From the IMG/VR virus record IMGVR_UViG_3300017989_005036, positions 1 to 64,000 of that record: a stretch of DNA of 64,000 bases; one strand, written 5' to 3'. The DNA comes from a virus. The notes beneath the pieces are model-generated. The model worked only from the letters and a program-made list of their open reading frames with translations, searched no databases and was not told the DNA's origin. Position 1 is the first letter of the stretch, and every line of letters begins with the position of its first letter. The translations under genes and the position numbers were made by a program. Below, piece by piece: positions 1 through 64,000 of the stretch.

Positions 1-7650: not shown

Positions 7651-7757
7651 GAACCATGTTGAACTCAGGGTTAGATACCTTGGTTCAAATCGATCATTAC
7701 ATCACGAATAAGTAATGGTTGATTTACAGCTCTTCGTGAGAGACTGATTTATGGTTC
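7651..7757 (+). ncRNA. candidate four-way-junction structured RNA
   Basis: closing stem GAACCATG/TATGGTTC enclosing three hairpins. Confidence 0.5.
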
Positions 7758-7794
7758 TTTAAATCATCCTCATTTATAATGAAAAATAAAATTT

Positions 7795-8022
7795 ATGAAT
7801 CAAAAAACAAAAGCTATTGCTGAAGAATTAAATGAAGCATTTAAGAATGCCAATTTAACTAAAAATCAAACTACTATTGTCGGCATGGCCGATAATAGTA
7901 TTATTGTTTATGTTGAAAGAGGCGACAAATACACTGTTGAGCAAATCATCCAAAAGAACACTTCTTGGAATGAAGCAAAAATAGAGATCAAGGTTTTAGA
8001 TGGCAAAATTAAACCTCTTTAA
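7795..8022 (+). CDS. hypothetical protein
   Basis: ORF track. Confidence 0.6.
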   Translation: MNQKTKAIAEELNEAFKNANLTKNQTTIVGMADNSIIVYVERGDKYTVEQIIQKNTSWNEAKIEIKVLDGKIKPL

Positions 8023-8152
8023 AGAAAGCATCAGGAAATATTTTGAACCGCTGACGAAATGATGGTTCTGGACATATGTCTTTCCTGCGATTGTAATTGT
8101 CTCGATGGTCTTAGTATACATCGAGGTATACAATCCCGAATTGATAAAATAA

Positions 8153-8225
8153 GGCCCGGTACGCAAACGGCAAAGCGGTCTGATTTAGGTTCAGATGTCT
8201 GTCGGTTCGAATCCGACTCGGGCTA
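8153..8225 (+). tRNA. tRNA-Leu(UAG), short variable region
   Basis: TCTGA-TTTAGGT-TCAGA; acceptor GGCCCGG/TCGGGCT. Confidence 0.85.
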
Positions 8226-8254
8226 TTTTTAGGAGCAATAGACTACTATATTAC

Positions 8255-8593
8255 ATGAAGAAAATCTTCGTTTCAATATTCATGTTTTTAGCTTTAATGA
8301 TTGCCAGTTACTCGGCTTTTGGCCCTTGGGATACATATCGGAGTTATGGCGAAGGAGATGGTCTTTCTCAAACCGTGCACGTTGGCAATGTTCCAGTTTG
8401 GTTTGGGGAAATGATGGGTTGGGAAACCCAATTAGAAAGCGATAATAAATATCTCGCACATCTGAATACCAAAATTAAATTTTATGAGCAGGAAATAAGA
8501 AAAGGAAATTCGCAAAGATTTTCTGTTGCTTTAAGAGATGCCAGAGAAGAGAAAAAATCGATAATTCGCAGATTACGGCGAAATAACAACTAA
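8255..8593 (+). CDS. secreted or membrane hypothetical protein
   Basis: N-terminal signal-like MKKIFVSIFMFLALMIA. Confidence 0.6.
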   Translation: MKKIFVSIFMFLALMIASYSAFGPWDTYRSYGEGDGLSQTVHVGNVPVWFGEMMGWETQLESDNKYLAHLNTKIKFYEQEIRKGNSQRFSVALRDAREEKKSIIRRLRRNNN

Positions 8594-8723
8594 ATCTCAT
8601 GAAAAACAGGGAAAGATTTCAAGGAAGGAATTATGATTTTGTTGGCTAAAATCGCTGTAGGCGTTTCTCTCGTATCTTTGTATATTGTTGCATTGTACAA
8701 AGATTGGGGGGTTAAACCTAAAC

Positions 8724-9368
8724 ATGACGACGACACAGAAAATTCTTGACGATTACTACGCAGGTCTCAAAAAGAGAGCCTCTGCTCGTTCCAAGCTTAT
8801 TGAAATCATCAAAAAAGATGCTTTAGAGTTTGGAGATTTCACTTTAAAATCGGGCGAAAAAACCAATTTCTATCTCGATTTAAGACGAGTTGCTTTGGAA
8901 TCAACAGGGCTTGATCTCATTGTCCAAACAATGCATGAAATCATGCATGTTGCAGAAGTTGGCCGAAGATTTGACGAACCTTTTGATGCCATCGGTGGTC
9001 CTTCTATTGGGGCAGATCCGATTGTCAGTGCGTTTTTGTACAATCAAGGTCGTGTAAAGCACCCTGTTCGTGGTTTCCTGATTCGAAAAGAATCCAAAGA
9101 ACATGGTCGTGGTGGCCCAATTGTTGGATCTGTTAAACCGGGCGACAAAGTCATTGTGGTTGATGATGTAGTGACAAGTGGAGGTAGTTTGTTACGAGCA
9201 TGTGAAATCATTACTGAATTTGGATGTGAAGTAACAAAAGTCGTCGCAATTGTTGATCGCTTAGCTGGAGCAAAACACAGATTTACTGATAAAAACTTGG
9301 ACTTTGTGTCGATACTTACCATTGACGACATTGCAACCAAGACATATCAAGCACAAAACTTACAATAA
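8724..9368 (+). CDS. pyrE: orotate phosphoribosyltransferase
   Basis: FGDFTLKSG, YLDLR, RKESKEHG, PRPP motif VVDDVVTSGGS. Confidence 0.95.
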   Translation: MTTTQKILDDYYAGLKKRASARSKLIEIIKKDALEFGDFTLKSGEKTNFYLDLRRVALESTGLDLIVQTMHEIMHVAEVGRRFDEPFDAIGGPSIGADPIVSAFLYNQGRVKHPVRGFLIRKESKEHGRGGPIVGSVKPGDKVIVVDDVVTSGGSLLRACEIITEFGCEVTKVVAIVDRLAGAKHRFTDKNLDFVSILTIDDIATKTYQAQNLQ

Positions 9369-9399
9369 CAACTTTACATCATAGAATTTAAACCGTAGA

Positions 9400-9708
9400 A
9401 TGAATTGGGAGAAACATAGAAATGACCTCCAAAATGGCGAAACAGTTCAATTTCGCCCACGAGGCAATAGTATGTCGCCAAAAATTGAATCTGGTGACCT
9501 TGTAACAGTTGAACCTATAGGGTTTGAGCCATTAGAGAAAGGTGACATTGTCTTCTGTCGAGTTAAAGGAAACTATTACGTTCACTTAATTCAAGCTGTT
9601 CAACAAAAGATGGGTGGTTACCGATATCAAATCGGAAACAACAGAAACAGAACAAATGGGACAATCGGCATTGATAACATTTTTGGTTTGGTAACCGAAG
9701 TGGAGTAA
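9400..9708 (+). CDS. S24/S26 peptidase-family protein
   Basis: GNSMSP..GDLV..GDIVF..VH. Confidence 0.8.
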   Translation: MNWEKHRNDLQNGETVQFRPRGNSMSPKIESGDLVTVEPIGFEPLEKGDIVFCRVKGNYYVHLIQAVQQKMGGYRYQIGNNRNRTNGTIGIDNIFGLVTEVE

Positions 9709-9711
9709 ACC

Positions 9712-10512
9712 ATGCGTAAAGACATGAAAAAAGTAATTGTCACACCCGGACGTGTTGGTGGTGGTGGAAAATATCCTCGTCATCGTTACAGGTTCGAATT
9801 GGATGATGAAGATTACGAAATCATTCGTGAACGTGGAACTCCCAAAGGTCGTGGCATGAGGAAGCCACACGAACAGGGTTGGGATACTACCAAAGAACAA
9901 ACAGATCATCTTGGGCCTATCATCGGACTTCTCAAAAAGAATGTGGGCCGAAAATGGAACGATGTCTGGTCAGAAATTTGTGAATTCGCCGACACTCGTG
10001 ATTTGATGGGCGATCACCTTCGCCGACACGTTATGTGGTTTGTTGAAACTGCCACAGAAATCAATGACAAAGGCGAAGTTGTCAGCAAACCTCATGGTAG
10101 TCGTTTTTATTGGAGGAACGAATTCTACGTTCATCCTGAAACTGGCGTACTTTGCGAAGGCAAAAAGAAGATTCGAAAATATCAACGACCACAACGTGTT
10201 TTGATTGAAGTAGAAAATCAGCAGTACGTCCAACATGATGGATTGTGGTATCGTGTGAAAATGAAACCTGTTCCTGTTGTTGGCAAAAATGCTTGGGGCA
10301 ATCCTGAATACGATAATTCTGTTCGGGATGTTTTCGTTGGCAGCCAAATTGCACACAGTGTCTACAGCAACTATAATTACAACATTTATTGTCGTTATGG
10401 CAATGGCCCGGATGGCAACCTGCAATATTGCTGTCACAAAGAATCTGCAAACAGTAAAGAGATCAAAAAGATCAATGAACATCTCGCAAAGAAGTCCAAA
10501 AAGAGTGCTTGA
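9712..10512 (+). CDS. conserved basic hypothetical protein
   Basis: MRKDMKKVIV..VGRKWNDVWSEIC..FYVHPETGVL resembles a widespread uncharacterised family. Confidence 0.8.
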   Translation: MRKDMKKVIVTPGRVGGGGKYPRHRYRFELDDEDYEIIRERGTPKGRGMRKPHEQGWDTTKEQTDHLGPIIGLLKKNVGRKWNDVWSEICEFADTRDLMGDHLRRHVMWFVETATEINDKGEVVSKPHGSRFYWRNEFYVHPETGVLCEGKKKIRKYQRPQRVLIEVENQQYVQHDGLWYRVKMKPVPVVGKNAWGNPEYDNSVRDVFVGSQIAHSVYSNYNYNIYCRYGNGPDGNLQYCCHKESANSKEIKKINEHLAKKSKKSA

Positions 10513-10759
10513 AGACTTAGCTGTTCAAGCACAATGCGAATTCGGTTTATCGTATGATCAATTTCATCATGCACAAAGCACCGGCAAACCTGTGCCGGAA
10601 TATTGTTTACCCGGACGCATGTTGATGAAGCAATCACCAGAAGTTCGAGAAAAGCTGAAATCACTCACTTCTGATGACATTGCCAACTCTATTCCTTTTG
10701 ATGTGTTTATGACTGAAAGATCGAAAAGACAGAGAAAGAGATTTGTCTCCCTGTCTTGA
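10505..10759 (+). CDS. hypothetical protein
   Basis: GTG start overlapping the upstream gene end. Confidence 0.5.
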   Translation: MLEDLAVQAQCEFGLSYDQFHHAQSTGKPVPEYCLPGRMLMKQSPEVREKLKSLTSDDIANSIPFDVFMTERSKRQRKRFVSLS

Positions 10760-10873
10760 CCCACTTTACTGGCTGAATTAAAATGAAGCTTCAACTTCCG
10801 AAAAGTTGGTACGAGTCCAAAATGGAACTCGATGAATTTGATTGCACGGCAGGATTGCGAAAGGATGCTCAAA

Positions 10874-11335
10874 ATGCCAAAGACGGTTTACACGAAAGCC
10901 CCAGAAGTTCAGGAGATAGCCGAGAGGTACATCGAGAAATACCACAGTCATTTGATTGATATGGATGTACGTGTTGATTATGTCTTTGTTTCAAAGACGC
11001 CAAAACGTAATGGTAAAGATGTTTGGGGTACATGCAAAAAGGTAGCAAACCTAAACGCTCTTCTGGCTGGTCAGGAAACACCTTTCTTTGTTATTACAAT
11101 CGCTGAACCGATTTGGGGACAGCTTCCACAGAACGGCAAAGAAGCATTAGTGGACCATTTACTTTGCCACGCAGAATCAAAATACAATCAAAAAGAAGAC
11201 GAAGACCCAGAAGATGATGTGATCAAACTTTCAATTCGACCTTATGATGTCGAAGAGTTTGCTCAAATTATTCGAAGACATGGGTTGTGGCGAGACGACG
11301 TAAAAGACTTTGTGAAGTCAGTCCCAGCAGACTAA
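10874..11335 (+). CDS. putative phage metallopeptidase-like protein
   Basis: ALVDHLLCH..PYDVEEF..RHGLW; the HExxH Glu is replaced by Leu. Confidence 0.75.
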   Translation: MPKTVYTKAPEVQEIAERYIEKYHSHLIDMDVRVDYVFVSKTPKRNGKDVWGTCKKVANLNALLAGQETPFFVITIAEPIWGQLPQNGKEALVDHLLCHAESKYNQKEDEDPEDDVIKLSIRPYDVEEFAQIIRRHGLWRDDVKDFVKSVPAD

Positions 11336-11336
11336 C

Positions 11337-11369
11337 AAAAAAGAGATGGCCAAAAGCCATCTCTTTTTT
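11337..11369. terminator. bidirectional intrinsic terminator
   Basis: AAAAAAGAGATGGC-CAAAA-GCCATCTCTTTTTT between convergent genes. Confidence 0.85.
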
Positions 11370-11373
11370 CATG

Positions 11374-11562
11374 TTACAACAGCACAAAAAGAATCACTAA
11401 GCCGATAATCATCAAAGCTGCTCCGGGGAACATCCAGCACAAAATCAAAGTGCTACCGAGAACGACAAAGTTTTTATTTTCTTCTGCCTGTTTTTTCAGA
11501 TAGAAGTATCGTCCAAGAAACATAACTCCAAGAACGAGAAATAAGGTTGCGAGTAAAGACAT
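11374..11562 (-). CDS. small two-TM membrane protein
   Basis: AGGAGG RBS; two hydrophobic segments. Confidence 0.65.
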   Translation of the reverse strand: MSLLATLFLVLGVMFLGRYFYLKKQAEENKNFVVLGSTLILCWMFPGAALMIIGLVILFVLL

Positions 11563-11605
11563 ATAAACCTCCTTGGTTTTAATTATCTATTGATTGATAG
11601 TCCTT

Positions 11606-11926
11606 TCACATATGTTGTTGATAAGGATAGCCGAACTTCTTGTAACGTTCTTCTCGCTCTTTGCGAAGTTTTTCTATTTTTCTTTTATCAATCTCTTCCT
11701 GAGAAAGTGGCTTTGGGATAATCGGTTTTTCTTTTTGGCAATCAGGTTTCTCTTCATGCTTTTGGAAAAAACGTTGATCCATTTCTTGATAGCGTTCGTT
11801 ATATCTTTGGTAGTCGTTGTACATTTTCATGTGTGGAACAACAAATTGGCAATACGCCAAGAAGCCGCTGAATAAAATGAGCCAACCAATCAAAGATACA
11901 ACAACAAAGATTGTAATCTTGTTCAA
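11606..11926 (-). CDS. membrane-anchored hypothetical protein
   Basis: TTG start after AGGAGG; N-terminal TM segment. Confidence 0.6.
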   Translation of the reverse strand: MNKITIFVVVSLIGWLILFSGFLAYCQFVVPHMKMYNDYQRYNERYQEMDQRFFQKHEEKPDCQKEKPIIPKPLSQEEIDKRKIEKLRKEREERYKKFGYPYQQHM

Positions 11927-11943
11927 AAAATCCTCCTTGAGTT

Positions 11944-12072
11944 TCAGATGAGGCAGATGCCAAAAAATGTGCACATGATAATTCTGACAATCCACCAAAT
12001 GGCAACACCTAAAATTCCGAAGCCAAGAATCCAATTTTTGAATTTCAGCAATGTATCGATTATTTTTTGCAT
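11944..12072 (-). CDS. small membrane protein
   Basis: MQKIIDTLLKF with a hydrophobic C-terminus. Confidence 0.5.
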   Translation of the reverse strand: MQKIIDTLLKFKNWILGFGILGVAIWWIVRIIMCTFFGICLI

Positions 12073-12074
12073 TT

Positions 12075-12236
12075 TCAGTCCTTTGAAAGGATCACATACA
12101 GAGCGTGGATCAATCCCGGAAAATACCCGAAAATGGTCAGCAATATATTGATCCAAAAATGTACACCCAAACCGACTTGCAAAAGCACGCCGAGGGGTGG
12201 TATAAAGATGGAAAGGATGATTCTCAAAACATCCAT
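12075..12236 (-). CDS. YqaE/Pmp3 family membrane protein (absent from the ORF track)
   Basis: MDVLRIILSIFIPPLGVLLQVGLGVHFWINILLTIFGYFPGLIHALYVILSKD; GGAGG RBS. Confidence 0.92.
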   Translation of the reverse strand: MDVLRIILSIFIPPLGVLLQVGLGVHFWINILLTIFGYFPGLIHALYVILSKD

Positions 12237-12287
12237 TTTTGGTCCTCCCAGTAAATCAATGTATATATTATTGATAGGAGCATTACA

Positions 12288-12503
12288 GTGCGTTATATCC
12301 TGATTCGATATTTTGCTTTTGCTTATCTTGCTATGGGCATTTTCATTGGTGCCATGTGGGGTAATTTTGCAGAGAAAAATAAAACATTTTGGTTCATTGC
12401 TTGGTTGTTTAGCCCAATTTCTATCATCATTGTTTTTCTGTATTCCGCTGGATACACCCTTGCTACGCTGTTAGGTCTGACAAAAGAAGATTCAGATCCC
12501 TAA
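12288..12503 (+). CDS. small membrane protein
   Basis: AGGAG RBS; hydrophobic. Confidence 0.55.
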   Translation: MRYILIRYFAFAYLAMGIFIGAMWGNFAEKNKTFWFIAWLFSPISIIIVFLYSAGYTLATLLGLTKEDSDP

Positions 12504-12510
12504 ATAATGC

Positions 12511-13233
12511 ATGCTCAAATCGTTGAATAAATGGATTAACGAAAACAATCTTCGAGGTGAATACTGGATTGATGAAGGTGGTGGCACCTATTACGCCGAT
12601 GGTGATGTTGGTGATTACAACCATGAAGCTCACGTAATCAACATTGTTTCACAAAGCGTTGCTGAACAACTTGAAGATTACGATGGAACTTATGACGAGG
12701 TTGACCTTGATCACCTTCTCAATTTTATCGATGAAAATGAACTGGAAGATCAAATAGACCCAAATGAACTGGAAGTTTTATACGGTTCAGTTGATGCTCG
12801 TGAATATGCCATGAAGCATTGGGGCTGGAAAAGAGTTGTCAACCATGATGTTGAAACATGGAATGCCTCACCAGCAGATTTAAAAACAATAGGGTCTGGT
12901 TTAGGTGACATTATGTCTCAAGAAGGCATATTTGATGCACCTGAAAATGTCATAAATCAAATGGAATTTTATGTGTATTCCTACGCTACCGGGCAATCAA
13001 AAACATACACATTGTCTCAACTCGAAAACGGAGGCATGTCCCCGGATATGCCGACTATGCAATTACCTTCCCAAACAGCCATTGCAATGAAAAATCAGGG
13101 GCAAACCAATATTGCCCGCAACCAATTGAAAGACATAGATCTGCAAGGCATGCACCCATATTATCAGGGAAAAACTTTTCCATTTGGTGATCACGTCATT
13201 GGTTTCAAACATTTTATGCAGATGTTCGACTAA
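12511..13233 (+). CDS. hypothetical protein, possibly late or virion-associated
   Basis: 240-aa ORF; TAAATA directly upstream. Confidence 0.75.
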   Translation: MLKSLNKWINENNLRGEYWIDEGGGTYYADGDVGDYNHEAHVINIVSQSVAEQLEDYDGTYDEVDLDHLLNFIDENELEDQIDPNELEVLYGSVDAREYAMKHWGWKRVVNHDVETWNASPADLKTIGSGLGDIMSQEGIFDAPENVINQMEFYVYSYATGQSKTYTLSQLENGGMSPDMPTMQLPSQTAIAMKNQGQTNIARNQLKDIDLQGMHPYYQGKTFPFGDHVIGFKHFMQMFD

Positions 13234-13288
13234 TATAATGTCGCAACTCAATAACTAATAACAAGGTAACAGTTATTGGGGGAAAGAT

Positions 13289-13594
13289 ATGGCTTGGTGG
13301 AAATTCTGGAAGAGATTCCAGCATAAAGACACATTGCTTCCACACGAGCGTCTTCCTAGAAGGAGAAAAATGGACGCAGATGTAATTAGAACACGATTAG
13401 CTAACTTAGGATGGAACGTCAAGGAACTTCCTATTCGAGAAAAATTCGCTGGCAGTGGAGCACACAAAGTGATTATGTGGAAGCTTGTTGCAATTAAAGG
13501 TGACAGATCATTTGAAGTTGCAGGAAAAACTCTTCCTGAAGCTATGACAAATTTAGGACGCTCCCTTGGGGTAGTCCCACAAAATGCAAATTGA
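13289..13594 (+). CDS. hypothetical protein
   Basis: ORF track. Confidence 0.65.
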   Translation: MAWWKFWKRFQHKDTLLPHERLPRRRKMDADVIRTRLANLGWNVKELPIREKFAGSGAHKVIMWKLVAIKGDRSFEVAGKTLPEAMTNLGRSLGVVPQNAN

Positions 13595-13628
13595 TTCCAT
13601 AAATACTTCCACACAAAGGAGGTGTATA

Positions 13629-13796
13629 ATGGAAAAGAAAGAATTCATTTTTGGTTGGGGTGATCGCAAATTCACAGAAGATGAAATCAAGGTTTTACTT
13701 GATAAAATTGCGGCCTTCAATTGTGGGGCCATCGACCAATATTTGACAAATCACATACATCGTGCATTTGAAGAATGGAAACAAGAAATGGAATAA
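13629..13796 (+). CDS. small hypothetical protein
   Basis: AGGAGG RBS. Confidence 0.6.
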   Translation: MEKKEFIFGWGDRKFTEDEIKVLLDKIAAFNCGAIDQYLTNHIHRAFEEWKQEME

Positions 13797-13829
13797 TACT
13801 CTTTACATTCATGTTTAATTTGAATATAT

Positions 13830-14008
13830 AGAGTTAGCCGAGTGTTGATGAACATTTCGTATAAATGAAGCCCCATAAAGGCCAGAGTTCAACTCTGTTA
13901 ACCACGGGGGAGGCGGCAGGAGAGATGTTTCTTAGCGCTGTAAAACGGTTCAATAAAACTGCCGTCTATGAAGCCCTGTGAGATAATTCCTCACAGGGCT
14001 TCTCCTTT
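13830..14008 (+). ncRNA. candidate ncRNA or cis-regulatory RNA ending in a terminator hairpin
   Basis: TTTACA-17-TATATA promoter-like site; stem AGGCGGCAG/CTGCCGTCT; hairpin GAAGCCCTGTGAG/CTCACAGGGCTTC. Confidence 0.45.
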
Positions 14009-14013
14009 ATACC

Positions 14014-15441
14014 ATGAACATCTGGGGCATTACAGCTACAACTCACGACGCATCTTTATCTGTCATCGAAGATGGTGAGATTCTTTTCGCAGCACACTCT
14101 GAGAGATACTCCAAAAAGAAGTTCGACCCAGAGCTGAATTTCGACATCATCATTGATGCGATGCAATATGGTAAACCCGACGTTGTTTGTTTCTATGAAA
14201 ATACATGGAAAAAGAAGTGGAGACAAATTCGATGCGGAAATTTCTCTTACGCTTTCAATCGACAGAAGCTTCCTCGAAACTACCTGAAGCAATTCGGTAT
14301 CAAAGCTCCCATAAAATACACAGATCACCACTTGTCGCACGCAGCAGCAGGTTACTACACATCGTCATTCGATGATTGCGTTGCCGTCGTAATCGATTCT
14401 GTTGGTGAGTTCCAAACAATGTCGATCTGGGATGTCAAAGATGGCCAGTTCTCCCTGAAACATGAAATGAACTTCCCTCACTCAATTGGCCTTCTGTATT
14501 CAGCGTTCACCAAGAGGTGCGGTCTCAAACCCAACAGCGAAGAATATATTCTCATGGGAATGGCTGCTTATGGACAACCAATGCATGTTGATGACATTGC
14601 CAATGATTTTCTTTGTGATTGGATGCCAAACAAAGATATTCATTGTGGAATTGGAGACTGGAAGCCCGAGGCCAAGAAAGAAGATTTGGCAGCAAGTATT
14701 CAGATCGTCTGCCAAAAACAAATTGAACAGGCGATGAACCTCGCCAGACGGTATTCCAAGAACTTGGTTTACATGGGCGGTGTGGCACTGAACTGTTTGG
14801 CGAATTCCACCATTGAGGACTTCGACAATATTTGGATTATGCCGAATCCCGGTGATGCAGGATCATCTTTGGGTGCAGCAGCTTATCACTACGGACAAAA
14901 GTTAAACTGGAAAGGGCCTTATCTGGGAACAGACATTCCGGGCAATTACAGTTGCGAAGAAGCCTGCGACAGACTTTTGAAAGGTGAAATCATAGGTGTT
15001 GCAAACGGCAGGGCAGAGTTTGGCCCTAGAGCTTTTGGAAACAGGTCATTGTTGGCTGATCCGAGATCACATGACATGAAAGATCAAGTCAATGTGATCA
15101 AGAGGAGACAAAAGTTCCGTCCGTTTGCTCCATCGGTGTTGGCTGAACATGCTGAGGATTGGTTTGAGATCAATCATCCTTCTCGATACATGCAGTTTGT
15201 ATCGAAGTGCAAGAGATCAGATGATGTCCCTGCGATTTGCCATGTTGATGGAACTTCTCGGGTTCAAACTGTGTCTCGAAATGACAACGCCAAATACCAC
15301 GAACTTTTGAGTTTATTTTTTGAGAAGACGGGTTGCCCAATGTTGCTGAACACGAGCCTGAACATTCGAGGGATGCCATTGGTCAACGATGAAAGAGATG
15401 CAAGGATGTTCTCTGAAAGATACAATGTTGTTGTGTTTTGA
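14014..15441 (+). CDS. carbamoyltransferase, NodU/CmcH family
   Basis: HDAS, ERYSK, HHLSHAA, GGVALNC, EFGPRAFGNRS, FRPFAPS, LLNTSLN. Confidence 0.95.
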   Translation: MNIWGITATTHDASLSVIEDGEILFAAHSERYSKKKFDPELNFDIIIDAMQYGKPDVVCFYENTWKKKWRQIRCGNFSYAFNRQKLPRNYLKQFGIKAPIKYTDHHLSHAAAGYYTSSFDDCVAVVIDSVGEFQTMSIWDVKDGQFSLKHEMNFPHSIGLLYSAFTKRCGLKPNSEEYILMGMAAYGQPMHVDDIANDFLCDWMPNKDIHCGIGDWKPEAKKEDLAASIQIVCQKQIEQAMNLARRYSKNLVYMGGVALNCLANSTIEDFDNIWIMPNPGDAGSSLGAAAYHYGQKLNWKGPYLGTDIPGNYSCEEACDRLLKGEIIGVANGRAEFGPRAFGNRSLLADPRSHDMKDQVNVIKRRQKFRPFAPSVLAEHAEDWFEINHPSRYMQFVSKCKRSDDVPAICHVDGTSRVQTVSRNDNAKYHELLSLFFEKTGCPMLLNTSLNIRGMPLVNDERDARMFSERYNVVVF

Positions 15442-15464
15442 TTCGATTTTGATACAATGAAATG

Positions 15465-15698
15465 AATCCCCCATGTCATCGCAGCACTCCCAGAGGGTGT
15501 TGAGGAAGGTCAGGGCATCATTGCTTAAAGTGGGAGAGTTCGCTCGTCAATACCACTGAGGATGCAATCCCAAGCAGGCTGAGCAGGTGAGCAATGCTAT
15601 GAAAGCCGGGTGAGGAGCAGCGGCAAACCCGCAAGGGACCGCCAGTGAAAGCTGAGATAAATGATGGCACACGACAGAACCCTGCCTATCGGGGGATT
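15465..15698 (+). ncRNA. rnpB: RNase P RNA, minimal (reduced specificity domain)
   Basis: CR-I GAGGAAGGTCAGGGC and CR-V ACAGAACCCTGCCTA with compensatory P4; P1 AATCCCCC/GGGGGATT; P2 TGTCATC/GATGGCA. Confidence 0.9.
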
Positions 15699-15858
15699 TT
15701 TTGACAAACAAGATTTGAAAGAAGCCATTGATAATCACATTCGTGTTCTAAGTGATTTTCGAAGCACATTGTTTTTAGACCCAAATTTTCTTGACCAAAT
15801 AATGAACGATCATCCCAAACGACCAATTGAAAAAATTGATTGGAAACAAGGCTTTTAA
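15661..15858 (+). CDS. small protein ending IDWKQGF (start probably after rnpB)
   Basis: ORF track; variant of the shared C-terminal motif. Confidence 0.55.
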   Translation: MMAHDRTLPIGGFFDKQDLKEAIDNHIRVLSDFRSTLFLDPNFLDQIMNDHPKRPIEKIDWKQGF

Positions 15859-15922
15859 AATGGAAAACGAAGAACAATGATGTGCAAGCTAAAAATTAGA
15901 CCACCAATTATGGACAAGTAAC

Positions 15923-16276
15923 ATGAAGAAAATTGAACGCCAAGGAACAGAAACTTTAACTATACAAAACTGCCCTTGTTGCAATGGAGAGATTGAAGTC
16001 AGTGAATGTGGTTATTCAAGTTTCAATCCCGGAACAGCAAAGTGTGTTGGAAAATGCAAACGTAAATGGGATCTTGGTTATGTGAATAATGAATGGGATT
16101 GTGGCGAAAGGTGGAATGAACTTTCCCGAGAAATTAAGCGAAAACTAAAAGCTTTCAAATTACTGGAAGTCAATAATACACTCGCTTCTTCACGTGATTT
16201 TGAACGTGAAGCTTTAGCAGAAGAAGCTGAGCTACTTTTAAAAGAACTTGAAGAACAAATCATTGATGCTTCTTAA
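15923..16276 (+). CDS. Zn-ribbon hypothetical protein
   Basis: CPCC...CVGKC..WN. Confidence 0.7.
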   Translation: MKKIERQGTETLTIQNCPCCNGEIEVSECGYSSFNPGTAKCVGKCKRKWDLGYVNNEWDCGERWNELSREIKRKLKAFKLLEVNNTLASSRDFEREALAEEAELLLKELEEQIIDAS

Positions 16277-16662
16277 CCAACTTTTTGCTTCCACATATCA
16301 GCATTCCAATGAATAGCAGGAACACTGGTTGTTCTCATTTTGTTATCAGACCCAATGATGTCTGCAACTTTTTGCCAATCTTCAAATGGCGGAAATTTAG
16401 GTTCTGGAGTTAATTCTTTCTCTCCTTGATAGAATCTCATGTTAAGTTTAGGGTTGGTACTGGGAGCATTGATCCAACCATTTTTAGTCAATAAGCTCAC
16501 GCCGGTAATTGATGGTTTTTTATCTGCGTAAGCTCCCCACAATTCTATTCTCAAGTCAATTATTTTGACCTCTTGCGGACCATTACCGATATCTATCGTA
16601 ACTGGTTCATCAAAATGGATATAACCATCTTCGTTCAATATTAGCCATTCCTTGAAGTTCAT
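16273..16662 (-). CDS. hypothetical protein with an MNFKEWL N-terminus
   Basis: ORF track; TATATA upstream. Confidence 0.7.
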   Translation of the reverse strand: MNFKEWLILNEDGYIHFDEPVTIDIGNGPQEVKIIDLRIELWGAYADKKPSITGVSLLTKNGWINAPSTNPKLNMRFYQGEKELTPEPKFPPFEDWQKVADIIGSDNKMRTTSVPAIHWNADMWKQKVG

Positions 16663-16681
16663 AGGAATATATACATACGAT

Positions 16682-17080
16682 ATGTCCGAATTTGCTCCTC
16701 AACTTATACCGAAGACTTGGTATGTCTACGATTTTCCGTTGACAGCCACAAAACCGCATCCTTCTACAGCCACTTATGGTGGGTCTAGAACAGATGCTTT
16801 GATCAAAAGTGCTGCAACGATGCTCAGCATAGATCCAGAACGTGTTACGCTCCGATACGACAACAATAAACCTGATAGATCTGATCAAATTGATGTGACG
16901 TATGGTGGAAACCCTAAAGCATGTTCCGTAAAGCCAAAACATCCTGAATTGCCGGGGACAAATCCTATGGCAAAATATAACAAAAGAGCAAAGAGATCAA
17001 AAACGCTTAAGAAATTTCAAGACAACTCTCCAGCAAACATTGAATATTTTCAACCATTTAATCCTTGTGATGCTTTTTAA
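16682..17080 (+). CDS. hypothetical protein
   Basis: ORF track with adjusted start. Confidence 0.6.
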   Translation: MSEFAPQLIPKTWYVYDFPLTATKPHPSTATYGGSRTDALIKSAATMLSIDPERVTLRYDNNKPDRSDQIDVTYGGNPKACSVKPKHPELPGTNPMAKYNKRAKRSKTLKKFQDNSPANIEYFQPFNPCDAF

Positions 17081-17331
17081 TCTTGAATCATTTGATCATC
17101 AGTCGTATTTGACACAACATCAGCAATTATATTTGAAGACCGAACGTCGGAAGTGGGCTCTGATTTCTTTTTTTCGCTTGCCCATACCTGTGACAGCATC
17201 CAACCAATAGCAGTAAAATAAGCAGCGGTAATGATCCCAATCCACTCAAGATAGAGAAAACTATACCATCCCATTACGGCAGCCATGCCGATTATAACAA
17301 GTGTTTGAAAAAGCTTCCACAATGTTTTCAT
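17077..17331 (-). CDS. two-TM membrane protein
   Basis: AGGAGG RBS; hydrophobic. Confidence 0.65.
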   Translation of the reverse strand: MKTLWKLFQTLVIIGMAAVMGWYSFLYLEWIGIITAAYFTAIGWMLSQVWASEKKKSEPTSDVRSSNIIADVVSNTTDDQMIQD

Positions 17332-17468
17332 GATCCTCCTTGAACGGATGCGGAACCACTTATGTTAACTCCACCAGTTGCTTTTATTGAAACAACTGGT
17401 TTCTTTTTTCTTTTGAACCTACGAGAACGACCTCGTGATCCACCTCTACTTCTGCCGCACCCACACAT
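17328..17468 (-). CDS. small basic peptide MCGCGRSRGGSRGRSRRFKRKKK (absent from the ORF track)
   Basis: 46-aa ORF; ATGA overlap with the next gene. Confidence 0.55.
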   Translation of the reverse strand: MCGCGRSRGGSRGRSRRFKRKKKPVVSIKATGGVNISGSASVQGGS

Positions 17469-17487
17469 GAAAATATCTAGGTGTTAT

Positions 17488-17736
17488 TTAGAAGCCTTCC
17501 AAAAGCCAATTTTGGTTTGAAGGTTTCACAAAACAATTGCTCATTGCCCCTAAAATTTCACGCCAATTAGGCCCAAGATTTTTCTCTATACGAGAACTCC
17601 AAAAGTCATTTCTTTCATTGAGGGTCATTTCTTGAAATTCTTCTGGTTCAGGAAAGGTACCGGAAATTGCAAAAACCTTCAAAAACTCATCTGAGACTTC
17701 TCCTTTTTGGTGACGAGCCACAATTGAATTTGCCAT
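17488..17736 (-). CDS. small protein ending NWLLEGF
   Basis: ORF track with adjusted start; shared C-terminal motif. Confidence 0.65.
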   Translation of the reverse strand: MANSIVARHQKGEVSDEFLKVFAISGTFPEPEEFQEMTLNERNDFWSSRIEKNLGPNWREILGAMSNCFVKPSNQNWLLEGF

Positions 17737-17744
17737 TTTTGTGG

Positions 17745-17906
17745 TCAAAACCCCTCCTTCTTCCATGCTACATTTACAGGTTTTAATTCTAACGGAGTTC
17801 CTTCAATACAAGGAACAGAACCTTGTTCAATAAAAACATCCAAGATATCATTTATCCGTCTTAATTCTTCTTCATGCATTTCCAATATATAGGGATCAAA
17901 ACCCAT
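17745..17906 (-). CDS. small protein ending VAWKKEGF (absent from the ORF track)
   Basis: MGFDPYILEMHEEELRRIND...PVNVAWKKEGF. Confidence 0.65.
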   Translation of the reverse strand: MGFDPYILEMHEEELRRINDILDVFIEQGSVPCIEGTPLELKPVNVAWKKEGF

Positions 17907-18093
17907 CCTTCTGCCAATTTACTTTATTAACAGAGAAAGGCAGATGGGGGATTTGTACGACAATTCCAGAAACTTCTGGATTATCTGATGTTCGCCAACC
18001 ATATCTCAAAGATAGTGGCGTTGTTTCTTCCCGCCGACGATCAACAATGTCTTGACGGGTCAATTGGAGCGGATTTTGTCGATGATTAAACAC
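17896..18093 (-). CDS. small protein ending VNWQKDGF
   Basis: ORF track; shared C-terminal motif. Confidence 0.65.
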   Translation of the reverse strand: MFNHRQNPLQLTRQDIVDRRREETTPLSLRYGWRTSDNPEVSGIVVQIPHLPFSVNKVNWQKDGF

Positions 18094-18106
18094 ATGTTAT
18101 GTAGAC

Positions 18107-18724
18107 TTAATGAGCCAATGTGTTTTTGATCAACTTTTCTGCATTGAAGAGACGACCACGCTGAAAATCAGGTCGTACAATTTTGTACCGATTTGTAATC
18201 CATTTGCCATTACAAACCTTTACATAGATGCCTTCACGAAGGCCAGTGCCGCCAAATGAAGCAGGTTTTTCTATTAAATCAATATATCCTGAAAAATCTT
18301 TATTTAAAGGTATTTCAGAGAGCTTAGGAGACGTACTAAAGCCAGATTCCTGAAGAGCCCTTCGAGCCATTCTTGGTGAATAAAAATCATTATTTGAATG
18401 AAGAAATAAATCAAAAGCAATTAACCACGATGGAAGCTCTGTGTATTCCATTCCATGTTGCATGACCATCCATTCGCCATAAACGCTACATGGTCCTACA
18501 AGCTCTTCCAGAGCCTCAAATTGGCTTTTATGATCGTAGACCCAGTTCCAGATACTGGCAAATTGTCGTTGTGAAGAAGCCTGAGAAGGATTTCGGCCTT
18601 TTCGGAGGATTTTATCTTTGATCCGAATTTTAGGATGCCCTTCGTGGAAGCACATTCCTACCATAGCACCATCAATTTTTTCCTCCACATTCACATACCC
18701 AATTGGATCACAAAGACGTTTTAT
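18107..18724 (-). CDS. RNA ligase (Rnl2-like ATP-dependent nucleotidyltransferase), 3' part, split by the IS
   Basis: EEKIDGA, YGEW, AFDL, REGIYVK, KIVR motifs. Confidence 0.85.
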   Translation of the reverse strand: MKRLCDPIGYVNVEEKIDGAMVGMCFHEGHPKIRIKDKILRKGRNPSQASSQRQFASIWNWVYDHKSQFEALEELVGPCSVYGEWMVMQHGMEYTELPSWLIAFDLFLHSNNDFYSPRMARRALQESGFSTSPKLSEIPLNKDFSGYIDLIEKPASFGGTGLREGIYVKVCNGKWITNRYKIVRPDFQRGRLFNAEKLIKNTLAH

Positions 18725-18878
18725 CCCTAAAGCGGCGTGAAAACCCCTACCAATTCTAAAAAAGAATTGGCTGGTCATAAGCGAAGCGACCGAAGGGAGC
18801 AAGCATGACCAGCCCTTTAGGGTAGGGGATGAAACGCCGTGAGCTAGAAATGGTCTAAAAATGGGTTTCACCTAACCG

Positions 18879-19151
18879 CTAATCAACTGATCTTACGGTT
18901 GGTTCACACTCGACAACATCCATTCCGTTAGAAGTTGCCTCAAAGTCTTTTCCTTCTTCCCTACCATACAACTTCCACAACGTATCCTGATATTGCTGCT
19001 CATCGCAGTCAGGGTTTGTCTCTTGGAAGTGCCGCTTCCCAATATGGCTTTCCATGTATTCTCTAAGACGAACCACTGCTTCACCTTCATCCTTGCCCAC
19101 AGGACCGTTCACGCCAGCAATGGTTGCTACAAATTTTACACTCATGTTCAT
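18879..19151 (-). CDS. hypothetical passenger protein inside the IS
   Basis: AAGGAG RBS; lies between tnpA and the left end. Confidence 0.65.
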   Translation of the reverse strand: MNMSVKFVATIAGVNGPVGKDEGEAVVRLREYMESHIGKRHFQETNPDCDEQQYQDTLWKLYGREEGKDFEATSNGMDVVECEPTVRSVD

Positions 19152-19160
19152 ACTCCTTAT

Positions 19161-19568
19161 TTAGCCTTGTTCTTCAATGTATTGTCTAATCGTATCGGTC
19201 GAGGCATCGCCTGTCGTGCAGACAAAGTATCCATCACTCCAAAACGTCTTCTCATTCCAGAAGTGCCGAGACAAGAATGTATCAAATTTCTTCCAGATAT
19301 GGAATGTTGATTGCGACTTCAACCGATTGACTATATCGAACGCAGACAAGGTTGGCGGTGCATCTACCAGAACGTGGATGTGATCTTTGTCCGTTTCGAG
19401 AACATCAATCGTAAAACCCGACTTCTCAGCGATCTCATAGAACAATCTCTTGATCTCATCATCAATTACCTTCGTCCAGAGCAATTTCTTACGATACTTC
19501 ACACAAAAGACGAAATGATATTTCATCAAGTATTTGCTGTGCGAGCCGTGATGATATTTTTTCTCCAT
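19161..19568 (-). CDS. tnpA: IS200/IS605 Y1 transposase
   Basis: YHFVFCVKYRK, HUH motif DHIH, FWSDGYF, YIEEQ. Confidence 0.97.
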   Translation of the reverse strand: MEKKYHHGSHSKYLMKYHFVFCVKYRKKLLWTKVIDDEIKRLFYEIAEKSGFTIDVLETDKDHIHVLVDAPPTLSAFDIVNRLKSQSTFHIWKKFDTFLSRHFWNEKTFWSDGYFVCTTGDASTDTIRQYIEEQG

Positions 19569-19648
19569 TTTGTCCTCAGAAATTTTGAGCCAACATACTA
19601 CATAATTATGCCCAAGAAGAATTATAGCATAATTGGTGGTAAAAAGGA

Positions 19649-20818
19649 ATGGCTCATTACACTTACAAGTTCAGACTCTATCCTAATAAAGAACAGCAAC
19701 GACGGTTCGCTGCTCACTTTGGTTGCGTCCGCTTTGTGTATAACCACTTCCTTGATGAACGTAAAACTGCTTATGAGCAAAATGGCGAGAGTCCAAACTA
19801 CTATGACCAAGCGGCAACGCTCACTAAGTTGAAGAAAGAAAAAACTTGGTTGAAGGAAACTAATAGTCAAGTATTGCAATTCTCGCTCAAATGTTTGCAG
19901 GCAGCATACAACAACTTCTTTGCGAAACGAGCGAAGTTTCCTCGTTTTCACGCCAAGAAAAACAAGCAATCGTTCACTATTCCACAACATGTCAAAGTTC
20001 AAGATGGCAAGTTGTATTTTCCGAAGTTTAGTGATGGAGTGAAAGTCAAGCTACATCGCCAGATTGATGGAGAAATCAAACATGCTACGGTCAGCAAGAA
20101 TTGTGCTGGTCAATACTTTGTCTGTATTCTTGTAGAACGAAACATCAAATCACTTCCCAAATTAAAGAGAGAAGTGGGAATTGATCTTGGTATTACTGCA
20201 TTGGCAACACCTTCTGTCGGCAAGGCGTATGAGAACATCCGACCTTACAAGACATTGCAACGAAAGTTGCGAAAGTTGGACAAGGACTTAGACCGCAAGG
20301 AACTTGGCAGCAAGAACCGAGAAAAAGCACGGCTCAAACTGGCTCGCCTACATAACAAGATAGCAAACATTCGTAATGACCACTTACACAAAGTTAGTCG
20401 CCAGATAGTTGATGAAAACCAAGTCATTTGTCTGGAAGACCTGAATGTGAAGGGCATGATGAAGAACCGTTGTCTTGCAAAATCAATCGCCGATGTATCG
20501 CTGTCGGAATTGGTTAGACAGATTGAATACAAGGCTGGCTGGTATGGTCGGCAAGTAATCAAAATAGATCGTTGGTTTCCGTCGAGTAAGATGTGTTCAT
20601 CTTGCGGATATGTGATGGAAACATTACCATTAGATGTTCGTTCGTGGTGTTGTCCTCGTTGTGAAAGTAAACATAACCGAGACAAGAATGCAGCGAAGAA
20701 TATCTTGGTTGAAGGAAAAAGAACCGTAGGAACTACGGAGTTAGCCTGTGGACTTGGCGTAAGACTTGAGAGCAATCGAAAGCGGCTAAGGGTGAAGCAG
20801 GAAGCCCCGACCCTTTAG
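19649..20818 (+). CDS. tnpB: RNA-guided endonuclease TnpB
   Basis: YKFRLYP; RuvC residues GIDLG, LEDL, RDKNA intact; Zn finger CSSCG..CPRC. Confidence 0.97.
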   Translation: MAHYTYKFRLYPNKEQQRRFAAHFGCVRFVYNHFLDERKTAYEQNGESPNYYDQAATLTKLKKEKTWLKETNSQVLQFSLKCLQAAYNNFFAKRAKFPRFHAKKNKQSFTIPQHVKVQDGKLYFPKFSDGVKVKLHRQIDGEIKHATVSKNCAGQYFVCILVERNIKSLPKLKREVGIDLGITALATPSVGKAYENIRPYKTLQRKLRKLDKDLDRKELGSKNREKARLKLARLHNKIANIRNDHLHKVSRQIVDENQVICLEDLNVKGMMKNRCLAKSIADVSLSELVRQIEYKAGWYGRQVIKIDRWFPSSKMCSSCGYVMETLPLDVRSWCCPRCESKHNRDKNAAKNILVEGKRTVGTTELACGLGVRLESNRKRLRVKQEAPTL

Positions 20819-20835
20819 GGTCGTGGGTAGTTCAC

Positions 20836-20940
20836 TGAAGCATCTCGTGAACAAAGTGTATCCCAGTTGATATCAGAATCGCAAGGTAGCTGAATAGCTT
20901 TAGGTAATTGAGGAAGAATGTATTGAATTGGGGTTTTCAT
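20836..20940 (-). CDS. RNA ligase 5' part (35 codons), separated by the IS
   Basis: MKTPIQYILPQLPKAIQLPC..SRDAS joins in frame to IKRLCDP. Confidence 0.8.
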
Positions 20941-21254
20941 CGTGGGCCTACAGAATTTGTCCAACCTGCTTTACGTTGGTTGACACCAAGAATCTTCTCT
21001 CCAAAATATAATGAGGCGTAAAAGAAAAATATCAAAATTCGAAAAAGAAACCATGACGGACTGGTTGCCCGCAGGACAAAAGCCGCAATAACAAAAAATA
21101 CTCTGTCAACAGTGTCAATTGGTTCTCTGAATTTGTCTATTTGATTTTGAGCTTCTTTACGCCCCCAAGTGAACATGCCAAGTACATAAAGGCTAATCCA
21201 TAACCATGGATTATTCACATTAACGGTCATTTGTGACAGTTCTTCCAAATTCAT
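20937..21254 (-). CDS. membrane hypothetical protein
   Basis: hydrophobic; stop-start overlaps on both sides. Confidence 0.65.
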   Translation of the reverse strand: MNLEELSQMTVNVNNPWLWISLYVLGMFTWGRKEAQNQIDKFREPIDTVDRVFFVIAAFVLRATSPSWFLFRILIFFFYASLYFGEKILGVNQRKAGWTNSVGPR

Positions 21255-22000
21255 TAGAGAAATTTCCTTACGAATTCACTGTATTCCTCTTTCATCGGAA
21301 GTTCAAACTCTCGCTTGACCCGACGACGTTGAGCAACAACTTCTTCTTTAGAAACCGGATTAAATGCCTGTTTCTCATATTGCTCCCAATAAAGTCCAAC
21401 ACCACGCTTCTGCCAGTTTGGAACATTATTGAAATTGATGCCATTATGGTGCAACAATTCGTTCTTGCTACTCACCGATTTGTTCAGAAGAGTGTTAGAT
21501 GCTGCTCTGGCACTTAATTGTTTTCGGAGAGTCCAGTAACAGTAAGAATTCAACGCATTCCTAGCTGCGTCTTCGTTTCTCCATCGAAAATAATCAACTA
21601 CCAAATTGGTATTAGGCAATTGAGAGATACGACAATCAAATGTTGCCACTTCTCCCATTGCCAAAGAGAATCTGGCACTCGCTTCACCTGCCAACGTGGA
21701 ATTAAGTTTCCTGAGTTTTCTGTTAAACAGATTCTCTCTCAAGCCAAACAGAAGTGAAATTTCATCACTTTCGGTATAAGCGTACACAATCTCAAAGCCG
21801 CAATTCATGAGAGCTTCTGTTGTGTCTACCATCATGTCACGAAAACGAACATCGAAAGGAACTTCAAAGTTGCCAGTTTTAGTCAGCTTTGTGAAACCAC
21901 GTCCATCGAGACGAGCAACCATGTACATGCCCGGCAAGACACATGCATCTGCTGCTGTCTCGAAGACACGCATTTTGTTGTCAAGTTCTTTGAACTTCAT
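21254..22000 (-). CDS. Thg1-like tRNA(His) guanylyltransferase / 3'-5' polymerase
   Basis: RLDGRGF, YTESDEIS, FDCR, YFRWR, NALN, WQKRG. Confidence 0.93.
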   Translation of the reverse strand: MKFKELDNKMRVFETAADACVLPGMYMVARLDGRGFTKLTKTGNFEVPFDVRFRDMMVDTTEALMNCGFEIVYAYTESDEISLLFGLRENLFNRKLRKLNSTLAGEASARFSLAMGEVATFDCRISQLPNTNLVVDYFRWRNEDAARNALNSYCYWTLRKQLSARAASNTLLNKSVSSKNELLHHNGINFNNVPNWQKRGVGLYWEQYEKQAFNPVSKEEVVAQRRRVKREFELPMKEEYSEFVRKFL

Positions 22001-23270
22001 CTTTTCTCTCTGTGACGCTTACAAATCCGCCAGTCTTTTGACTGAGATCAAAGTTTTCATCAATGAAGTTAATGACCTCATCAGGAGAGACACTGCGATT
22101 GAACACAATGTTCGGTCCATGTTCCTCTAAATAGACAGCCCAGAGATTCCCAAACTGTTTGAGCCCTTTGCTCGTGTTCTCCCCGCATTGGTGGCTGCCG
22201 CACTCAAATTCTCTCTGAGAGACAGTTGGAACTTGAGAATCTTCTTTCAGGGGGCAATGAAAATGCACGATGCAATCAAGGTCTGGGTGATCCTCAAACA
22301 CAATTCGTTGTGACTGACCACCCACACTCGGTTTTGCGCCATAAGCGAGAACAGTGTCTGGTCCATCGGTTACAATTTTCACCAGACCAATATCTTTCAG
22401 GTCATTGAAATTCGTCCGACGCTGACTGGTTAAGAAAGTAGTGTCAGACAGTTTGCAAGCAAAATGACCAACTGTTGCACCGTTGAAGGGTTTGTATGCA
22501 CCACTCATAATGCAATGATCCACAACTGCACGAAGTGAATCAGGAACCTGATTAGAATTCCAAGAAACAGGCTCGCCTTCAACAACAGTCGAACGTGTGA
22601 AGGTCAGATGGGATCTGAGCTTAGCCATTTCAACCAAATTAGTCAGTGCTTCATCACGATTTGTTGTCACATGATATCGAGCTTCTTCAGGAGTAATAAT
22701 CATGTTGAGACGAGACTTTGTGTCATTGGCAAACACAAGGTTACAACTAGCTTTTTTACACAAGCCCAAACCAGCAATGTATTGTTCATCTTCAGTGGCT
22801 CCGCATGTTTGTTTGAAACCAACGAGGAAGATGTCTTTTCGTTTTTCACGAACCTTTCTGATGACTTTGTCAGCAGGCGTTAAATCAATGCTATAACTCT
22901 TGCTAGAAGAGAGTCTGGCACCATACTTACCAGCTTCCAAAGTCTCATCTGGGTTTTCTTGCGTGTAAACTTTGCCATCAAAATCCACCATCGCCGCTGA
23001 GAAGAACACAATCTTTGTGACATCATCGTTGATGATGCGATCAATCAGCTTGGCGACATCTTCATTGGTTTCTAAACGAAAGTCTGTCCAATTTGAACCG
23101 CCCGCCATTCGTGTCAGATAGAGTTTCGAATCCATTTCTGGAATTGTCGATTCACAAATTTGCTTGATAGCTCGTGCAGTGCTTCCGTAAGCAGGAGCTG
23201 TCAAAGCTAAATGAGAACTGATCCAAGAAACAGTTCCGCCACCAATAATTGCAATTTGTTTTTTGTCCAT
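21981..23270 (-). CDS. CoaB/DFP-like domain fused to a class II aldolase-like domain
   Basis: IIGGGT, FSAAMVDF, LVGFKQT, VFAND; C-terminal PSVG, IVHFH, HG. Confidence 0.7.
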   Translation of the reverse strand: MDKKQIAIIGGGTVSWISSHLALTAPAYGSTARAIKQICESTIPEMDSKLYLTRMAGGSNWTDFRLETNEDVAKLIDRIINDDVTKIVFFSAAMVDFDGKVYTQENPDETLEAGKYGARLSSSKSYSIDLTPADKVIRKVREKRKDIFLVGFKQTCGATEDEQYIAGLGLCKKASCNLVFANDTKSRLNMIITPEEARYHVTTNRDEALTNLVEMAKLRSHLTFTRSTVVEGEPVSWNSNQVPDSLRAVVDHCIMSGAYKPFNGATVGHFACKLSDTTFLTSQRRTNFNDLKDIGLVKIVTDGPDTVLAYGAKPSVGGQSQRIVFEDHPDLDCIVHFHCPLKEDSQVPTVSQREFECGSHQCGENTSKGLKQFGNLWAVYLEEHGPNIVFNRSVSPDEVINFIDENFDLSQKTGGFVSVTERKDEVQRT

Positions 23271-23397
23271 GTCTATCTCCTTTTGAACCAACCGGGGCGG
23301 CTCCCAACACACCTGCACATCCCCGTGACCCTTTCCCGCTTCAAATCATCAGTCACCAGTATGTCGGCAGTTCGATGCTGTGCTCGTCAGGATTGGT

Positions 23398-24450
23398 TCA
23401 TTTGATTCCGAACTTGTCTGAAAATTGGTCGGCCAGTTGAATGAGTTCTTCAACATCCTCAAGGCCGTGGAGTAAGTGTTTGTTTTCACTTGTTTCAAAA
23501 AACTCAAGACCATGCAAAGCACCAAGCATTTCACCAACAAGCTTAGCGTTTGTATCAGTATCACCACCCGCCATCACAACATTGTAGAGAGAATCTATGG
23601 TGTAGGGGTTTTTCAAGAAGAAATAATAAGCAAAAGGCATGCTGTGGACAACGTAACTTTTGCCATTTCCAAATTGTTTTCGAACATCATCAAAAGTCCA
23701 AGAGTCAATCAAATGAAGCAGCGACAGATTGACCATCAGATTTTCCCAAGAGTTATCTGGGTTATTCAGATGACCTACACAATAATGCAATTTGTGCTTG
23801 CTATCTCGTTTATATTTTCGGCCATCCATTCCACGATGAATAGCCATAAAGGTCTGAGACTTGTGATATGAGATTGGAGTTTGCAACAGAAGGTTGCCAA
23901 TTACTCCAGTGTGGACTACACCCGAAAGAGCCGCAGCAGCGGTGTAATGGGTCATAGCAGAAAACTGTACAACTTTATCTGCAAAGCGAGGCCAAGGAAG
24001 TTTGTTTTTAACAGCATGCCATGCACCAATGGGTGATATTCGCATCAAAACTCCATTGCCAACGCCAAGTCCCTTTTTATCGGTTTTACCGGATTCAGAC
24101 CACCTGACGCCTTCTGAGAGTTTCTTGATGGACTCTCGTAAAGAGCCTCCCCAACCTTCTGTGGACTCTTTAAATGCTTTGACGTGATATGATGCCTGAG
24201 TCCCCATTCCGAACCCGTTGGCTCGAATCAGAGCTTTGACAACAGCAAGGCCAAGCTGAGTATCATCAGTAATGACGCCGGTTTTATCGTCCTTGAACCA
24301 TTTGTTGTTTTTTGGGGCAACATATGTGGTGACGCCATCAGGGTGATTCTTAAGAATATCTTCGTAAGACATACACTCTACAGGACGACCAAGAGCATCA
24401 CCAATGGCCCCACCGACAAGCATTCCTCTAATTTTGCTGCGAGTTAGCAT
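23398..24450 (-). CDS. ADP-ribosylglycohydrolase
   Basis: GAIGDALG, TDDT, GNGVLMR, GGDTDT. Confidence 0.93.
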   Translation of the reverse strand: MLTRSKIRGMLVGGAIGDALGRPVECMSYEDILKNHPDGVTTYVAPKNNKWFKDDKTGVITDDTQLGLAVVKALIRANGFGMGTQASYHVKAFKESTEGWGGSLRESIKKLSEGVRWSESGKTDKKGLGVGNGVLMRISPIGAWHAVKNKLPWPRFADKVVQFSAMTHYTAAAALSGVVHTGVIGNLLLQTPISYHKSQTFMAIHRGMDGRKYKRDSKHKLHYCVGHLNNPDNSWENLMVNLSLLHLIDSWTFDDVRKQFGNGKSYVVHSMPFAYYFFLKNPYTIDSLYNVVMAGGDTDTNAKLVGEMLGALHGLEFFETSENKHLLHGLEDVEELIQLADQFSDKFGIK

Positions 24451-24499
24451 GTTTTCTCCTTCTCACAGCATTTTACGTCAATTTATCGAAAGTGTAAAG

Positions 24500-26401
24500 T
24501 TACGCACTGGAATCGGAATCGGAATCCACATACACATAAAGATGCCCATGGTATTCATCCGCATTTTTGAAATAGACATTACCAAATTTTCTGACATTGT
24601 ATGTTCTGCCACACCAAGAAACTTTGTCCTCAATGCCAACAGCTTGCATTCTTCTTCTTTCAGAAGAAGGTACTTCTAAAACTTCTTCCCCTTTTTTACT
24701 TTTCTTTTTGTGTGCACTGGCAAATGCGAACACGCCTTGTTTTGCCATCAAATATCTTTGAATTGCGTGATATAACCCCGTGTGATGAGTAAAGTGTTTT
24801 GGTTCACGTCCAAGGATATCACGTCGAAAAACACAAACATTGTTTTCTTCAGGAAGGAATTTACTTTCAAATTCATGAACAAATTTAGACTTTTTAGCGT
24901 TATCGTGATTGTTCCATTCTTTGATAAACTTCATGTACTCATCAAAGACCACTTCCTCATCAGAGATCTTTGAAAGATCTTCATGACCATTGCAATGATC
25001 ACCATAAGGAAGATCAAAATAGGCCGCTTCATCTTCAGCTTCAATTTCACGATCAATTACATGTTTTTCTGGTGTTAATTTGTGACAAATCGGTTTACGG
25101 TTTTTGTCTTCTCCCAAATAACGACATTGATCATGACCACAGTTTATTTTGCAAACATGAACAACATGCATAGGAGTGTTGTCAACTTCAGCAACTGTCT
25201 CATTGGGCACATCAAAAGTTGAATTCGCCTTAATCAACCATTCGTTTTCTTTAAGGAAAGCCCAAATTTCCCTCAGAGGATTTTCATGTCCTCTAAGCAA
25301 ATCGATGTGGAATTTGAAATTTTGACTTGGAAGTTCAAGCTCTACTTTGGTCCCATCATTAATCGTTTTGAATGATCCCCATTTTTTGTCGTTACGTGTT
25401 ATCCATCCTTCGCCAAGAGTAGATGCTCCATCAAGATCATATGATTCCTTGAATCCTGAATAACCTACAGGAAGATCAATGTTGTTTAGGGAATTCGAAA
25501 CAAAACTACAAGCACCCGCTCTGGCTTTATCTAGGTCGTCATAAACCCTCAAAAGACCACTTCTTGTTACATTAGCAGCACGGTAACAAATAAGACGATA
25601 TGTGGTCCAATTTTTGGTAATTGAATCTTTGGCTGAATTTCTACCTTCAACAAATTCAACTTTGTGATCCACTTTGACAATTGCACCCCAACATTGACGA
25701 TTTTGAGAGCCCAGCTCCAAATAGCTTATCTCTGTTCTGTCGCCTGTTTTGTCAAAGAACACACGTGCATTGGGGATAGCGTTGGAGTGTTTAAACTCCA
25801 TGTCGAAATCATGTCTAAATTTTTCATTCTCTTCTTTTAGCTTATCTCTCTCCGCTGTTAGCGTTTCGATTTCTGAACACTGTTTTTCTTGTACTTTTTC
25901 GTTTAGAGACTTCAACCTCGATTCGAACGTATCTCTGTCCAAAAGAGCAGCATAAAGTTCTTGTTTGCGATGAGAAAGTTCTTCTTGAGTTTCTTTGAGA
26001 AGTTCTCTGAGTTGTTCTTTTTCAGCATCAGATAGCTCAATTCGCTTTGAAGATTCAACAAGATCATTTTTGAGCACGCTAATGGCGTGATTAGCTTCAT
26101 TTAATTGGCATTGAAGTACGCCATTGCTTTCTTTTGCAGTGTTGAATCTTCGCTCCAAGCGATGAAGTTTCATTTGAAGGCAACCTGCTCTTTCTTTGTC
26201 ATAAGCTCCTTCTGTTTTTTGATCTTCAAGGTTTTTCTGCAATCGGCGAAGTTTTGCCTGAAGATTGCTTACTCTTTCTTTTTCATAAGCTTCTTCTGTT
26301 TTTTGATCTTCAATGTTTTTCTTTCTGCGTAGGAAAACATTGTGCACTGAAACTGCAATGCTGCCGCCAAGGAAAACTGCAATTAAATTAATCCAATTCA
26401 T
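24500..26401 (-). CDS. membrane-anchored coiled-coil hypothetical protein
   Basis: N-terminal TM segment and a long coiled coil. Confidence 0.8.
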   Translation of the reverse strand: MNWINLIAVFLGGSIAVSVHNVFLRRKKNIEDQKTEEAYEKERVSNLQAKLRRLQKNLEDQKTEGAYDKERAGCLQMKLHRLERRFNTAKESNGVLQCQLNEANHAISVLKNDLVESSKRIELSDAEKEQLRELLKETQEELSHRKQELYAALLDRDTFESRLKSLNEKVQEKQCSEIETLTAERDKLKEENEKFRHDFDMEFKHSNAIPNARVFFDKTGDRTEISYLELGSQNRQCWGAIVKVDHKVEFVEGRNSAKDSITKNWTTYRLICYRAANVTRSGLLRVYDDLDKARAGACSFVSNSLNNIDLPVGYSGFKESYDLDGASTLGEGWITRNDKKWGSFKTINDGTKVELELPSQNFKFHIDLLRGHENPLREIWAFLKENEWLIKANSTFDVPNETVAEVDNTPMHVVHVCKINCGHDQCRYLGEDKNRKPICHKLTPEKHVIDREIEAEDEAAYFDLPYGDHCNGHEDLSKISDEEVVFDEYMKFIKEWNNHDNAKKSKFVHEFESKFLPEENNVCVFRRDILGREPKHFTHHTGLYHAIQRYLMAKQGVFAFASAHKKKSKKGEEVLEVPSSERRRMQAVGIEDKVSWCGRTYNVRKFGNVYFKNADEYHGHLYVYVDSDSDSSA

Positions 26402-26403
26402 GA

Positions 26404-26700
26404 TTACGCTTCCTGCGAATTGTAGTGAAAACGAAGATTTACAATATCTCCATTTTCATGAAGCCACAAAAGATAACGTCTGCACTTTTCTTCGTGGCTC
26501 AAATTGAAAAAAACGAAAGGAGTTCTGTTGAATTCCCGTTCAATTCCAGCAGTGATTTGAACTAGGAAATGGTCTTGGTTTGCCGAAAAGTAATATTCGT
26601 CCCTGTCGGGGTAAAGGTTGATAAACCATTCCATCAGGGCCATGTGTGCAGAATTTGTATTGCACTCGAAATTACTTTTCGTCGTGTAAGAAATCTTCAC
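26404..26700 (-). CDS. hypothetical protein
   Basis: ORF track. Confidence 0.6.
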   Translation of the reverse strand: MKISYTTKSNFECNTNSAHMALMEWFINLYPDRDEYYFSANQDHFLVQITAGIEREFNRTPFVFFNLSHEEKCRRYLLWLHENGDIVNLRFHYNSQEA

Positions 26701-26712
26701 AATAATCCTTCC

Positions 26713-27468
26713 TCATATGACGGTGACATGGTTGGGATGAACAGGCACCCCTCTCAACAATGTAAAATATTGAGTTTCTTGGTCTTTTTCGATCCAAAGA
26801 AGCTCAGTGTCTTCTTCCCCATCATCCTGCACGATGATGCGACTGAAGTCCCAATACATTGTATCACTGTGTGACAGCTCATCATCTTCAATGGTGCCAC
26901 TGCCATCGTCATCAAGAAGGCTGGTTACTCTGGCCTCATAAGGCTCAACAGCACCGTCAACACGCCAATATCGCCATGGCTCATCCATTTCATTATCATC
27001 GTCATCGTAATTGACCTTGAAGGTGACTTCACCTTCTTCGTCCCAATTGGGATCATTGCAACCATTGTTCATACAATAGGAATAAAACTCTTCATCCCAA
27101 ACAAATTCAGCATAAGCTTTAAGTAGCTGAAATTCATGACCCAATGGATTGTTTGAATCTTCATCGGGAGTCAGACGCATCCTGATGCGTCTTGGTTTAT
27201 CCCAATCTCTGGCATTTCCTTTGCAGCAATAATCAGTATGGTAAATGTCCCTACCACGTAATGTGGTTTTATAAACATGAATCCCTTCAATAACAAAATT
27301 GACACCTGCGTATTCTGGGATTGTAGAAAACTGTACTGTACAGCCGACTTTTGCTTCAAGCGGATTGTGATATTGAAGTTCAAGTGGCGTTAAATCTTTT
27401 TTGTTTTTACCAGTGAGTATTTCCCAGATGGTTCTTCCACGACCATCTGCTGATGGGTGTATATCCAT
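26713..27468 (-). CDS. YjfK/DUF2491-like protein (tentative)
   Basis: NPLEAKVG..; C-terminal LLRGVPVHPNHVTVI; resemblance judged by eye. Confidence 0.5.
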   Translation of the reverse strand: MDIHPSADGRGRTIWEILTGKNKKDLTPLELQYHNPLEAKVGCTVQFSTIPEYAGVNFVIEGIHVYKTTLRGRDIYHTDYCCKGNARDWDKPRRIRMRLTPDEDSNNPLGHEFQLLKAYAEFVWDEEFYSYCMNNGCNDPNWDEEGEVTFKVNYDDDDNEMDEPWRYWRVDGAVEPYEARVTSLLDDDGSGTIEDDELSHSDTMYWDFSRIIVQDDGEEDTELLWIEKDQETQYFTLLRGVPVHPNHVTVI

Positions 27469-27488
27469 TTTTACATTCCTTTATAGAC

Positions 27489-27522
27489 AAATAAAGCCGG
27501 GGGCGGATGGACCGCCCCCGGC
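27489..27522 (-). terminator. intrinsic terminator
   Basis: GCCGGGGGCGG/CCGCCCCCGGC followed by a T-rich run on the minus strand. Confidence 0.75.
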
Positions 27523-27548
27523 AGGTTCTTGTTGCCGAGGATCATTGC

Positions 27549-28199
27549 TTAAGCATGATCGTGCATAATCGGCTTATCAAACTTGTTGCCCTGAATTCGT
27601 CGGAAGAACGTGACCATGCTTGTCAAAACGATTCCAGTGCTGGCAAAGAGCAATCCGTATGTTGCCTGAATTGGCAACACTGGATTATCTTCTTTGATTT
27701 GAAGCGGTGTGATTCCTGTTGGCTCATAAGAAACCAGCTCAACATCGCTTTCGTAGAGTTCTGTCGGAGTAGGTGCAACGGAAGCAGTGGATTCTTCTCT
27801 GAGAAGACTCCAAACAAACTTTCGTTCTTCGTCCGACATGTTACTCCAAGATGAACGTTGTTCATCTGTATTCACGCTGATCGGGTAGATGACCTTTGAC
27901 TCTTTGTCGAGACGAGCGACAACACCATCAAATTTCACAAGTTCCCGATCCACATCAATGCCATTAGCATCGACTTCTCGGATGGTCTCGCCACGTGAAG
28001 CAAGATCACCAATTCCTGTTCCCACACCACCCAAACCGAGGATGGCCATGAGAGACGCTGCGATCATTCCGTAGCCGAACTTCTGTCCAGCTTTCATGCC
28101 GACTGAAGCGACATTTTTAAATGTCTTCCAGCCAACGACCAGTGCGGCACCTGCTGCGAGGTACATAATCGGAATCTCTGTGTTGAAGAGATTTTCCAT
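27549..28199 (-). CDS. membrane hypothetical protein
   Basis: three hydrophobic segments; AAGGAG RBS. Confidence 0.75.
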   Translation of the reverse strand: MENLFNTEIPIMYLAAGAALVVGWKTFKNVASVGMKAGQKFGYGMIAASLMAILGLGGVGTGIGDLASRGETIREVDANGIDVDRELVKFDGVVARLDKESKVIYPISVNTDEQRSSWSNMSDEERKFVWSLLREESTASVAPTPTELYESDVELVSYEPTGITPLQIKEDNPVLPIQATYGLLFASTGIVLTSMVTFFRRIQGNKFDKPIMHDHA

Positions 28200-28214
28200 G
28201 AAACAACTCCTTAA

Positions 28215-29321
28215 TTACTTTCCAAGACGAACACGTGTTAAGATAAGATATCCGCCGACCAAAATCAAGGTCAACAGAAAGACCCACATGAGAAACTTAC
28301 CAACCCCTGAGCCAGTTGAAGCGGGAGCAACCGTTGGGTTGTAAGCAGCTTCAATGTACTCTTGGCTGTACATATCACTTGGATTCTCTGCAAATTCCGG
28401 GTCTATGTAATCAGCGTTTCGTTGCAGATTCTGGGCTTCCATTTGTTTGATTTGGGCAGCCACCTGTGCATCTTGCAAACCACGCTGGTAAGCTGAAGAC
28501 TCAATATTGTGTTGATTGTGATAAAGCCAACGAGCACGTCTTTCTGCGCTCCACTCCATCATCATCCACCAAAAAGCCGAACTGTATCCACCGCCTACAT
28601 GGTAATATGGTTGACCATAGTAGTAACTGTAAGGATGGCTGTAGCCATGATTGTGAAAATGAACGTCCATACGGCTTTCTCTTGCCGCAGGAGTGTGATA
28701 ATCGGATGACTTTGAACGAATGGACTCAACAGTTTTTGAATCTTTACGGACATTAACTGTCTTACCATCTTTAGTTGTGTAAGAAGATTTTGGCGGTTTT
28801 GTTGCTTTTTGTTGAGCAACATATTTTTTCTGGCTTGCTTGCTGTCGATTTAAACGTGCCTTATCCGAACTGCTTGACGATGGCTTCTTGCTGGTACTTG
28901 GCTTCCGACTCGTTGGTGGCGGTTGAGTTGTTTGGTTCCCTGTGCCGAATTTAGGCTTTTGTCCGTTTCCACTTCCAAAACGTGGCTTTGGAGTATTGTT
29001 AGAATTTGGAGCAGTTGATTTTGGCTTTGATGGAGAACTGGAACCAAAACGTGGTTTTGAACCAGTGGTTGGACCTTTAGGTTTTGTTTTGTTGCTGGAA
29101 CCAAATCTTGGCTTTGAACCCGAAGATGGCTTAGACGGAGTACGAGCTTTTGGCTTGCTGTACGAAGGTTTGCGAGAAGTAGAGGGACGGCTGCTTCGTG
29201 AAGCACTGCTGCGACTGCTACTACTTCTTGATTTGCTTTTTGCTTCTACGGCTGTTTCACCAATTGTGGTGAGCACAAAACCCAAGCAAACAAGAATGAT
29301 AAATCTACGGCCAAATTTCAT
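28215..29321 (-). CDS. exported Ser/Lys/Pro-rich low-complexity protein with a C-terminal TM anchor
   Basis: signal peptide; KPRFGS repeats; C-terminal TM segment. Confidence 0.8.
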   Translation of the reverse strand: MKFGRRFIILVCLGFVLTTIGETAVEAKSKSRSSSSRSSASRSSRPSTSRKPSYSKPKARTPSKPSSGSKPRFGSSNKTKPKGPTTGSKPRFGSSSPSKPKSTAPNSNNTPKPRFGSGNGQKPKFGTGNQTTQPPPTSRKPSTSKKPSSSSSDKARLNRQQASQKKYVAQQKATKPPKSSYTTKDGKTVNVRKDSKTVESIRSKSSDYHTPAARESRMDVHFHNHGYSHPYSYYYGQPYYHVGGGYSSAFWWMMMEWSAERRARWLYHNQHNIESSAYQRGLQDAQVAAQIKQMEAQNLQRNADYIDPEFAENPSDMYSQEYIEAAYNPTVAPASTGSGVGKFLMWVFLLTLILVGGYLILTRVRLGK

Positions 29322-29467
29322 TTACATAACTCCATCAAAAACCAGCAATCCATTCCAAGGAAATTATCAAAGGGACAAAGTGAATGCAACCCCTTTTTGT
29401 AGAAAAACTCATGTTTTTAGTTTCATGAGTTTTCGCTAGAATACTCCGTTATTCCAAGGAAGGATAA

Positions 29468-30895
29468 ATGGCAAACGTAATACGAGTACAAAATGTTTAC
29501 AGTTGGCTTCTCTCTACAGATCGTGATCTGAAATCGAAGCTACACAAGTCTCTGAGGTTTAGGGACAAAAACTACTACCACAACGCTGCCTACAAAAAAG
29601 GCAAGTGGGATGGGTTCACAGAGTTTTTCACTGAAAACAACGGGAAGTTTCTCACTGGTCTTCTTCCAGAAGTGGAAGCTGCCCTTAAAAAACAACACAA
29701 GCAATATCAAATTGTCGATGAACGCAATAACAACATACAGTGGGAACACTCATCAATAAATGAACATTTCTTGGACCCATGGATTCCAGATGGGCATCCA
29801 GCCATCACGCTTCATGATTACCAGCCGGATTTGGTAAATCGAGCTATTGCAAACAACCGAGGACTTGTTCAGGCTCCTACGGCTGCTGGCAAAACATTCA
29901 TTATGATCTCACTTTTGAAGTGTCTTCCACCAAAGACTCCTGTTTTGTTTTTGACCAAAAACAAAGCATTGGTCCATCAGAACTACGAAGACATGATTGC
30001 TTGGGGAGTTCCAAATATTGGGCGATGGTACGGCAACTACAAATCACCCAATTTCATCACTTGTGCAAATTCAAACGTTCACACATTGAAAGGTCTCGAT
30101 AATTTACTGCCGAAAATCAAAGTCTTAATTGTCGATGAAATTCATGAATGCATGTCCAAAGTTCCAATTGGAGCATACAAAAAAATGAAAAAAGCGTGCA
30201 TTCGATTTGGAATTTCCGCTACTCCATTCAAAGACAAACGTGTTCATAAATTCACAGTCAAAGGACACTTTGGCCCTGTCTTCAAAACATCAACGACCAA
30301 AAGTGGATTTTTGACCACTAAAGAACTGCAAAAAAGAGGAATTCTTTCTGCCAGCAACTGTACGTTTTACAGAATCGAAGAGCCATCGATCCCTTACGAG
30401 CCATACATCGATGCTGTCACTTTGGGGATCGCCGAAAACTACTCCTTTCACAACATTGTTCGAAGATTAGCCCGTTCGCTAAAAGGTCGATCATTGATAC
30501 TGGTGGAAAGAAGAGATCAGGGTGAATACCTCAAACAACTCATGCCTGAAGCTCATTGGGTAAATGGTGACGACAGTCTTGATGTTCGCAAACCTGTCAT
30601 TGAAGCTTTGAAAAGCGACGAAAATGTAACAGCAATTGTTATGCGTCAAATCATCACAGCGGGCATCAATGTAAAAGTCCACAACCTAATTAACGCTGCT
30701 GGTGGTGACGCCAGTTACAACGTCATACAACAAATAGGTCGTGGACTCAGGTGTGCTGAAGATAAAGACATCTTGCAGTACTATGATTTCATTTTTGAAA
30801 TCAATGAGTATCTTTACAAACACTCGAAGAATCGAATGAAAACATTAGAAGAAGAAGGTCACACAGTAAAGGTTAAACCTGAACTGGACTTTTGA
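29468..30895 (+). CDS. uvsW: UvsW-like SF2 DNA helicase
   Basis: APTAAGKT, DEIH, SATP, QQIGRGLR. Confidence 0.88.
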   Translation: MANVIRVQNVYSWLLSTDRDLKSKLHKSLRFRDKNYYHNAAYKKGKWDGFTEFFTENNGKFLTGLLPEVEAALKKQHKQYQIVDERNNNIQWEHSSINEHFLDPWIPDGHPAITLHDYQPDLVNRAIANNRGLVQAPTAAGKTFIMISLLKCLPPKTPVLFLTKNKALVHQNYEDMIAWGVPNIGRWYGNYKSPNFITCANSNVHTLKGLDNLLPKIKVLIVDEIHECMSKVPIGAYKKMKKACIRFGISATPFKDKRVHKFTVKGHFGPVFKTSTTKSGFLTTKELQKRGILSASNCTFYRIEEPSIPYEPYIDAVTLGIAENYSFHNIVRRLARSLKGRSLILVERRDQGEYLKQLMPEAHWVNGDDSLDVRKPVIEALKSDENVTAIVMRQIITAGINVKVHNLINAAGGDASYNVIQQIGRGLRCAEDKDILQYYDFIFEINEYLYKHSKNRMKTLEEEGHTVKVKPELDF

Positions 30896-31205
30896 GCATT
30901 TCTTCAATGGGTGTGGCTTTTGGTTTTGGAAGTTCGCCAAAATCATCATCGAAAATGTCATTGTCCAAAATTGGCTTGGGAGTGTCTTTGGTCACACCAC
31001 AATCACAGTCAATTTCGCCACATTCAAAACATGTGCCCGAGAAAATATCTTTCCCGGTTTCATATCTCCATGTGTACAAAATGACTCTTTGCTCACTGAT
31101 TCTTTCCGATAGCTTAACCAACGTTCTTCCTTTCCAACTCAGCAATTCTTCTTCTCCATTCAGATCGGAGTCGAAAAATATCATCTCTGCTTTTTGGTTC
31201 ATCAA
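30873..31205 (-). CDS. hypothetical protein
   Basis: ORF track; CxxC. Confidence 0.5.
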   Translation of the reverse strand: MMNQKAEMIFFDSDLNGEEELLSWKGRTLVKLSERISEQRVILYTWRYETGKDIFSGTCFECGEIDCDCGVTKDTPKPILDNDIFDDDFGELPKPKATPIEEMLKSPVQV

Positions 31206-32826
31206 AAAGTAAAGATTGCCGAGTGCAGTTAATCTTTGCCTGAAGTGTTTGATACTCCCTAGTTTCTCCTATGTCAGGGGGTATCAGGTCATTCACTACT
31301 TCCATGACTTCATCTATCGTTGTGCAATTTGCAGATTTAATTTGACTTCTAAGAGAAGCAAATGCTGCTGCTGAATAACCTTCTGTTATCTCAATCAGCA
31401 TTTCGAAAACCTGATTGTCAATGTCATCTCTGTTTTCATCAAGAGGAGCATCAATGTTGTTTAGCATGTCTCCAAAAACCCATGTGATGAATTCATGAAC
31501 ATCATCACCTTCTGGGTCAAGCACAGGGATAATCAAATCCCCAACTCTGCCCGGACGACGAATGTCTGGAGACAAATTGTTGATTCGTGCTGTCATTAAA
31601 AGCCAAACAACTCGACCTCTCAATTGAGGATCGCTCATCATGGCTTGAATTTTTCCAGTTAAACGACGTTCTGTATCATGGGTTCCTTCTGAAACGCCTC
31701 CAAATTGAGTGTCTGCCTCATCAACAAATATGACCACTTTGTCGAGCGCAGAAATTGCTCTTTGCAATCGTTCTAAAATAACATCTGTTTGTCCAAACCA
31801 CATAGATCGCAGGTTTTTGAGAACTAAAACTGGAACTCCCAATTCAGATGCTACTGCTTCGAAAATAAATGTTTTCCCGCCGCCAATTGGACCGCCAATT
31901 GCGGCTCCCGGTAAAGAACCATCATCATCACGTGTGATGCGTGGCATCATTTCTTTTCTGAGGAAGCTCTTTAATCGCCTAAACCCCACAACGTCATCAA
32001 GATTGTGTGTAGGCTTTTTGAATTCTACAGCATCGCCTAACTGAGATGTGATGTATTCTTCAACTTTACTGATCACATCTGATTGCGTTATTTCTCCACG
32101 ACATAAAAGCTGCCTCAAAGCATGAATGGACAAACTGGCTGTATTTTTAATGAAGTCCGGTGGCAGTTTGGCTTCTGGACCCCAATTTACAAAGTGTTTT
32201 CTTTGTTCAAAGTTCGGAGAAGGAACATCTACAGCAAGAACCTGTGGCAATCTGGAAACATGAGAATGAATCGCACTTTGCGATTCTGAAATCAGAATGA
32301 CCGAATCTCCTCCATGAATAAAATCTGGTTCTGAAAACCAGTCATGGATGATTCCTACACGTCTTCTATCTGCAAGAGACATTCTGGAAAATTGATCTTC
32401 TGGAAGAAGCATGTCTGCTGCTTCGACAATCACCAATAGATCGTTTGTGCTTTCTCCTTTCTTAAATGCTTGTCGAGAACAGTAGGTTAATTGACGCAAA
32501 AACTCCAAAGCCCCCGTTGGGTTACCAACGGCATTCATGCAAATCTCTTCAAACTTCTTCTCTGTTCTTGGTCCATATTTCTTCCAAGCAGCTTCAAGTT
32601 CTGTTCTGTCTCCTATTGTTTTGACAGGATTGTTAACTTCGTAAATAATCTGAGTGATTCCATTACGCTTATCGTTTGGCTCCACTTTGTACGAAGAAGA
32701 CAAAAAGTCAATCAGAGGAACATAACCGCTTCCATCAAAGAAAAGATCATACACATTACCCGTCAATATCACGGATCGTGCCTGATTTGTATTGATGATT
32801 CTTGAAAGTTTGGGAATAAAAGTCAT
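31114..32826 (-). CDS. AAA+ ATPase
   Basis: Walker A GPIGGGKT, Walker B VIFVDEAD, SRH RRPGR. Confidence 0.88.
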   Translation of the reverse strand: MTFIPKLSRIINTNQARSVILTGNVYDLFFDGSGYVPLIDFLSSSYKVEPNDKRNGITQIIYEVNNPVKTIGDRTELEAAWKKYGPRTEKKFEEICMNAVGNPTGALEFLRQLTYCSRQAFKKGESTNDLLVIVEAADMLLPEDQFSRMSLADRRRVGIIHDWFSEPDFIHGGDSVILISESQSAIHSHVSRLPQVLAVDVPSPNFEQRKHFVNWGPEAKLPPDFIKNTASLSIHALRQLLCRGEITQSDVISKVEEYITSQLGDAVEFKKPTHNLDDVVGFRRLKSFLRKEMMPRITRDDDGSLPGAAIGGPIGGGKTFIFEAVASELGVPVLVLKNLRSMWFGQTDVILERLQRAISALDKVVIFVDEADTQFGGVSEGTHDTERRLTGKIQAMMSDPQLRGRVVWLLMTARINNLSPDIRRPGRVGDLIIPVLDPEGDDVHEFITWVFGDMLNNIDAPLDENRDDIDNQVFEMLIEITEGYSAAAFASLRSQIKSANCTTIDEVMEVVNDLIPPDIGETREYQTLQAKINCTRQSLLFDEPKSRDDIFRLRSEWRRRIAELERKNVG

Positions 32827-32984
32827 CGTTTTAACCATTCCACAGGCACAGATGTGCAACTCTTAAAGTTGCGTTTTTGACAAATGCAACATTCTAAGGC
32901 ATTCGGCCAATAATTGATGTCCCTTGGAGTAATAGCAAGAACCGATTTACATTTTTCACAAGTCAGAGTTGTTTTCGAGCACTC

Positions 32985-33920
32985 TCATGAGAAGAAATCC
33001 TTTTGGTCTGCGTATTGAAACCCACAACGTCCAGCAAATGTTTTATCTGAAGTCTGATCGCCTACCATAATACACTGGCTTGGATCAAGGTGGTACTTCC
33101 ATATAAAATATGCACCGCTGCCGGGATGTGGTTTGCGGCAATAACATTTCACTGGCGGAACGGAATGGGGACAATACTTATACTCAATATCAAAACCCAA
33201 CAGTTCATTGGTCTTTTCAAAGCAATCAATAGCTACATCTTCATCAAGACCCTTAGAAATTGCTGACTGATTACTGACCCCCAATAGGAGGTAGCCATCA
33301 TCTTCATACTTGGCCAACACTTTTTTTCGGTTAGGTAAGATTTCGACATGAGAAGGATCTTCTGGCCATTTTTTAGGACCAGTGGATCGACGCAGAGTGT
33401 CGTCATAATCCAACAGCAAAGCTTTGTTGGTCCAATGAGATGGATTCTTTCGCACAAATTTAACCACTTCGATTTCAGAAAAACCTTCTGTTTTTGCAGG
33501 TTTCTCAAACCGATTCTTGTAAGCAAAGATCACAGCAGGTGGAAATAAATTAGGGTCATTGATTTTTGATAACTCTGCTGCGTCTGCGATGCGACCAATA
33601 CGATCCATCATTCGAAGACACGCATTCATTTGAGAATCTGCAAGAGATGTATTTAAATAAACACAACGGACAGGAATACTAAGTCGTTTTCCAACAGCAA
33701 TGACTTCGGCACGTTGTTCGACAGTGCCATAAGTGTTGTCGAGTACAACTTTGTTTTCGCCATTCTTGAGAGCAATTTCAGCTTGTTTAACTACTCCTGA
33801 TAGGTTGCCACCAATTTTATCACGATTGAATCTTATGTAGCCCTCATTAACGAATCCTTCTGTAATGGTGGTTTTGCCCGCTGCCGGGTACCCCATGACA
33901 ATGACGATTTCCTTTGTCAT
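32985..33920 (-). CDS. polynucleotide kinase fused to a HAD-IIIA phosphatase (PNKP-like)
   Basis: GYPAAGKT, LDNT; LDYDDT, SNQS, CYCRKP, VGDQTSD. Confidence 0.85.
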   Translation of the reverse strand: MTKEIVIVMGYPAAGKTTITEGFVNEGYIRFNRDKIGGNLSGVVKQAEIALKNGENKVVLDNTYGTVEQRAEVIAVGKRLSIPVRCVYLNTSLADSQMNACLRMMDRIGRIADAAELSKINDPNLFPPAVIFAYKNRFEKPAKTEGFSEIEVVKFVRKNPSHWTNKALLLDYDDTLRRSTGPKKWPEDPSHVEILPNRKKVLAKYEDDGYLLLGVSNQSAISKGLDEDVAIDCFEKTNELLGFDIEYKYCPHSVPPVKCYCRKPHPGSGAYFIWKYHLDPSQCIMVGDQTSDKTFAGRCGFQYADQKDFFS

Positions 33921-33923
33921 ATT

Positions 33924-34418
33924 TCAATCCAATATGTTGATTGTGAAAAGAATAACCTTCCATACGGCTTCTTCCATACGGCTTTTACGACCTTCTGTGT
34001 TCAGTTGTATTTTTCTTGTATCAATTTTGTCTCCTGATCGAACTGAACACCAGATCACACCATCTTTGTCTTCAGGTGCATTTGGCCCAAGATGCCCAAC
34101 TACAGAAACATAGACATCAGCTTCTGGAGAAAGTTCGGAGATGCTGCCAGAAACCATTGCCTCTGCCATCTCTGGACTTTCTGTTGTGTATTTGTCAATT
34201 GTTTCCTGTTTGACGTTAAGCACCGACTTCTTTTGGCTGGCACGATAAACAACAAAAGACCCACATAAATTTGACGATATGCCCGGAATTTTGCCCATCG
34301 TTGCAGCTACAAGGCCCGCCGTGCAGCTTTCGGCGAAAACAATTTTCTTGTCTAATTCAACAAGAAGTGCAGCAAGAGTTCCTGAATCATATTCTAACTG
34401 CATTTTTTTCACCTTCAT
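33924..34418 (-). CDS. CinA C-terminal / NMN deamidase (PncC) family protein
   Basis: FAESCTAGL, PGISS, GHLGP. Confidence 0.88.
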   Translation of the reverse strand: MKVKKMQLEYDSGTLAALLVELDKKIVFAESCTAGLVAATMGKIPGISSNLCGSFVVYRASQKKSVLNVKQETIDKYTTESPEMAEAMVSGSISELSPEADVYVSVVGHLGPNAPEDKDGVIWCSVRSGDKIDTRKIQLNTEGRKSRMEEAVWKVILFTINILD

Positions 34419-34462
34419 TAAAAACGCCCCGTTTGGAAAACCTTAGCTTTCCAAACGGGGCG
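34419..34462 (-). terminator. intrinsic terminator
   Basis: CGCCCCGTTTGGAAA/TTTCCAAACGGGGCG with a T run on the minus strand. Confidence 0.75.
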
Positions 34463-34488
34463 AATCCATTCATCCCCGAACACAGTCT

Positions 34489-35451
34489 TTATTCTTCAAC
34501 TTCACCTGTGTCAAACACTTGGTATTCTGTTGAAAAGTTTAGACTTTTTGTTGAATCGTTGTAACCAACATCAATTGGTTTTTTGATGATTCCAACTTTA
34601 ACTGCTGTATCAACAACAGTAGTTGACATCAATTTTTGCCAGTCTGAATCATCAAATAGAGCGTGTATTTGGGATGTTTTACTCAACCTGTCAAACAAGC
34701 AATTGATACACAAAGCAGCTTGTTTTCCACCCTCTTTCTCAAGAGAGTCATTGCTCCAAACAATGCAATCAACAATTTCATTTGGAACAATCGTGTTGTC
34801 AAATTTCAAGTCTGCTTTTGTTTGTGACAAAAATGGTTGTCGTAAACTTGTTGATTGGACCTTAGATGTTTTATTGCTTGACTGAATAGCCATTGAAGCG
34901 GCATCAGCCTCCATGTGAACAAAATCAACATCAGATTCCAATTTACCTAAATCACAAGCACGTTGAACAAGATATTCTGAAACGCAATTTTCTGGACCAT
35001 AAATCACATTACTCTCAAAATCATCAATCGAGGCAATGCCATCAATACATGCTTCATTTGAGGCACGTATGACCGTGCACGGTCTGTTGTTGGCAAGGTT
35101 CAAAGCATCAACATTTGTGTAGCACACTGCATCACAAGTATTGCCGGAGAAATCAACTCCGCTTTGAATGTAATCCCTTCGCCTTAAAACAATATCCACA
35201 CCATGTTCAATTTCAAGCGAACCATGTTCTCCACCTGATTTTGGATTTATGAGACCTTCAAGATTGTCAGCATTAAGAGCTGGCCAACTTGTTGACTCAG
35301 ACCAAACCAAAATAAAGGAAGGAAAAGATTTACTTGATGATTCAACTTGGTCTGGTTGTTTAGTTTCAACAGACTTAGCTGATTCCTTATCTCCACCGCA
35401 ACCAACGGCTAAGGAGATTAAGATCAATCCAAAAATTGCATTTTTCATCAA
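34489..35451 (-). CDS. lipoprotein resembling an ABC substrate-binding protein
   Basis: lipobox AVGC; WSE..SW, DYI.S, TNVDAL, EIVD. Confidence 0.65.
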   Translation of the reverse strand: MMKNAIFGLILISLAVGCGGDKESAKSVETKQPDQVESSSKSFPSFILVWSESTSWPALNADNLEGLINPKSGGEHGSLEIEHGVDIVLRRRDYIQSGVDFSGNTCDAVCYTNVDALNLANNRPCTVIRASNEACIDGIASIDDFESNVIYGPENCVSEYLVQRACDLGKLESDVDFVHMEADAASMAIQSSNKTSKVQSTSLRQPFLSQTKADLKFDNTIVPNEIVDCIVWSNDSLEKEGGKQAALCINCLFDRLSKTSQIHALFDDSDWQKLMSTTVVDTAVKVGIIKKPIDVGYNDSTKSLNFSTEYQVFDTGEVEE

Positions 35452-35457
35452 AAACCT

Positions 35458-35739
35458 TTATTCAGTTGTTGCAGCTTCTTCAGTTGCAGCTTCTTCAGTT
35501 GCAGCTTCTTCAGTTGCAGCTTCTTCAGTTGCAGCTTCTTCAGTTGCAGCTTCTTCAGTTGCAGCTTCTTCAGTTGCAGCTTCTTCAGTTGCAACTTCTT
35601 CAGTTGCAACTTCTTCAGTTGCAGGCTCCACAGTACCCGGTGTTTCTGGTCCTGTCACAGGACGTGAACAGCCCACAAATACCACAACTGCAAAAATCAC
35701 CAAAAAACTCACGAACTTCTTCATCAAACAATTCTCCAT
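35458..35739 (-). CDS. small acidic lipoprotein with ATEEA repeats
   Basis: lipobox FVGC; ten pentapeptide repeats. Confidence 0.75.
   Translation of the reverse strand: MENCLMKKFVSFLVIFAVVVFVGCSRPVTGPETPGTVEPATEEVATEEVATEEAATEEAATEEAATEEAATEEAATEEAATEEAATEEAATTE
35468..35624. repeat. 15-bp tandem repeat, about 10.5 copies (coding)
   Basis: GTTGCAGCTTCTTCA x8 and GTTGCAACTTCTTCA x2. Confidence 0.95.
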
Positions 35740-35795
35740 CTAACTTGCGGAATGTGTCCCACTTTAAACATTTTCAAGCAACAACTACACCGCTG

Positions 35796-36602
35796 TTACT
35801 CAGGCAACTGAGAAGATTCTCTTTCAGTTGTTTTATCTGTTGCATCTTCGTCCCAATCCATGAGAGAGTCAAACTCAGATGCAGCTTCTTCATTAGAAGC
35901 AAATTCAAGAAAGGCATCAGTGGCAACTTTGTTGTCTGTGCCTGCCAATTCCTGAGTGGCTTTGGCTCGACCAGCGACATTTCGTCGTGCTTTTCTGATT
36001 TCTGCCAAATCGTTATCAACATTATCATTGGCAATTCCAGCCAATGCTGAACTAGCTTCTTCAAGAGCCTTATTGCTTTCAAGATCTGCAATATGCTCAT
36101 TTTCTTCTTCATGAAGCCTCTGAAGATCAGACTGCAAAGTCTGAAGTTGTACCTGATGATCAGCAATTAGTGATTGTGAGTCATCAATATCCTGTTCAAG
36201 AGAGGCAATTCTGGCTCTTTTCTCTTTGAGAGTAGATTCAGCATCACGATGGCCAGTTGCACATTTAATAAATTCAGGATCTGCTTGAATTTGTTCTTTT
36301 GAAAGACCCTGTTTGACAAGTTCATCTTTTCTTTTCCTTGCCATTCCTTCAGCACCACGTTTGGCTTTTTCAAGCGTAGCACATTCTTCTTCAAGGTCTT
36401 TGATTTGTCGAAGTTTGGCTTCTCGATTAGCAATCAATTTACCAACAGCATTTTTGAGTGTAATGACTCGATTTTTGCCTTTCGCTTGAGCACGGTCAAA
36501 CGTGGCACGAACAACATGTTCGTTTTCATTGAGCTTTTCATTCTTTTTGAGAAACACACCAGTGAGAGCCGCAAAAACTTTACGCAACCATTCAAACATC
36601 AT
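35796..36602 (-). CDS. PspA/IM30-like coiled-coil protein
   Basis: amphipathic N-terminal helix, long coiled coil, C-terminal FLEFA..EFDSLM. Confidence 0.7.
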   Translation of the reverse strand: MMFEWLRKVFAALTGVFLKKNEKLNENEHVVRATFDRAQAKGKNRVITLKNAVGKLIANREAKLRQIKDLEEECATLEKAKRGAEGMARKRKDELVKQGLSKEQIQADPEFIKCATGHRDAESTLKEKRARIASLEQDIDDSQSLIADHQVQLQTLQSDLQRLHEEENEHIADLESNKALEEASSALAGIANDNVDNDLAEIRKARRNVAGRAKATQELAGTDNKVATDAFLEFASNEEAASEFDSLMDWDEDATDKTTERESSQLPE

Positions 36603-36655
36603 TATCTCCTTTTTGAGAGGCAGGGATTGTAGCCTCTCGATTTTGTTTGTAAAGC

Positions 36656-37405
36656 CTAATCGTTGGCTTTGGATTGAAAATCAACAAACTCGCTCAAATG
36701 AGTATGTTCACCCAAATTACGCATTTCACGTTGAGTGTTTTGAGCAACCTCAAGTCGTTTGGCAAGCAACTGCTGCATTTGAGTCGCCTCTTCTTTTCGA
36801 TCCTGTAACTTCAATGCCCTGATGCCATTGACCGTTTCAGTAAAGCTGATGACGCTTTTCTCTACGCTGGCAAGAATGTCTTCTCTGTCTTTGAGAACAC
36901 TTTCTTTTATTGAACTGGTTAAGCTTTTAGAAGAAGTCAAAAGATCAAAAGAAAACTCGATTAATTTAACGCATTGACTAAACATTGCGTTGATATCAGA
37001 AATCATTTGAGATGTAACAAATGCCCCCAAATTGTCCTCTTCGACATCCTTGGTGAAAGCATCATGTACAGATCTCAATGAACGAAGGTACTCTTCGTCT
37101 CGGGAGTCGCCGTCTTTAGAAAGTTTTTCATCCAATTCATCAAGACGATGGTGTTCTTCGACCATTTTCTGTAACTGAATATACTTAGAAGCACGTTCAG
37201 TGACTTCAGCCATATTGAATCGAAACCTCCAAGCAGCACCTACGATTGTGACCAAAAATCCACAAAGGCCCAAAAGAACAAGCGTGCTGGATTTCACAGC
37301 AAACCCAAGAGTAAAGGCAGCTAAGCCTGTCAGACCGGGGATAACTGTAATTGGTGCTACGAACAAATCTGACATGATTTGCGATTGAAGGCCACGGTCG
37401 CTCAC
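36656..37405 (-). CDS. two-TM coiled-coil protein
   Basis: GTG start overlapping the upstream TGA; two hydrophobic helices. Confidence 0.7.
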   Translation of the reverse strand: MSDRGLQSQIMSDLFVAPITVIPGLTGLAAFTLGFAVKSSTLVLLGLCGFLVTIVGAAWRFRFNMAEVTERASKYIQLQKMVEEHHRLDELDEKLSKDGDSRDEEYLRSLRSVHDAFTKDVEEDNLGAFVTSQMISDINAMFSQCVKLIEFSFDLLTSSKSLTSSIKESVLKDREDILASVEKSVISFTETVNGIRALKLQDRKEEATQMQQLLAKRLEVAQNTQREMRNLGEHTHLSEFVDFQSKAND

Positions 37406-37935
37406 TGTAATTCCTCTATCTTTCTTTGAATTTCTTCTGCTGATTCCCAACGCCACATTTTTCGTTCAATTGCCCAGTAAGGAACATCGTGAAGGCCCTT
37501 GGAACATTCTTCCAAGTCTTTTGCCCATCGTTTCAATTCTCTTTTGAACCTTCTGGTATCTTTGAGGTAAGGAGAATTTTCCAACCAAGTTTCTGAAGTG
37601 GGTTCTTGAAGAATTACCTCGTAATCTTGTGGCAATGAATATTCAACATAAGGTCTAAATTCATCAAAACACACATTTGTGTTGTCAATGAGAATTGGCG
37701 TTTGTCCTGCTTCAATGGCTCGAAATGCACGTTGTTGATTCCAGTCATGTGCTATTCCAACGTACCTTGGGATGTAATTGTAAGTATCAGGTTGATCTGG
37801 TTTGACGACTTCATACCAGTAATCATCTGTGCTGAAAATGACCCCTTCAGGATTTTTCTCAATGATTTCTTTTGCAGTATAGCTTTTGCCACAACAAGGC
37901 AAGCCACGCATTATCACAAGTTGTTTGGAGGTCAC
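37402..37935 (-). CDS. N4BP2-like / AAA_33 P-loop polynucleotide kinase
   Basis: MRGLPCCGKS, FSTDDY, IDNTN, HDVP. Confidence 0.85.
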   Translation of the reverse strand: MTSKQLVIMRGLPCCGKSYTAKEIIEKNPEGVIFSTDDYWYEVVKPDQPDTYNYIPRYVGIAHDWNQQRAFRAIEAGQTPILIDNTNVCFDEFRPYVEYSLPQDYEVILQEPTSETWLENSPYLKDTRRFKRELKRWAKDLEECSKGLHDVPYWAIERKMWRWESAEEIQRKIEELQ

Positions 37936-37962
37936 TTCTTTTCCTTTGGCGGAAATGCTTCA

Positions 37963-38160
37963 TCAAGCATACTTCGAATTGTATCTGCGTCCCTTTGATT
38001 CAAAGGGACGCTTCAGCAAATTCTCTGAACTACCGTTGTATTTTGGTCCTGCAAGGCGATATCCACCACTTTCTGGAACACAGATATTCACTTGCAAATT
38101 ACCGGTCCATCCATCTTTATCAACTCGAATTTCACAAATGACAGCATCTTCATCAATCAT
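37963..38160 (-). CDS. hypothetical protein
   Basis: GYRLAGPKYNG; operon context. Confidence 0.55.
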   Translation of the reverse strand: MIDEDAVICEIRVDKDGWTGNLQVNICVPESGGYRLAGPKYNGSSENLLKRPFESKGRRYNSKYA

Positions 38161-38417
38161 GTTGAAACCTTTTTCTCTGTTCTGTCACGAAAAATATAAT
38201 ACCCAACAGGGACTAAAGGCCAAAGAATTAAACAAAAACAAAACATGAATATTTTTTCATCGAGTTCTCGCTTTGTCTCACCTACTCCCGAAAGGAAACA
38301 ACAATATCCTGAATATAAATAAACTGCTACAGAGGAGATATTTCCAATCAAGAAACCAAAGAAAGACCATGCCAAAAAACAGCATATAATGAAAGCGAAA
38401 ATAATAAGAATTCTCAT
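38157..38417 (-). CDS. membrane hypothetical protein
   Basis: hydrophobic; ATGA overlaps. Confidence 0.6.
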   Translation of the reverse strand: MRILIIFAFIICCFLAWSFFGFLIGNISSVAVYLYSGYCCFLSGVGETKRELDEKIFMFCFCLILWPLVPVGYYIFRDRTEKKVST

Positions 38418-38674
38418 TTCAGGGTTCTGTCCTTTACATCCTCGATGATTTCCAATACCTGACCAACATGATCAGGATTCGATGGAGCGATATATCCTAT
38501 TGGGCTTATGATGTACCGACTGCCTTTGTAGTCAAATTCACGCCATCCCATGCCAATATCTGTAACGTTTTTTGATCCCGGTGGGATCAAAATTGAACGT
38601 GACAATATCAACACCAGCGCCAAAGTCGCCAAAGCAAACAAGACAGTGGCCAAAAAATCCCTGACGAATTTCAT
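38414..38674 (-). CDS. membrane-anchored hypothetical protein
   Basis: N-terminal TM segment. Confidence 0.6.
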   Translation of the reverse strand: MKFVRDFLATVLFALATLALVLILSRSILIPPGSKNVTDIGMGWREFDYKGSRYIISPIGYIAPSNPDHVGQVLEIIEDVKDRTLK

Positions 38675-38746
38675 GCCAAAAATCCTTTCTGTGCATTCTA
38701 CGGAAGAATTTTTGGATTGTAAAGAAAAATGCAATCCAAAAATTGG

Positions 38747-39535
38747 TTAAAGCTTCAAAGTCAGGCATTTACAAGCTCCACCTGACTTGATGTATTCACT
38801 CATCTCGAATTCATGAGGAGTGTAACCATTTTTACGCAATTTGTCGATAGTTTGAGGACATCCAGACGGAATCATCACATCTTCTTCATTGATCAATACT
38901 GCGTTACAAGCAAATCGTCTTGCTTCATATTTTGGAACTTTAATGACATTCAATTCATGTTCAGGTTCATATCGATGACCAATGCCGAAAGCATCTTCAT
39001 ACCACAAAGCATCACGATCTCTCAAAGGACAAAAACATGTATCGAGGTGATAGAAATATGGATCACAAAGCGGAGACCAAACTGGACGGGTATTTGAAAT
39101 GATTTCAAGAATTTCAATGTAGGCATGTTTTGTCGTTCTTTGACCATACCCAACATACAAATCATTTTCAATTTTAAAGCAATCACCTGCTCCCTCAAAT
39201 GGTTTTTGTATTTTGTGGACATCAAATCCATCTTCCTTAAACCACTTTTCAAACAAAGGTTCTTCTTTCTTTCGTTCCTCATGAAGAAAATTGGAAAGAA
39301 TGACCTGTTTTTCACCAAAAACAAATCCAGCATTCGCTGTAAAAACCATATCTGGGAGATGAGGCTGCGGATCGATAAGTTCAACAGATGACAAAGACGA
39401 TATTTTGTTGTAAAGATTGTCCCATTGTTTAACGGCTTTGTCATGATCAACATTGTTTTTAGAATCCATCCAAGGGTTGATTTCATAAATCACCCCAAAA
39501 TGATCAGGAGGACACATCAAAAACCGTTCATTCAT
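38747..39535 (-). CDS. amidinotransferase / DDAH family protein
   Basis: INPWM, PDMVFTAN, FEGAGD, YHLDT, GGACKCLT. Confidence 0.92.
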   Translation of the reverse strand: MNERFLMCPPDHFGVIYEINPWMDSKNNVDHDKAVKQWDNLYNKISSLSSVELIDPQPHLPDMVFTANAGFVFGEKQVILSNFLHEERKKEEPLFEKWFKEDGFDVHKIQKPFEGAGDCFKIENDLYVGYGQRTTKHAYIEILEIISNTRPVWSPLCDPYFYHLDTCFCPLRDRDALWYEDAFGIGHRYEPEHELNVIKVPKYEARRFACNAVLINEEDVMIPSGCPQTIDKLRKNGYTPHEFEMSEYIKSGGACKCLTLKL

Positions 39536-39547
39536 ATAATCACCGTA

Positions 39548-40102
39548 TCAAGTTCTTAAACCTGCTGAATTTGCATTGATTCCTTGACCTATTGGTTCTT
39601 GTGAAATTTGTTGTTGATTTGGAGGCTGAAAAGGTGTTGGAGGACTTTGTGGATGCGGATTCTCTTGTTCAGGAGATTCAACTGCATCTTGTCCAGCATC
39701 TGGAACAGGCTCATTTATATCTGTAGTTGGAGGAGTATCTCCAGTTACAGATTGGTAAATTTCTGAACCAAAAAGTTTATTGAGCAAATGGCCAACTGTT
39801 GAATTTACCTGATGACCTTCAGGTGATTTTTGGCTAATTCTTTGCAGCCAATTGATCGTATCATTCACTTGAGATCCAAAGCCCATTTGTTGTAGATTTT
39901 GAAAAATGCTGCTGAGAGCATTTTTCGCAGCCATTGGACCTTTTGGCGAACCGCCATCTTTATTGCCGCTCTCAATTTTACTCAAAGGTAAACTGAGATT
40001 AGGATTGTGCCCAACAAGTTCCTGCATAGCACTTCGGAACATTTGTTCTAGTTTTTGTTGGGTTAATTGTTGATCTGATTCAAGCCAAGTTCGAAAATTC
40101 AT
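39548..40102 (-). CDS. hypothetical protein with an MNFRTWLE N-terminus
   Basis: ORF track; TATATA upstream. Confidence 0.7.
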   Translation of the reverse strand: MNFRTWLESDQQLTQQKLEQMFRSAMQELVGHNPNLSLPLSKIESGNKDGGSPKGPMAAKNALSSIFQNLQQMGFGSQVNDTINWLQRISQKSPEGHQVNSTVGHLLNKLFGSEIYQSVTGDTPPTTDINEPVPDAGQDAVESPEQENPHPQSPPTPFQPPNQQQISQEPIGQGINANSAGLRT

Positions 40103-40125
40103 AACATTCTATATAGAGCTTTGAA

Positions 40126-41010
40126 TCAGTAAAAAATCCAATCAAGAATCGCCATTCTTACTGGCACTCCATTTTTACTTTGCTGAAAGTATATGCAACG
40201 AGGATCTTCGTCAAACTTAGGATGAAGTTCTGATGTTCTTGGCATCGGGTGCATAATCAATGAATCTTCTGATAAGAGATTCATGTGTTTTTCTGACAAC
40301 TGAAATTTGGGTGGAATTTTACCATCACGTTCAGTTTGAGTCCTTGTCAGGTAAAGGATGTCAATTTTTGGCAAAATATCAAACAAGTCATCTTCAGATT
40401 GAAGTTTAATTGTTTCTGCATATCTTGAATATCGCTCCGGTAAATCATTTCCATAAAGAAAAAATCTATTATTAAAATTCCTTCTCGAAACTTCTATCAA
40501 AGAATGAACAGTTCTTCCTTTCTCCAAATCACCAACAATAGCAATATCCAAATTGGAAATTCTTCCAAATTCTTTTTCGATAGTATAAACATCTATCAAA
40601 GCTTGTGTAGGATGTTCAGCATCACCATCCCCTCCGTTAATAACACGGCAACCCCATTGATGCGTGCTTCCCCATGATTCAACATGCGAAGGTGTTCTTG
40701 TAACTAAAACATCAACATATTGAGACATTGTTTTAATTGTATCAAGAAAACTTTCGCCCTTTAAAGAAGAGTTGTGATCTGGAATTCGAACAACTTTCCC
40801 GCCCATTCTCATCATTGCAGTTTCAAAACTCACTTGAGTTCTGGTTGATGGTTCTAAAAACAAAGTTCCCATAATCCTATCTTCCATGAAGTTAATGGGG
40901 ATATTGTGACCTTTTTCTCTAAGATTCAAAATGTTATCCATGTCAGAAACTTTAGACAAAATTGATCTAAGCTGCCCGGCAATCTCACTGGACCTAAGTA
41001 AGTTTCTCAT
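40126..41010 (-). CDS. pyrB: aspartate carbamoyltransferase catalytic subunit
   Basis: FLEPSTRT, KGES, HPTQAL, GDL..GRTVHS, TRTQTER, HPMPR. Confidence 0.95.
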   Translation of the reverse strand: MRNLLRSSEIAGQLRSILSKVSDMDNILNLREKGHNIPINFMEDRIMGTLFLEPSTRTQVSFETAMMRMGGKVVRIPDHNSSLKGESFLDTIKTMSQYVDVLVTRTPSHVESWGSTHQWGCRVINGGDGDAEHPTQALIDVYTIEKEFGRISNLDIAIVGDLEKGRTVHSLIEVSRRNFNNRFFLYGNDLPERYSRYAETIKLQSEDDLFDILPKIDILYLTRTQTERDGKIPPKFQLSEKHMNLLSEDSLIMHPMPRTSELHPKFDEDPRCIYFQQSKNGVPVRMAILDWIFY

Positions 41011-41039
41011 TTTTTCAGCCTTCCATGGTAAATAAAGAA

Positions 41040-41834
41040 ATGAATGATCTGAATTTCAAAACATGGTTTGAAGCAACTGACATTTTTGGTTTTGATCCCG
41101 AAATACGGGATGAAGCTATAAGTGACAATATGCTTGCACGTCCAATTTCACAGTTTAACATTGAGCTGATGATGGAGTTTCTCAACAACAAACGAGTTGG
41201 ACTTCATACAGCTAATTGTCCTTTTGTGAATGAAATTCAATGGGGGACTGAACCGGGTTCAGCAATCAAACTGGAAGTTGATACAGGATACAGTTTTCAT
41301 CTTAAGAAATTAGTCGTGGATCTCCAAGGTCAAAAAAGATGGATCACGAAAAAACTGTTTCAGTTAAATCGACACGGCTATGGTGGACATGAAGACTCTG
41401 TCGCAAGTGAAGTTCATGAGCACATTCAAAAAGCAATGGAGTCTCCTATGGAATCTCCTGTCGAAGAATATGGAGATGGAGAGCTGCAAAAATTAGTGGT
41501 TCATTTGGCTGGTAGAATTCGCAGGGTTGCCAAAGAAGTATTCTTGTACCAAGGCGTGAAAAAAGTAGATGAAAACAATTACCTGATTATGTTTGAGTGC
41601 CGTGGTGGTGGAGTTGAAGCTCCAGATCAAAGAAGGGTAGAGAAAAACTTAACTCAAGTCACTTACGACAAAGAAGGCGGCACAATACGAATTCAAAACT
41701 ACAATGTTGAAAGCCCGGTAGGGGGGCCTCATGAATGGGCTATTTCGCCGCAAGACATTGATTTGTATTTTCTCCCAACACAGCCAAGAGATGAAATTGC
41801 AGAAGTTGTTGGTGTTCATTTCAAGTATTATTGA
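41040..41834 (+). CDS. hypothetical protein with an LNFKTWFE N-terminus
   Basis: ORF track; TAAATA upstream. Confidence 0.75.
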   Translation: MNDLNFKTWFEATDIFGFDPEIRDEAISDNMLARPISQFNIELMMEFLNNKRVGLHTANCPFVNEIQWGTEPGSAIKLEVDTGYSFHLKKLVVDLQGQKRWITKKLFQLNRHGYGGHEDSVASEVHEHIQKAMESPMESPVEEYGDGELQKLVVHLAGRIRRVAKEVFLYQGVKKVDENNYLIMFECRGGGVEAPDQRRVEKNLTQVTYDKEGGTIRIQNYNVESPVGGPHEWAISPQDIDLYFLPTQPRDEIAEVVGVHFKYY

Positions 41835-42021
41835 TTCTGTTTGAAAAACGACCATACCATGCGTATGTCATATTTTCCATTCTTTCCTGAATCAGGTCTT
41901 GTGCCCAATCAAACCACGTGTCTGCGAGTAGAATGCCTGCTATGATAAATATAATGGTAAGTAACTTCATGGTAATTCTCCAGTAATTCAATTTCATTAT
42001 CGAAACCAGAGACATTAAACT

Positions 42022-42507
42022 TTAGAAGCCTTCTATTGCCCATTCTATTTTTCCTTCTAAATCCATTTCATATGGATTATCCCTTAACTCGATAGCCAAA
42101 AAGATATCATCTGGATGATTCCAGTGTCCAGCAGGATGACCTGTGTCAATGCAATCTTCACAAGTAATGTATAATCTTCTTTCGCCTCGATATTCTCTTC
42201 GAAAACTATAGTTTCGACAAACAGGACATTCTATGTTCGGAATAGGGTTTTCTGAATGGTAATTGTTGATTCCCCAACGCCATAGATTGGGAGTAGTACA
42301 ATAATCACGAAAAACAGGTGGCATCCATTCATTTATACGTTTTTGTTCGATTCTAAAATTCACCCATCCACCGTTTAATGTCATTTGATGATATTGAATT
42401 GAACTGTTTAAAGGAGAACACAATAAGTTCATTAACCCTTCAACAGTTTGGGCCATGCGTTCAGGTGTAGTTTGAAAAACTTCTTCTCCAACAGGATAAA
42501 CAACCAT
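42022..42507 (-). CDS. hypothetical protein ending IEWAIEGF
   Basis: Zn ribbon CPVC..CEDC; shared C-terminal motif. Confidence 0.7.
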   Translation of the reverse strand: MVVYPVGEEVFQTTPERMAQTVEGLMNLLCSPLNSSIQYHQMTLNGGWVNFRIEQKRINEWMPPVFRDYCTTPNLWRWGINNYHSENPIPNIECPVCRNYSFRREYRGERRLYITCEDCIDTGHPAGHWNHPDDIFLAIELRDNPYEMDLEGKIEWAIEGF

Positions 42508-42863
42508 CAGAACCCCTCAGTGGCCCAATCAACTATTTTCAAAGCTCGTGCCCATAATGGTTTTCTCGTAAAAAACACACATTCAGAGTCATCAAAGCAT
42601 ACAACTTTGAAATGCACCTCTGTTGGCAACCAATCATTATATTCAACACGCCTGACAACATTTTCGGCAGAATAGAAAAGCCATTCCAGCCCATCTTCTA
42701 AAAGACATCGCTTTCCTTCGTCTTCTCCTGCTCTAAGAAGAACTTCTCTATTTATAACCAAAGGAGTCAATTGAAAACCTGTTTTCCAGCTTTGTTTGTT
42801 GTTGAAGGTTATTCCAGAGATCCAAAAAACATCGAAATATTTGATATTCTTTGCCATCTTCAT
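42507..42863 (-). CDS. hypothetical protein ending VDWATEGF
   Basis: TGATG overlap; shared C-terminal motif. Confidence 0.7.
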   Translation of the reverse strand: MKMAKNIKYFDVFWISGITFNNKQSWKTGFQLTPLVINREVLLRAGEDEGKRCLLEDGLEWLFYSAENVVRRVEYNDWLPTEVHFKVVCFDDSECVFFTRKPLWARALKIVDWATEGF

Positions 42864-42982
42864 CAGTTGTTAAAAAGTAAACATATCTTCCATCGTCACT
42901 TAAACAATAAAGAACTGTTGTTGAGTTTGTAAGAAAGTGATCTAAAAGATCATATGATGTAATAACAATACTTCGTTGTCTT

Positions 42983-43687
42983 TTAACAACCGTCTTCAAA
43001 TTCGCAGCCAAATTCGTATTCAAAAAAACGTACTGTGTCATCTGTGACATCTTTCTTGTACAAAGTAGGATCAAATTCACATTCTTTAGACAAGCGTTCT
43101 ATGTATGGTTTCACAAAAGGTGAAAGCATGACATAAATCATTGAAATTTTACCCTGCATGATCCAGAGTTTGAAATAACCATTGTCTATGAATTCTGCAA
43201 TTTTGCTTTCTGTGGGTTGTCCTTCACACCTTTCATAAACAAATTTTTTCGTCCTTAAAAGTTCACGATTAAGTTTAGTGTCAATCACTGGAGGAGGTTC
43301 TTTGTGATTGACTTGAGCCATCTTTTTATCGTAAAGTCTCTTCCAGATTTTCCAACGAATCCATGCTTTGTCACCACACAAAGTGTTGATTTCCATGTAA
43401 CCTTTGTATGCCTTTAAAACAGTCAGGTTTGCTGTAATATACAGCGGCATTTCTTCTGCTGTGAGCAGACCTCTGGTTTCTCGTCGAAGTTTCCAGCAGT
43501 AGCGGAAAAGATGAGAGGTTCTTGGATCTCTTTTCTTTGGAAGCTTGTTCCTTCTTCGCCATTCTGCGGTCTTTAGGTTATTTGGAGTGTGTTTTTCGAC
43601 TTCTTTCTCCCAAAGAAGGGCAATTTTGTACGTCTCCGCTTCAGGAGTCGTCATGTTCCATTGGAAGATTGGGTCGTATTGAGACAA
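42983..43687 (-). CDS. hypothetical protein
   Basis: 234-aa ORF; AAGGAG RBS. Confidence 0.75.
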   Translation of the reverse strand: MSQYDPIFQWNMTTPEAETYKIALLWEKEVEKHTPNNLKTAEWRRRNKLPKKRDPRTSHLFRYCWKLRRETRGLLTAEEMPLYITANLTVLKAYKGYMEINTLCGDKAWIRWKIWKRLYDKKMAQVNHKEPPPVIDTKLNRELLRTKKFVYERCEGQPTESKIAEFIDNGYFKLWIMQGKISMIYVMLSPFVKPYIERLSKECEFDPTLYKKDVTDDTVRFFEYEFGCEFEDGC

Positions 43688-43795
43688 AATTTACTCCTTT
43701 GGCGGCAATCATAGCAACGAAAAAGATAGGATGCAACAGAATTATCTATCGATATTAGTGTTGCAGAACTTAACTGATTTTACTATGATGTTCGT

Positions 43796-44190
43796 TGAAT
43801 TACTGTGAAGTTACGTTACTCCGATGAGAAGGCTTTGATAGTCGCTGGACTTGGAGAGAAAACCATAGGGAGGCGGGTGGTTCTTACCGTGCAACAGCAG
43901 ACTTTACAAGAGTCTAAGGCTTACTCCCTGTACCGAGGTAATCCTTATGAGACGCCCTCAGTAGCGTTGTCTAACTTAGAACTTTAAGTTGGGTTAGAGG
44001 GCACCTTTAGACGAACTCATAAGGTTAGCAGGGCAAACAACTATCTTCGAAAACTCGCCATTGTTGTGAGCAAGGTGCGGTACGCCATGAAATTATCATG
44101 AGTGAACCGTTTGGGATCGAGGTACGCACTGTACCTTCTCTATTTGTCCCCGGAAACAAGGAACTTATATTAGTTCTTTATTTTCTTTTA
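43796..44190 (+). ncRNA. candidate large structured ncRNA or regulatory region upstream of the DNA polymerase
   Basis: TTGCAG-17-TATGAT promoter; nested stems CCTTATGAG/CTCATAAGG, GCCCTC/GAGGGC, GGGAG/CTCCC. Confidence 0.5.
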
Positions 44191-44341
44191 CTTTGTTCAT
44201 TAACAACGCTACTTGGTATGCGCAGAGAAAACTTAAGTAGCTGAATTGACTTTGAAAAACTCCTCTTCCAAGATCTTTTCGATCTTGTTATCTTGTTGCT
44301 TCAATCGAAGGAGGGTTTTGGGATATTGGTGGAATTTTTTG

Positions 44342-45658
44342 ATGAGCAAACTCTATGAAGCAGCATGGCACTTGGGAGACTTGCTGGAAAATTCCACCAG
44401 AGCTTATCTGCGGGTGGAACCTGAATTTTTGGATTATTCCATTCATAAACCCGGCAAGATCATCATTGAAGGCAAGGGCCGAGTTGAAATCGAATTGAAT
44501 CGCAATAATGTTGCTCAGGTTGCTGGCATGTTGGAAGCGACGATTTTTGACAAAGAACAGCTTCCGGTTTTGTTGTGTTACAACATCAAACCACTTTTTA
44601 GTTATTTTCGTTTTTATCTCCAAAGAGAGATTATCCCGTCCACGGCTATCGTAGACCTCAATGTCATCGAAAGCTTCCTGAACCTTAATAAAAAACGGCC
44701 AGAAAATTTAGTAGAAGCGATAAATAGATCAGAGGTGGCATCCAAATACAAAAGTTGGATCAATGTGTACAAACAAGTTCATCTCCCCTTCATTTTACGG
44801 GTCATGCCGTCCATTGAAACGAACCCGTTGCTCGATACGGCAGACAAAACACCAAGATACCCATACTATGAAATTGAAGGGCAAGTCAGTGGTCGTTTGA
44901 ATTGTCTCAAGAAATTCAACAAAGGTTATTTGCCACACAATCTAAGTCTTGAACAAAAACAAAAATTGAAACCCAGAGGAGATGCGAGAATATTTTTCTC
45001 AGCAGACTACCGTCACTGTGAGGTTACAGTTCTTCAATGGTTGTCTAAGGACGAAGTCCTGAAAGGAATCATAGAATCAGGTGAAGATTTACACTCTGAA
45101 ATTTTTCGGATCATTTTAGGGGAAAAATGCGATACTCCTAAGAAAAGAAAAATATCCAAGAGAATGTTTCTTCCAGTCATGTATGGATTGGGAGGAAAAG
45201 GTTTGTCCAAGATGCTGGAAGTCTCAGAAGAAGTGGGATTCGAGATAGTAGACAGAATACATCGAAAATTTGTTACTGCATCAAGGTGGATGCAGGCCCA
45301 ACAGGATAAAGCCAAAGAAAAAGGCATGACCATTGACTGTTTGGGAAGACCCCGTAAGTATGCGGAAAATGAATGGTACAAAGCACGCAACCATGCAGTC
45401 CAAGGTCCAGCCGCCTCAGTTTGTGCTGAGAAAGCAATTCAACTACATAATGATCTTATCCCTACTGGGGGTAGAATTTGTTATACAGTTCATGATGGAT
45501 ATGCTTTAACATGTCCTGTTCAAGAAGCAAAAACAATGCCTGAGATCATTTGTGGGGCTTTGGAGTCCGAGTCTAAATTATGTCCGGGCTTGAACATGGG
45601 AGTGGAAATATGTTATGGTAAGAGCCTTGACCAAATGAAGGTCTTGAAGGGAGGGTAA
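44342..45658 (+). CDS. family A DNA polymerase
   Basis: SGRL, motif A SADYRHCEV, motif B RKISK..YG, NHAVQG, motif C VHDG. Confidence 0.9.
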   Translation: MSKLYEAAWHLGDLLENSTRAYLRVEPEFLDYSIHKPGKIIIEGKGRVEIELNRNNVAQVAGMLEATIFDKEQLPVLLCYNIKPLFSYFRFYLQREIIPSTAIVDLNVIESFLNLNKKRPENLVEAINRSEVASKYKSWINVYKQVHLPFILRVMPSIETNPLLDTADKTPRYPYYEIEGQVSGRLNCLKKFNKGYLPHNLSLEQKQKLKPRGDARIFFSADYRHCEVTVLQWLSKDEVLKGIIESGEDLHSEIFRIILGEKCDTPKKRKISKRMFLPVMYGLGGKGLSKMLEVSEEVGFEIVDRIHRKFVTASRWMQAQQDKAKEKGMTIDCLGRPRKYAENEWYKARNHAVQGPAASVCAEKAIQLHNDLIPTGGRICYTVHDGYALTCPVQEAKTMPEIICGALESESKLCPGLNMGVEICYGKSLDQMKVLKGG

Positions 45659-46215
45659 TGAAATCGATACAAAAATCGTTTCCAGTAACAGAGGAAGAGT
45701 ACGAACTGTTACATAAAAAGTTTGGTAAATATTGTTACTACATTGCTTGGCAACTGAAGAGAAATAATACCAAGAATAATTCTACGGATGACTTTGACGA
45801 CATAACGCAGCAACTTCAAATTGCGTTGATCAGAGCAGCTTCATACTACAAGCGGCAGTGTTACATAGAAGCCAGCCTTGAAAGCTTAAAACCAAGAATC
45901 AAAGATGAGTTCAACAAAAAGATTCTTCAATCACTTGAGAAACTTTGGAACAATCGAACTCGTCATGGAGCAAACCGGCAGAAATTTGGTGAGTTTCAGG
46001 AAATGATTTTGGATGGTCTTCTTAAGAAGTACGTTCCTAAAAAGTTTCGACCTGATAAAGAAGCTCAGTTGGTAATGGACTCTAAGTTTGCGACCTATTG
46101 CAAGCAGATTGCTTGGAATGAGCAGCGGTCGATGGGCAAGAAAATTACCAGAGAGAAATCTTGGAGAACTGGTCTCGTTTCGTTATCAGAATTTGACTAT
46201 TTAGGGTCTCATTAA
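45658..46215 (+). CDS. sigma factor-like protein (region 2 only, gp55-like)
   Basis: DDITQQLQIALIRAA and FATYCKQIAWN resemble sigma regions 2.2 and 2.3; no region 4. Confidence 0.6.
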   Translation: MKSIQKSFPVTEEEYELLHKKFGKYCYYIAWQLKRNNTKNNSTDDFDDITQQLQIALIRAASYYKRQCYIEASLESLKPRIKDEFNKKILQSLEKLWNNRTRHGANRQKFGEFQEMILDGLLKKYVPKKFRPDKEAQLVMDSKFATYCKQIAWNEQRSMGKKITREKSWRTGLVSLSEFDYLGSH

Positions 46216-46247
46216 TTTAGCAACAATTGAACTGTTGAAAGACATTT

Positions 46248-46278
46248 AACCCGATCATTTTTGTGATCGGGTTTTTTG
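46248..46278 (+). terminator. intrinsic terminator
   Basis: AACCCGATCA/TGATCGGGTT plus a T run. Confidence 0.85.
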
Positions 46279-46360
46279 TTTGAAAAATTGAGTAGAGGTG
46301 TCATAGAATTTCTGTTATGCTTCTATGATGTAAGAATTGATGTTAGATTGAGGAGGTGTT

Positions 46361-47905
46361 ATGACAGACCAAGCACACATTGAAGACTTAGTGGACCCTG
46401 ATGCAGAGGGAGATGCTCGCTATTCTTGGGATGAAGATTTTCAAAGACATATTATTTCTATGCTGCTTTCAGATAAGCAGTTTTTGTTGCAGGGCATGAA
46501 CCTTGTTAAGCCTTCGTATTTTACAAATAAAGCACATTCAAAAGTTTGTGAGATCCTCTTCTCATATTTCGAGAAGCATAAAGGTCAGCCAACTCGTATT
46601 ATCCTCACTCAGGAATTGAAAGATGATTTCAAAGGCAATAAAGCGTTGCCATATTATCTTGGCGAATTAAATGCTGTTTATGATTATTACCAACCCGGTC
46701 TTGATGCCAGAGATTACCTAACTGACAAGATCGCTTACTTTGCAAAAATTCAAGCTCTAAAATCGGCTTTTAAAAAGTCGATGGATGAAATTAATGCTAA
46801 TCCCGAACAGGCTGAAACTTGGGATAAGGTTTACGAGATGTTGCAGAAAGCAATGATCGTAGACAGGACATTTGAAATTGGTACAAGCTATTTAAAAGAA
46901 GCTCGTGATCGATATGATCGAATGGCAGAAGTAGAAGATACAGGCGATGTTTTTCCTATTGGTCTCCACAGTGTGGATTCCAGTCTCAAAGGAAACGGAT
47001 TCCGAAGAGGGCAATCTATTGGAGTCATGGCTGACTCTGGTGTTGGTAAGTCGGTTATGCTGGCCTGTATTGGTGCTTATAATGCCTTACGTGGTCATAA
47101 AGTTCTTTATTTGTCATGTGAAAACTATGAGGATGAAATTGCTGAAAGACTGGACTCTATTCTCACAGGGGCTCCTATTCGGTCTCTTTGGGATCACCGA
47201 GAAGATGTATTTGAAAAGCTCGAAGGTAAAGTTTCAGTAGGGCAAAGAGATGATGGTGAGCCTGTTTATTTTAATCCTGAAGAAGATTTGATTATCATTA
47301 AGAAATTTGCACAGAAAACAGCAACTCCAAATACAATATTAGCTTATTTAACTCAGTTGAAATATAGGGGTTGGACGCCAGACGTAGTTATTTTAGACTA
47401 TATTGGTGAAATGAAAGACTATCCTAACATGAAAACCTATGAAAGTCGTGAGCGTATGGCTGGCGAACTTCAAGGTCTTGCCGATGAGTGGAAGTTCTTT
47501 TTAGCAACAGCCGTTCAGCCAAACAGATCAGGCAAAGAAGCTCAAGAGAGTGGTCACCTGTCTCAGGCTCATATGGCAGATGCTTTTGGTCAAATGCGGC
47601 CATTGTATTGTTGTATTACATTGAACCAAAATGACAGAGAGTCGGCTGTATTTTGTGGTCGTGGATGGGTTGAAAAACAAAGAAACGGTCCCAAACATTA
47701 TCAGTTCTATTTGGACTTTAACCCTAAGACTTTGAAAATCACTGAAATATCGAAAGAGACATATCGAGATCGAATGCAGGGTCAACAAAGCCAAGTAGTT
47801 AGTGAAGTTGAGACAGATACGATTAAGTCAATTGAGAGTAGTGTCGAAGATGCTGCTGTAGATAATGCAAAGAAAAATTTTCAACCACCTGATGAAGAGG
47901 AATAA
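46361..47905 (+). CDS. DnaB/gp41-like replicative helicase
   Basis: ADSGVGKS, YLSCE, ILDY, TAVQPNR, KQRNG. Confidence 0.92.
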   Translation: MTDQAHIEDLVDPDAEGDARYSWDEDFQRHIISMLLSDKQFLLQGMNLVKPSYFTNKAHSKVCEILFSYFEKHKGQPTRIILTQELKDDFKGNKALPYYLGELNAVYDYYQPGLDARDYLTDKIAYFAKIQALKSAFKKSMDEINANPEQAETWDKVYEMLQKAMIVDRTFEIGTSYLKEARDRYDRMAEVEDTGDVFPIGLHSVDSSLKGNGFRRGQSIGVMADSGVGKSVMLACIGAYNALRGHKVLYLSCENYEDEIAERLDSILTGAPIRSLWDHREDVFEKLEGKVSVGQRDDGEPVYFNPEEDLIIIKKFAQKTATPNTILAYLTQLKYRGWTPDVVILDYIGEMKDYPNMKTYESRERMAGELQGLADEWKFFLATAVQPNRSGKEAQESGHLSQAHMADAFGQMRPLYCCITLNQNDRESAVFCGRGWVEKQRNGPKHYQFYLDFNPKTLKITEISKETYRDRMQGQQSQVVSEVETDTIKSIESSVEDAAVDNAKKNFQPPDEEE

Positions 47906-47915
47906 GAGGAATAAG

Positions 47916-48173
47916 ATGAGTAATATGATAAAAAGAAGATTAGTTACATTACGTGTTATGATTGATTCGCTCATTATGTTAACGGCTTTGTATTCATTTT
48001 CACAAAATGCAGTAATGAAGGATGGAGTATTGAAAGGTTGCTTCATGCTTCTGTTCATAATTGCCAGTCATAGCTGCACTGATCACTTCGGCAAATATTT
48101 ACCACCCAAAGAAGATAAACAAGGGATAGGTAAGTTGGATAAAAACACATTGGGGATAAAAAATGATCGATAA
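47916..48173 (+). CDS. small membrane protein
   Basis: hydrophobic; GAGGA RBS. Confidence 0.5.
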   Translation: MSNMIKRRLVTLRVMIDSLIMLTALYSFSQNAVMKDGVLKGCFMLLFIIASHSCTDHFGKYLPPKEDKQGIGKLDKNTLGIKNDR

Positions 48174-48732
48174 AGAAACAATCAAAATCGCTGATCGAGA
48201 AGTAACGATTGATCCAACAATTCTGAAATTTGATGAGTCAACTCTCACGAATTATATTCAAACAGAAGGTGGGTATTATGACAATTACGGAGCGTATTTG
48301 GCATTGGCAGAGAAAGCGTTACATTTATGTGAGATGCAATACGACCAGATTTACACTGAGCGATTTGCTGAAGCAAAAGACAATGGCGGAAGCGACAAAT
48401 TGGCTGAAGCAAAAGCTAAATCTGATCCCGAAGTAGTCAATGCTCGGGAATATGTCATTGAAGCAAAATACAAAGTAAAGAGACTTCAGCAGCACTTGAG
48501 AGCATGGGACAAAAACCATGATAACGCTCAAAGTCTTGGCCATATGATTCGAAAAGAGATGGATAAATTAAACGCTGATATTATGGGTCGTGCCAGCGGT
48601 CTTGATATTGAAAGGTTTAAAGAAGAACGTCGTTTGGAGCAAGGTGTTGCTCCAATTGAGGAACAAATCGAGGAATCTAAAGGTATTGAAGATGGTCTCG
48701 ATATGGACGATCTTCGGTCTTTGGTGGGTTAA
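48163..48732 (+). CDS. UvsY-like recombination mediator (tentative)
   Basis: helical coiled-coil pattern within the replication module. Confidence 0.55.
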   Translation: MIDKETIKIADREVTIDPTILKFDESTLTNYIQTEGGYYDNYGAYLALAEKALHLCEMQYDQIYTERFAEAKDNGGSDKLAEAKAKSDPEVVNAREYVIEAKYKVKRLQQHLRAWDKNHDNAQSLGHMIRKEMDKLNADIMGRASGLDIERFKEERRLEQGVAPIEEQIEESKGIEDGLDMDDLRSLVG

Positions 48733-49032
48733 ATGGACATTGGCGGAATTGACATTTGGTTCAATTATGCAGATCACAAGAAGTTCATAACAGCAGCTTA
48801 TGAAGCATCACGTGAGATTTGGCCTAAATTGTTTCTTGAACACATGGATGCTTCAGAAGTTTTTATCTTCAAAGACAGGACTTCTTTTGAAGCTTGGGGC
48901 TCAGGGCCTTATGAGGATTTTCATAATACGATGATTCACGTTGTTTGCAATAAGGGTTGTACTGTTGTTGTGGATGACAAAGATCACCCAGATAATCAGC
49001 ATGTTCTCACCGCTTTGGAAACTTTGTTGTGA
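48733..49032 (+). CDS. hypothetical protein
   Basis: ORF track. Confidence 0.6.
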   Translation: MDIGGIDIWFNYADHKKFITAAYEASREIWPKLFLEHMDASEVFIFKDRTSFEAWGSGPYEDFHNTMIHVVCNKGCTVVVDDKDHPDNQHVLTALETLL

Positions 49033-49068
49033 TGATTTTGGCAGTTTGCTTCACTACAATACAAAGTT

Positions 49069-49590
49069 ATGAAGTTTAGTGAATTCATTCAGGAAAACAT
49101 CTTTGATGACGATTTTGACATTAGTCAATGGCGTGAAAAAATAAAACGTCGAGGGAAAGAAGTTCAAAGAAAAAGAATCACACAACCTGATGTATTGGTC
49201 GTTTATCATGGTTTCAATGTAGACCCTGCGAGTATTGATTACACTTTTGACCCAAGTAAATCAGAGCAAGGATTATTGTGGTTCACACACAAATACGTTC
49301 GAGGTCATGATTATCGAGATTACGCAAAAGGGAAAGGTGGATATGTTCTCCAATACCCATTGCAAATTCAAAGGCACACTGATATTGTGACCTATGAAAA
49401 TGGTTCGCAGGAAAATAAAATTCCAGAAGATCTTTTTAATCAAATTGATTCAACTTCTAATGGAAGATTCATGGGTGATTTTGACAATGTCATGGAATTG
49501 CCCCAAGGTTGGTTTTTCACGTACAAATATGAAAAATTCATTGGAACAAATCAGGTTTTAAAGGTTAAACCAGAACAAATCACTTCATAG
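49069..49590 (+). CDS. ADP-ribosyltransferase-like (ART-PolyVal-like) protein with an MKFSEF N-terminus
   Basis: LVVYHG..FD..GLLWFT..YA..G.V pattern. Confidence 0.55.
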   Translation: MKFSEFIQENIFDDDFDISQWREKIKRRGKEVQRKRITQPDVLVVYHGFNVDPASIDYTFDPSKSEQGLLWFTHKYVRGHDYRDYAKGKGGYVLQYPLQIQRHTDIVTYENGSQENKIPEDLFNQIDSTSNGRFMGDFDNVMELPQGWFFTYKYEKFIGTNQVLKVKPEQITS

Positions 49591-49610
49591 TTTTTTGCAA
49601 GGAAGCAAAA

Positions 49611-50192
49611 ATGATCGACCCGGTTAGGTTCACTAATTACAATTTGGATGATCAAGGTTTACAGGAATACATACTTTTCGCCATTTCGGCAGCAGGAAAA
49701 AACGCAACAACGGCAGCCAGAATCTTAGATGAATTTTTAAATCATGCCAAAGAGACAACAGGTGGAAAAGATCATTTTGATTGCGTGCTAAAAATTGCCA
49801 AAGATAAATCATTGCCATCTGTTTTAAAAAGCTTTGGGTTTGGTTGTTTTAATTTGAAGGGCCAAGGATTTCTTGAGATTGCCCAAAGTGGGTTGGATTT
49901 AAAAAGTTGTTCTGTTGTTGATCTTGAAAAGATCAAAGGCATTGGAATGAAAACCAGCAGGTTTTTTGTGATGCATACACGACGCAACGCAGGTGTAGCT
50001 TGTCTTGATGTTCATATTCTTCGTTGGATGAAGAAACGAGGCTTTAAGAACATTCCCCAGCAGACACCAACAGGTAAGCGTTATTTGGAAATCGAGAAGA
50101 AGTTTTTGGATGTAGCGAAACGTCTCAATAAAGAAGTTGCAACTTTAGATTTGGCAATTTGGAATGATGAACGAGGAAGTTTTGATTCTTAA
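49611..50192 (+). CDS. HhH-GPD DNA glycosylase (8-oxoguanine glycosylase-like)
   Basis: IKGIGMKTSRFF, LDVHILRW, LDLAIW. Confidence 0.85.
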   Translation: MIDPVRFTNYNLDDQGLQEYILFAISAAGKNATTAARILDEFLNHAKETTGGKDHFDCVLKIAKDKSLPSVLKSFGFGCFNLKGQGFLEIAQSGLDLKSCSVVDLEKIKGIGMKTSRFFVMHTRRNAGVACLDVHILRWMKKRGFKNIPQQTPTGKRYLEIEKKFLDVAKRLNKEVATLDLAIWNDERGSFDS

Positions 50193-52933
50193 TCTTCGTC
50201 GTCAATGATGTGATAATCACTCCTAGGTCTTGTGTGACCTACATACCAAGCATTATCTTCCTGATCTAAGTCAGCCGGAAGTTTTGCTTTTGGATGAGGG
50301 TATAAACTTGGGGTGATTTCAAAGACTCTGTCAAACTCTAATCCTTTAGATTTGTGAGCAGTTGTTAGAATAACTGGATTAAGTTTTCTGAGTTTTTCTT
50401 TGTATTCCATTTTTTCTTTCTTGCTCTTGAATTTTTCTTTCATTCCACCAAGTCTTTGTCTTAGCCAATCTTTAAGTTCTTTGACTGTGATATCGTGTTT
50501 GTCTTTGTTTTCGATATCTCCGATCATATCGATGGCTGATGAAATAGCTTTGTGACCTTCGATCATGTCTTTAAGGTCGCCTTGTTTTTTGACTTGATTA
50601 CCCCATTTATTTCTTTTCTCATCAACAAAATCATTCATGATGTCTTGGAAATCTGCAATGTTGATGTCTTCCCAAACACCTTTTTGCCAGTTCAATACAC
50701 GATTTATCAAATTGATGACTTCGTTAGACAAATCCCATCCCATGATTTCAAATGGGATGCCTGCTTTCATAAGTTCCATTGCAGTTTTTGCTAATGGTTC
50801 GTTGGTACGTGCCAGAACAGCAGTTTGTTTTTGAAGTTCTCCTAAGTGTTCCATTTCATTTCCCAATAAATCCATCATGCCAGAAACATCCATTTCACGA
50901 TTTGTATAGATTTCTGGGTCAAATGGATCATCTTCTAAACCAGCTTCGATGTCGTTTACAACAGTTCCTTGGTTTGCTCTGTTGATCAATCCCGGTTTTG
51001 ATCTGAAGTTTTTGGTAAGTTGTTTAGAGACAGCATTAGGATTTTCTGAATTCGATTTAAGCATATCAGCAATGTCTTGAAACGAAGTTTCTGATGCTCC
51101 ACGAAATCGATATAAAGATTGTCTTGGATCGCCTACGGCAACAATTTTAGCACCTGACTCCAAGAGCTTTTCGAGAATCTTTTTCTGAGCAATATTGAAA
51201 TCCTGAACTTCATCAGCCAATACGAAATCGTATTTCTTTGGTTTTGTCCAATCAATTTCATCAGCGTGCATAGCAGCAAACCATAGGTCATCGTCAAAGT
51301 CACGCATGCCACGTAAGTTTTGGGGAATTGGTTGATCTAATCTGGTTGGCATTCCACCATTTCTGGACTTTTCATGTGTCTGGTGAAACTCCTGATCGAT
51401 GCCATGTGGTATGGATTTTTGCATGATCCATGAAGCGACTTGAATCATTTCTTCAACAAAATCATGTCCTAGAAAATCATCTATTCCCATAACCTGAGAC
51501 AGATTATCATTATGGAAATCTTTGTTAGGGTCTTTTTCTAATTGTTCTTTTGTTTGCTCTAAGGAGCTGTTGATTTCATATTCGCCAATAACTTTTCTTA
51601 AATCTTCTTCGTATGTGTTACTGGAGGGATTTAAGTTAAATGATTTTAAAAGACCTACTATTTTTTCAACTTCTTTGTTGAATTCTCTCCATATTTTCTT
51701 GACCCATTTCTTGGCATATTTTTCATCTTGAGAGCCTCCCATGTCATCAACATGAAGTATGTTGGCTCCTTTTGTTACAGCACGGTATTGTGGGCCATCC
51801 ATGATCATTCCCAGTTTGTTTCCTTTTTTAAGGTTGGGAATGTAATCATAAATCCTTTCTGTAGGATTAATGTTATTTGCATCTAAGACTTTGCCAGCAT
51901 AGCTGTGCGTGGTCATAATGTCAGACTTCATGAATTCCGGGAAAGATTCACGTGCTTCTTCTCCATTTTTTGTTCCAAAGACGAGGTAGATCCAATTTTG
52001 TCTTTTTCCTCCGAATTCCTGAGCTAAGTGTTTCAACATTGTTGTTTTGCCGGTTCCAGCTCTAGCCCCAATCATCATGTGAGAATCTTCGCCATTGTGG
52101 ATTCTTTCAAACTGATCATGGATTTCTTGTTGCTGAGCGGTTAATTCAAAATTCTTGGACTCTTCTTTGGGGTGATAAAGGTCAATTCCTTCACTTGGTT
52201 TTTTGGCTCTTTGTAAAGAGCCATCAGCTTCTTCACGAGTAAAGATTCTTCCAACTTCTGATGTTGGAACTTCTCCAAAATTATGTATTTTTCCTTTGTA
52301 ATATGATGCAAAGATCCAACTGTTATTGGTTGGATGTTTTTTCAACATCGCCAATTGATCTTTTCTCAGTTTTAATTCTTCATTGTCTACTTGAGATTTT
52401 GCCAATATCCAAGGTTGTTCTTGTTGTTGTGGCTGTTGTTGGCTAATCCCTTGTTGTGGTCGCTGTTGCTGTGGAATTTGAGGTTTATCTGGCTGTCCAA
52501 CCATTGAGTCAGGAATGATGTCCTTGGTTTCAGGATGCCACCAGCCTGATTGTCCTGCATATGGTCCGAATTGAATATTGCCTAATCTTCTGTAGCCTTT
52601 TTGAGAAGGATCTTCTGATAACAAAAAGTACGAAGTGTCATTTTTCATCCATTCACGAAAAGACAATGTTTTTTGAACCATTTTTTTAGGTTCAACTGGT
52701 CCTGTGACTGGTTTACTCATTTTTACTTTTCTTCTTTTTTCGGCATGATCTTTGATGTCATTCAATACTTTTCCGGGTCTCCACTGAGACATACGTTGCC
52801 ATCTTTCGAAGTTTACAGGATCAACTTCAAATCGGTAGTTTTTACCTTTTATGTTTACGCCGACAGTTCCATTGCCAAAACCATCATTTGACCAAAGAGT
52901 AAATACAATGTTATTATTAGCTTCAACCCACAT
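50189..52933 (-). CDS. UvrD/Rep SF1 helicase with an N-terminal extension
   Basis: ARAGTGKT, DEVQD, VGDPRQSLYRFRGA, NFRS, LARTN, TAHKSKGLEF. Confidence 0.92.
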   Translation of the reverse strand: MWVEANNNIVFTLWSNDGFGNGTVGVNIKGKNYRFEVDPVNFERWQRMSQWRPGKVLNDIKDHAEKRRKVKMSKPVTGPVEPKKMVQKTLSFREWMKNDTSYFLLSEDPSQKGYRRLGNIQFGPYAGQSGWWHPETKDIIPDSMVGQPDKPQIPQQQRPQQGISQQQPQQQEQPWILAKSQVDNEELKLRKDQLAMLKKHPTNNSWIFASYYKGKIHNFGEVPTSEVGRIFTREEADGSLQRAKKPSEGIDLYHPKEESKNFELTAQQQEIHDQFERIHNGEDSHMMIGARAGTGKTTMLKHLAQEFGGKRQNWIYLVFGTKNGEEARESFPEFMKSDIMTTHSYAGKVLDANNINPTERIYDYIPNLKKGNKLGMIMDGPQYRAVTKGANILHVDDMGGSQDEKYAKKWVKKIWREFNKEVEKIVGLLKSFNLNPSSNTYEEDLRKVIGEYEINSSLEQTKEQLEKDPNKDFHNDNLSQVMGIDDFLGHDFVEEMIQVASWIMQKSIPHGIDQEFHQTHEKSRNGGMPTRLDQPIPQNLRGMRDFDDDLWFAAMHADEIDWTKPKKYDFVLADEVQDFNIAQKKILEKLLESGAKIVAVGDPRQSLYRFRGASETSFQDIADMLKSNSENPNAVSKQLTKNFRSKPGLINRANQGTVVNDIEAGLEDDPFDPEIYTNREMDVSGMMDLLGNEMEHLGELQKQTAVLARTNEPLAKTAMELMKAGIPFEIMGWDLSNEVINLINRVLNWQKGVWEDINIADFQDIMNDFVDEKRNKWGNQVKKQGDLKDMIEGHKAISSAIDMIGDIENKDKHDITVKELKDWLRQRLGGMKEKFKSKKEKMEYKEKLRKLNPVILTTAHKSKGLEFDRVFEITPSLYPHPKAKLPADLDQEDNAWYVGHTRPRSDYHIIDDED

Positions 52934-53013
52934 GTTCTTATATATTAGCTGGGGGAGCAAAAGTGATTGATACTTAATTAGACTACCTAAATAGGTTGCA
53001 AAGGAGTTTGATT

Positions 53014-53430
53014 ATGAAAAACCAATGGCTTTTAAGAAACAAACAAAGAGCATCCAAGTGGATGTTTTCAGTTAGTGAAAATGCCACGTGGAAATTAAAA
53101 CCCAGAATTGTTGGGGTTCCCAATAAACCTAGTTGTCAATTTGTTCTTGGCGAACAAATGAGTGTTGTTTTCCCGGATGTTGTCAATGACATTGAACTCA
53201 TTACATTTCTGGCTGATTGCCATTTATCTTTTAACAAAAAGACAAGATTCACTGGTTATTTGAAGCTTTTGGATGCTTCGGTTCAATCGCTGGAAACATG
53301 GATGTTCACAAAAATCACACCTGTGTCTATCAATTATGCTGATCCAACCGGAATTTATAATGGTGATATTGAGTTAACTTTTCATTTTGATACGAAAGAA
53401 TATCGAGACTTTAGAGACAGTTCTTCATAG
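53014..53430 (+). CDS. hypothetical protein, possibly tail-tube-like fold
   Basis: LKLLD..ETWMF..PVSINY..IELTFHFD; TAAATA upstream. Confidence 0.5.
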   Translation: MKNQWLLRNKQRASKWMFSVSENATWKLKPRIVGVPNKPSCQFVLGEQMSVVFPDVVNDIELITFLADCHLSFNKKTRFTGYLKLLDASVQSLETWMFTKITPVSINYADPTGIYNGDIELTFHFDTKEYRDFRDSSS

Positions 53431-53434
53431 ATAA

Positions 53435-53623
53435 GATTAGTCCGTCTGGTTGTAGCGATGGATAGTTACATCTGTCCGCATGTATGTTGTATCTTGACGC
53501 TATAACGAGGTTGTTGTTTATGCGGGTTTTGGATCATTCTTAGTGAGTGACAGAACATACGATGCCTCAAAGGCAACAAAAGCCATTAGGAGCCAAAATT
53601 GTGTTGATTTTGGTTCCTTTTTT
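53435..53623 (+). ncRNA. candidate structured ncRNA with a terminator
   Basis: GTTGTAGCG/CGCTATAAC, GGATAG/CTGTCC, long-range GTATGTT/AACATAC; terminator at 53588-53623. Confidence 0.45.
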
Positions 53624-53650
53624 ATTGGCAAAAGACTATCATGTGGTATG

Positions 53651-53923
53651 ATGGTAAATCATTGGATAAAAACCCGATCAAAAAGAGAGCAGCTAAAAGT
53701 TGGCGATTGGGTTTATTGGAAAAGAGAAATCTTTACAGACACTGAATGGACCACCATACTTCTTCAATATGGTGTTGAGCCAATGCGTGTTGTGCAATTC
53801 TATTATGACACTAATTTTAGACAAGTTAGATTAGAAGTCATTGATTGTAACGGAAATAGCATTATAGGCGTTCGTGCAGATCGTCTTAGGAAAGTAGATA
53901 AGGATTTTGAGGCAAGGCTATGA
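53651..53923 (+). CDS. hypothetical protein
   Basis: ORF track; start moved past the terminator. Confidence 0.55.
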   Translation: MVNHWIKTRSKREQLKVGDWVYWKREIFTDTEWTTILLQYGVEPMRVVQFYYDTNFRQVRLEVIDCNGNSIIGVRADRLRKVDKDFEARL

Positions 53924-54579
53924 TTGAGGAAATTGATCCTTTTGAACGATTTATTTACAAGATAGCAAATGAGCCTCTGAGGACATATCCATACCCACAT
54001 TTGATAGTACCATATTCAATTGAAGGTCCAGAGTATTATCGCATGATGGGTGACCTGCCTGAAAAATTTGGTGTTCGTCGAGATGAAGTTTATGGAACAT
54101 CAATAGCAGAAGAGTTGCCTGACAGGTGGCAACGTTGGTTGGATTTTTTGGAGTCTGATCGTGTGGCGAATTTGTTTTTGAAAAAGTTTGGTTTGTTGTT
54201 AGATAGCCATTCAACAAGATTTCGATTCCATAGGGATCGGCCCGGATATGAGGTTTCGCCTCATTTAGATGTTTCTACAAAAGCAATCAGTATTTTGATT
54301 TATCTTCCCAAGGGAGGTGAACCTGATAGGAAAAAATGGGGAACTTCTATTTGCACGCCTAAATGTAACAAAGAATTTGACAGAGGTCACCATAATTGGA
54401 GTGATTTCAATGTTGTTGAAAGGGTTCCTTTTGAACCGTCTATGTTGTTTGCTTTTGCTCCCGGTGAAGATACTTATCACGGAATTAAGGTTAAAGGTGG
54501 GATATTGGCACCTGATCGTATGGCTTTGAAAGGTTTTATTTTCAGGGAAACAAAGGATCAAAATCCTATTCTAATGTGA
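53920..54579 (+). CDS. 2OG-Fe(II) oxygenase
   Basis: PYPHL, HLD, LIYL, TYHG, distal Arg. Confidence 0.85.
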   Translation: MIEEIDPFERFIYKIANEPLRTYPYPHLIVPYSIEGPEYYRMMGDLPEKFGVRRDEVYGTSIAEELPDRWQRWLDFLESDRVANLFLKKFGLLLDSHSTRFRFHRDRPGYEVSPHLDVSTKAISILIYLPKGGEPDRKKWGTSICTPKCNKEFDRGHHNWSDFNVVERVPFEPSMLFAFAPGEDTYHGIKVKGGILAPDRMALKGFIFRETKDQNPILM

Positions 54580-54756
54580 GAATTTGTTTGAAAGTACTAT
54601 TTTATGAAGACAAGATGGTGTGTAAATGCGGCTAACATAGGGACATGGAATGTTCCTCAACACCATGAGGAGTGTTCGATTTTTCGGGCACTCCTTTATT
54701 TTTTGCCTTAAACTAATAACTATGATTAAGGTAATAGAATTTTTAGGGGGTAAAAG

Positions 54757-55641
54757 ATGGGGTTTGAAGTCACATACCACTATCATGAACGTCAGCAAGA
54801 CGGAAAATATAACATGGAGGAAACTAAGGAGTTAAAGAAGCGTATTGGCAAAGCTTTTGAAGAACTCCCGATGGAAAAATTAGCCGCAGTCATTATGGGT
54901 GAGTTGGCTCGTAGAGACATTTGGATTGTCGATGTAGAAGTCGAAGAATTCATCAAGAAAAAACTGAAGTTCAAAGAATCAAGTGATGGTAAAGGAATCA
55001 TCATCAAAGGTAAGAAGTTTTCTTTTGGACAATCTGCTGAATTGATTGCTCAAGATGTTCAGGTAACCGATGCAGATTATGATCCCAGTATGGCACCGGC
55101 ACCACAGCAATCACAACAGATTCAACAGCCGGGAACTGTACCAAAATCACAAAACAAGATTCCTTTGAAGTGGATGATTTTTGATCCACTTCCAGAACTT
55201 CAACATGAAGTACAGGCTAAACAGCTTGCATTTACAACTGGCAAGAAATACCCAGTATTTGATACACAGGATATGCCAATTGGTTCAAAGGACGGTACAC
55301 CTGTTTATGGAGAAGTTCTTTCGACCAGAGACGACAAACATGCTACTGTAGTGGTTTCTGAGAAATACTTTGTACCAGTTCAAAAACTGGTTGGTGATGA
55401 TGAAGTGGAAGGTGGTTTTGGAGCCCAGTCAGCTCAATCAGGAGGACCACGGTTGAGTTATTCTAATGAATTGAAAATTGATGCTCCTCAATCAGTTCAA
55501 GGTGGCGGGGATATGGGAGGGATGCCAAATATTAGATCAAGTGCATCTTTGCCAGAAGCTTATAAAGACATACCAATTGATACAGGAGACATACCAGCCG
55601 AATATGCTGCTATGCCTGATTTAGGAAGGAACGTTCAATGA
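54757..55641 (+). CDS. hypothetical protein
   Basis: 294-aa ORF. Confidence 0.8.
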   Translation: MGFEVTYHYHERQQDGKYNMEETKELKKRIGKAFEELPMEKLAAVIMGELARRDIWIVDVEVEEFIKKKLKFKESSDGKGIIIKGKKFSFGQSAELIAQDVQVTDADYDPSMAPAPQQSQQIQQPGTVPKSQNKIPLKWMIFDPLPELQHEVQAKQLAFTTGKKYPVFDTQDMPIGSKDGTPVYGEVLSTRDDKHATVVVSEKYFVPVQKLVGDDEVEGGFGAQSAQSGGPRLSYSNELKIDAPQSVQGGGDMGGMPNIRSSASLPEAYKDIPIDTGDIPAEYAAMPDLGRNVQ

Positions 55642-56117
55642 ACAGTGAACAACGAAAGCAACAGAAAAAGAAAAAGCGTGAGGAGAAAGTGAAAGCTGCT
55701 CTAAGACGCCGTCGTGAAAAGACACGTCAGGAAGTCAAAGAAGATCGTCAACAGGCATTAGCTGATCGTGAGTTCAGAAAAGAACAAAAACAAATTGAGA
55801 AGTTGGAAATGTTGGCAGATGAGATCTATGAAAAGTTACCAGCAGAAGTTCAGTCTCAAATTGAGCACAATGTAAAGATTCTCAAGGCTCTTGAAGAAGA
55901 GTATGAAAAAGAATTGAGTGAAAAAGAAAAACTTAATCAGGAACTTGAAGAGCAGGGGCATATTACTCCTGAAGACAAAATGAATGCTTTGAGAGAAATG
56001 CATTTGGGTGAAACAGAAGGCACCGCAGATGTGGAGCTTTTAAAGTCAAAAGCGGATGATCCTAAGAAAATTGGCATGGGCGGGAGTGCAGATTGCACGT
56101 TTTCGGTCAATGATTAG
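55638..56117 (+). CDS. charged coiled-coil hypothetical protein
   Basis: ATGA overlap. Confidence 0.75.
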   Translation: MNSEQRKQQKKKKREEKVKAALRRRREKTRQEVKEDRQQALADREFRKEQKQIEKLEMLADEIYEKLPAEVQSQIEHNVKILKALEEEYEKELSEKEKLNQELEEQGHITPEDKMNALREMHLGETEGTADVELLKSKADDPKKIGMGGSADCTFSVND

Positions 56118-56246
56118 TGTTCTAATACAGAATCATAGAATTTTCTACTAAAGTCTATTGACCCTTCTTTCGAAAACAGATATAAGCTCACACATCACAT
56201 CAATGTTGATGAGAGCGATGTTAAATTTGTTTTACGGAGGACTACT

Positions 56247-57245
56247 ATGTCAGAATTTGGAACGTTAGACCTTGAAGGTGTACAGGAAGAAGAAAAGCGT
56301 CTTAAGACAAAGGGCCAAGGTTCATTCTTGGATCAATTTGTCCCGATGCCGGAAATTAAGCCCGGTGAAGTCGGAACAGTTGAAGTAAGAATTTTGCCTC
56401 CCGTCAAAGGTGGAAAGCTTTTCCAGTACAACCGAGTTCACTCAATCAATGGCCGAAAGGTGAATTGCCCACGACCACTGGTTAATGGTAAATGGGACAG
56501 AAACACACCTTGTCCTATCTGTGATTACTACAATTCTCTCTGGCGTCAGATTGACAAGCTGGAAGATGAAGGTGACACAGATGAAGCAGAACGCCTCAGA
56601 AAAGAGGCAAGATCAATCAAGCCTATTGAACGTTATTACTACAACGCCATTGTCAGAAAGATGACTGTTGATGGTGAACAGCAGCTTAACGTTGGACCAA
56701 GAATTCTGTCTGTTGGTAAGACAGTTCACCAGATGATCATCCGAGCGATTGTTTCAGATCGACCGGAAGAAAAGCTGGGCGACATTACCAATATCAAGAG
56801 TGGCTTTGATTTCATTATCAAGAAAGAGCTTCGTAGTGGGTATCCCAATTACGACCGCTCTGTGTTTGCCAGAGAAGCAAGCCCACTGGGCGATCAGGAA
56901 CTTGTTGATCGAATCGTTGAAAACATGCACGATCTGACCAAGTTCAGAAATCTCAAGCCCATTGAAGAGTTGAAGAAGGAATTGGCTATTCATCGTGGGT
57001 TGATTCCTGATGATGCTGATACATTCAATGTCGATGAATTCGATGCTGAATATCAGGGTTCTGACAGCGTCACTAAGACTACTGTCAGCGTGCCGGAAAC
57101 TGTTGTTGAAGCAACTTCTACCGAAACAACCGTTTCGGAAGCACCAGCCCCAACAACAGAAGATGTCGCCACAGAAGACATCTCAGTGGAAAGTGCAGAG
57201 TTTCTCGAAACTCTGACTGAAATGGAGAAAGAACTCGAAGCATAA
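56247..57245 (+). CDS. gp32-like single-stranded DNA-binding protein
   Basis: VRILPP, CP..CPICD, RYYYN, GFDF, YPNYD, acidic tail. Confidence 0.85.
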   Translation: MSEFGTLDLEGVQEEEKRLKTKGQGSFLDQFVPMPEIKPGEVGTVEVRILPPVKGGKLFQYNRVHSINGRKVNCPRPLVNGKWDRNTPCPICDYYNSLWRQIDKLEDEGDTDEAERLRKEARSIKPIERYYYNAIVRKMTVDGEQQLNVGPRILSVGKTVHQMIIRAIVSDRPEEKLGDITNIKSGFDFIIKKELRSGYPNYDRSVFAREASPLGDQELVDRIVENMHDLTKFRNLKPIEELKKELAIHRGLIPDDADTFNVDEFDAEYQGSDSVTKTTVSVPETVVEATSTETTVSEAPAPTTEDVATEDISVESAEFLETLTEMEKELEA

Positions 57246-57274
57246 GCTTTGAGTAAACCTCCTGTTGAAGGTCT

Positions 57275-57308
57275 GAAGAGGGCCGGGTTAGCCCGGTCCT
57301 CTTTTTTC
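57275..57308 (+). terminator. intrinsic terminator
   Basis: AAGAGGGCCGGG-TTAG-CCCGGTCCTCTT plus a T run. Confidence 0.8.
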
Positions 57309-57318
57309 ATTGGTGATC

Positions 57319-58326
57319 ATGAAATTTGAACAAATAAAATCAAAACCAAATTATACCAATCTTGTTAAAAGCGGATTAGCTGCATGTGATATTTGTGGTG
57401 ATTTCACAAGATGGATTGATATAGAGCTAAATAAAGCCGTTTGCAGTGAAGCCTGTTGTGAAGCAGCATGGAGAGAATACCTTTCAGGAAATCAATTTCA
57501 AACCCTTCAACAAAGATTGAGATTTTACCAAACTGAAATCAACGCCGAGAATGATCTCATAGAAAAATACAGAGATCGTGTTTATCGACCTTCTATTGAT
57601 ATAAACATTGTTGTCCATAATGAATTGGACTATCTCAAGCAATGCATTGAATCCATTGAAATGCATACTGAAAATTACCAGCTATACATTTGGGACAATG
57701 GATCTAACGAAGAGACAGAAGATTATCTGAATTCATTATATGCTCGTGTGATACGCTCTGAAGAAAATGTTGGATTCATTACATCCAATAACATTTTGGC
57801 TGCTGAAGGTTCTGGTGACTACATTGTTTTGCTGAATTCAGATACTGAGGTTTCCCCGAATTGGGATGTTGCTCTTTGGTCAAGATTGCATGAATTTTCA
57901 AATGTATCTCAGGTCGGATATTTGGGTGGGTTGCTGGAAGAAAATGGAACAGGTGGTTATACGAATTTTGGAAGTGATATAGATTACGTTTTAGGTTGGG
58001 GCTTTTGTATACCTCGTGGCATTTATCAAACTTATGGTTTGTTTGATTCAGGGTATCAGTTTGCATATTTTGAAGATGCCGATCTTAGTCTAAGATTGAA
58101 AGACACAGGGTCAGAAATTTATGCTTTGTATACACCTTTGGTTCATCATTATGGCAATAAGACTGCAAGCAATGTTGAACTTGACTTAAAGAGTCATATT
58201 ATGTTTAATCATGCACGGTTCAAGGAGATTTGGAAACATTACTTAGACGCACAGCGTGTATCAGCTCCTCGTGGTCCTAAGATTTGGGGATCACCCGGAT
58301 TTTCCAAAAAACCAACTCAAGCTTAA
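57319..58326 (+). CDS. glycosyltransferase family 2 with an N-terminal Zn finger
   Basis: IVVHN, WDNGS, NVGF, LLNSD, YFEDAD. Confidence 0.88.
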   Translation: MKFEQIKSKPNYTNLVKSGLAACDICGDFTRWIDIELNKAVCSEACCEAAWREYLSGNQFQTLQQRLRFYQTEINAENDLIEKYRDRVYRPSIDINIVVHNELDYLKQCIESIEMHTENYQLYIWDNGSNEETEDYLNSLYARVIRSEENVGFITSNNILAAEGSGDYIVLLNSDTEVSPNWDVALWSRLHEFSNVSQVGYLGGLLEENGTGGYTNFGSDIDYVLGWGFCIPRGIYQTYGLFDSGYQFAYFEDADLSLRLKDTGSEIYALYTPLVHHYGNKTASNVELDLKSHIMFNHARFKEIWKHYLDAQRVSAPRGPKIWGSPGFSKKPTQA

Positions 58327-58376
58327 AGACACAGGCATCGAATATAAGGCGTCATAATTATACAGGGAGAAAAAAT

Positions 58377-59594
58377 ATGGCCAAAAAGAAAACGGTTTCA
58401 GAGGAAGATTTGTTTGCGGAAATTGCGTCTAATACAAACGGCGAGGTTCTTGATCACATAAAGTCAGTAGACTATTATGTCGATACAGGGAATCTCGCCT
58501 TTAATTATGTTTGTTCAGGAAAGTTTATTACCGGAGGAGTTCCGGGCACGAAGCTTGTCGAGATTTACGGGCCATCATCTTCAGGGAAATCATTGGTTGC
58601 AAACAATGTTTTGCACGGCTGTCAGGCAATCAATGGGTGGGCAATTATCCTTGACTGTGAAAATGCAACCAACAAAGAGTTTATGCAGAGAGCTTCTCAC
58701 GTGGACCCCAAGAAACTTCTGCGTTACGAGCCACGTACTTTGGAAGAAGCTTTTTTGAAGATTCACAATGTTTGTAGGTGGATTCGAGATTTTGAAGAGA
58801 AGAAGAAAATTGAAAAACGGCCAATTGTTATTGTCTACGACTCTTTGGCATCTTCTCCATGTGCACGTGAGTTGAGAGAAACTGATCTTCCCGAAGATTA
58901 TAAACCTTCAGATTGGAAGAAGGTTGTAGGCCGTCAGGAGCAACCGGGTGAACGTGCTCGTGTAATCAGCAATGAACTTCGCAAGTTGAACGCTGTTGTT
59001 GGTGAATACGAAGCAACAGTATTGTTCATTAATCAGACTCGTGAAAAAATTGGCGTGATGTATGGAAGCCCTGAAACCCGACCGGGCGGTAAGGCTTTGG
59101 AGTTTTACGCAACCTGCATTCTTCGCACACAACAGAAGAAGAAGATCGAAAACAAGCGATTGGAAACTTATGCTGGTGTGAACATGCATTGCAAAAACAC
59201 AAAGAATCGTACATTTAATCCATTTGTAGAAGCTGAAGACATAAAGGTTTACTTCAAGACAGGGATTGATCCTGTCAGCGGTTTACTGAAGTGCCTCATT
59301 CAGGATGAGCGAATTAACATGTATTCAGCAGGCCGATTTGAAGTTCTTCCTGATTATCTTCCTGAAGGCGTTAAAGAATACAAGTTTCAAGCCAAGAAGA
59401 CCGACAACATTATGAAGGTTGATCCGATCTTGGATTGTCCGAAACTGGTGGACGCTGAAACCCGAGAGGAAGTGGAAGCGTATTTGGCTCAATTTTCATC
59501 GGCTATGGTAAATGCGAGCAGCGATGACTTTGAAGAAACCGCTGTCACTTATGATGCTGATGGAAATGTTGTTGATGTCGAAGAAGAAGTTTGA
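58377..59594 (+). CDS. uvsX: RecA/UvsX recombinase
   Basis: DTG, EIYGPSSSGKS, DCE, YDSLA, FINQTREKIGVMYGSPETRPGGKALEFYA. Confidence 0.93.
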   Translation: MAKKKTVSEEDLFAEIASNTNGEVLDHIKSVDYYVDTGNLAFNYVCSGKFITGGVPGTKLVEIYGPSSSGKSLVANNVLHGCQAINGWAIILDCENATNKEFMQRASHVDPKKLLRYEPRTLEEAFLKIHNVCRWIRDFEEKKKIEKRPIVIVYDSLASSPCARELRETDLPEDYKPSDWKKVVGRQEQPGERARVISNELRKLNAVVGEYEATVLFINQTREKIGVMYGSPETRPGGKALEFYATCILRTQQKKKIENKRLETYAGVNMHCKNTKNRTFNPFVEAEDIKVYFKTGIDPVSGLLKCLIQDERINMYSAGRFEVLPDYLPEGVKEYKFQAKKTDNIMKVDPILDCPKLVDAETREEVEAYLAQFSSAMVNASSDDFEETAVTYDADGNVVDVEEEV

Positions 59595-59602
59595 TTTGAC
59601 TT

Positions 59603-59637
59603 AAAACAGGGGAGATTGCTCCCCTGTTTTATTTTTT
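59603..59637. terminator. bidirectional terminator
   Basis: AAAACAGGGGAG-ATTG-CTCCCCTGTTTT between convergent genes. Confidence 0.8.
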
Positions 59638-60096
59638 CAAACAATAAGAGCCTGCACCCTTTTTGACGATAGAGTGCCCATCTTTTGTAAGCTCTTTTCT
59701 AACAACTGCTAAATGATTGCAAAGACAAGCGTCAGTGACAGCAAGTGCTTCTTTGAATCTTTCTTTGAGTTCTTTAAGAGACACTGTTTTTCCGTTGAGA
59801 AATTGATTTTTAATGTATTTTTTGATCTTTGCTGCATCTTTAATGATGTTTGATCGAGTCCGCTTTGGGAGCACACGAGAAATCATTTCATATTCAGGAT
59901 TCTGATTGAAACTTGAATCACAAAAAGCTGGTGCTAATTTTTTCAACGGCAATATTTTTTGCTTTTCTTCAAGCAATCTTACCAAAAGAACTTCTGCTTT
60001 AAATGTTTCTGAAAATTCTTCCAACATAGGAAGATTATCCTCTTCTGTCAGAAACTTTCTTTTATCTTTGGTTTTTACTAATAAGCAGGTTTTCAT
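59629..60096 (-). CDS. hypothetical protein with a C-terminal winged-helix-like region
   Basis: VSLKEL..LCNHL..GHSI..GAGSY. Confidence 0.65.
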   Translation of the reverse strand: MKTCLLVKTKDKRKFLTEEDNLPMLEEFSETFKAEVLLVRLLEEKQKILPLKKLAPAFCDSSFNQNPEYEMISRVLPKRTRSNIIKDAAKIKKYIKNQFLNGKTVSLKELKERFKEALAVTDACLCNHLAVVRKELTKDGHSIVKKGAGSYCLKK

Positions 60097-60232
60097 AATA
60101 TGTTCCTTGGCTAAAATGAGGTTGACAAGTTCTTGTATTTTAACACACAGACAATTCTGTGTACAGGTCTGTATGATATTCAATATTGTTACTCATACAT
60201 ACAGTACTCTTAAACACCACAAGGAGGATTAA

Positions 60233-60535
60233 ATGAGGAACATTTTGATAGCAATTGCATGTGTGGCTGCTTTTGGATTTACGGCATCATCAGCATCTGC
60301 CGATGTGCTTTCTATTGATGTTGGGCCACGTCATCGTCACCACCATCATCACTATTACCGTCACCATGATTATCGACGTGATTATCACCATCATCATTAT
60401 CACAGGTATAATCGACCTTGGTATCGTCGATCTTGGAGACCGGATTGCGATAGACGTGATCGATACCGAAATCGCCATCATCACCATTACTACCATAATC
60501 GCAGACCCGGTTTACGTTTCCATTTTAGCTTCTAA
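60233..60535 (+). CDS. secreted His/Arg/Tyr-rich protein
   Basis: AGGAGG RBS; signal peptide ending ASA; poly-His tracts. Confidence 0.8.
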   Translation: MRNILIAIACVAAFGFTASSASADVLSIDVGPRHRHHHHHYYRHHDYRRDYHHHHYHRYNRPWYRRSWRPDCDRRDRYRNRHHHHYYHNRRPGLRFHFSF

Positions 60536-60568
60536 GAAAATGGATATTTGGTAGAATAGAATTCATAG

Positions 60569-60604
60569 AAGCCCGTGGATGAAAGTCTGTGGGCTTTTGT
60601 TTTT
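60569..60604 (+). terminator. intrinsic terminator
   Basis: AAGCCCGTGGAT-GAAA-GTCTGTGGGCTT plus a T run. Confidence 0.7.
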
Positions 60605-60620
60605 AAATCACTAAATAAGT

Positions 60621-61073
60621 GTGATGAAAATGAACAACAATGTTTTAAGACAACATGTCAGAGAAATGAAAAGTATGGCAAGTATTTTAATGCCACATAC
60701 ATTTCCTTTAGTTGATTTTGAGGAAGAGCACGATACTCTCTTTTTGAAACAGCGTACAATTACTGTAGATGGTTATGAATTAGAAGTAATTCTTAGCAAA
60801 GCTGACTACAAAAAACATCATATGATTACGCTGAATATTAAGTCTGCTCAATCTCCATTTCTTCCATTTAATCTTGTCTGTAAAGTAGCCCAAGCGTTTC
60901 TTGGAAAACGCCATCTGGCATATGCGGAATTTTTGAAAGACAACAAAAAAATCTATTGTTGGACGTTAAAAACCACTTCTCAAGGAAGGGTTGTTCCAAC
61001 AAGTAAAGACTTAGAAACAAGCAGTTACGAGGGTTTTGAATACAATGTCTTAAATCAAAAAAGTGTTGGGTAA
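60621..61073 (+). CDS. hypothetical protein
   Basis: ORF track; TAAATA upstream. Confidence 0.7.
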   Translation: MMKMNNNVLRQHVREMKSMASILMPHTFPLVDFEEEHDTLFLKQRTITVDGYELEVILSKADYKKHHMITLNIKSAQSPFLPFNLVCKVAQAFLGKRHLAYAEFLKDNKKIYCWTLKTTSQGRVVPTSKDLETSSYEGFEYNVLNQKSVG

Positions 61074-61132
61074 TGTCTTGCTTATTCATTGTAAATACGT
61101 TTGGTTATCTTTCACAAAAGGGGAAGCGAACA

Positions 61133-61438
61133 ATGAACGACGTAAAGCTCAGAAAGCTTCAATATTTGCTTATCAACCATCTGCTGGACCACGGTACAGT
61201 AGAGCTTCTATTGCCAGACGGAATGACCGTTGAAATTGGCATTGTGCAAGAAACAGATGGAGGAAATGTAAAATCTGACGATTATTGCTATGTGGTGGCA
61301 TCAAAAGACTGCAAAGCCGCTCTTATCGACTCTTATAATTTGGGGTTGAAATTTGAGAAAGAAGATGACACTATTCTCTACGAAGATGAAATCTTAGATG
61401 ATGACGGAAGAGTCATCAGTCGATTTGATGTAGTCTAA
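61133..61438 (+). CDS. hypothetical protein
   Basis: ORF track with adjusted start. Confidence 0.65.
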   Translation: MNDVKLRKLQYLLINHLLDHGTVELLLPDGMTVEIGIVQETDGGNVKSDDYCYVVASKDCKAALIDSYNLGLKFEKEDDTILYEDEILDDDGRVISRFDVV

Positions 61439-61776
61439 GATTTAGGCAGAAAAAACGTTCCAAAGCTCTCCTCAAGGGAAAGTTCACCATTTAATGTCAT
61501 AGAAAAAGTGTGTGTTCCTATGACCACACCTTCTTCTTTTGGCACTGTGAATTCTGCCCAAACAGAGAATTTGTTGCCTTCGGGACGAAATCTGGTAATC
61601 ATTATCTTGGTGTTTCTTGGAGCGATTTCCTCTTGTGTGATACAGGGGAATTCGTTAGAACGTGCGTGTTCAAGGACAATTCTCATTAATTGGGTTGTAT
61701 CTAATACACTGGCCCAATTGGCTAAGAGAAGTTCTTCAAATTTTTCGTTAATCAGTATTCTTTTCATAGGATGCAC
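61435..61776 (-). CDS. hypothetical protein
   Basis: ORF track. Confidence 0.65.
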   Translation of the reverse strand: MHPMKRILINEKFEELLLANWASVLDTTQLMRIVLEHARSNEFPCITQEEIAPRNTKIMITRFRPEGNKFSVWAEFTVPKEEGVVIGTHTFSMTLNGELSLEESFGTFFLPKS

Positions 61777-61778
61777 TA

Positions 61779-62054
61779 ATGAGTAAGACTGTTATAAAAG
61801 AGTTTCTTAATCGAAGCTCTGATGATGAAATTCGATTTTTGGGCATGAGATTGGTAGAACGTCTGCAAGACGACCTTGCCGAGGTATTCAACTACGTCAG
61901 CAAAGGCAATAGTCGAAATATAGGTTTGGACGATCTTTTTAAGTCCACCACAACAGCAAACGAACTGTATCAATACTGTGATGATCTTCAGCAGGAGATT
62001 GAAAAAGAGGCGAGCAAAAGAAATGTCTCTTTGAGTCGTGGCAAGCCTTCCTGA
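61779..62054 (+). CDS. hypothetical protein
   Basis: ORF track. Confidence 0.6.
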   Translation: MSKTVIKEFLNRSSDDEIRFLGMRLVERLQDDLAEVFNYVSKGNSRNIGLDDLFKSTTTANELYQYCDDLQQEIEKEASKRNVSLSRGKPS

Positions 62055-62105
62055 TCCTACTATTACATGTTGTGGGCAATAACGCCCGGAACAGAGAGGA
62101 TCACA

Positions 62106-62392
62106 TGAATGCACAGGAAGTGTGCGATAAGTACACAAACGGACTTTTCGGCCAAAAATATTTGGGCGGAATCACAGAATTTGTTACTGAGTTCGAAAAT
62201 AAGGTCATAGAACCTATTCAAGCACCGAACTACAAGGACAAAAATGCGGAAACCTACAAAGATAAAGTAGAGAATTTCCGCAACTTTGTTCTGGATGCTG
62301 TTAATCTTTCTTGGATTCGCAATAATGGCCCTTTGGAATGGGATTCTGTTCCTGAAGTCAAAGAGGCTATCGAAAAATACTTAGAAAAATAA
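62106..62392 (+). CDS. hypothetical protein
   Basis: GAGGA RBS before MNAQE. Confidence 0.6.
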
Positions 62393-62425
62393 CAGATAAG
62401 GTGCTTCTGTTGTTAGGAGAGTTTA

Positions 62426-64000
62426 ATGCCAGAAGTCATTAAAGTAAGTGACACTGAAGACCTTGTGCCTACAAAAAAGTACAAGTATGCCACTTGGCCT
62501 TTTGAAAATTTCAATCCAGTTCAAAGTACTGTTTTTCAGCACTTCAAAGGAAATAGCAATATTGCTATTGCGGCTGCCACTTCAGCCGGGAAAACCGTTT
62601 GTTCTGAAATTTACATGGCTTATGAAGTTCGGAAGCGAAAAGGTAAGGCAATCTATGTTGGCCCTCTTAAAGCATTAGCAAAAGAGAAAGAAGAAGATTG
62701 GAAAAGTGATGAACATCATTTCAACGATCTGAATGTTTCTATTTGCACAGGTGATTACAAGTTAACACAAAAGCGAGTCCAAGAATTGGACGACGCTGAT
62801 GTGATTGTGATGACGCCTGAAATGCTGGCAAGCCGTTGTCGAAACCATGAATCTGAGAAAAGTCATTTTCTTCAGAATGTGGGAACAATTGTCTTTGATG
62901 AAAGCCATCTGTTAACTGTTCCCAATCGTGGAGATCACATTGAAGTCGCTTTGATGCAGATGGTTGACATTAACCCAAATGTCAGAATTGTTTTGCTTTC
63001 AGCGACGATGCCCAATGTAGATGAAATTTGCGGTTGGCTATGTGAGTTGACAGGACGAGATACATATTATCTTGAGTCTGATTACAGGCCATGTCCTTTG
63101 AATATCCATTACCAAATTTACTATGATGCTGAAAATTCCTATGATAAAGTTGAAGCTCAAAAAGTAGGAACCGCATTGGGGATCATTGAATATTATCCTG
63201 ATGATAAGTTCTTGGTTTTTGTACACACCAAACGAACCGGCAAAATGATGCTGGAACATTTGAAGCGGCATAAAATTGAAGCTGAGTTTCATAATGCTAA
63301 TCTGGGTTTGGCAGATCGCATGAAACTCGAAAACAAGTTCAAGAATGACCCAAATTTCAAAGTGATTGTTTCCACATCAACTTTGGCATGGGGTCTTAAC
63401 TTACCAGCAAGACGTGTAATTGTCACAGGCGTCCACAGAGGACTTACAGAGGTTGAAAACTACGATATTCGACAAATGGTAGGACGAGCAGGAAGACCTG
63501 CTTACGACCCTCGTGGGGATGCTTATGTTTTGATTCCTGAGAGGACAGCAAAAGAAACTTTACAGAAGCTGAAAAGAGAGCCAAAGATTGAATCACAACT
63601 TCTGAGTTTTGTGGGCACTGTAGATAAACCTCATTACAAAGTTTTGGCTTTCCATTTGGTCGCTGAAATTTATCAAGGAAACATTACCACAAAGAAAGGT
63701 CTTCAGGAATGGTTCAGTAATAGTTTGGCTCACTATCAGGACCATGATTTTGATGATGGTTTAATTGATACAGTGATGGATCAATTGACAAAATGCTACG
63801 CTGTTAAAGTTGAGAATGGGGAATATTCTGCTACAAACATTGGCAAAGTAGCTTCCATTTTTTACTTCAGTCCTTTTGATGTATCTGATCTTAGAAGGAA
63901 TTTCAAACGACTGTTTGAAGAGGGAACAGAAGGAGATGACCACTCTGTTGCAATGGCTCTTGCTAACATCGACACATGGCGATGGGGAATTACCAGTCGT
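62426..64000 (+). CDS. Ski2/Hel308-like SF2 helicase (runs off the window end; absent from the ORF track)
   Basis: FNPVQ, AATSAGKT, PLKALA, DESH, LSATMPN, STSTLAWGLNLPA, QMVGRAGRP. Confidence 0.92.
   Translation, partial: MPEVIKVSDTEDLVPTKKYKYATWPFENFNPVQSTVFQHFKGNSNIAIAAATSAGKTVCSEIYMAYEVRKRKGKAIYVGPLKALAKEKEEDWKSDEHHFNDLNVSICTGDYKLTQKRVQELDDADVIVMTPEMLASRCRNHESEKSHFLQNVGTIVFDESHLLTVPNRGDHIEVALMQMVDINPNVRIVLLSATMPNVDEICGWLCELTGRDTYYLESDYRPCPLNIHYQIYYDAENSYDKVEAQKVGTALGIIEYYPDDKFLVFVHTKRTGKMMLEHLKRHKIEAEFHNANLGLADRMKLENKFKNDPNFKVIVSTSTLAWGLNLPARRVIVTGVHRGLTEVENYDIRQMVGRAGRPAYDPRGDAYVLIPERTAKETLQKLKREPKIESQLLSFVGTVDKPHYKVLAFHLVAEIYQGNITTKKGLQEWFSNSLAHYQDHDFDDGLIDTVMDQLTKCYAVKVENGEYSATNIGKVASIFYFSPFDVSDLRRNFKRLFEEGTEGDDHSVAMALANIDTWRWGITSR

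Follow-up and report, generated by a model that had tools for sequence, protein, structure and literature searches.

RNase P RNA belongs to the small number of universal ribozymes, and in the searchable papers it appears as a gene of cells and organelles. The catalytic domains (C-domains) of the bacterial RNAs have been shown to be active on their own (PMC5839562). The isolated C-domain of E. coli requires P15-P17 and a P6-type contact for its activity, P18 is of little importance once the specificity domain (S-domain) is missing, and on a model substrate the efficiency of the C-domain by itself is about 500-fold below that of the full RNA (PMC5839562). A natural RNA with a degenerate S-domain is the archaeal type T of Pyrobaculum and other Thermoproteaceae which, as presented in the papers that cite Lai et al. 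2010 (PMC7191817, PMC5839562, PMC3579882), is a working cellular enzyme that retains P6, lacks P18, operates with several archaeal proteins and is the essential enzyme of the cell itself. The smallest RNase P RNA classes reported with P finder are archaeal only, and viruses are not mentioned there (PMC7191817); likewise, a study of mycobacterial tRNA clusters describes no short RNase P RNA (PMC6582537). Full-text searching, with most subscription journals outside its scope, gave no paper on a virus-encoded RNase P RNA, either short or full-size.

The window considered here is the whole stretch of 64,000 nt corresponding to positions 1-64,000 of the IMG/VR virus record IMGVR_UViG_3300017989_005036, the record itself extending over 75,420 nt. 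The record is about 15% complete (CheckV), which implies a genome of about 500 kb, the DNA being part of the genome of a very large phage that has not been cultured. The genes of the window include a T4-like set for replication (helicase, gp32-type SSB, UvsX-like recombinase, family A polymerase and UvrD), as well as 11-12 tRNA genes recognised as tRNA model matches. The initial annotation, made from the letters alone, had placed at 15465-15698 a 234-nt RNase P RNA with recognisable catalytic elements (P1-P4, CR-I, CR-IV and CR-V), a covarying P4, an S-domain cut to a short segment and a length below that of typical bacterial rnpB, and had proposed a search with RNase P covariance models. This search bears out the description: RF00010 (bacterial class A RNase P RNA) matches positions 15463-15704 of the + strand with 67.4 bits and an E-value of 2.5e-20 (cmscan, permissive filters), model positions 1-367 being matched end to end, and the P1 pairing of 15465-15472 with 15691-15698 makes the boundaries exact. 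It is the single RNase P RNA match in the entire record, and within the RNase P clan, of which cmscan keeps only the top family, RF00010 scores highest. The Rfam gathering threshold for RF00010 is 100 bits, and the RNA was overlooked by routine annotation because its score falls below this cutoff; at the gathering thresholds the window yields tRNAs only.

The RNA is 234 nt long, compared with the 367 positions of the RF00010 consensus. Three segments of 15, 15 and 110 model positions are represented by 10, 10 and 17 nt, respectively; that is, 140 positions of the S-domain are replaced by 37 nt. The features of the gene are listed below, where pairs said to change do so on both sides among eight relatives; all the listed helix pairs of the window (P1, P2, P3, P5, P15, P18 and the rest) are standard pairs.

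15450-15458, + strand: promoter-like extended -10 element TGATACAAT, read from the sequence and identical in the relative L137
15465-15698, + strand: complete miniature RNase P RNA gene, 234 nt, from the RF00010 match and covariation
15465-15472, + strand: P1, 5' strand, 8 bp with 15691-15698; standard pairs, 7 of 8 change
15474-15480, + strand: P2, 5' strand, 7 bp with 15663-15669; 6 of 7 pairs change
15483-15501, + strand: P3 hairpin, 7 bp with a 5-nt loop; 5 of 7 pairs change
15502-15516, + strand: CR-I, including the 5' strand of P4
15507-15509 and 15511-15515, + strand: P4, 8 bp with 15680-15687, bulged U15510; 100% paired in 8 relatives
15516-15519, + strand: P5, 5' strand, pairing with 15561-15564; one compensated and one wobble change with respect to L137
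15521-15525, + strand: P6 pseudoknot, 5' strand (in J5/7), pairing with 15590-15594 in the P17 loop; 5 of 5 pairs change
15529-15557, + strand: S-domain remnant, a 29-nt stub with a 5-bp helix at the P7 position (15529-15533 with 15553-15557) and a conserved GGAG
15536-15545, + strand: capping mini-hairpin with a UUCG loop, within the stub
15564-15567, + strand: J5/15 GCAA, where A248 lies in E. coli; conserved to at least 85-97% among 34 members
15568-15616, + strand: P15-P16-P17 module; 3 of 3 pairs change in P15, 4 of 4 in P16 and 2 of 3 in P17
15568-15570 with 15614-15616, 15577-15580 with 15604-15607 and 15583-15585 with 15595-15597, + strand: P15, P16 and P17, respectively
15608-15611, + strand: L15 GGGU, the binding site for the tRNA 3'-CCA; GGU conserved in the family
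15620-15642, + strand: extra hairpin with a GCAA tetraloop, found only in the closest relatives of the window; one compensated change with respect to L137
15643-15654, + strand: P18 hairpin with a GAAA tetraloop; GCAA, GAAA or UUCG loops in relatives
15655-15663, + strand: CR-IV and J18-2, AGAUAAAUG, from the RF00010 alignment and family conservation
15674-15688, + strand: CR-V, ACAGAA followed by the 3' strand of P4 (15680-15687)
15697-15702, + strand: 3' T-run; with an alternative hairpin at 15680-15694 it is terminator-like

CR-I, CR-IV and CR-V are aligned to RF00010 with high posterior probability, and the catalytic domain is complete and of type A, an assignment that follows from the presence of P6 and P16/P17 instead of the P5.1 and P15.1 of type B. 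Of the specificity domain, CR-II and CR-III are absent, P8-P14 are gone and a P7 stub is left. The energy of single-sequence folding is no better than that of shuffled sequences (z = -0.33). Upstream, the last base of the extended -10 element lies 7 nt before A15465, the first base of P1, and a weak -35-like TTGTGT is found at 15431-15436; a sigma-70 scan did not report the putative promoter at 15450-15458, its -35 being poor. Downstream, the similarity to L137 ends exactly at the T-run and resumes at the next gene.

The RNA thus shares with the bacterial type A (RF00010; M1 RNA of E. coli, rnpB) CR-I, CR-IV and CR-V, P1-P5, the bulged U of P4, the P6 pseudoknot with P16/P17, P15 with the L15 GGU, and P18 with a GNRA loop. 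It departs from it, apart from its size and score and the absence of P8-P14, CR-II and CR-III, in being encoded by a phage without rnpA and in the extra hairpin before P18. Natural origin, a degenerate S-domain and a retained P6 are common to this RNA and to the archaeal type T as its citing papers describe it; however, the window RNA descends from the bacterial type A, has P18 and is viral, its context being a phage with T4-like replication genes. The two reductions of the S-domain are evidently independent. Its closest engineered counterpart is the Eco CP RPR (PMC5839562), a C-domain with P15-P17 and the P6-type contact and no S-domain. This RNA is the product of laboratory deletions that lowered the efficiency on the model substrate (PMC5839562), whereas that of the window is a natural conserved gene with a P7 stub of its own and an added hairpin.

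Relatives were sought with a pattern that joins CR-I through a gap to the nine opening bases of CR-V and leaves five pairs of P4 unconstrained. The pattern gave 5 further loci in IMG/VR, 38 in metagenomes and 22 in cellular assemblies. In 47 of the 66 matches from the three collections all five unconstrained pairs were Watson-Crick; the other 19 had only 1-3 such pairs and are chance hits. The pairing of the window RNA thus goes well beyond what chance would give. Two of the P4 pairs vary among the 47 sequences, the first being A-U in 38, G-C in 8 and C-G in 1, and the second C-G in 37, A-U in 7 and G-C in 3. At both positions the window belongs to the minority, each deviation from the bacterial consensus being compensated, and the P4 strands quoted in the initial annotation pair perfectly around the bulged U. 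Five short copies (L162, L152, L151, L111 and L127) were excluded as scaffold gaps or masking, since NN stands exactly at the point of the deletion. Moreover, the exact 15-mer of CR-I gave only chance hits in coding DNA when searched in viral contigs, and a gap of 170-200 nt between CR-I and CR-V gave no viral match. Against GenBank phages, blastn found no match for the window RNA and, for the more consensus-like RNA of L107, full-size host-type rnpB only, in three records. The stable RNAs rnaC and rnaD of T4, also considered as relatives, were rejected, being matched by neither RF00010 nor the model R1 described below.

The covariance model R1 was built from the window RNA and L137 with nested helices only, P4 and P6 being outside the model. 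It scores the window RNA, one of its two building sequences, with 300 bits, and it gave 34 end-to-end matches of 190-249 nt, of which 8, all above 70 bits, form the subfamily of the window. In the alignment of these 8 sequences, 96.2% of the pair cells are paired, compared with 73.1% in shuffles (0 of 500 reached the observed value) and 34-45% with slid partners; both-side changes are found in 45 of 68 pairs, and the covariation score of 0.549 stands against 0.176 in shuffles and 0.06-0.11 with slid partners. The pairing figures for the nested helices lean towards structure, the alignment having been fitted to those helices by R1. P4 and P6, however, are paired in 100% and 94.7% of cases, respectively, though outside the aligning model, and both covary; P6 was scored on the 8-sequence alignment, distant members being misaligned there in that of 34. 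The model-based alignment was preferred to one made with MAFFT from six copies, in which the 5' helices were poorly aligned. With respect to L137, which is 91-93% identical to the window RNA, nearly every substitution in a helix is compensated or preserves a wobble pair; the changes are found in P5, the stub helix (two double changes), the extra hairpin, P18 and P1, and two pairs of the P7-position helix covary. P3 ranges among the relatives from 3 bp to more than 12 bp, and P18 is missing in L105, L108 and L124.

As regards single nucleotides, the conservation of CR-I and of the start of CR-V is circular, since both were used to find the relatives. Conservation in the 34 sequences is also seen where the pattern set no constraint, namely in the J5/15 GCAA, the L15 GGU, AG...AUG in CR-IV and the 3' part of CR-V. 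In E. coli, A248 contacts the -1 nucleotide of the substrate (PMC6582537, PMC10465520). The comparison shows a conserved structured RNA and, by these patterns of change, purifying selection on its helices, its two pseudoknots and its substrate-contacting nucleotides. That the gene might be the decaying remains of an rnpB captured from a host or a phage, now devoid of function, would be in keeping with its large internal deletion, with a score below the Rfam cutoff and with the truncated rnpB paralogues that stand beside full genes in bacterial assemblies (L149). Nevertheless, the compensatory changes in 45 of the 68 pairs, two pseudoknots included, the retention of the architecture in distantly related phages and the fact that the only copy of a complete 498.6-kb genome is of this kind all speak against decay, and this reading is strongly disfavoured, its probability being very small indeed.

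That complete phage genome, G002, with terminal repeats, is one of five IMG/VR relatives (94-499 kb), and in each of these the single RNase P RNA is a short one (192-243 nt, 55-118 bits). Since the record covers only about 15% of its own genome, a full-size RNase P RNA may exist elsewhere in the phage of the window. G002 and G005 encode UvsX-like proteins with only 29-31% identity to that of the window, indicating that the window subfamily spans distant phages. Of the 41 short copies that are genuine and free of N, 21 have tRNAs within 600 nt, in every case on the same strand, and in L104, L105, L106 and L108 the RNA is 0-16 nt from the adjoining tRNAs, so that tRNA processing would release it. 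By sequence comparison, these RNAs make up a family with a complete type A C-domain and an S-region of a few tens of nt, carried in large-phage DNA and usually in tRNA arrays; the window RNA itself is, on the alignment and covariation evidence, an RNase P RNA that belongs to the bacterial type A lineage, is carried by a phage and has a stub for its S-domain.

In the window, the RNA gene is 7.3 kb away from the tRNA array, and its neighbours, together with two unusual RNA genes of the window, are the following.

14014-15441, + strand: carbamoyltransferase (PF02543 and PF16861), immediately upstream of the RNase P RNA
15661-15858, + strand: 65-codon ORF, terminating in IDWKQGF and overlapping the 3' end of the RNA with its first 13 codons
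1169-1312, + strand: tRNA-like gene of 144 nt with a large internal (D-loop) insert; tRNA model 36.4 bits
5162-5207, + strand: SRP helix-8-like hairpin; RF00169, 33.7 bits, E-value 1.9e-5, model positions 23-68, cutoff 40

The linkage between the carbamoyltransferase and the RNase P RNA is also present in L137. This carbamoyltransferase family combines Kae1-like and YrdC-like domains related to the tRNA t6A enzymes, so that a role in tRNA modification is conceivable. The 65-codon ORF is missing in L137, where the next gene comes directly after the RNA, and it reflects either a wrong annotated start or a recent insertion. The following 117-aa ORF (15923-16276), found among the compared loci in L137 only, was considered as an RnpA-like cofactor and rejected, being acidic (pI 5.0) and without a Pfam family. 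Further downstream, a TnpB or IS605 OrfB-type gene (PF01385, PF07282, PF12323) is located at 19649-20818 on the + strand.

As the initial annotation had stated for the window, rnpA is absent: RnpA (PF00825) has no match in the window or anywhere in the 75,420-nt record, and none is encoded by the five IMG/VR relatives, for which reason the protein partner is assumed to be that of the host. Four of these five relatives encode a protein of the CCA-adding-enzyme family PF01743. The window RNA retains P15-P17 and the P6-type contact, exactly the parts that the E. coli C-domain needs. These parts, the conserved substrate-contact nucleotides and the company of tRNAs, CCA-adding enzyme and tmRNA argue for an active subunit, and the RNA is probably a functional type A RNase P RNA without an S-domain, a putative catalytic subunit that would use host RnpA. 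It would be transcribed alone, from the extended -10 promoter to the 3' T-run, and would assemble with host RnpA into a holoenzyme cleaving the 5' leaders of the many pre-tRNAs of the phage. The substrate would be placed by its acceptor stem, its -1 nucleotide (J5/15), its 3' end (L15 GGU) and the protein-bound leader, and not by the tRNA elbow. The phage would in this way gain its own supply of the catalytic subunit during infection. Given the 500-fold loss seen in E. coli, the RNA could be a poor enzyme. The reading is also weakened by the distance of the gene from the tRNA array of the window, by the missing CCA in 11 of its 12 tRNA genes, by the unremarkable folding energy and by the score under the Rfam cutoff.

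A conserved viral family of this kind would put a ribozyme among the translation-related genes of large phages. It would also be a natural experiment on what the bacterial enzyme can do without in vivo, a question so far addressed through engineered deletions and the archaeal type T RNA, and structural and engineering studies would gain small catalytic cores (about 190-250 nt) already tested by evolution. Scoring under the Rfam cutoff, RNAs of this kind escape routine annotation.

The initial annotation had further suggested that the loss of the S-domain could suit the atypical tRNAs and the SRP RNA of the window. In its developed form, this idea supposes a specialised enzyme in which losing the elbow-reading S-domain shifts the choice towards substrates that a full RNase P handles badly, the candidates being the insert-bearing tRNA, the miniature SRP-like RNA and non-tRNA precursors. 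Both unusual genes do exist in the window. The 144-nt tRNA-like gene is the only one of its tRNA genes that encodes the 3'-CCA, which is missing in the other 11 of the 12, although the CCA-binding GGU is retained in the RNase P RNA. The SRP-like hairpin lies between two tRNA-Ser genes, 6 nt before the next tRNA, and resembles a miniature SRP RNA that tRNA processing would set free; in E. coli, the non-tRNA substrates of RNase P include precursor 4.5S RNA. However, 11 of the 12 tRNAs of the window have canonical elbow elements (the T-loop and the GG of the D-loop), relatives with the same S-domain reduction sit among canonical tRNAs scoring 60-73 bits, and the reduction is family-wide, extending to phages with the 29-31% identity in a core protein mentioned above. 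The rationale based on atypical substrates thus found no support, though it may hold for single ones such as the insert-bearing tRNA at 1169-1312, and a specialised enzyme of this type is decidedly improbable.

Furthermore, when the pattern was set to the bacterial spacing (230-290 nt), 50 IMG/VR loci were obtained, all with a perfect P4. About half of them are at contig ends without tRNAs and are probably the host flank of proviruses. Another 23 are in tRNA arrays, in contigs of up to 463 kb, and 15 of these were scored, all of them being type A RNAs of full size (318-383 nt, 151-277 bits) that have CR-II and CR-III:

L216 6330-6684, L210 6074-6431, L173 4030-4350 and L199 7064-7438, plus 11 others: full-size copies in viral contigs

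A tmRNA is also found at two of the full-size viral loci. These RNAs share with the short ones the type A lineage and the same-strand niche in tRNA arrays, sometimes with tmRNA, and differ from them in size, score and their complete S-domains; phage RNase P RNAs thus range from full size to minimal.

The full-size copies bear on whether the short RNA could act without useful catalysis, as a decoy or hijacker that binds host RnpA or pre-tRNAs; by titrating RnpA from the host RNase P, it would depress or redirect the maturation of host tRNAs. The regions that bind RnpA in bacterial holoenzymes (P2-P3, CR-IV and CR-V) are retained, the lack of a phage RnpA in the record and the five relatives means that the partner must be that of the host, and isolated C-domains are weak enzymes (PMC5839562). 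A pure protein sponge, on the other hand, would need neither the L15 GGU, the J5/15 GCAA, the bulged U of P4 nor P6, all of which are conserved or covarying, and full-size, apparently complete RNAs occupy the same tRNA-array position in other viral contigs, which fits the supply of an enzyme better than inhibition. Such a decoy is quite unlikely. A takeover device, in which the RNA captures host RnpA into a holoenzyme blind to the tRNA elbow, favours phage precursors, odd ones such as the insert-bearing tRNA and the miniature SRP-like RNA included, and deprives the host RNase P of its protein, is unlikely too, if a little less so; were it true, the loss of the S-domain would be an adaptive change of specificity, beyond mere economy. 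The reading as a catalytic subunit supplied by the phage and working with host RnpA is the one preferred here.

Finally, reduced RNase P RNAs were also observed in cellular assemblies. In a Micromonospora isolate, a 230-nt RNase P-like RNA (L161 4541-4770, 86 bits) lies inside an array of 34 tRNAs, the genome also having a normal rnpB of 416 nt (279.8 bits); the short copy retains P8 and P9 and is without P10-P14 and P15-P17, a different pattern of reduction. In a deltaproteobacterial MAG, a truncated rnpB paralogue of 233 nt (L149 509-741) is found 2 kb from the full 396-nt gene, with ends near-identical to it and without P10-P14 and P15-P17; a pseudogene, a paralogue and an assembly artefact are all possible readings of it. 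The sole rnpB matches of a Rhizobiales MAG (L153 7567-7794, 228 nt, no S-domain) and of a Pseudomonas isolate assembly (L167 1169-1417, 249 nt, without P10-P14) are both N-free, and could be real or misassemblies. A Candidatus Shapirobacteria MAG, a CPR genome of 0.9 Mb, gave a single RNase P RNA (L154 2049-2254), which is 206 nt long and has a strongly reduced S-domain, its best model being the archaeal RF00373 with 103.8 bits, above the cutoff of that model.
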